From Blochmannia endosymbiont of Camponotus nipponensis (GTDB taxonomy: Bacteria; Pseudomonadota; Gammaproteobacteria; Enterobacterales; Enterobacteriaceae): DNA of 32,000 nucleotides. This document shows positions 1 to 32,000 of the stretch, piece by piece. The first letter of the stretch is position 1, and each line of letters starts with the position of its first letter. The notes under the pieces were generated by a model, which worked only from the letters and a program-made list of their open reading frames with translations, was not told the DNA's origin and searched no databases. The stretch spans positions 150,001 to 182,000 of the forward strand of contig NZ_CP046534.1 in assembly GCF_009827135.1 (NCBI RefSeq), given 5' to 3'. The position numbers and the translations under genes were made by a program.

Positions 1-733
1 TTTTTTTACACCAAGATATAAATGATGTATCTTGCTTCTGGTAAAACAAATCATAACATTTGGTTACAGGAGTAATAAGAAATGATGGTATTTTGAGAAT
101 AGCGCTATACATACTACTAGTTGTTGCATTAATAATCAAACTATATTTACTAGTGTCATAATATAACTCACACAAAGGCATACATGATACATTTTTATAT
201 CCTATTTCCTGATAATAAGATGTCAAAACTTGAGCTTTAGAGAAGGTTCTATTCACTATGTTTATATGACATTTTTCTATAGTAGTTAATAATACAGGAA
301 CAATGCCCTTTGAAGCACCTCCAGCACCAATTAACAAAATATTTATTACCGTAGATTTATTTGTATCAGAAATATTATCATTATCTATCCAATTCAATCG
401 TTTTAAATCACTAATAAATCCTATACCATCGGTATTATCTCCCAGTAAAACACCATTTTTTAATTTTTTTATCGTGTTAACGGAACGGGATTTTTCAGCT
501 CGTTCAGTTAACTGATTACATAAAAAATATGCATTCTCTTTGAAAGGAGAAGTAATATTTGCTCCTAATCCACCTAATTTGAAAAAATCATATAATAAAT
601 AATGAAAATTATCTTGTGATACCAATTTCAAATCATACCCTTTTGAGATTCCAATTTCATTTGCAAATAATGCATAAATTTCCGCTGATTTACTATGTTT
701 AATCGGATTTCCAAAAACAGCAAAAAAACTCAT
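1..733 (-). CDS. aroE: shikimate dehydrogenase AroE, 3' end cut by window start (not in supplied ORF track)
   Basis: Manual minus-strand translation from ATG 733-731 gives MSFFAVFGNPIKHSKSAEIYALF..GANITSPFKENAY..LLGDNTDGIGF..LLIGAGGASKGI..NRT..INATTSS. This is collinear with E. coli AroE, has no stop down to position 1, and lies downstream of tsaC as in E. coli. Confidence 0.9.
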   Translation of the reverse strand, partial: MSFFAVFGNPIKHSKSAEIYALFANEIGISKGYDLKLVSQDNFHYLLYDFFKLGGLGANITSPFKENAYFLCNQLTERAEKSRSVNTIKKLKNGVLLGDNTDGIGFISDLKRLNWIDNDNISDTNKSTVINILLIGAGGASKGIVPVLLTTIEKCHINIVNRTFSKAQVLTSYYQEIGYKNVSCMPLCELYYDTSKYSLIINATTSSMYSAILKIPSFLITPVTKCYDLFYQKQDTSFISWCKK

Positions 734-758
734 CTCTTTATCCCCTTAATAACAGAAA

Positions 759-1328
759 TTATCCACGAATTAATTTACCAGTCATAACATCCCTAATCTC
801 TGAAGGTTTAGATCTCCCAAGTACATCTTCATGCATAATAGATATATCATTTCCAAATTGTTTATATACTTCAGCAATGGTACGTGCAGGAGATCGTCCA
901 GATAAATTTGCACTGGTAGACACCAAAGGCTTTCCAAAAGCCAAACAAAGACGTTGAATTGGCTCAAAATGACTAATTCGTACTGCTAAAGAAGAAAATT
1001 GACCTGTTAACCAATACGGACTATTAGTTTTAGCTGGAAATACCCATGTTACCGGTCCAGGCCAAGTAGAAAAAACTTGCGATTGTTGTTTTTTATCTAA
1101 ACAGCTATCATCAATATATTTAAGTAATTGTGTATAATTAGCAGCAATTAAAATTAAACCCTTTTTCCACGATCTATTTTTTATTTTTAACAAAGCATAT
1201 ACTGCATGTTTACTATCAGGATCACACCCTAAACCAAATACTGATTCTGTTGGATAAACGATCACCTTACCCTGATATAATTGTAGAAGTAAATCTTTTA
1301 TATTTAATGAAGGAAATATCTGTATCAT
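759..1328 (-). CDS. tsaC: L-threonylcarbamoyladenylate synthase TsaC/YrdC (t6A tRNA modification)
   Basis: 189-aa ORF. VIVYPTESVFGLGCDPDS, KGLILIAANY, WPGPVTWVFPA and KPLVSTSANLSG are collinear with E. coli YrdC (190 aa). Confidence 0.9.
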   Translation of the reverse strand: MIQIFPSLNIKDLLLQLYQGKVIVYPTESVFGLGCDPDSKHAVYALLKIKNRSWKKGLILIAANYTQLLKYIDDSCLDKKQQSQVFSTWPGPVTWVFPAKTNSPYWLTGQFSSLAVRISHFEPIQRLCLAFGKPLVSTSANLSGRSPARTIAEVYKQFGNDISIMHEDVLGRSKPSEIRDVMTGKLIRG

Positions 1329-1790
1329 AAAGTATTATCTAATTAATTGTCCGATATAACAGCATATAACATTTTTATCTAAACCGATATGTAAAGCATA
1401 AAAAAAATCTTTTAAAATTATTAATTAAATGACTTTTCAATATATATATATATGTATGTATAAAGTACACAATATTTTAAGTTTTAGTGTCAATTATTTT
1501 AATCATAAAGTACGATTGAATATCTTTTATTAAATGCTCTTGTAGTATGCTATACTAGCAATATTTATATATTTAGAATATAAACACGAATATTCATGTA
1601 CTTATTTCATTAAGTAATAAATCACAAAACATTAGGAATGCTTAAAACATCATTTAATCTGTTTATAATAAAATTATACTAAACATTATCGGTATGCATC
1701 AAAAAACATTCATGCTAAATCTTAATAATATCCATACACTGTTAAATAATGTATAATTTTTTTTAAATAAATTTAATAATTTTTTATTTT

Positions 1791-2312
1791 ATGTCTATAT
1801 TAGAAATATTATATTATCCTGATAAACGTCTTAGAAAAATTGCAGATCCTGTTATTGTAGTATCTAATGATATTAAGCAGATTATAAGTAATATGTTTGA
1901 TACTATGTACTTTAACAAAGGCATTGGCTTAGCTGCAACACAAGTCAATATTCATCAACAAATTATTGTTGTCGATCTTGGTGAACACAGAAAACAACGT
2001 TTAGTTTTTATTAACCCTACTATTATAAAAAAAGCAGGCACCACTAGTATCACTGAAAGTTGTTTATCTATTCCTCAAATACATGAAATTATTCCGCGTT
2101 CAGAAAAAATAACAATTCAATCATTAGATCAAAACGGTAATAAATTTGAGATGGAAGCAAATAATTTATTAGCAATTTGCATTCAACATGAAGTAGATCA
2201 TCTGTTTGGTAAACTTTTTATCGATTATTTACCTCCATTAAAAATTAAAAAAATTCATAAAAAAATAAAAAAATCACTCAAATTGTTTAAAAAACATCAA
2301 TGTCCTCTATGA
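1791..2312 (+). CDS. def: peptide deformylase
   Basis: 173-aa ORF with the three Def motifs GIGLAATQ, ESCLS (EGCLS-type, Cys kept) and QHEVDH. Followed by fmt as in E. coli. Confidence 0.95.
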   Translation: MSILEILYYPDKRLRKIADPVIVVSNDIKQIISNMFDTMYFNKGIGLAATQVNIHQQIIVVDLGEHRKQRLVFINPTIIKKAGTTSITESCLSIPQIHEIIPRSEKITIQSLDQNGNKFEMEANNLLAICIQHEVDHLFGKLFIDYLPPLKIKKIHKKIKKSLKLFKKHQCPL

Positions 2313-2324
2313 TAGATATATATT

Positions 2325-3290
2325 ATGAAAAACTTAAAATCATTACGTATTGCTTTTTTTGGAACCTCAGATTTTGCAGCATGGCATTTATATGTGCTGA
2401 TTCATCTATCCACGCACGATATAGTAGCAATTTTCACCCAAGAAACACAATCATCTAAATATAAAAATTCTTTATCCTTACATGAAATAGCTAAAAAATA
2501 TAGTATATCATTGTTTCAATCCAGTATTTTATCCATTTCTGATATTGTTCGTATTATTGAAAAATTTGATGTAGATCTAATAGTAGTCGTATCTTACGGA
2601 TTCATTTTACCGAAAGAAATATTAGATATACCACGACTAGGTTGCATTAATGTACATGGTTCATTACTACCTCGTTGGCGCGGTCCAGCACCAATTCAAC
2701 GTGCCTTAGAATATGGTGATTTCATTACAGGAATCACCATCATCCAAATGGATGTAGGTATAGATACTGGAGATATTTTACACATGCTGCCTTGTAGAAT
2801 TTTTCCAAAAGATACTACTTATACTCTTTCTAAAAGATTAGCAAATATTGGGTCTACTATGTTGTTAGAAGTACTAGATCAGTTTATATTAAATACATAT
2901 ACACTGATCCCTCAAGTTTCAACTTATAGTACATATGCATATAAATTAAATAAAAAAGAAGCACGTATCAATTGGAAATTACCAGCAATTCAACTAGAAC
3001 GATGTATCCGCGCTTTTAATCCATGGCCAATTAGTTATTTTCAAATAAAACATTATCGTATTAGAGTATGGGAAGCCGAAGTAAGTAGTCAAAAAGCAAC
3101 CAACTATTCATCATCACCAGTATTACCCGGTACTATATTAACAATTAATACACGTGGTATTTATGTTAGCACTGGTTCTGGAATATTAATACTTACTATG
3201 CTACAAATTTCAGGAAAAAAAAGAACGCTTACACGTGATTTCCTCAACGCACATAAAACATGGTTCATACCTAATTCCATATTAGAATAA
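2325..3290 (+). CDS. fmt: methionyl-tRNA formyltransferase
   Basis: 321-aa ORF. RLGCINVHGSLLPRWRGPAPIQRA, IIQMDVGIDTGD and LERCIRAFNPWP match E. coli Fmt. Confidence 0.95.
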   Translation: MKNLKSLRIAFFGTSDFAAWHLYVLIHLSTHDIVAIFTQETQSSKYKNSLSLHEIAKKYSISLFQSSILSISDIVRIIEKFDVDLIVVVSYGFILPKEILDIPRLGCINVHGSLLPRWRGPAPIQRALEYGDFITGITIIQMDVGIDTGDILHMLPCRIFPKDTTYTLSKRLANIGSTMLLEVLDQFILNTYTLIPQVSTYSTYAYKLNKKEARINWKLPAIQLERCIRAFNPWPISYFQIKHYRIRVWEAEVSSQKATNYSSSPVLPGTILTINTRGIYVSTGSGILILTMLQISGKKRTLTRDFLNAHKTWFIPNSILE

Positions 3291-3370
3291 CCCGATCTAA
3301 CACATTCATAATTATTTATCCATTTAAATTTCATTATTTATCTTAACCTTACTGTTGCTGCTTGTATGTT

Positions 3371-3739
3371 TTATTTTATTTTAGATCGTTCCACCAATTC
3401 TATATATGCCATTGGAGCGTTGTCCCCTTTACGTAATCCACATTTTAGTACACGAGTATACCCTCCAGGACGATTAAAAAAATGTGGACTAATTTGTGTA
3501 AATAATTTTGTAACAACATTATTATTCCTGATTTTAGAAAAAACTAAACGACGATTTGCAACAGTATCTACTTTACCATATGTGATCAACGGTTCAATTA
3601 TACAACGCAATGCTTTAGCTTTAGATAAAGTAGTTTTTATAATTTGATGAGTTATTAAAGAAATAACCATATTTCTAAACATAGATTTACGATGAGCACT
3701 AGTTCGATTTAATTTAGAACCACTCTTGCGATGACGCAT
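3371..3739 (-). CDS. rplQ: 50S ribosomal protein L17
   Basis: MRHRKSG..LNR..HR..MFRNM...[21 protein letters not shown] matches E. coli L17. Last gene of the alpha operon. Confidence 0.97.
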
Positions 3740-3784
3740 AATAAATTTACCTTTATTTTTTCATACTAAATTAATTGTAAAACA

Positions 3785-4777
3785 TTAATTATCTAAAATA
3801 TTTTTCGGGGGCCAATTTTCTAACCGTGTCCCTAAAAATAATCCACGAGATGCCAATACATCTTTTATCTCTGTCAAAGATTTTTTTCCCAAATTGGGAG
3901 TTTTTAATAACTCTACTTCTGTTCGTTGTACTAAATCCCCAATATAATGAATAGACTCCGCTTTAAGACAATTAGCGGAACGTACAGTAAGCTCTAAATC
4001 ATCCACAAGACGTAATAAAATTGGATCAAATTCTGGCTTTTCTTCTTTATGTTCTGGTTGATGTATATCCCTTAAATCTACAAAAGCTTCTAATTGTTCA
4101 GATAAAATTGTTGCTGCACGCCTAATCGCTTCCTCCGGTTCTATGGTACCATCAGTTTCCATATCAATAATTAATTTGTCTAAATCGGTACGTTGTTCAA
4201 CACGAGCAGCTTCCACATTATAAGAAATTCTTTCTACCGGACTATAACATGCATCCAATAATAATCGACCAATTGGCAAGGTATCTGATTCAGGATTAAA
4301 CCTCGCAGAAGCTGGAACATAACCTCGGCCACGTTGTACCTTAATACGCATACTAATAGATGCATTTTTATCGGTTATATGGCATATCACATGATCTGGC
4401 GTAATAATTTTTACACTATTACTATCATACAAAATATCATTTGCAATTACAGGTCCAATACCAGATTTTTGCAAAGTTAAAATGACATAATCTTTTCCTT
4501 CAATCCTGATAGCTAATTTCTTTAGATTCAGCAAAACTTCTAAAATATCTTCTTGTATACCTTCTTTTGTACTATATTCATGTAATACTCCATCAATTTC
4601 AACCTCTGTTATAGCGTATCCAGGCATTGAAGAAAGTAATATACGACGTAAGGCATTTCCTAAAGTATGACCAAACCCTCGTTCCAAAGGCTCTAGAGTA
4701 ACCTTAGTATGGGTTTCAGTAATCTGCTCAATACCCACTAAACGTGGCTTTAAAAATTCTATTACAGAATTCTGCAT
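3785..4777 (-). CDS. rpoA: DNA-directed RNA polymerase subunit alpha
   Basis: From [14 protein letters not shown] the ORF is near-identical to E. coli RpoA ([40 protein letters not shown]..). The ORF-track start at 4816 is a GTG extension overlapping rpsD. AGAGAGG lies upstream of the ATG ATG pair, and the second ATG (4777) is chosen. Confidence 0.95.
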
Positions 4778-4812
4778 CATTGCCTCTCTTTTTATTATTT
4801 TACAACTTTCAC

Positions 4813-5436
4813 TCACTTTGAATATAACTCAACAATCAAGTGTTCATCAATATTTGCAGACAATTCACTACGTTCTGGATAACGTTTAAATAAACCTTGT
4901 AGTTTCACAGGATCAACCGAAATCCATGCTATATCTTCTCTTTGTTGTTCAGCAAGTTCTAAGGCAGCACGAATCCTAGATTGCTGATATGATGCTTTAT
5001 GTATCTTAATAACAGCGTTGGGACAAACCTGATATGAAGCTATGTTAACAACGCGGTTATCGACCATAATGGACTTATGACTCACTAATTGACGAGCTTC
5101 GGCACGTGTCGCTCCAAATCCCATACGATATACAATATTATCTAATCTACTTTCTAATAATTTCAACAAATTTTCACCAGTATTACCTTTAATACGTGAA
5201 GCCTTTTTATAATAATTAGAAAATTGACGTTCTAAAATACCATATATACGTCTAACTTTTTGTTTTTCTCGTAGCTGTATTCCATAATCTGAAAACCGGG
5301 ATTTACGGATACTATGTTGACCCGGAAGTTGTTCAAGTTTACATTTAGAATCAATTGAACGAATTCCAGATTTTAAAAAAAGATCCGTACCTTCACGACG
5401 ACTTAATTTAAGTTTAGGTCCTAAATATTTTGCCAT
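4813..5436 (-). CDS. rpsD: 30S ribosomal protein S4
   Basis: [24 protein letters not shown] matches the E. coli S4 N-terminus. The 9 extra upstream codons in the ORF track are rejected. Confidence 0.96.
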
Positions 5437-5473
5437 ACATTTTGTTTCCTTCAAAATAACCAATTAATATTCT

Positions 5474-5866
5474 TTAGACACGTCGTTTTTTAGCAGGACG
5501 ACAACCATTATGAGGAATTGGAGTAACATCAGTAATACTAACAATATGAAATCCTGCTGTATTTAACGCTCGTACTGCAGATTCACGCCCCGGGCCTGGT
5601 CCTTTAACCATAACTTCTAAATTTTTTACTCCATATTCTTGAACTATTTCAGCGCAACGTTCAGCTGCTACCTGCGCGGCGAATGGTGTAGATTTACGAG
5701 ACCCACGAAATCCAGAACCACCAGCTGTAGTCCATCCTAAAGTATTACCTTGTTTATCACTAATAGTAATAATAGTGTTGTTAAAAGATGCATGTATATG
5801 TGCTACACCATCTAAAATTTGTTTTTTAAGCCGCCTGCGTGCTCGAAGATTAGGTGATTTAATCAT
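5474..5866 (-). CDS. rpsK: 30S ribosomal protein S11
   Basis: [52 protein letters not shown] matches E. coli S11. Confidence 0.97.
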
Positions 5867-5903
5867 TTTATATTTGTAATTTCTTTTTTATTAATACTGT
5901 TAT

Positions 5904-6260
5904 TTATTTATTTATTAATTTACGAGGACCTTTACGAGTTCTTGCATTTGTTCTAGTTCTTTGCCCTCGTACTGGCAAACTACGGCGATGACGTAATCCT
6001 CGATACGTACCAAGATCTATCAAACGTTTAATATTTAAAGTCACTTCACGACGTAAATCCCCTTCTACAATATATTTATCAACTGCATCACGTAATTTAT
6101 CTATGTGTATGTCAGATAATTTAGAAAGCTGTATATGTTCATTTATCCCTATATTTAAACAAATTGAGCGAGCACGAGATTTCCCTATACCATAAATGGA
6201 CATTAAAGCAATCACGGCATGTTTTCGATCAGAAATATTGACACCTGCAATACGTATCAC
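5904..6260 (-). CDS. rpsM: 30S ribosomal protein S13 (GTG start)
   Basis: [21 protein letters not shown]...[27 protein letters not shown] matches E. coli S13. The start codon at 6260-6258 is GTG. Confidence 0.97.
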
Positions 6261-6304
6261 TATTTTTATACTCCTAAAAATTAATAATTCTATACATTAA
6301 ATAA

Positions 6305-6421
6305 TTATCCTTGCCGTTGTTTGTGTTTTGGATCTATACGACAAACTACACGAACAACATTGTGTCTCTTCACAATTTCACAATAACGACATAATTTTTT
6401 TACTGATGCACGTACTTTCAT
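6305..6421 (-). CDS. rpmJ: 50S ribosomal protein L36 (too short for the ORF track)
   Basis: Manual translation gives [38 protein letters not shown] (38 aa), against E. coli [38 protein letters not shown]. The C-C-C-H zinc ligands are kept. It lies between secY and rpsM as expected. Confidence 0.95.
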
Positions 6422-6474
6422 AACTTTCCCTCTATATAAAATATAATCATCTTTAAACCAGTAATTAAAATATT

Positions 6475-7794
6475 TCAGATTTGCTTTTTTAGTACAGATT
6501 CATATTGACTAGACATCATTAAAGTTTGTACTTGAACCATAAAGTCCATAATCACCACAACTACAATAAGTAAAGATGTCCCCCCAAAATAAAAAGGAAC
6601 TTTCATAGCTATTCTCATAAACTCTGGCACTAAACAAATAAATGTCACGTATATTGCACCAATAAAAGTCAAACGCAACATAATTTTGTTAATATATTTT
6701 GCAGTATGCTCTCCCGGCCTAATTCCAGGAACAAACGCTCCGGATTTTTTTAAATTTTCAGCTGTTTCTCTCGAATTAAAAACTAAAGATGTATAAAAAA
6801 AACAAAAAAATACAATAGCTGCTGCATAAAGTAATATATATAATGGTTGACCTGGTTGTAAATATAAAGCAATCGTAGTCAACCATTTCCAGCTGGTACT
6901 ACTACCAAACCAAGAAACAACAGTACCTGGAAACAAAATTATACTAGAAGCAAAAATAGCTGGAATAACACCAGCCATATTTACTTTAAGTGGTAAATGT
7001 GTACTTTGAGCGGCATAAACACGACGACCTTTCTGACGTTGAGCATAATGCACTAAAATACGACGTTGAGCTCGCTCCATAAATACAACAAAAAAAGTAA
7101 TACTAAATACCAAACAAATTACTAGAATCAATATAAAAAAATGTAATTCATCTTGTCTAACTTGTTCTATCGTATGTCCTATAGCGAACGGTAATCCAGC
7201 AACTATTCCTGAAAAAATAATCATTGAAATACCGTTTCCTATGCCTCTATTAGTGATTTGATCACCTAACCACATTAAAAAAACCGTACCACAAACAAGG
7301 CTAATAATTGCTATACAATAAAAAGAAAATCCTGGATTAATTACTAACCCCGACACATTAGGCAAACTAGTAACAATACCTACTGATTGTAAAATTCCCA
7401 ATATTAAAGTCCCATAACGAATATACTGATTAATAATTCTTCTGCCACTTTCTCCTTCTTTTTTAATTTCTATTAAAGCAGGATGTACCGAGGTTAATAA
7501 TTGTACAATAATCGAAGCTGAAATATATGGCATAATTCCTAAACTAAAAATAGAAGCACGACTTAAAGACCCCCCAGAAAACATGTTAAACATTTCAATA
7601 ATAGTGCCTTGCTGCTGTTCAATAATTTTAGCCAAAACAATTAAATCTACCCCTGGGATTGGAATAAATGATCCTATACGAAAAATAATTAAAGCACCAA
7701 TTACAAATACAATTCTACGTTTCAACTCGCTTAATCCTCCTTTTATGCTTTGAAAAGTAGATGCAGGACGTCTTTTATTAATAACTTTTATCAT
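6475..7794 (-). CDS. secY: preprotein translocase subunit SecY
   Basis: 439-aa ORF collinear with E. coli SecY ([90 protein letters not shown]). Confidence 0.97.
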
Positions 7795-7804
7795 TTTGAT
7801 ATAA

Positions 7805-8242
7805 TCACTCCTTTATTTGACCACCTACAGACTGAATTGCAGTACGCGCGCCTTTACTTACACGTAAGAAACTATCTATTATGACGGGAGATTGAATCTC
7901 TCCAGACATTATAATTTTAACAAACTTAATTTTATTATTAATAATATTATATGTTTTCAACACATTTATATCTATTATTTTATCTGAAATACACGATAAA
8001 TCAGACAATCTAACCTCTTGAGTAACCATTGCTCTACGAGACACAAATCCAAATTTCGGCAACCTACGATATAAAGGAGTCTGTCCACCCTCAAATCCAA
8101 GACGCACTTTACCTCCAGAACGAGATTTTTGCCCTTTATGCCCACGACCCCCTGTTTTACCTAACCCAGATCCTATACCTCGACCTACTCGTTTTTTTAA
8201 ACATTTAGATCCTTTGGACGGATAAATAGTATTAAGTTGCAT
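7805..8242 (-). CDS. rplO: 50S ribosomal protein L15
   Basis: 145-aa [46 protein letters not shown] matches L15. Confidence 0.96.
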
Positions 8243-8248
8243 AATTCA

Positions 8249-8432
8249 CTACTCCACTTTGACTATGTAACTGGCCAAACCAGTCCTGACACAAATAACA
8301 GGTGATCAATTCTTGCTCTAATACTTCTAATATGAAACGCATATCCTAACTCAATCCATATAAAGTTTTCTTATTTTTTCTGGTAACACTCAAAAAAATT
8401 CCACCCTAAATAAATTTAATAATTTTTAACAT
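8249..8432 (-). pseudogene. rpmD: decayed 50S ribosomal protein L30 gene
   Basis: In the exact rpsE-rplO slot, one frame reads [27 protein letters not shown]. This aligns without gaps to E. coli L30 residues 1-29 ([29 protein letters not shown]) but carries two in-frame TAG stops. A second frame reads SPVICVRTGLASYIVKVE*, matching residues 41-58 (TPAIRGMINAVSFMVKVE). The middle has a net +7 nt and further TAG/TGA stops. No frame is open. Confidence 0.85.
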
Positions 8433-8940
8433 AACTATAATGACCTAAAATTTCTCTAACAGATTTACCCCTTTTTTCTGCAATCATTTCGGGAGATTTC
8501 ATAGTTCGTAACGCATTCATAGTTGCACGAACTATATTAATAGGATTTGTAGATCCATAAGCCTTTGCTAATACATTATGTATTCCAACAACTTCTAAAA
8601 TAGCACGCATCGTAGTTCCAGCAATAATTCCAGTTCCTTCAGAAGCAGGTTGCATATAAATATGAGAACCCGTATATGCTCCCTTGACTGCATGCTGTAA
8701 AGTACCTTTATATAAGGAAATAATTATCATGCTGCGACGAGCTTTTTCCATTGACTTTTGAATTGCCGAAGGAACTTCACGAGCTTTACCATAACCAAAT
8801 CCCACACGACCATTGGTATCTCCAACCACAGTTAATGCTGTAAAACTAAATACCCGACCGCCCTTAACCGTTTTGGACACTCGGTTGACTGTAATTAATT
8901 TTTCTTGCAACTCACCAGGCTGTTTATCGATATATCTCAT
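8416..8940 (-). CDS. rpsE: 30S ribosomal protein S5, C-terminally extended
   Basis: [54 protein letters not shown] matches E. coli S5. It ends ..[13 protein letters not shown], about 7 codons past the E. coli ..EEILGK* end, and reads over the relic rpmD start codon. Confidence 0.96.
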
Positions 8941-8960
8941 ATTATTACCTTACTACTTTT

Positions 8961-9314
8961 TTAAAAAATTAACCCAGTTTGCCTAGCACAATCAGCCAAG
9001 GTTTGCACTCTACCATGATATTTAAATCCAGAACGATCGAAAGATACATTTACAATACCCTTTTTTATTGCGCGTTCTGCAATAATTTTTCCTACTATAG
9101 CTGCAGCTTTTTTATTACTAGTAGCTTTTAACTGACTAGAAATAAATTTCTCCATCGTAGATGCTGTGACTAAAACATCAGAATTATCTTTTGAAATTAT
9201 TTGCGCATAAATATGCTGACCAGTCCTATGTACTACCAATCTAATAGCACCTAATTTGTATAAATTTTTTCTTGTTTTCAAGGCTCTCCTAATACGAGCA
9301 TCTTTTTTATTCAT
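8961..9314 (-). CDS. rplR: 50S ribosomal protein L18
   Basis: 117-aa ORF. The R.R.. N-terminus, HIYAQ.I, and FDRSGF.YHGRV..LAD.AR..GL.F C-terminus are typical of L18. Correct operon position. Confidence 0.96.
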
Positions 9315-9344
9315 ATTACATGTTCTCTATATTATTAATAACAA

Positions 9345-9860
9345 TTATTTCTTCTTAGTGTTTTTAATATGCACTATTTCATCAATATAACGAATACCCT
9401 TGCCTTTAAAAGGTTCAGGAGGACGAAGCGCCCTTAAGTCTGCTGCAACTTGACCAATAAGTTGTTTATTCATTCCCTTTAAAACAATTTCAGTCTGACT
9501 TGGACAAGTTACTGTAATGTCCATAGGTAATATGTAATTAACAGAATGAGATAAACCTATAATTAGATTGATTACATTCTCTTGAATAAATACACGATAA
9601 CCTATTCCTATTAATTGTAGTTTCTTAGTGAAACCTGTTGTAACACCAGTAATCATACCATTAATCAATGCACGTGTTGTTCCTATTAAAGCTTTATTTT
9701 TAACATCAAAATTATTAATACATATCAATAATGTTGATGTATCATAAAATTGTACATCAATCGATTCGTGCAATTTATAAGTTAGTGTACCAAGTGCACC
9801 CCTCACAGAAATACGATAGTCTTTTACTTTTATAGTTATTATGCTAGGAATAGAAATCAT
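9345..9860 (-). CDS. rplF: 50S ribosomal protein L6 (start uncertain)
   Basis: GFTKKLQLIGIGYR, TEIVLKG.NKQLIGQVAADLRA.R.PEP.KGKGIRY match E. coli L6. The ORF-track start 9932 and the ATG at 9908 both overlap rpsH, whose stop is at 9898. The first ATG after that stop is 9860 (MISIPS.., aligning to E. coli PVVVPAG). The alternative 9345-9908 cannot be excluded. Confidence 0.9.
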   Translation of the reverse strand: MISIPSIITIKVKDYRISVRGALGTLTYKLHESIDVQFYDTSTLLICINNFDVKNKALIGTTRALINGMITGVTTGFTKKLQLIGIGYRVFIQENVINLIIGLSHSVNYILPMDITVTCPSQTEIVLKGMNKQLIGQVAADLRALRPPEPFKGKGIRYIDEIVHIKNTKKK

Positions 9861-9897
9861 TGTTTTATATATATATGATTCAGCAATATTTTTAGTA

Positions 9898-10293
9898 TTA
9901 AGACACATAGCATATAATCTCCCCACCAACATTAAGTTGCCGAGCTTTATTATCTGTGATTACACCTTTAGAAGTAGAAACTATAACAACACCCATACCA
10001 GACATAACCTGAGGTAATTCTTTCCTCTTTTTATAAATACGTAAACCAGGTCGACTAACACGCTTTATAATATCTATCACCGGCTTTCTTTTTTTATAAT
10101 ATTTCAAAAATACTTCTAAAGTAGGTTTAACACCATCTTTAATATTATATTTTTGTATAAATCCTTCTTCTACTAATACATTAACAATAGCTACTTTCAT
10201 TGTAGAAGACGGAGTAAAAATTTTTTCTTTTTTAGAAATTTGCCCGTTACGTATAGTAGTTAACATTTCTGCAATTGAATCTTGCATACTCAT
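9898..10293 (-). CDS. rpsH: 30S ribosomal protein S8
   Basis: [18 protein letters not shown] matches the E. coli S8 N-terminus MSMQDPIADMLTRIRNGQ, and the C-terminus GGEIICYVS also matches. The 14-codon upstream extension in the ORF track is rejected. Confidence 0.96.
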
Positions 10294-10328
10294 TATAATC
10301 ATCTCCAACAACACAATATTTATTGCAA

Positions 10329-10634
10329 TTACCAACTAGCTTTTCTTAAACCAGGGATTTCACCACGCATAGCAGCTTCACGTACCTTCATGCGGCTCAA
10401 ACCAAATTTTCTTAAAAAAGCATGAGGTCGTCCAGTATGACGACAACGATTACGTTGTCTGGATGGACTAGAATCACGGGGTAAAGTTTGTAACTTTAAA
10501 ACAGCATTCCAACGTTCCTCGTTAGGAATATGTGAATTAATAATAATTTTTTTAAGAGAAACACGCTGCATATAATATTTATTGACTAATTTTAAACGCT
10601 TTTTTTCACGGGCCTTTACAGATTCCTTAGTCAT
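10329..10634 (-). CDS. rpsN: 30S ribosomal protein S14
   Basis: 101 aa, ending [37 protein letters not shown], typical of long-form S14. Confidence 0.96.
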
Positions 10635-10666
10635 AATTGAAGCTCCTCTATTTGAAGTAAAGCAAA

Positions 10667-11206
10667 TTATTTTCTAAACGGGAAACGAACAGCAGTTAAC
10701 AAAGCATGTGCTTCATTATCAGAAATAGCACTAGTGGTGATAGTAATATCCATGCCTCGCATATCATCAACGGTATCATAATCAATTTCTGGAAAGATAA
10801 TTTGCTCTCGAATTCCAATACTATAATTGCCATGACCATCAAAAGACCGCATGGATAACCCACGGAAATCACGAATACGGGGCATAGCAATAAAAACAAA
10901 TCTTTCAATAAATTCCCACATGCGCATACCTCGCAAAGTGACTTTACACCCGATCGGCTGACCTTGACGAATTTTAAAACTAGAAATAGACTTACGCGCT
11001 TTAGTGACAATTGGTTTTTGTCCTGAAATTACCATTAAATCTTCTATTGATTTTTCTAATAATTTTTTGTTAATAACAGATTTACCTACCCCCATATTAA
11101 TAGTAATTTTTTTAATTTTGGGAACTTGCATAATAGATCGATACTGAAATTTCTGCATTAAATCCTGTATTACATTATTTTTATAGTAATCATATAAATT
11201 AGTCAT
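10667..11206 (-). CDS. rplE: 50S ribosomal protein L5
   Basis: 179 aa. MQVPKI.KIT.NMGVG, GQKP..TKARKS...FK.R.G.PIG.KVTLRG..MWEF, and [20 protein letters not shown] match L5. Confidence 0.97.
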
Positions 11207-11219
11207 ATACTATTTCCGA

Positions 11220-11540
11220 TCATTTTACTATATCCCCAGTAGACTTAAAAATACGAATCTTTTTACCATTTTTTATTTTAAATCCTACACGATCCGCTTT
11301 ATTTAAAGCAGTATTAAATATTGCAATATTAGATAAATCAACAGATGCTTCTTTTTCAATAATGCCTCCTGGTTGATTTTTATTTGGGATGGGTTTTTGA
11401 TGTTTTTTTACCAGATTTACTCCGGCTATTATAGCTTTTCCTTGATCGGGAAAAACACGTTTTACTTTTCCTTTTTTTCCTTTATCTTTTCCACTTAACA
11501 CAATAACCTCATCATTACGTTTAATTTTAGCTGCTGCCAT
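11220..11540 (-). CDS. rplX: 50S ribosomal protein L24
   Basis: [29 protein letters not shown] against E. coli [28 protein letters not shown]. Confidence 0.96.
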
Positions 11541-11555
11541 ATATAATAATCTCCA

Positions 11556-11927
11556 TTAAAGTACTTCAGGAGCTAAAGAAATAATCTTCATAAATTTTTC
11601 ATTGCGTAATTCACGAGTTACCGGACCAAAAATACGAGTACCCACAGGTTGTATATTGATGTCATTCAACAATACACAAGCATTGCTATCAAACCTAATA
11701 ATAGATCCATCTGAACGACGTACACCTTTTTTTGTACGTACTACAACAGCTTTTAACACATCACCTTTTTTTACTTTAGCCCGTGGTACTGCTTCTTTAA
11801 TTGCAACTTTAATAACGTCTCCAATATTTGCATAACGACGACCAGATCCCCCTAACACCTTAATACACATTGCATATCGTGCGCCAGAATTATCAGCAAC
11901 ACTTAAAATAGTACGTTCCTGAATCAC
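11556..11927 (-). CDS. rplN: 50S ribosomal protein L14 (probable GTG start)
   Basis: (V/M)[73 protein letters not shown] matches E. coli L14, which is 123 aa. GTG at 11927 restores 123 aa and is preceded by GGGGTG. The ATG at 11939 would add 4 unmatched residues. Confidence 0.95.
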
Positions 11928-12050
11928 ATAACACCCCATAATAACAATTAATTTAAATTTATAAAATAAATATATATATAATCACATATTATTAATGTGC
12001 AGATTATTATCAAATAATCATTAATTACATACGATTTTTTTATTATATAT

Positions 12051-12308
12051 TTACAAATAATCCGATTTTTTGATAATAGAAATTAGTATCCAAGATTTGG
12101 TTTTAGAAATAGGACGACATTCTTTTACTGCCACGAAATCTCCAACATTAGCCTCTTCATTAGGATTGTGTACATGCAGTTTAGTGGTACATTTGATAAA
12201 TTTTTTATATGTTGCATGTTTAATTAATCTTTCTATGGCAACAACAACAGATTTGTTCATTTTTTTACTAATTACACGACCTATTTTGATACGTTGCCTA
12301 TCTTCCAT
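12051..12308 (-). CDS. rpsQ: 30S ribosomal protein S17
   Basis: [29 protein letters not shown].....GD.V...ECRP.SKTKSW matches E. coli S17. Last gene of the S10 operon. Confidence 0.96.
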
Positions 12309-12322
12309 GGAATACTCTCTAT

Positions 12323-12529
12323 TTATATATTTTTATTATTAGATAAATAACTTTTAATAGACGCTATATCACGACGTACTTTTTTTAATAAATGCAACTG
12401 TTTTAACTGCCCTACTTTTGCTTGTATACGTAAATTAAAATGTTCACGTAATGCGTTTATTAGTGCTGATTGAATCGACGTAATGGTACCATTTGTTTTT
12501 TGTTCTAATGATTTTATTATGTTTCTCAT
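12323..12529 (-). CDS. rpmC: 50S ribosomal protein L29
   Basis: 68 aa. [33 protein letters not shown] against E. coli [33 protein letters not shown]. Confidence 0.94.
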
Positions 12530-12936
12530 GATCTTCCTATCGAAGTAGTTTTCACTGGTAATTTTGATGCACCTAATTTAAAAGCATTGTATGCTAACTC
12601 TCTTGATACTCCATTTATTTCATATAAAATCTTTCCTGGCTGTATTAATGCTACCCAATATTCTACATTCCCTTTTCCTTTACCCATACGTACCTCGAGA
12701 GGTTTCTTAGTAATAGGTTTGTCTGGAAATATACGAATCCAAATTTTTCCTTGACGCTTAATAGCACGACTTATAGCACGCCGTGCGGCTTCAATTTGAC
12801 AAGATTTTAATCGCCCACGACCAACAGCCTTTAAAGCAAATTCACCAAAACTAATATTATCATTTACTTTGGTTCCTCGGTTGCGCCCTTTATGCATTTT
12901 ACGAAATTTTGTACGCTTTGGTTGCAGCAACATCAT
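12526..12936 (-). CDS. rplP: 50S ribosomal protein L16
   Basis: (M)[20 protein letters not shown] matches the E. coli L16 N-terminus. 4-nt ATGA overlap with rpmC. Confidence 0.97.
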
Positions 12937-12937
12937 A

Positions 12938-13648
12938 CTATCCTTTATATGCGAGTTTTATATTTTTTTTAGTAAAATTATTACTGGATTGATCTGAAAA
13001 TCCTGTAGTAAGTAATACATCTCCTAAAATTTCACCTTTAAATACCCATACTTTAATACCAATTACACCGTATGTAGTATGTGCTTCTGAACAACTATAA
13101 TCAATGTCAGCACGTAAAGTATGCAATGGAACACGTCCTTCCCTATACCATTCAGTGCGAGCAATTTCGGCTCCACTTAATCTACCGCTTACTTCTACTT
13201 TAATACCTTTAGCACCTAAGCGCATAGCGCTTTGTACAACACGTTTCATTACTCTCCTAAACACTATCCTGCGTTCTAATTGAGATGCAATATTATCAGA
13301 TAAAAGTTTAGCATCTAACTCTGGCTTACGAACCTCAGCAATATTTAATTGTGTTGGCACACCAGAAATTTTCGCTATGTTTTTACGTAATTTTTCAATA
13401 TCTTCCCCTTTCTTTCCAATTATAAGACCAGGTCGAGCTGTATAAACAGTTACCCGCATGCTCTTAGCAGGGCGTTCAATAATTATACGAGATACTAAAG
13501 CTTTTGAAAGTTTTTGCATCAAAAACTGACGTACTTTAAAATCACCATCCAAATTATCAGAAAAATCTTTGTTATTTGCATACCAAGTAGAATGCCACGC
13601 CCTAATAATACCTAAACGCACACCGTTCGGATGTACCTTTTGCCCCAT
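12938..13648 (-). CDS. rpsC: 30S ribosomal protein S3
   Basis: [14 protein letters not shown] matches the E. coli S3 N-terminus, and GGAG lies 8 nt upstream of this ATG. The TTG at 13654 in the ORF track is rejected. Confidence 0.96.
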
Positions 13649-13681
13649 TTTCAATGCTCCGTCCGTTGAAATCTATTTTTT

Positions 13682-14011
13682 TTAATCAGATACTACTATA
13701 GTAAGATGACTAGTTCGTTTCATAATTTTGTCTGAACGTCCTTTAGCACGCGGCATAACTCTTTTAACACTAGGACCATTATCAACAAAAATTTTAATAA
13801 TTTTCAAATTGTTAATATCTACACCATCGTTATGTTCCGCATTAGCAATAGCTGATTCTAAGGTCTTTTTTACCAATCCAGCGGTTTTTTTATTAGTATA
13901 CTTTAAAATATCCAACGCCTGAGTTACTTTTGTTCCTCGTACTGTGTTAACCACTAAACGAAGTTTTTGAGCAGAAGAACGAATATAACGGGACCTTGCA
14001 ACAGTTGCCAT
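13682..14011 (-). CDS. rplV: 50S ribosomal protein L22
   Basis: [57 protein letters not shown] matches E. coli L22 (110 aa). AGGGGA precedes the ATG at 14011. The upstream ATG at 14035 would add 8 unmatched residues. Confidence 0.95.
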
Positions 14012-14053
14012 ACCAGAATATCCCCTATAGTACATCTCACATTAATAATACAG

Positions 14054-14341
14054 TTATTTTTTAATAATATTTTTTATTTTTTTATCCACTGAATGTCCTC
14101 GATACGTACGAGTTGGAGCAAATTCACCCAGTTTATGCCCAACCATTTCATCTGAAATAAATATTGGCATATGTTGACGTCCATTATGCACTGAAATAGT
14201 TAACCCGATCATTCTTGGAAATATTGTAGATCGTCGTGACCAAGTTCTAATAGGTTTTTTATCACCCATTTTTATTGCTTTTTCTACTTTCTTTAAAAGA
14301 TGTAGATCAATAAAAGGCCCTTTCTTAATAGAACGCGACAT
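14054..14341 (-). CDS. rpsS: 30S ribosomal protein S19
   Basis: [20 protein letters not shown]...[25 protein letters not shown]....[18 protein letters not shown] matches S19. Confidence 0.97.
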
Positions 14342-14367
14342 GAACTTTCTTCCTAAACCTTCAAATT

Positions 14368-15195
14368 TTATTTATTACAATGAGATAATATAAATCTATC
14401 AGTACGTTTATTGCTACGTGTTTTTTTTCCTTTGGTCTGCACTCCCCAAGGAGACACAGGATGCTTTCCAAAATTTTTACCTTCTCCACCTCCATGAGGG
14501 TGATCGATGGGATTCATAGCTGTTCCGCGTACAGTAGGGCGAGTCCCACGCCATCTGTTGGCTCCAGCTTTACCTAACATACGTAACATATGCTCAGAAT
14601 TACCCACTTCACCTACAGTTGCTCGACACTCACAACGTATTTTACGTATTTCACCTGATCTAAGACGCAATACCACACATTCTTTATCACGAGCTACAAT
14701 TTGTATATAAGACCCAGCAGAACGGGCTAATTGACCACCTTTTCCTAATTTCATTTCTACGTTATGTACAACAGATCCTATCGGAATATTACTCATAGGC
14801 AAAGCATTGCCTGGTTTTATTGGAACATCTATCCCAGAACTAATAACATCTCCTATTTTTATATCTTTTGGAGCCAAAATATAACGTCTCTCCCCATCTC
14901 TATACAACAGTAGCGCTATATTTGCTGAACGATTTGGATCGTATTCTAAACGTTTTATCGCAGCTGTAATCCCATCTTTATTACGCTTAAAATCAATTAT
15001 TCGATAACGTTTTTTATGCCCTCCTCCGATATGCCGTACGGTAATACGACCATAATTATTACGTCCGCCTGATTTATTATTAATTTTATTGGATAACAAT
15101 GAAGAAACAGGCCGTCCTTTATGTAAATCTCTATTAATTAGTTTTATTACATGCCGTCTACCCGGAGAAGTTGGATTACATTTAATAATAGACAT
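14368..15195 (-). CDS. rplB: 50S ribosomal protein L2
   Basis: 275 aa. GRNN.GRIT.RH.GGGHK..YR.IDFKR.KDGI, and [15 protein letters not shown]......HPVSPWG..TKGKKTR matches L2. Confidence 0.97.
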
Positions 15196-15216
15196 TTTTT
15201 AATTTTCCACGTTCAT

Positions 15217-15519
15217 CTACTCTATCGTATTAATAAAATCTATCTTTTGTCCTTTTTTTAAAACAACATATGCTTTTTTCCAATTACTACGGCGACCTAT
15301 ATTATTAACCGTACCTTTACGTTTTCCCATAACAACTACAACATTAATTTTATGCACTTTTACAGAAAATAACACATTGATAGCATTTTTAATATCCATT
15401 TTAGTTGAATACTTCGATACTTTAAAAACAAAAGTACTACATTGTTCCGACTGAATAGATGTTTTTTCAGAAGCATGTGTAGATCGCAATATTTTCAGTA
15501 AACGCTCTTGATAAATCAT
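15217..15519 (-). CDS. rplW: 50S ribosomal protein L23
   Basis: 100-aa ORF in the L23 slot between rplD and rplB, with L23-like features (..SEK.........F.V...A.K..IK.A...LF.VKV..VN). 4-nt overlap with rplD. Confidence 0.93.
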
Positions 15520-16148
15520 ATTAACTGTGTCTCAATTTTTGATACAGCACTATCAGTAATTAACGTAATATCAAAATTTATTAAACTTACTGGATCTATA
15601 CGTGTCGCTGCGCGTATTTCTACTTTATAAATATTGCGTGATGCTAAAATCAAATTTTTATCTAAAAAATCAGTAAAAATCAATATATTTTTTTTTGATG
15701 TTATTTTTTTAAGTCTTTCTAATAATAATTTAGTTTTTGGCTCCTCTAGAACTAAATTTCTCACTAAAAATAAACGATCATCAGACACTAATCTAGACAA
15801 AATACTTCTTATTGCTCCTCGATACATTTTTTTATTTATCTTTTGGTTATATAATTTAGGTTTAGCTGCAAATGTCACCCCGCCGGAACGCCAAATAGGA
15901 CTTTTTACCGATCCAGAACGCGCGCGACCTGTACCTTTCTGACGCCAAGGTTTTTTATTAGAACCAGAAACTTCTGATCGACTCTTTTGAGATCGAGTAC
16001 CTTGACGAGAATTAGTCAAGTAAGCAGAAACCACTTGGTGTATTAATGCCGGATTAAAAGGACATCCAAAAATTTTATCAGATACAGAAAATTTAGTTTC
16101 ATGTGATATACTCATTTCTACCGCAAAATCTCTGACTGCCAATTTCAT
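15516..16148 (-). CDS. rplD: 50S ribosomal protein L4
   Basis: [42 protein letters not shown] matches E. coli L4. Confidence 0.96.
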
Positions 16149-16168
16149 TTATATATTTTTCTCTAAAA

Positions 16169-16798
16169 TCATATTTTAACGGATCTTTTAATACTTAAAT
16201 TTCCACCAATTATTCCTGGAACAGCACCTTTAACTAACAATAAACTACGTTTTATATCAACATCAACAACATCTAGATTTTGTACTGTAATCTTATAATT
16301 TCCTAACTGACCCGCCATTTTCTTACCCTTAAATACTCTACCGGGAGTCTGATTTTGACCGATAGATCCAGGAGCTCTATGCGATAAAGAATTACCATGA
16401 CTTGCATCTTGCATATGAAAATTCCAACGCTTTACTGTACCTGTAAAACCTTTCCCTTTAGATATTCCTGTAACATCAACTTTCCTAACGCTTCTAAAAA
16501 TCTGTATCGTGATGATATCTCCTACTGACATCATTGTAGCATTTTCACAACGAAACTCCCATAAACCACGCCCGATATCAACCCCTGATTTTGTCATATG
16601 CCCTGCTTCTGGTCTATTAATACGTTTAACATCTTTAATACCAGTAGTCACCTGAACTGCACAATATCCATCGTTTTCAATATTTTTTATTTGTGTTATA
16701 CGATGTGGTGTGATTTCAATCATAGTTATAGGTATAGACACCCCATCTGTATTGAACAATCGAGTCATACCTAATTTTCGACCAATCAAACCTTGCAT
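16169..16798 (-). CDS. rplC: 50S ribosomal protein L3
   Basis: [15 protein letters not shown] against the E. coli L3 N-terminus MIGLVGKKVGMTRIF. Also [47 protein letters not shown]. The 23-codon upstream extension in the ORF track is rejected. Confidence 0.96.
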
Positions 16799-16876
16799 AA
16801 TGATTAATATAACCTCTCCTATTCCATTCAACAAAAATCTCTCTGTTATCTTACATGTGCACACCATATATAAAAA

Positions 16877-17209
<333 letters not shown>

Positions 17210-17535
17210 TTAATTATTCATAAACCACTATATATATACAATTTTATTACACTATTTTAATCAAAATAGTTTAAAAAATAACTCGTAAAAATATTTGCTT
17301 TTCACCACATTAATACTCAAAAAATTTGCTTTTCATCCTTAATGAAAACATACCACCTAATTCCATTTTAATCCTTTCTATCTTCTAGAATAAAAAAATT
17401 ACCTAAATTTAGGATACCAGTAATCAAATAAAAAAACAAGATCGATTTAAAATAAAATTTTCAAAAATATCTTTAATGAATTAAATATTAAAAAAGTTAC
17501 ACAGATAACTTACAACATTTTTGTAACGCAAAAAA

Positions 17536-18006
17536 TCATTTCTTCAATTGTGATTGTATATAATTATTCATACCAATTTTTGTCATGATATTCAGTTCTG
17601 TCTCCAAAAAATCAACATGTTTCTCTTCATCCTTAAGAATTTGTACCATTATATCTCTGGAAACATAATCTTGTATTGAATCAGAATATTTTATACCTTT
17701 ACGTAAATTTTCAATACTATGATGTTCTAAACTAAGATCATCACGCAAAATATCTTCAATATTCTTTTTAATATTTAATAATTCAAATTTTCTTAAAGTA
17801 GGTATACCTTCTAGAAATAAAATACGTTTAGTATAAAGATCTGCATGCTCTAATTCATCCATACATTCTTGATATTCTATATCTTTAAGACGTTCTACCC
17901 TCCAATGTTCAAAAATTTTTGCATGTAAAAAATATTGATTTACAGCAATCAACTCATCACTTAATAAACTATTAAGATTAGTAATAATATAATTATCTCC
18001 TTTCAT
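17536..18006 (-). CDS. bfr: bacterioferritin (ferroxidase ligands kept, haem ligand Met52 replaced by Leu)
   Basis: 156 aa, aligning without gaps to E. coli Bfr (MKGD...I..LN.LL..EL.A.NQYFLHA..F..W...RL.D.EY.E..DE..HAD.Y..RILFLEG.P). E18, E51, H54, E94, E127 and H130 are present. Codon 52 (17853-17851) is TTA (Leu). AGGAG lies 5 nt upstream of the ATG. Confidence 0.93.
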   Translation of the reverse strand: MKGDNYIITNLNSLLSDELIAVNQYFLHAKIFEHWRVERLKDIEYQECMDELEHADLYTKRILFLEGIPTLRKFELLNIKKNIEDILRDDLSLEHHSIENLRKGIKYSDSIQDYVSRDIMVQILKDEEKHVDFLETELNIMTKIGMNNYIQSQLKK

Positions 18007-18138
18007 GAAATCTCCTATACTTTATTTCACATATTCATAACCATTAGTTTTAAATCAAAAACTCAATTTTTTAGCATGCTTTACCCTCTTTCACTTGCAA
18101 ACTATCCTCTTATCATCATAAAAAAATCGAAAATATAA

Positions 18139-18213
18139 TGCTGATAAGCAGACTCGAACTGCTGACCTCACCCTTACCAAGGGTGTGCTCTAACCAAACT
18201 GAGCTATATCAGC
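18139..18213 (-). tRNA. thrT: tRNA-Thr, anticodon GGU, no encoded CCA
   Basis: Reverse complement is GCTGATATAGCTCAGTTTGGTTAGAGCACACCCTTGGTAAGGGTGAGGTCAGCAGTTCGAGTCTGCTTATCAGCA, which folds as a cloverleaf (7-bp acceptor, anticodon loop CTTGGTAAG). Near-identical to E. coli thrT. The 3' flank is TTA, not CCA. Confidence 0.95.
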
Positions 18214-18234
18214 GTAATTTTGAGATATTATATG

Positions 18235-18306
18235 AGCGGACAGTGGGAATTGAACCCACATCATCAACTTGGAAGGTTGAGGTAATTGCCATTATACGAT
18301 GCCCAC
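18235..18306 (-). tRNA. glyT: tRNA-Gly, anticodon UCC, no complete encoded CCA
   Basis: Reverse complement is GTGGGCATCGTATAATGGCAATTACCTCAACCTTCCAAGTTGATGATGTGGGTTCAATTCCCACTGTCCGCT, with anticodon loop CTTCCAA. Close to E. coli glyT, but the acceptor stem has U2-G71 and G5-U68 wobble pairs where E. coli has C-G and G-C. The 3' flank is CAT. Confidence 0.93.
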
Positions 18307-18373
18307 TACATAATAAAACCTGTAATTATTGATGTGACAACAACACCTCTACATTATAACACAAGATTAAAAA

Positions 18374-18455
18374 TGATGGGGGAAGGATTTGAACCTTCGA
18401 AGTCTACGACGACAGATTTACAGTCTGCTCCCTTTAGCCACTCGGGAACCCCATC
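18374..18455 (-). tRNA. tyrU: tRNA-Tyr, anticodon GUA, long variable arm, no encoded CCA
   Basis: Reverse complement is GATGGGGTTCCCGAGTGGCTAAAGGGAGCAGACTGTAAATCTGTCGTCGTAGACTTCGAAGGTTCAAATCCTTCCCCCATCA. Collinear with E. coli tRNA-Tyr. The 3' flank is TTT. Confidence 0.95.
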
Positions 18456-18468
18456 AAAATTTTATAGA

Positions 18469-18541
18469 TGCCGGCAAAAGGATTCGAACCTTTGATCTAC
18501 TGATTACAAATCAGTTGCTCTTCCTATTGAGCTACACCGGC
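18469..18541 (-). tRNA. thrU: tRNA-Thr, anticodon UGU, no encoded CCA
   Basis: Reverse complement is GCCGGTGTAGCTCAATAGGAAGAGCAACTGATTTGTAATCAGTAGATCAAAGGTTCGAATCCTTTTGCCGGCA, with anticodon stem ACTGA/TCAGT and loop TTTGTAA. First gene of the thrU-tyrU-glyT-thrT order seen in E. coli. Confidence 0.93.
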
Positions 18542-18823
18542 ATCACATTGATATTGTTGAAAAAATAATATTAACCTTTTCTAATAAACATATATTTTAA
18601 TTAATTTCACTGAGCTAGTGTATTTAATATAATAAAATTATTCAAAATATTTATTAAAAAATTTAATTTTTTAATTTGTTAATACAACCGAAATTATTAT
18701 TCATTTCGTGATGCTTTCACTATAATTCATAAATTATAATTTAATCATTTATTTCGATCAAGTGTTTATATAAGAATTTAATCCTATATAAAATAAATAC
18801 TTATCTATAATAGTAGAAACAAT

Positions 18824-19765
18824 ATGCTACACGTTTCGTCTGCGCCTTTTTTAACTTTTAGTCGCAAAGAATGGGCATCTCTTAGGGATAATGTTAACAA
18901 TACTCTATCCCTAAGAGATATTCTTAATTTAAAAGAAATAAATAATGACCTTTCTATAAATGAAATAATAGAAATTTACTTGCCATTATCTAAATTACTT
19001 AATCTATATATTTGTTCGAATATAAAACAGCAAACTGCTTTAGAACAATTTTTAAATATCCAAAAAAAACGTATACCATACATTATTGGTATTACTGGCA
19101 GTGTTGCTGCGGGAAAAAGTACCACGGCCAAAATATTACAAACGCTGCTTAGCAGATGGCCTGAACATCGCATTGTAGAATTAGTAACAACTGACCGTTT
19201 TTTATATTCTAATAAAATTTTGAAAAAACGGCACTTAATGAAAAAAAAAGGTTTCCCGCAGTCTTATGATATCACTAATTTAATGAATTTTATTTCTAAA
19301 ATTAAATCTGGAGTCAAGTCGATGACAATTCCCGTATATTCTCATGTAATATACGACATTATTCCTAATGTTCAACAAGTAGTATATAAACCAGATATCC
19401 TTATTCTAGAAGGATTAAATATCCTACAAAATCATCACAATTATCATTGTAACTCACCTTGTGTTTTTATATCTGATTTTATTGATTTTTCTATTTATGT
19501 TGATGCTCCAGAGCATTTACTGCAAGAATGGTATATCGATAGATTTTTAAAATTTTGTTATACCACTTTTTCTTATTCTAATTCTTATTTTTATCGTTAT
19601 ACTCAATTGTCTAAAAAAAAGATAATTTCCATAGCTTCACAACTATGGACTAACATTAATCGACTTAATTTACAAACAAATATTTTACCTACCCGAAAAC
19701 GCGCAAATTTAATTTTAAAAAAAGATATTAATCACACCATAAATAATGTGCAACTAAAAAAATAA
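18824..19765 (+). CDS. coaA: type I pantothenate kinase
   Basis: 313 aa, collinear with E. coli CoaA: [33 protein letters not shown] (P-loop), [19 protein letters not shown] and [27 protein letters not shown]. Divergent from the tRNA operon as in E. coli. Confidence 0.95.
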
Positions 19766-19890
19766 CAATAACTATAAAAAATAAAATTTTTTATTGCAGT
19801 TAGTTTACTTTATAAAAACACTGATTACGGTATGATCAAAAAAAATAAATTTAAAATATTTCGACTCAAATATTTGGCACATTATTTGTA

Positions 19891-20028
19891 TCAAGATACA
19901 TAAACAGCAACATTATTTCCTAAATAATAGCACACGGAACCTTCTTTTCTCGCTATTAATACTCCATACATATTAATTCCAAAAACTGTACCACATATTA
20001 TGTAATCACCAATCAATAATGCACTGGT
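19891..20028 (-). pseudogene. birA: frameshifted 3' part of birA (C-terminal domain, -1 frame relative to the main ORF)
   Basis: After the TGA at 20015-20013, the -1 frame stays open for 44 codons: (TS)ALLIGDYIICGTVFGINMYGVLIARKEGSVCYYLGNNVAVYVS*. This continues the E. coli BirA alignment (..RPVKLIIGDKEIFGISRGIDKQGALLLE..GGEISLR). An apparent 1-nt loss lies between codons PV and LLIGD. Confidence 0.7.
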
Positions 20029-20714
20029 TTATTATATAAACCATCAAAAATTTTCCAATAAGAAATAAATGGCGTAAACCCAAAAAGTACAAAATCCATT
20101 AATTCCTTACGTAATACATTAATAAGTGTTGCTACTAAAATATTGCGATCCAGTATCACTCCAACATCTTTTAAATTAATCCAATTTTTACCAATTTTAT
20201 TATCCAACGTTATACGTGTGTGTGTAGCCACATTAATGCCAATACCTATTATTATATGACTAATACTATCCTCTCTTGTTATTATTTCAATTAAAATCCC
20301 TGCTAATTTGCGTCCATACACATATAAATCATTAGGCCATTTAATTTTAATCTGGGATACACCAAAATTCTTTAATACTTTTGCCACAACAATACTTATT
20401 ATTAAACTTAACTCAATGATTATAGGAGAAATCTTATGTAACTGCCAATACATAGATAAACACACCCCTTCTCCAAAAGGAGTAACCCAAATTTTATCAC
20501 GCCTACCTCTGCCTCGTGTTTGATTCTCTGTAACGCAAGCATCACCTGATCTTATATATGGAATATTATCTATTATATACCTATTAGTTGAGCTAATCTT
20601 ATTCAGAACCATTACTCTACCTTCAGGCAAATGTTTTAAAATTTCAGATTCATTCAAAAAAGAAGAATATGTAGAAAAATTATAATTTTCATTATACCCT
20701 AACAAAATTTTCAA
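20013..20714 (-). CDS. birA: biotin--[acetyl-CoA-carboxylase] ligase, catalytic core only (no N-terminal HTH; 3' end frameshifted)
   Basis: 233-aa ORF. SGDACVTENQTRGRGRRDKIW (E. coli SGDACIAEYQQAGRGRRGRKW), LSMYW, and KIKWPNDLYVYGRKLAGILIE match E. coli. The alignment starts at about E. coli residue 66, so the wHTH (about residues 1-60) is absent. The start is non-ATG: TTG at 20714 or 20705, after GGAGG. Confidence 0.8.
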   Translation of the reverse strand: MKILLGYNENYNFSTYSSFLNESEILKHLPEGRVMVLNKISSTNRYIIDNIPYIRSGDACVTENQTRGRGRRDKIWVTPFGEGVCLSMYWQLHKISPIIIELSLIISIVVAKVLKNFGVSQIKIKWPNDLYVYGRKLAGILIEIITREDSISHIIIGIGINVATHTRITLDNKIGKNWINLKDVGVILDRNILVATLINVLRKELMDFVLFGFTPFISYWKIFDGLYNKPVHY

Positions 20715-20882
20715 ACCTCCAAAAAAAACAAATAAATATTTACGTTTTAATTGCTCTCATATCTTTATGACTTAAGATTAATTTACAAATTGTATCTAAA
20801 ATAAAAATATTTGAAACACCTCTAATTTCACATTATTATTATTAAATAATATACACATAGATGATCATTCTCTGACTATTTA

Positions 20883-21917
20883 TTACACAAACAATTTTTT
20901 TGGATTTATTTCTCCATTACTACCAATTAATCTAACTTCAGGTTGCAAATAAATTTTAAATTTATCTGCAACTTTATTATATACATAAAGAGCAAGTGCT
21001 GCAATTTCAGTCCCAGTAGCTATTTTTCTGGTATTAATTAATACTAATGCCTGTCTAGGATATATTGCTGCTTCTCCAAATACACAACCTTTGAGTCGAC
21101 AATGCTCTATCAACCATCCTGCTGATAATTTTATTCTACCATCCTTTTGATAATAATAAGGTATATTTGGATAATTTTGAAACAAACAAGCTGCCATTTT
21201 AATATCTATTATTGGGTTTTTAAAAAAACTTCCAGCATTTCCTACTAAAACAGGATCTGGTAACTTTTTATGTCTAATTCTGCGGACAACATTAAAAATT
21301 TGACGGGATGTAATATGATATTTATTTAAATGACTTAATCCACTATAATTTAATATAGGTTTCCAGTTTTTAAGTAACCTCAATCCCACAAATACAACAA
21401 CATATCTCTTTAAACAATCTCTAAAAATACTATTTCTATATTTAAAATCACATTCAGCGCAAGTAAAACGAATTTTTTTTTCACTATACAAATCTATAAC
21501 ATCTACATACTCGCATATTTGAGATAACTCAATACCATAAGCGCCAATATTTTGAATCGGAGCCGCCCCTACACATCCTGGAATACACGCTAAATTTTCT
21601 AAACCTGGTATATTCTTATGTATAGTATAAACTACTAATTCATCCCATCTCTCTCCAGCTCCAACATGTAGCCGCCACGCTATTTTATTTTCAGTAATAA
21701 AAACACCTTTGATCCTATTTAATAATATTGTACCAATGTAATTTTCTAAAAATAAAATATTACTACCGCCACCTAAAATAAGGACAGGTTCTCCTTTATT
21801 ATACGCTTTTTTCCAAAACTGTAATAATGTATGTTCATTATGTGCTGTTACTATATTTTTAGCAAATACGTTAATTGAAAAAGTATTTAACGACTTCAAT
21901 CGAAAATGATACTTCAT
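20883..21917 (-). CDS. murB: UDP-N-acetylenolpyruvoylglucosamine reductase
   Basis: MKYHFRLKSLNTFSI against the E. coli MurB N-terminus MNHSLKPWNTFGI. Also PVLILGGGSN.LFLE, PGLENLA.IPGCVG..PIQNIGAYG.EL, KLPDP...GNAGSFFKNP and SAGWLI..C.LKG. The TTG extension to 21935 is rejected. Confidence 0.94.
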   Translation of the reverse strand: MKYHFRLKSLNTFSINVFAKNIVTAHNEHTLLQFWKKAYNKGEPVLILGGGSNILFLENYIGTILLNRIKGVFITENKIAWRLHVGAGERWDELVVYTIHKNIPGLENLACIPGCVGAAPIQNIGAYGIELSQICEYVDVIDLYSEKKIRFTCAECDFKYRNSIFRDCLKRYVVVFVGLRLLKNWKPILNYSGLSHLNKYHITSRQIFNVVRRIRHKKLPDPVLVGNAGSFFKNPIIDIKMAACLFQNYPNIPYYYQKDGRIKLSAGWLIEHCRLKGCVFGEAAIYPRQALVLINTRKIATGTEIAALALYVYNKVADKFKIYLQPEVRLIGSNGEINPKKLFV

Positions 21918-21997
21918 ATATTTTATTGTTAACAAAATATTAGGTACGTATCCAAATAGATCTTAGAACAGCTGTGTTTATATGTGACTATATAATA

Positions 21998-22029
21998 GTA
22001 TGCAAGTTTACATAAGCACTTATGCATAC
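21998..22029. repeat. imperfect inverted repeat in the clpB-murB spacer (function unknown)
   Basis: GTATGC-AAGT (21998-22007) pairs with ACTT (22018-22021) and GCATAC (22024-22029), giving a 10-bp stem with a 2-nt AT bulge and a 10-nt loop. It overlaps a sigma70-like match on the minus strand: TTGCAT (22005-22000), 17 nt, TATAAA (21982-21977), about 60 nt upstream of the murB ATG. Confidence 0.5.
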
Positions 22030-22308
22030 TCGACGCACATATGTATGTATTATACTATTTCTCCAAAAAATAATATCCATTGCCATCTTTTTCATTATAA
22101 AAAAATAATTTCATAGAATATGTTTAATACATTACCCAAAAACAATACTATTCACACCATATATGTACATAAAAATATATATAATAAAATGTTAAACATA
22201 TACAATTACTTGATTAAGTATGAATAAAGAATTCATTTACTACATATAATTCTTACCAAATAAATACTAAAATAATTTAGTTTTTAATAAATTTTATTAT
22301 TTCAATAT

Positions 22309-24885
22309 TCATTGAATAAAAACGATTCTATTATTTACTATATCTATAGTAATTTTTTTATCTGGTAACAATCTCCCAGAGATTATCTCTTGAGATAATA
22401 TATTCTCAATATACTGTTGTATAGCACGTTTTAATGGACGCGCACCATACGCCGGATCAAATCCAACTTTTGATAAAAATTCTAATACTTCATTAGTAAT
22501 ATCAGTATTAAGATACCCTTTTTCTTCTAAACGATTACATAAATGCTGTAACTGAATATTAGCAATTTTAATAAGATGTTCAGCACTAAGTGGATGAAAT
22601 ACTACTATTTCATCAATTCTATTAATAAATTCTGGACGAAAATGTTGATTAACTATATCTAAAACCGTAACTTTAATCTCCTGATAATCTACGGTTCCAA
22701 AACGTTTTTGAATTAAATCTGAACCTAAATTAGATGTCATAATAATAACAGTATTATTAAAATTTACTGTACGCCCATGCCCATCTGTTAATCTCCCATC
22801 ATCTAAGACTTGCAACAATACATGAAAAATTTCTGCATGAGCTTTTTCTATTTCATCCAATAAAATCACGGAATACGGCCTACGACGTATTGCTTCAGTC
22901 AAATATCCTCCTGATTCATATCCCACATAACCAGGAGGAGCTCCTAACAATCTTGATACGGAATGTTTCTCCATAAATTCAGACATATCAATACGAATCA
23001 TTGCACTATTAGTATCAAAAAGAAATACAGATAAAGCCTTACACAATTCAGTTTTACCTACTCCAGTGGGCCCTAAAAACATAAATGAACCAATGGGGCG
23101 TTTAAGATCAGATAATCCAGAGCGACTCCTACGAATAGCATTAGATATTGCTTGTACTGCTTCATCTTGTCCAACAACTAATTGATGTAAATAATGTTCC
23201 ATATGCAATAACTTATCTTTTTCACTAGCTAGCATTCGAGACACAGGAATACCAGTCCATCGAGATAAAACCGCAGCAATTTCTATATCAGTAACACAAT
23301 TTTGTAAAAAACGTATTGTTTTATTATTAGATTGTAACATTAAGGACAGTTTTTTTTCTAATTCTGGAATTTTACCATATTGTAATTCAGACATACGAGC
23401 TAAATCCCCAACGCGACGCGCCTGATCAATAGAAATTTTTGCTTGTTCTAAATCAGATTTAATATTTTGGATATTAGACAGAGAGATTTTTTCTTTTTTC
23501 CATTCTTTTTCAAGATTAGCATAATCTTGTTCTTTTTGTATCAATTCAGCAGTCAAAATCTCCAATCGTTTTATACTAGCATCATCTGATTCTTTTTGTA
23601 ATGCTTGCTGTTCTAATTTCAACTGTATAATACGTCGCTCCAATCTATCCAGTTCTTCTGGCTTAGAATCTATTTGTATACGAATGCTAGAAGCAGCTTC
23701 ATCAATTAAATCAATAGCTTTATCTGGCAATTGCCGATCAGAAATATATCGATACGATAAAGTTGCAGCAGCCACTATTGCTGGATCAGTAATATGAACA
23801 TTATGATGTAACTCATAACGTTCTTTTAATCCTCTAAGAATAGCTATAGTATCTTCAATACTAGGTTCAGCAACAAATATTTTTTGAAAACGTCTTTCTA
23901 AGGCTGCATCCTTTTCGATATATTTGCTATATTCATCAAGTGTAGTAGCCCCGACACAATGCAATTCACCTCTAGCTAATCTTGGTTTCAGCATATTACT
24001 TGCATCCATTGCCCCATCAGTTTTACCAGCCCCAATCATAACATGTAATTCATCAATGAATAAAATAATATTGCTATCTTCTTTAGATACATCATTTAAT
24101 ATGCTTTTTAAACGTTCTTCAAATTCTCCCCTATACTTTGACCCTGCTAATAATGCCCCCATATCTAAAGCTAATATACGACTATTCTTCAGACCCTCTG
24201 GAACTTCCCTATTAATAATACGTTGCGCTAATCCTTCAACGATCGCAGTCTTTCCTACTCCAGGTTGACCTATAAGTACAGGATTATTTTTAGTACGTCT
24301 CTGTAACACTTGAATAGTTCGACGAATTTCCTCATCTCTACCAATAACAGGATCAAGCTTACCCTGTTCTGCAAGCTTAGTGATATCCACAGTAAATTTC
24401 TGTAATGCTTGACGTTGAGATTCCGATGTTTGATTACTAATTGAACGATTATTACGTATATAATGTATTGCTTTTTTTATATTTTCTGAGGAAATTCCAG
24501 AGTTCTTTAATAAATCATTTAATGCACCATGAGAGTCTATAGCTGCTAAAATGAACATTTCTGATGCAATAAAAGTATCATTGTATTTTTGAGCTAATTT
24601 ATCACACAAATTTAACATTCTAATTAAATCGTAAGAACATTGAATATCTCCACCAATTCCTTCTACTTTCGGTAAGCAATTGCATGCTTTCTCAACTAAT
24701 ACAGTTAATTGAGATATATTAAACCCAGCACGCACCAATATTTGATATACTGATCCATTCTCTTCTTGTAGAAAAGCAAGCATTACATGTACGGATTCAA
24801 CAAATTGATTATCATTTCTAAGCGCTATAGATTGAGCATTAGAAAGGACCAATTGAAAATCATGAGTAAAATGATCTAATCGCAT
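22309..24885 (-). CDS. clpB: ATP-dependent disaggregase ClpB
   Basis: 858 aa, aligning without gaps to E. coli ClpB (857 aa). Both Walker A loops are present ([32 protein letters not shown]), along with the coiled-coil M-domain and the [15 protein letters not shown]-terminus. Confidence 0.97.
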
Positions 24886-25172
24886 AATTTCATTTTCCTC
24901 TTACAATAAATAAAATATTAATCGCCATATATCACAGAAACATCCCTATGTTGATGTAAAAAATTAAATATTCAAAATTCAAACATTTAAACTACTAAAT
25001 ATTAAAATACATTTTTATACACTCACATACTAATATAATATGAATTATAAATATAACAATACTCGATTATAACTGCTTTATCATATCTACTAATCTGAAG
25101 GAATATAAATAAATAACCATTTTGCATAATAATTATAGTTTAATAAAAATTTCCATGGTAAGAATAATAGCA

Positions 25173-26147
25173 CTATTTGCAATATGCTTCATTTTTTCTC
25201 AATATATTTATTAATTTTTTTATATCCTTTGGCAAAGGTATATCCCATTGCATTTTTACTTTAGTAATAGGATGATGTAATTGTAATGTGGTTGCATGTA
25301 ACGCTTGGCGATTAAAAGCATGTAAATAATTATTAAGTTCATCAGGGGCACCTTTATTAAAACACATAAGTTTTCCATATTTTTGATCTCCTAGTAATGG
25401 ATGATTAATATAAGCCATATGTACACGAATTTGGTGAGTCCTTCCAGTTTCAAGGCGTATACGAATTCTAGTATACATATTAAACGATTCTATAATAGAA
25501 TAATGCGTTATAGCAGATTTGCCCATAGGATTAACTGCCATGCGAGTACGATGAATAGCATGTCTTTTAATAGGTTCATCTACCGTTCCTTCTTTATGCA
25601 AAAAATTTCCTAAAACTACCGCTTCATATTCTTTAATGATTTTTCGTTTTTTAAACAATTGCAATAAACTATAATATGCAATAACATTTTTAGCGATAAC
25701 CATTAACCCGGTAGTATCTTTGTCTAGACGTTGAACAATACCCGCTCGAAAAACTTTTCTAATAGATGGATATTTATATAACAAAGCATTTAACACAGTA
25801 CCTGAAAAATTTCCAGCTCCGGGATGAACTACCATATTCCTCGCTTTGTTGATCACCAGAATATCATTGTCTTCATATACAATGTTAAGAGGAATATCTT
25901 GAGGAACTATGCTATTGTTAACATTGATAACATTTTTTATTTGAATAAATTCACCCCCTATCATTTTTTTTTTAGGTAAAATAACTGTCTGGTTATTAAC
26001 ATTTACCTTTTTAGAAAGGATCCAATGTTTTATTTGAGAACGCGAATAATTTGCTAGTAATTCAGAAAGAACACAATCTAAACGTTTCCCAGATTGCGAT
26101 TTCCGCACAACCATAGGCTTTATAACACAATATTCAGGTGTCACCAT
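25173..26147 (-). CDS. rluD: 23S rRNA pseudouridine(1911/1915/1917) synthase RluD
   Basis: 324 aa. S4-like N-terminus (RLD..L.E....YSRS.IK.WIL...V.VN), catalytic HRLDKDTTGL-type motif (VQRLDKDTTGLMVIAK), and ETGRTHQIRVHM. Same position and strand relative to clpB and bamD as in E. coli. Confidence 0.94.
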   Translation of the reverse strand: MVTPEYCVIKPMVVRKSQSGKRLDCVLSELLANYSRSQIKHWILSKKVNVNNQTVILPKKKMIGGEFIQIKNVINVNNSIVPQDIPLNIVYEDNDILVINKARNMVVHPGAGNFSGTVLNALLYKYPSIRKVFRAGIVQRLDKDTTGLMVIAKNVIAYYSLLQLFKKRKIIKEYEAVVLGNFLHKEGTVDEPIKRHAIHRTRMAVNPMGKSAITHYSIIESFNMYTRIRIRLETGRTHQIRVHMAYINHPLLGDQKYGKLMCFNKGAPDELNNYLHAFNRQALHATTLQLHHPITKVKMQWDIPLPKDIKKLINILRKNEAYCK

Positions 26148-26163
26148 TTCAATATACGATGAA

Positions 26164-26246
26164 ATATAAAAGGCTAATTAAATTATTATATGATACATTT
26201 TACTTAAATAAATGTATCATATAATAATTTAATTAGCCTTTTATAT
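26164..26246. repeat. perfect palindrome: 37-bp arms (26164-26200 and 26210-26246) around a 9-nt centre
   Basis: Every one of the 37 position pairs (p with 52410-p) was checked by hand and is Watson-Crick complementary. Left arm is ATATAAAAGGCTAATTAAATTATTATATGATACATTT; centre is TACTTAAAT. It occupies 83 of the 126 nt between the divergent rluD and bamD start codons. Confidence 0.95.
26185..26225. promoter_or_regulatory. candidate mirror-image divergent promoters inside the palindrome
   Basis: Consensus TATAAT at 26220-26225 on the + strand (49 nt before the bamD ATG), and its mirror copy at 26190-26185 on the - strand (38 nt before the rluD ATG). The -35 regions are weak (TTTACT with a 15-nt spacer). 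TATAAT is common by chance in AT-rich DNA. Confidence 0.25.
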
Positions 26247-26273
26247 ACTACGTGAAATATTAACAAAAGTTTT

Positions 26274-27017
26274 ATGAAACGAACTCAAAACCATATAATG
26301 ATCATGTTGATCATTAGTCTCATTGTGACTTCCTCTTCCACTGCTTCTATTCATACTGTCAATTATTCTACCTATAATCTTTATAAATCTGTTCAAAAAA
26401 AACTACATAACACCGATTATAAAGAAGCTATACAAGATCTAACAAATTTAAAAAATTTAAATTTGTTTGACCCTTGTCCACAACAAATTCATTTAGATTT
26501 AATTTATGCTTCTTACAAATCAAACGAATTAAAATCAGCAAATAATTATATAAAACATTTTTTTAAATTATATCCTAATCACAAACATTTTGATTATATA
26601 TTATATATGCACGGTATAATTAACATGCATTTAGATGAAGACAATAAAATATTAATAAAATATCTAAACAAAAACTGGTTTGATCGCAACCCAATACATG
26701 CATGTACAGCATTTCATAGTTTCAAAAAACTTATATGTAAATATCCAAATAGCCGATATTCCGCAGATGCTCAGAAACGTTTAATTTTTTTAAAAAACAG
26801 AATAGCTGAATATGAACTATCTATTATAACTTTTTATGCAAAAAGAAATGCTTATATATCAGTAATAACGCGCGCAGAAAAAATGTTATATCGTTTTCCA
26901 GATACTCAAGCAACCCGTCAAGCACTACATTATATGCAACAAGCATATAAAAATATATATTTACCAGATCAAGCAAATAAAGTAGCGAAAATTATTGCCA
27001 TCAATCCAATATATTGA
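26274..27017 (+). CDS. bamD: outer-membrane protein assembly factor BamD (no lipobox cysteine)
   Basis: 247 aa, collinear with E. coli BamD/YfiO (QQ.HLDLIYA.YK...L..A...I..F..L.P.H....Y..YM.G......D; YPNS.Y..DA.KRL.FLK.R.A.YE.S....Y..R.A...V..R.E.ML..FPDTQATR.AL..M..AY; A.KVAKIIA.N). The N-terminus MKRTQNHIMIMLIISLIVTSSSTAS has a hydrophobic core but no Cys; the first Cys is residue 68. Confidence 0.9.
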   Translation: MKRTQNHIMIMLIISLIVTSSSTASIHTVNYSTYNLYKSVQKKLHNTDYKEAIQDLTNLKNLNLFDPCPQQIHLDLIYASYKSNELKSANNYIKHFFKLYPNHKHFDYILYMHGIINMHLDEDNKILIKYLNKNWFDRNPIHACTAFHSFKKLICKYPNSRYSADAQKRLIFLKNRIAEYELSIITFYAKRNAYISVITRAEKMLYRFPDTQATRQALHYMQQAYKNIYLPDQANKVAKIIAINPIY

Positions 27018-27232
27018 TTCAATAACTTTATAAACATTTTATCTCCATATAGATATCATACAAACCCAAAATAATGTTACAAGGATATATTGATATAAAG
27101 AAAATATAATATAATAAAATATTATGATACATCACGTAAATAAATGCTAACTTTCATAATACTACTACTATTATAGTACTTACATTTACCATATAAATAT
27201 TATATTGAACTGAAACTTAAAATATTACGACA

Positions 27233-28129
27233 ATGAGTTTTATTATGATTTCTAAATCTATAGTACACATAGCTTTTTTAGGCCCTAAAGGTTCTTATTC
27301 TCATATCGCTGCTATGCAATATGCAGCTAATCGTAGTTTTGATCAAGTAATAGAACATAGTTGTCAAAAATTCAACGATATTTTTACTTTAGTGGAATAC
27401 CATCAAGCAGAATATGGTGTAGTTCCCATCGAAAACTCTAACTCTGGTTTAATTGATGAAATATGCGATTTGTTACTAAACACTCAATTGGTTTTAGTAG
27501 ATGAAATTACTATACCTATCAAACATTGTATTTTAGTTAAGAATCATACTGATATAAATCAAATTCAGATTATATACAGTCATCCTCAACCTGCTCAACA
27601 ATGTAGTAAATTTTTAAAAAATTTTTCAACATGGAAAATTATATTCTGTAAAAGCAGCGCAGTTGCTATGAAAATAGTAGCTACATTAAAGCAATCTAAT
27701 TTAGCAGCTTTGGGAAGTATACAAGGAGGTACATTGTATGGTTTACATTCATTATTGACATATAATTTATCCAATTCACATAAAAATGAAACTAAATTTA
27801 TTATTTTAAAAAATAAAAATATCGAAGTTCTTAGTAACTCCATACCCATTATAAAAACTATACTTATTATCTCTATCAATCAACGATCAGAAAAATTATA
27901 TGAAGTATTAAAAATATTACAATTTTATAATATTCAAACAAATTATTTAAGACCACGTCTTTCATTAGATAATAAATCAAAAGGCATAATTATTATTGAA
28001 ATGATGGCGCATATAAATGATACATATATACACCAGATTTTGAAGGAACTACAAAAAATTTCTCACTCATTAAAAATATTAGGTTGTTATCAACCTACAC
28101 CAATTAAAATAAGCAGCAGCCGTAATTAA
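27233..28129 (+). CDS. pheA: prephenate dehydratase with ACT domain; chorismate-mutase domain of the P-protein absent
   Basis: 298 aa, starting MSFIMISKSIVHIAFLGPKGSYSH. This aligns to E. coli PheA from about residue 100 (ARIAFLGPKGSYSH). Also VVPIENS.SG.I, YSHPQP..QCSKFL, the TKF catalytic Thr motif, and the ..LKILGCY C-terminus. A stop lies just upstream in frame. Confidence 0.9.
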   Translation: MSFIMISKSIVHIAFLGPKGSYSHIAAMQYAANRSFDQVIEHSCQKFNDIFTLVEYHQAEYGVVPIENSNSGLIDEICDLLLNTQLVLVDEITIPIKHCILVKNHTDINQIQIIYSHPQPAQQCSKFLKNFSTWKIIFCKSSAVAMKIVATLKQSNLAALGSIQGGTLYGLHSLLTYNLSNSHKNETKFIILKNKNIEVLSNSIPIIKTILIISINQRSEKLYEVLKILQFYNIQTNYLRPRLSLDNKSKGIIIIEMMAHINDTYIHQILKELQKISHSLKILGCYQPTPIKISSSRN

Positions 28130-28410
28130 AAATGAATCTCTATATATATTATATTGTGGAATTCAATCAAATATTTGTAATATGACAATACACGAATCAT
28201 CCATGAAGTTAAATAACACACATAACAAATATACTATATTTTTAATATATAAAATTCTCAACAATATCAAGATGAAAGCACATATATTGGTATATAAAAC
28301 AACTATTTTAACTTAAAACTAATTTTTTATAAACACCCTTAGATCTAAACAAATATAACTCCTAATAAAAAGTTAAATAATGTGCTATATTGTTCAGACT
28401 ATTATTTATA

Positions 28411-29538
28411 TCATATATTATTTTTATAATTATTAATTTGACGTAATATTTTACGACTCTCTTTGCAAAAACGATCGGTATATGTACCAAACCAATTTTG
28501 AATTTTTTTAAATTGATTAATAAATTCTTGTTTTTTATCTCTTTCTAATAGAATTAGAATTCGACCTAATCTTCTGTAATAACGCTTAATTAACATGAGA
28601 TTATTTTTAGAAGTCATGATTATATCTGCATATAACTGCGGATCTTGATTAAATAACCGTCCTATTGTTATTAATTTTAATCGAAATGTTGGCGAAGCAA
28701 AAGATAACATTTTTGTTAAATTAATCTTTTCTTTTGATAAGTAATATCCAGTCATAAAAGTAATAAAATGACATAACCCTTGCGTGAGACTCATATATTG
28801 ATCATGTTCTCTTATATTACAGCAATGTAACCTTGCACCCCATAATCGTATTTGTTCCAACAACCATTGATATGCTTCTGGATAACGTCCCTCGCAATAA
28901 ATCACTACTTGTTTTACCATATTTCCATGATCTAGATTAAACATAGGATACAATCCTAATACTGGCCCCTCATGCGCAGCTAATATAGCATGTAAAGATA
29001 TTTTTTTTATAGATGATAAATCTACTATAATGCAGTTACTAGGTAAACATGACAATTTCCCAGCCACAACAATAACTGAATGAATTGGCACGCTAATTAC
29101 CACCATACCAGCATCCATTAATATTGACTCTGCATATATCCAGTTTTTTTTATCTAAAATGTTAACTTTATATCCCGATAAAGTTAACATTTTACAAAAA
29201 AATTGACCCATTTGTCCTGTTCCTCCAATTATAACAATTGGACCTAAATTTGGACGCAACATCTTAAATCCTTTTTTATACTCATTATGATAAGATTCAC
29301 TCATAATACAACGTAACACATCTTCCGCTAAATCCGGAGAAATACCTAATACTACTGCTTCTCTTCTCCAACAAGAAATTATTATTTCTTCTCTGTCTGG
29401 TGCATAAATAAACAACCCATCACGACTTTTTATTTCTCCTACTGCAGAAACTAATGAAATTCTTTGAGACAAAAGTTTTAACAAATCCTTATCTATTTTA
29501 TCAATTTTATTGCGTAAAATATTTAATTCCTCTATCAT
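28411..29538 (-). CDS. tyrA: bifunctional chorismate mutase / prephenate dehydrogenase (T-protein)
   Basis: 375 aa, collinear with E. coli TyrA (373 aa). CM part: L..LR..ID..DK.LL.LL..R..LV..VGE.KSR.GL.IY.P.RE. Dehydrogenase part: IGG.GQMG..F.KMLTLSGY.V.IL, GPVLGL.PMF, EAYQW.LEQI..WGARLH, and RLF.QDPQLYADIIM.S..NL.LIKRYY.R. Confidence 0.95.
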   Translation of the reverse strand: MIEELNILRNKIDKIDKDLLKLLSQRISLVSAVGEIKSRDGLFIYAPDREEIIISCWRREAVVLGISPDLAEDVLRCIMSESYHNEYKKGFKMLRPNLGPIVIIGGTGQMGQFFCKMLTLSGYKVNILDKKNWIYAESILMDAGMVVISVPIHSVIVVAGKLSCLPSNCIIVDLSSIKKISLHAILAAHEGPVLGLYPMFNLDHGNMVKQVVIYCEGRYPEAYQWLLEQIRLWGARLHCCNIREHDQYMSLTQGLCHFITFMTGYYLSKEKINLTKMLSFASPTFRLKLITIGRLFNQDPQLYADIIMTSKNNLMLIKRYYRRLGRILILLERDKKQEFINQFKKIQNWFGTYTDRFCKESRKILRQINNYKNNI

Positions 29539-30623
29539 GCCATTCCGGCTCCTAATATACGATTAATAAGAAATGGTTTTAGTTCTTTATGTAAATCATA
29601 CAATAAGTGTTGAGTTGTATTCCAGTCTATGCACGCATCAGTCACCGATACCCCATACTGTGCTGTAGAAGATGATAAATGTATAATAGATTGATTACCA
29701 GAATAAATATAACTTTCCATCATTAAACCAATGATAGAACGGTTGCCATATTTAATTTGATGTAAAATAGATTGTGCTACATCAACTTGACGACGATAAT
29801 CTTTATTAGAATTGCCATGACTGCAATCTACCATCAATACTGGCGGTAATCCTGCTTCTATTATTTTTTTCTCACAACATACAACATCTTCTGGGTAATA
29901 ATTAGGATTATCTCCTCCACGCAAGATTATATGAGCATTACGATTGCCTTTAGTATGTAGCAAACACACTTGACCTGATTGATTGATACTAATGTACTTA
30001 TGAGACATCATTGCAGCATGTATCGCATTAATTGCATTATAAAAATTACCATTGGTGCTATTTTTAAACCCTACGGGCGTATATAATCCAGAAGCTATTT
30101 CTCTATGTACTTGAGATTCTGTAGTGCGTGCTCCAATAGATGACCAACTAAACAGCTCTCCAATATATAATGGAACATATGGATTTAACACTTCAGTCGC
30201 AAGCGGTAGTCCAATTTTTATCAATTCTACCAACAAATGTCGAGCATTTTTTAAACCTAATGCAATATCATTAGAGCCATTCATATGTGGATCGTTGATA
30301 AAACCTTTCCAACCTACACTAGTACGAGGCTTTTCTAAATACACACGCATAACAATATATAATTGCTCCTGCAATTCTATTGATAAAGTTTTTAATTTAT
30401 TAGCATAATCAAAAGTAGCATTAACATCATGAATAGAACAGGGTCCACATATTACCAATAATCGCGGATCACGTCTGTGAATAATGTTCGCAATTATATT
30501 TCTAGACTCAGCAATAGTTTGTTGCTCTACATGTGTTATAGGAAATTGTGTTTTTAATTGCTCAGGAGTAATAATTGGATACGTGTCATGAATATGAATA
30601 TCATTACGCTCATTTTTATGCAT
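29535..30623 (-). CDS. aroF: 3-deoxy-7-phosphoheptulonate (DAHP) synthase, class I, AroF-like
   Basis: 362 aa, collinear with E. coli AroF (RDPRLLV.CGPCSIHD, VMRVY.EKPRT.VGWKG.INDPHM.GS, FSWS.IGARTTESQ.HRE.ASGL..PVGFKN.T.G, MVDCSHGNSNKDYRRQ, YGVSVTDACI.W). 4-nt ATGA overlap with tyrA, in aroF-tyrA order as in E. coli. The isozyme assignment rests on synteny. Confidence 0.92.
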   Translation of the reverse strand: MHKNERNDIHIHDTYPIITPEQLKTQFPITHVEQQTIAESRNIIANIIHRRDPRLLVICGPCSIHDVNATFDYANKLKTLSIELQEQLYIVMRVYLEKPRTSVGWKGFINDPHMNGSNDIALGLKNARHLLVELIKIGLPLATEVLNPYVPLYIGELFSWSSIGARTTESQVHREIASGLYTPVGFKNSTNGNFYNAINAIHAAMMSHKYISINQSGQVCLLHTKGNRNAHIILRGGDNPNYYPEDVVCCEKKIIEAGLPPVLMVDCSHGNSNKDYRRQVDVAQSILHQIKYGNRSIIGLMMESYIYSGNQSIIHLSSSTAQYGVSVTDACIDWNTTQHLLYDLHKELKPFLINRILGAGMA

Positions 30624-30730
30624 ATTATTAGCCTTAAATATAATTAGGTACCATAAAATGGAAATATGGCATTAAAATAGTCATTAAAAAATGACAATAT
30701 AATCATATTATTATACACATATAAAGCTAA

Positions 30731-30748
30731 TGTAAATACAGTTTTATA
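30731..30748. promoter_or_regulatory. TyrR-box-like palindrome upstream of aroF
   Basis: TGTAAA-TACAGT-TTTATA matches the TyrR box consensus TGTAAA-N6-TTTACA at 11 of 12 positions. It is centred about 117 nt upstream of the aroF ATG. No tyrR gene is visible in the window. Confidence 0.25.
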
Positions 30749-31101
30749 TTATTATTATTATAATTAATAAATTATTGTAAGTTGATTAACTTATTATATC
30801 AAATTTTTAATTTACATGAACTTATAATAATAAGTTATTATATTCACATGTATGTGTTATTTTATCAAAGATTCATACGATATAATGGGGAATTAACCTT
30901 ATTAAAAATTTTTAATATTGCATTATATCAAAAGATTTTTTTAAAAAAATTTTTAAAACCTTATAAATCCATTAACTATATTATGGAAATAACAATTTTT
31001 AATACCTATTACAGTAATACTATGACAACAATTACGAAATTACAAATAATCGATATGTCATATTGCACAAATAAACACACTGCTCTGTAATAGAAAATAC
31101 T

Positions 31102-31452
31102 TTATGAATTAATACGTGCTTTGATGCGTGCAGATTTTCCACTAAGACTACGTAAATAATATAACTTTGCACGGCGAACAACACCAAATCGTTTGATTTT
31201 CACCTCTTCAATCATAGGAGAATGTGTCTGAAATACACGTTCTACGCCTTCTCCACTAGAAATTTTCCTTACAGTAAATGCAGAATTTAATCCACGATTT
31301 TTAATAGAAATCACTATCCCTTCAAAAATTTGCAAACGTTTTTTACTGCCCTCCATTACCCACGTCCTGACTTCTATCGTATCACCTGAACGTAAATACG
31401 GTATACTTTTTTTTATTTGTTTTTTTTCAAAGCTATTTATTGATTCATACAT
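31102..31452 (-). CDS. rplS: 50S ribosomal protein L19
   Basis: 116 aa. [48 protein letters not shown] matches E. coli L19. Confidence 0.97.
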
Positions 31453-31476
31453 ATATGTTATTGCCTCAATGTTTTT

Positions 31477-32000
31477 TTATGATAATAGATACTCATTTTT
31501 AAACTCATCAAGTAACTCCTGTTCTTCATGAGTTAATTGTATATCATTAAGTAAATCCGGCCTTTTAATCCAAGTACGACCTAAAGCTTGTTTCTGCCTC
31601 CAACGATTAATATTGCTATGGTTTCCTGATAATAATACTGATGGAACTTTTATTCCTGCAAAAACTGTTGGTCGTGTATAATGTGGGCACTCTAATATTC
31701 CTTTAGCAAAAGAATCGCATTCTTTTGAATCTGGATTTCCTAACACACCGGGAATCACTCTAGATATTGTGTCTATTAAAACCATTGCGGCTAATTCTCC
31801 TCCACTAAGTATATAATCTCCTATAGACAACTCCTCATCAATTTCTGTTTGAATTAACCTTTCATCAATACCTTGATATCTTCCACAAACTAAAATTAAC
31901 TTTTTATGATCATATGCTAACTTACGTACATATTCTTGATCCATCTTTTTTCCTTGGGGAGAAAGATAAATTACTTTAATATTATCTCCTAATTCGTTTT
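31477..32000 (-). CDS. trmD: tRNA (guanine37-N1)-methyltransferase TrmD, 5' end beyond window
   Basis: [40 protein letters not shown]...R.IPGVLG and CPHYTRP match E. coli TrmD residues about 105-255. The frame stays open upstream of the ORF-track ATG (31944): ..[21 protein letters not shown] aligns to E. coli [16 protein letters not shown], so the gene continues past 32000. Confidence 0.95.

Follow-up and report, generated by a model that had tools for sequence, protein, structure and literature searches.

Template switching at imperfect inverted repeats is an established mutational mechanism in phage T4, Escherichia coli and yeast, and the hotspots studied in the laboratory involve arms of about 5-20 nt, in which a single mismatch or a few are corrected. 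The bacterial quasi-palindrome mutations explained by the Ripley model, such as those at the thyA and lacZ hotspots of E. coli, convert an imperfect repeat to a perfect one in a single step; they are independent of RecA, their changes cluster in one arm and the length of the sequence is kept (PMC5941160, PMC7202029). Lavi et al. (2018), in a study of 27,678 short inverted repeats of E. coli MG1655, described perfect repeats where relatives carry imperfect ones at the orthologous locus, and proposed that template switching keeps the inverted repeats of Proteobacteria perfect, with correction becoming stronger as the arms lengthen (PMC5941160). Related cases in eukaryotes include the expansion of a repeat at yeast GRE2 (PMC13100816) and the creation of hairpins (PMC8794818). 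These two papers describe arms that are homogenised and expanded near a promoter, and single events that enlarge the arms and yield a long perfect stem together with seemingly compensatory changes. Other short intergenic sequences that form hairpins are MITEs, REP-type elements and intrinsic terminators.

The endosymbionts of the genus Blochmannia lost recA ancestrally, and the lineages associated with Camponotus have additionally lost mutS and topA (PMC4389277). [quoted passage not shown] Compared with the laboratory hotspots, the change would be large, with about 16 of 37 positions altered and an arm longer by about 11-16 bp, and it is a natural, fixed event whose mechanism we infer. In contrast to the many short repeats covered in E. 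coli MG1655, this is a single case with 37-nt arms in a genome without recA and mutS. The eukaryotic cases of PMC13100816 and PMC8794818 concern promoters and RNA genes, whereas for the present bacterial spacer any effect on transcription-factor binding or RNA structure would be hypothetical. Unlike MITEs, REP-type elements and terminators, the palindrome is single-copy in the sequence examined, brought no net insertion, has a G+C content of 13.5% in its stem and lies between two divergent gene starts.

The palindrome was found within a 32,000-nt stretch of the chromosome, hereafter the window, and its features are listed in Table 1. The two arms are exact reverse complements over all 37 pairs, and with the centre they fill 83 bp of the 126 nt that separate the two ATG codons. 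To place this against chance, 100 dinucleotide-preserving shuffles of the 32-kb window were searched for perfect hairpin-type inverted repeats with a loop of at most 60 nt. The longest arm averaged 11.5 nt in the shuffles and never exceeded 16 nt, while the window holds one of 37; the runner-up in the window, at 29155-29194, has perfect arms of 17 nt. Folded as single-stranded DNA, the spacer reaches -34.9 kcal/mol (z = -13). The first-pass annotation had given the coordinates, the perfect pairing, the share of the spacer that the palindrome occupies and its lack of any counterpart of similar length in the 32 kb, and all of these held when the sequence was checked. It had also reasoned that such perfection points to a recent origin or to self-correction, which we judge to be sound. 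The palindrome is thus single within the 32-kb window, and it is probably single over about 137 kb as well, since the two contigs of an independent assembly that meet here, 97 and 40 kb long, break only at this place.

Table 1. Features of the rluD-bamD region in the window.
Feature	Position	Strand	Remarks
rluD, 23S rRNA pseudouridine synthase D	25173..26147	-	324-aa ORF; PF00849
Full divergent rluD-bamD spacer	26148..26273	.	126 nt; 16.7% G+C
Imperfect flanking direct repeat, left copy	26152..26167	+	overlaps arm by 4 nt
Left arm, rluD-proximal	26164..26200	.	37 nt; ATATAAAAGGCTAATTAAATTATTATATGATACATTT; inferred ancestral source
TATAAT toward rluD, candidate -10	26185..26190	-	read from sequence; 37 nt from rluD ATG
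Centre, non-palindromic	26201..26209	.	9 nt; TACTTAAAT
Right arm, bamD-proximal	26210..26246	.	37 nt; inferred inverted copy over older sequence
TATAAT toward bamD, candidate -10	26220..26225	+	read from sequence; 48 nt from bamD ATG
Imperfect flanking direct repeat, right copy	26243..26260	+	overlaps arm by 4 nt; relatives alignable here
bamD (yfiO)	26274..27017	+	247-aa ORF; PF13525 YfiO and PF13512

Orthologous loci were compared from the C. modoc symbiont (L083), from four lineages designated L084 to L087, from B. ocreatus, B. floridanus and B. vafer, and from E. coli K-12. The nearest relatives available for comparison share 78% RluD identity with the window; L084 and L085, both taken from Logan assemblies, stand at this level and have the same spacer sequence, while L086 and L087 share 66%. 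The ends of each spacer were set by start codons placed through protein alignment, and the rluD and bamD start codons of the window are consistent with those of the orthologues. Here the spacer is 126 nt long. The four nearer Blochmannia have spacers of 125, 132, about 131-134 and 131 nt; in three that are more distant the length is about 111-114, about 98-107 and about 100 nt, and E. coli K-12 has 134 nt. Since these lengths match, an insertion of 83 bp is excluded. The flank on the bamD side of the palindrome is identical to the two closest relatives at 19-21 of 27 positions. The centre also has its counterpart in the relatives, in the same orientation: 6-7 of the 9 loop positions are identical, and the central sequence TTAAATAAAT matches L084 at 10 of 10 positions.

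No long perfect repeat was found in the spacers of the seven Blochmannia relatives, and that of E. coli has no central repeat. The relatives' spacers are not significantly structured by folding energy (z from -2.4 to +1.2). Searched one at a time for the best imperfect stem, the L084 spacer was equalled in 4/100 and 21/200 shuffles and the L086 spacer in 11/200; that of the modoc symbiont was not significant, and none of the seven was after allowing for the number tested. The best folds of the two closest relatives are centred at 56/125 and 62/132 of their spacers, which coincides with the centre of the palindrome in the window (58/126). When the positions orthologous to the 37 pairs were examined in the modoc symbiont and L084, 21 of 37 were complementary, against 14.7-15.8 in shuffles carried through the same realignment, where 21 was reached in 4/300 and 13/300 cases. 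Sliding the pairing register by 1-8 nt left only 5-16 complementary pairs of 37. Complementarity is densest among the inner 21-26 pairs. Additionally, in an alignment of four sequences both members had changed in 10 pairs, compared with 1-4 pairs in slid controls, a count from a small sample in which the structure was derived from one of the four sequences. Taken from two related lineages, this evidence gives moderate support to the view that the ancestor probably already carried an imperfect palindrome here, with arms of about 21-26 nt that were some 70-75% complementary.

The direction of copying was examined by local alignment of the arm to the two closest relatives under three scoring schemes, with dinucleotide shuffles as the null. 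Against the relatives' rluD-side segment the arm aligned over nearly its full length, with p values of 0.003-0.14 for the modoc symbiont and 0.009-0.027 for L084. Against the reverse complement of their bamD-side segment, the scores were at chance level or below (p 0.6-0.99). The difference between the two scores had p values of at most 0.07, mostly at most 0.01. The bamD-side segments of these relatives are themselves identical to each other at 30 of 44 positions and include a fully conserved block, ATACATATTGTTT. The asymmetry of the local alignments, together with this conservation on the bamD side, indicates that the left arm is ancestral and the right arm its inverted copy, and the right arm thus appears to have taken the place of some 37 nt ahead of bamD that had been conserved until then. 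Two other comparisons were less telling. Gapped global alignment of each arm to the relatives gave identities of 22-27 of 37, no better than aligned shuffles, and at positions of mismatch between a relative's two arms, the base in the window agrees with the left one 6-9 times and with the right one 5-7 times, a mixed result.

The palindrome is probably best explained by an origin in place, through a quasi-palindrome template-switch mutation during replication. The ancestral spacer would have been about 125-130 nt long, with a weak imperfect palindrome about its centre. Once beyond the centre, a nascent strand would have turned back on itself at this imperfect palindrome, or paired there with the sister strand, copied the rluD-proximal 37 nt as their reverse complement, and returned to the proper template near a microhomology at the outer end, TTTTATAT. 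The arm ends in TTTTATAT, and TTTATGT or CCATAT stands at this outer return point in the relatives. Such copying would have overwritten 37 nt on the bamD side at an unchanged spacer length, and would have perfected the palindrome and extended it outward by about 11-16 bp, through one event or several. The replacement of one arm in place, the kept length, the centre that was not inverted, the quasi-palindrome already in register and the similarity at the outer end together form the signature of a template switch. The first-pass annotation had listed such a mutation among five possible readings, none of them preferred over the others, and it is the one favoured by the alignment of the orthologous spacers, which shows no net change in length, an imperfect repeat in the relatives, a centre and one arm with orthologues, and the other arm replaced.

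Once formed, the long arms could be re-homogenised by the same mechanism, so their perfection does not require selection. By a rough estimate, the 74 paired bases would stay free of mismatches for about 1 million years at an assumed neutral rate of about 1e-8 per site per year. The loss of mutS may help events of this kind to persist, and with recA lost, RecA-dependent gene conversion between the arms is unlikely. It is possible that bamD now lies behind a mirror copy of any core promoter elements of rluD in the left arm. The intact bamD reading frame signifies that the new upstream sequence is tolerated, and no more than that.

Selection could alternatively keep the symmetry, if the palindrome served as a mirror-image bidirectional promoter, as an operator for a dimeric protein, or as a cruciform that couples rluD and bamD; this reading is compatible with an origin by template switching. 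The outward-facing TATAAT hexamers reported in the first-pass annotation are indeed present, one in each arm and at a plausible distance from the start codon that it faces. The relatives are partly complementary in the same register, with changes on both sides of pairs, and the site is flanked by divergent genes, an arrangement in which negative supercoils build up, with topA missing from this lineage (PMC4389277). However, TATAAT occurs at a density of 3.8/kb in the window and in 6% of its 37-mers. Promoter-like sites in the spacer region are no more numerous than in shuffles; the best site of the promoter scan matches at 9 of 12 positions (TTTACT-18-AATAAT at 26199-26228), and matches to the -35 element are poor. 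In the aligned relatives the rluD-side hexamer reads TACAAT (L084), TACAAC (modoc symbiont) and TATAAA (L086), so that the key final T is missing in two lineages. The relatives' spacers also lack significant structure, the E. coli spacer has no central repeat, functional palindromes seldom require perfection at 37 of 37 pairs, and Blochmannia retains very few regulators. We therefore regard selection on the symmetry as unlikely. A more specific proposal, in which a cruciform extruded by supercoiling would hide both mirrored -10 elements and so create a shared, supercoil-sensitive promoter, and the copy would have been fixed for giving bamD the rluD promoter, must count as a long shot. It is possible that bamD now lies behind a mirror copy of any core promoter elements of rluD in the left arm. 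The intact bamD reading frame signifies that the new upstream sequence is tolerated, and no more than that.

Another route independent of RecA, for example the repair of a double-strand break close to the spacer centre with priming from a folded-back end, would give the same end product, in which one arm is an inverted copy and the centre is kept, and the absence of recA (PMC4389277) suits it. Such repair usually alters the length or duplicates the flanks, though, and here the spacer length was kept to within a few nucleotides; moreover, an in-register quasi-palindrome that was already present is the classic substrate for template switching. We consider this route rather improbable, and template switching at the older imperfect palindrome remains the preferred origin.

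Whether the palindrome could have been made by the assembly was also considered, as the sole data behind the CP046534 genome are 151-bp Illumina reads, which were assembled with Velvet followed by GapCloser, BWA and Geneious, and finished with manual extension (PMC7365800). An independent check was provided by the Logan assembly of the same raw run, SRR10605340. Two of its contigs (97 and 40 kb) match the window without any difference across the 11,021 and 5,784 nt compared, and they stop 30 nt into the left arm and 30 nt into the right arm, respectively. Both ends carry the same 30-mer, TCATATAATAATTTAATTAGCCTTTTATAT, and the next base is T in the contig that holds rluD and A in the one that holds bamD. 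A break exactly at this locus might seem to count in favour of an artefact, the more so since the genome is gap-filled, and de Bruijn contigs can have fold-back ends, as in L084, where perfect inverted repeats stand at both ends of the contig. Any genuine inverted repeat with arms of more than 30 nt, however, forces a branch at its outer end in a de Bruijn graph of k = 31, which accounts for a break at k-1 = 30 nt, while in fold-back chimeras the copied arm is never connected to the opposite flank, so that they cannot produce the observed branch. Both junctions between flank and arm are k-mer paths in the independent assembly and run into the 97-kb and 40-kb contigs, so that no fewer than 30 perfect pairs have support from outside the deposited assembly.

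For the loop and the innermost 7 nt of each arm, the sequence is that of the gap-filled GenBank record alone; the inner arm ends and the loop resemble the centre of the relatives, and the spacer as closed is of ancestral length. Reads of 151 nt are long enough to cross an 83-bp element, and the authors of the genome report a mapping check of all bases (PMC7365800). An assembly or gap-closing artefact, which the first-pass annotation had kept among its readings, is for these reasons very unlikely, and the palindrome is a real feature of the chromosome.

The first-pass annotation had further suggested a MITE-like element with a degenerate target-site duplication. The symmetry of the termini is compatible with this, and the imperfect direct repeat that it had noted at the outer ends is present, with 15 of 17 aligned columns matching, a level attained by 9/1000 shuffles. 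This reading is nonetheless contradicted, and a mobile element is scarcely conceivable: compared with the spacers of seven Blochmannia and E. coli no length has been gained, the relatives have orthologues of the centre and the left arm and counterparts of both flanks, the direct repeat runs into the arms and is interrupted by indels, and the 32-kb window holds no further copy of the 37-mer at up to 3 mismatches besides the two arms, nor was an exact match found in the JGI metagenome contigs, a collection unlikely to include the C. nipponensis symbiont. A MITE or other insertion was accordingly rejected on spacer length and orthology. As there was no net insertion, the flanking repeat is probably not a target-site duplication; it gives no evidence of transposition, and the template-switch account leaves it unexplained.

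Several other identities were considered and rejected. An intrinsic terminator does not fit a stem of such low G+C content that lacks a T-tract; a terminator scan of the spacer was empty, and both flanking genes start here. Searches against Rfam gave nothing at gathering level in the spacer, and a permissive scan returned only generic hairpin matches to eukaryotic microRNA precursors, at 22-30 bits against thresholds of 71-119. A replication origin or terminus was dismissed because GC skew is negative throughout and cumulative skew falls steadily, with no turn at 26.2 kb.

Gene order is strictly conserved among Blochmannia relatives (PMC4389277), and some differences were observed around the palindrome. 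The RluD protein of the window is 100% identical to an RluD held at NCBI. According to precomputed hits, the S4-domain match (PF01479) carried by most other Blochmannia and enterobacterial RluD proteins listed is missing from RluD here and in the two closest relatives (P0002 and P0003), which suggests that the N-terminal RNA-binding domain may be degenerate in these three symbionts. In E. coli, yfiH separates clpB from rluD, and raiA and the pheL leader are found in the interval from bamD to pheA; compared with this E. coli locus (L090), all three are absent from the window (24886-25172 and 27018-27232). As pheL is absent, pheA has no attenuator leader peptide. In L086 the clpB region (3731-5981 of Logan contig SRR32934366_51) consists of several short reading frames with weak Clp_N and AAA matches and is probably a pseudogene, whereas clpB is intact, at 858-862 aa, in the window and in the other relatives wherever it is fully covered.

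Inverted repeats were also seen at two other places. The tyrA coding sequence of the window (KMLTLSGYKVNIL) holds one at 29147-29202, with 25-nt arms that are 92% matched and a perfect core of 17 nt separated by a 6-nt loop (29155-29171 and 29178-29194). These 17 perfect pairs lie narrowly above the shuffle maximum of 16 (n=100), and the repeat could be a second product of template switching, in coding DNA. In L084 (Logan contig SRR21069170_14728) the perfect inverted repeats at the contig ends (1-52 and 5970-6010) have arms of 25 and 18 nt and sit downstream of pheA and of clpB. They may be either natural terminator hairpins that stopped the assembler or fold-back artefacts of the de Bruijn graph. 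Long perfect hairpins thus coincide with contig ends in short-read assemblies of Blochmannia.

The type of mutation proposed here is already known, and what is new is an unusually large and clean natural example, with 37-nt arms and about 16 positions rewritten. Long palindromes break short-read assemblies at their own site and may for this reason be under-reported. The genome lacks recA and mutS, and in it some 37 bp of conserved DNA ahead of bamD, an essential gene of outer-membrane assembly, would have been swapped for the mirror image of the sequence upstream of rluD, affecting the promoter region of two housekeeping genes. If the copy holds the core promoter of rluD, promoter mirroring would be a simple route to co-regulation. 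The supposedly static, reduced genomes of endosymbionts can, on this evidence, still rewrite promoter regions by multi-nucleotide jumps.
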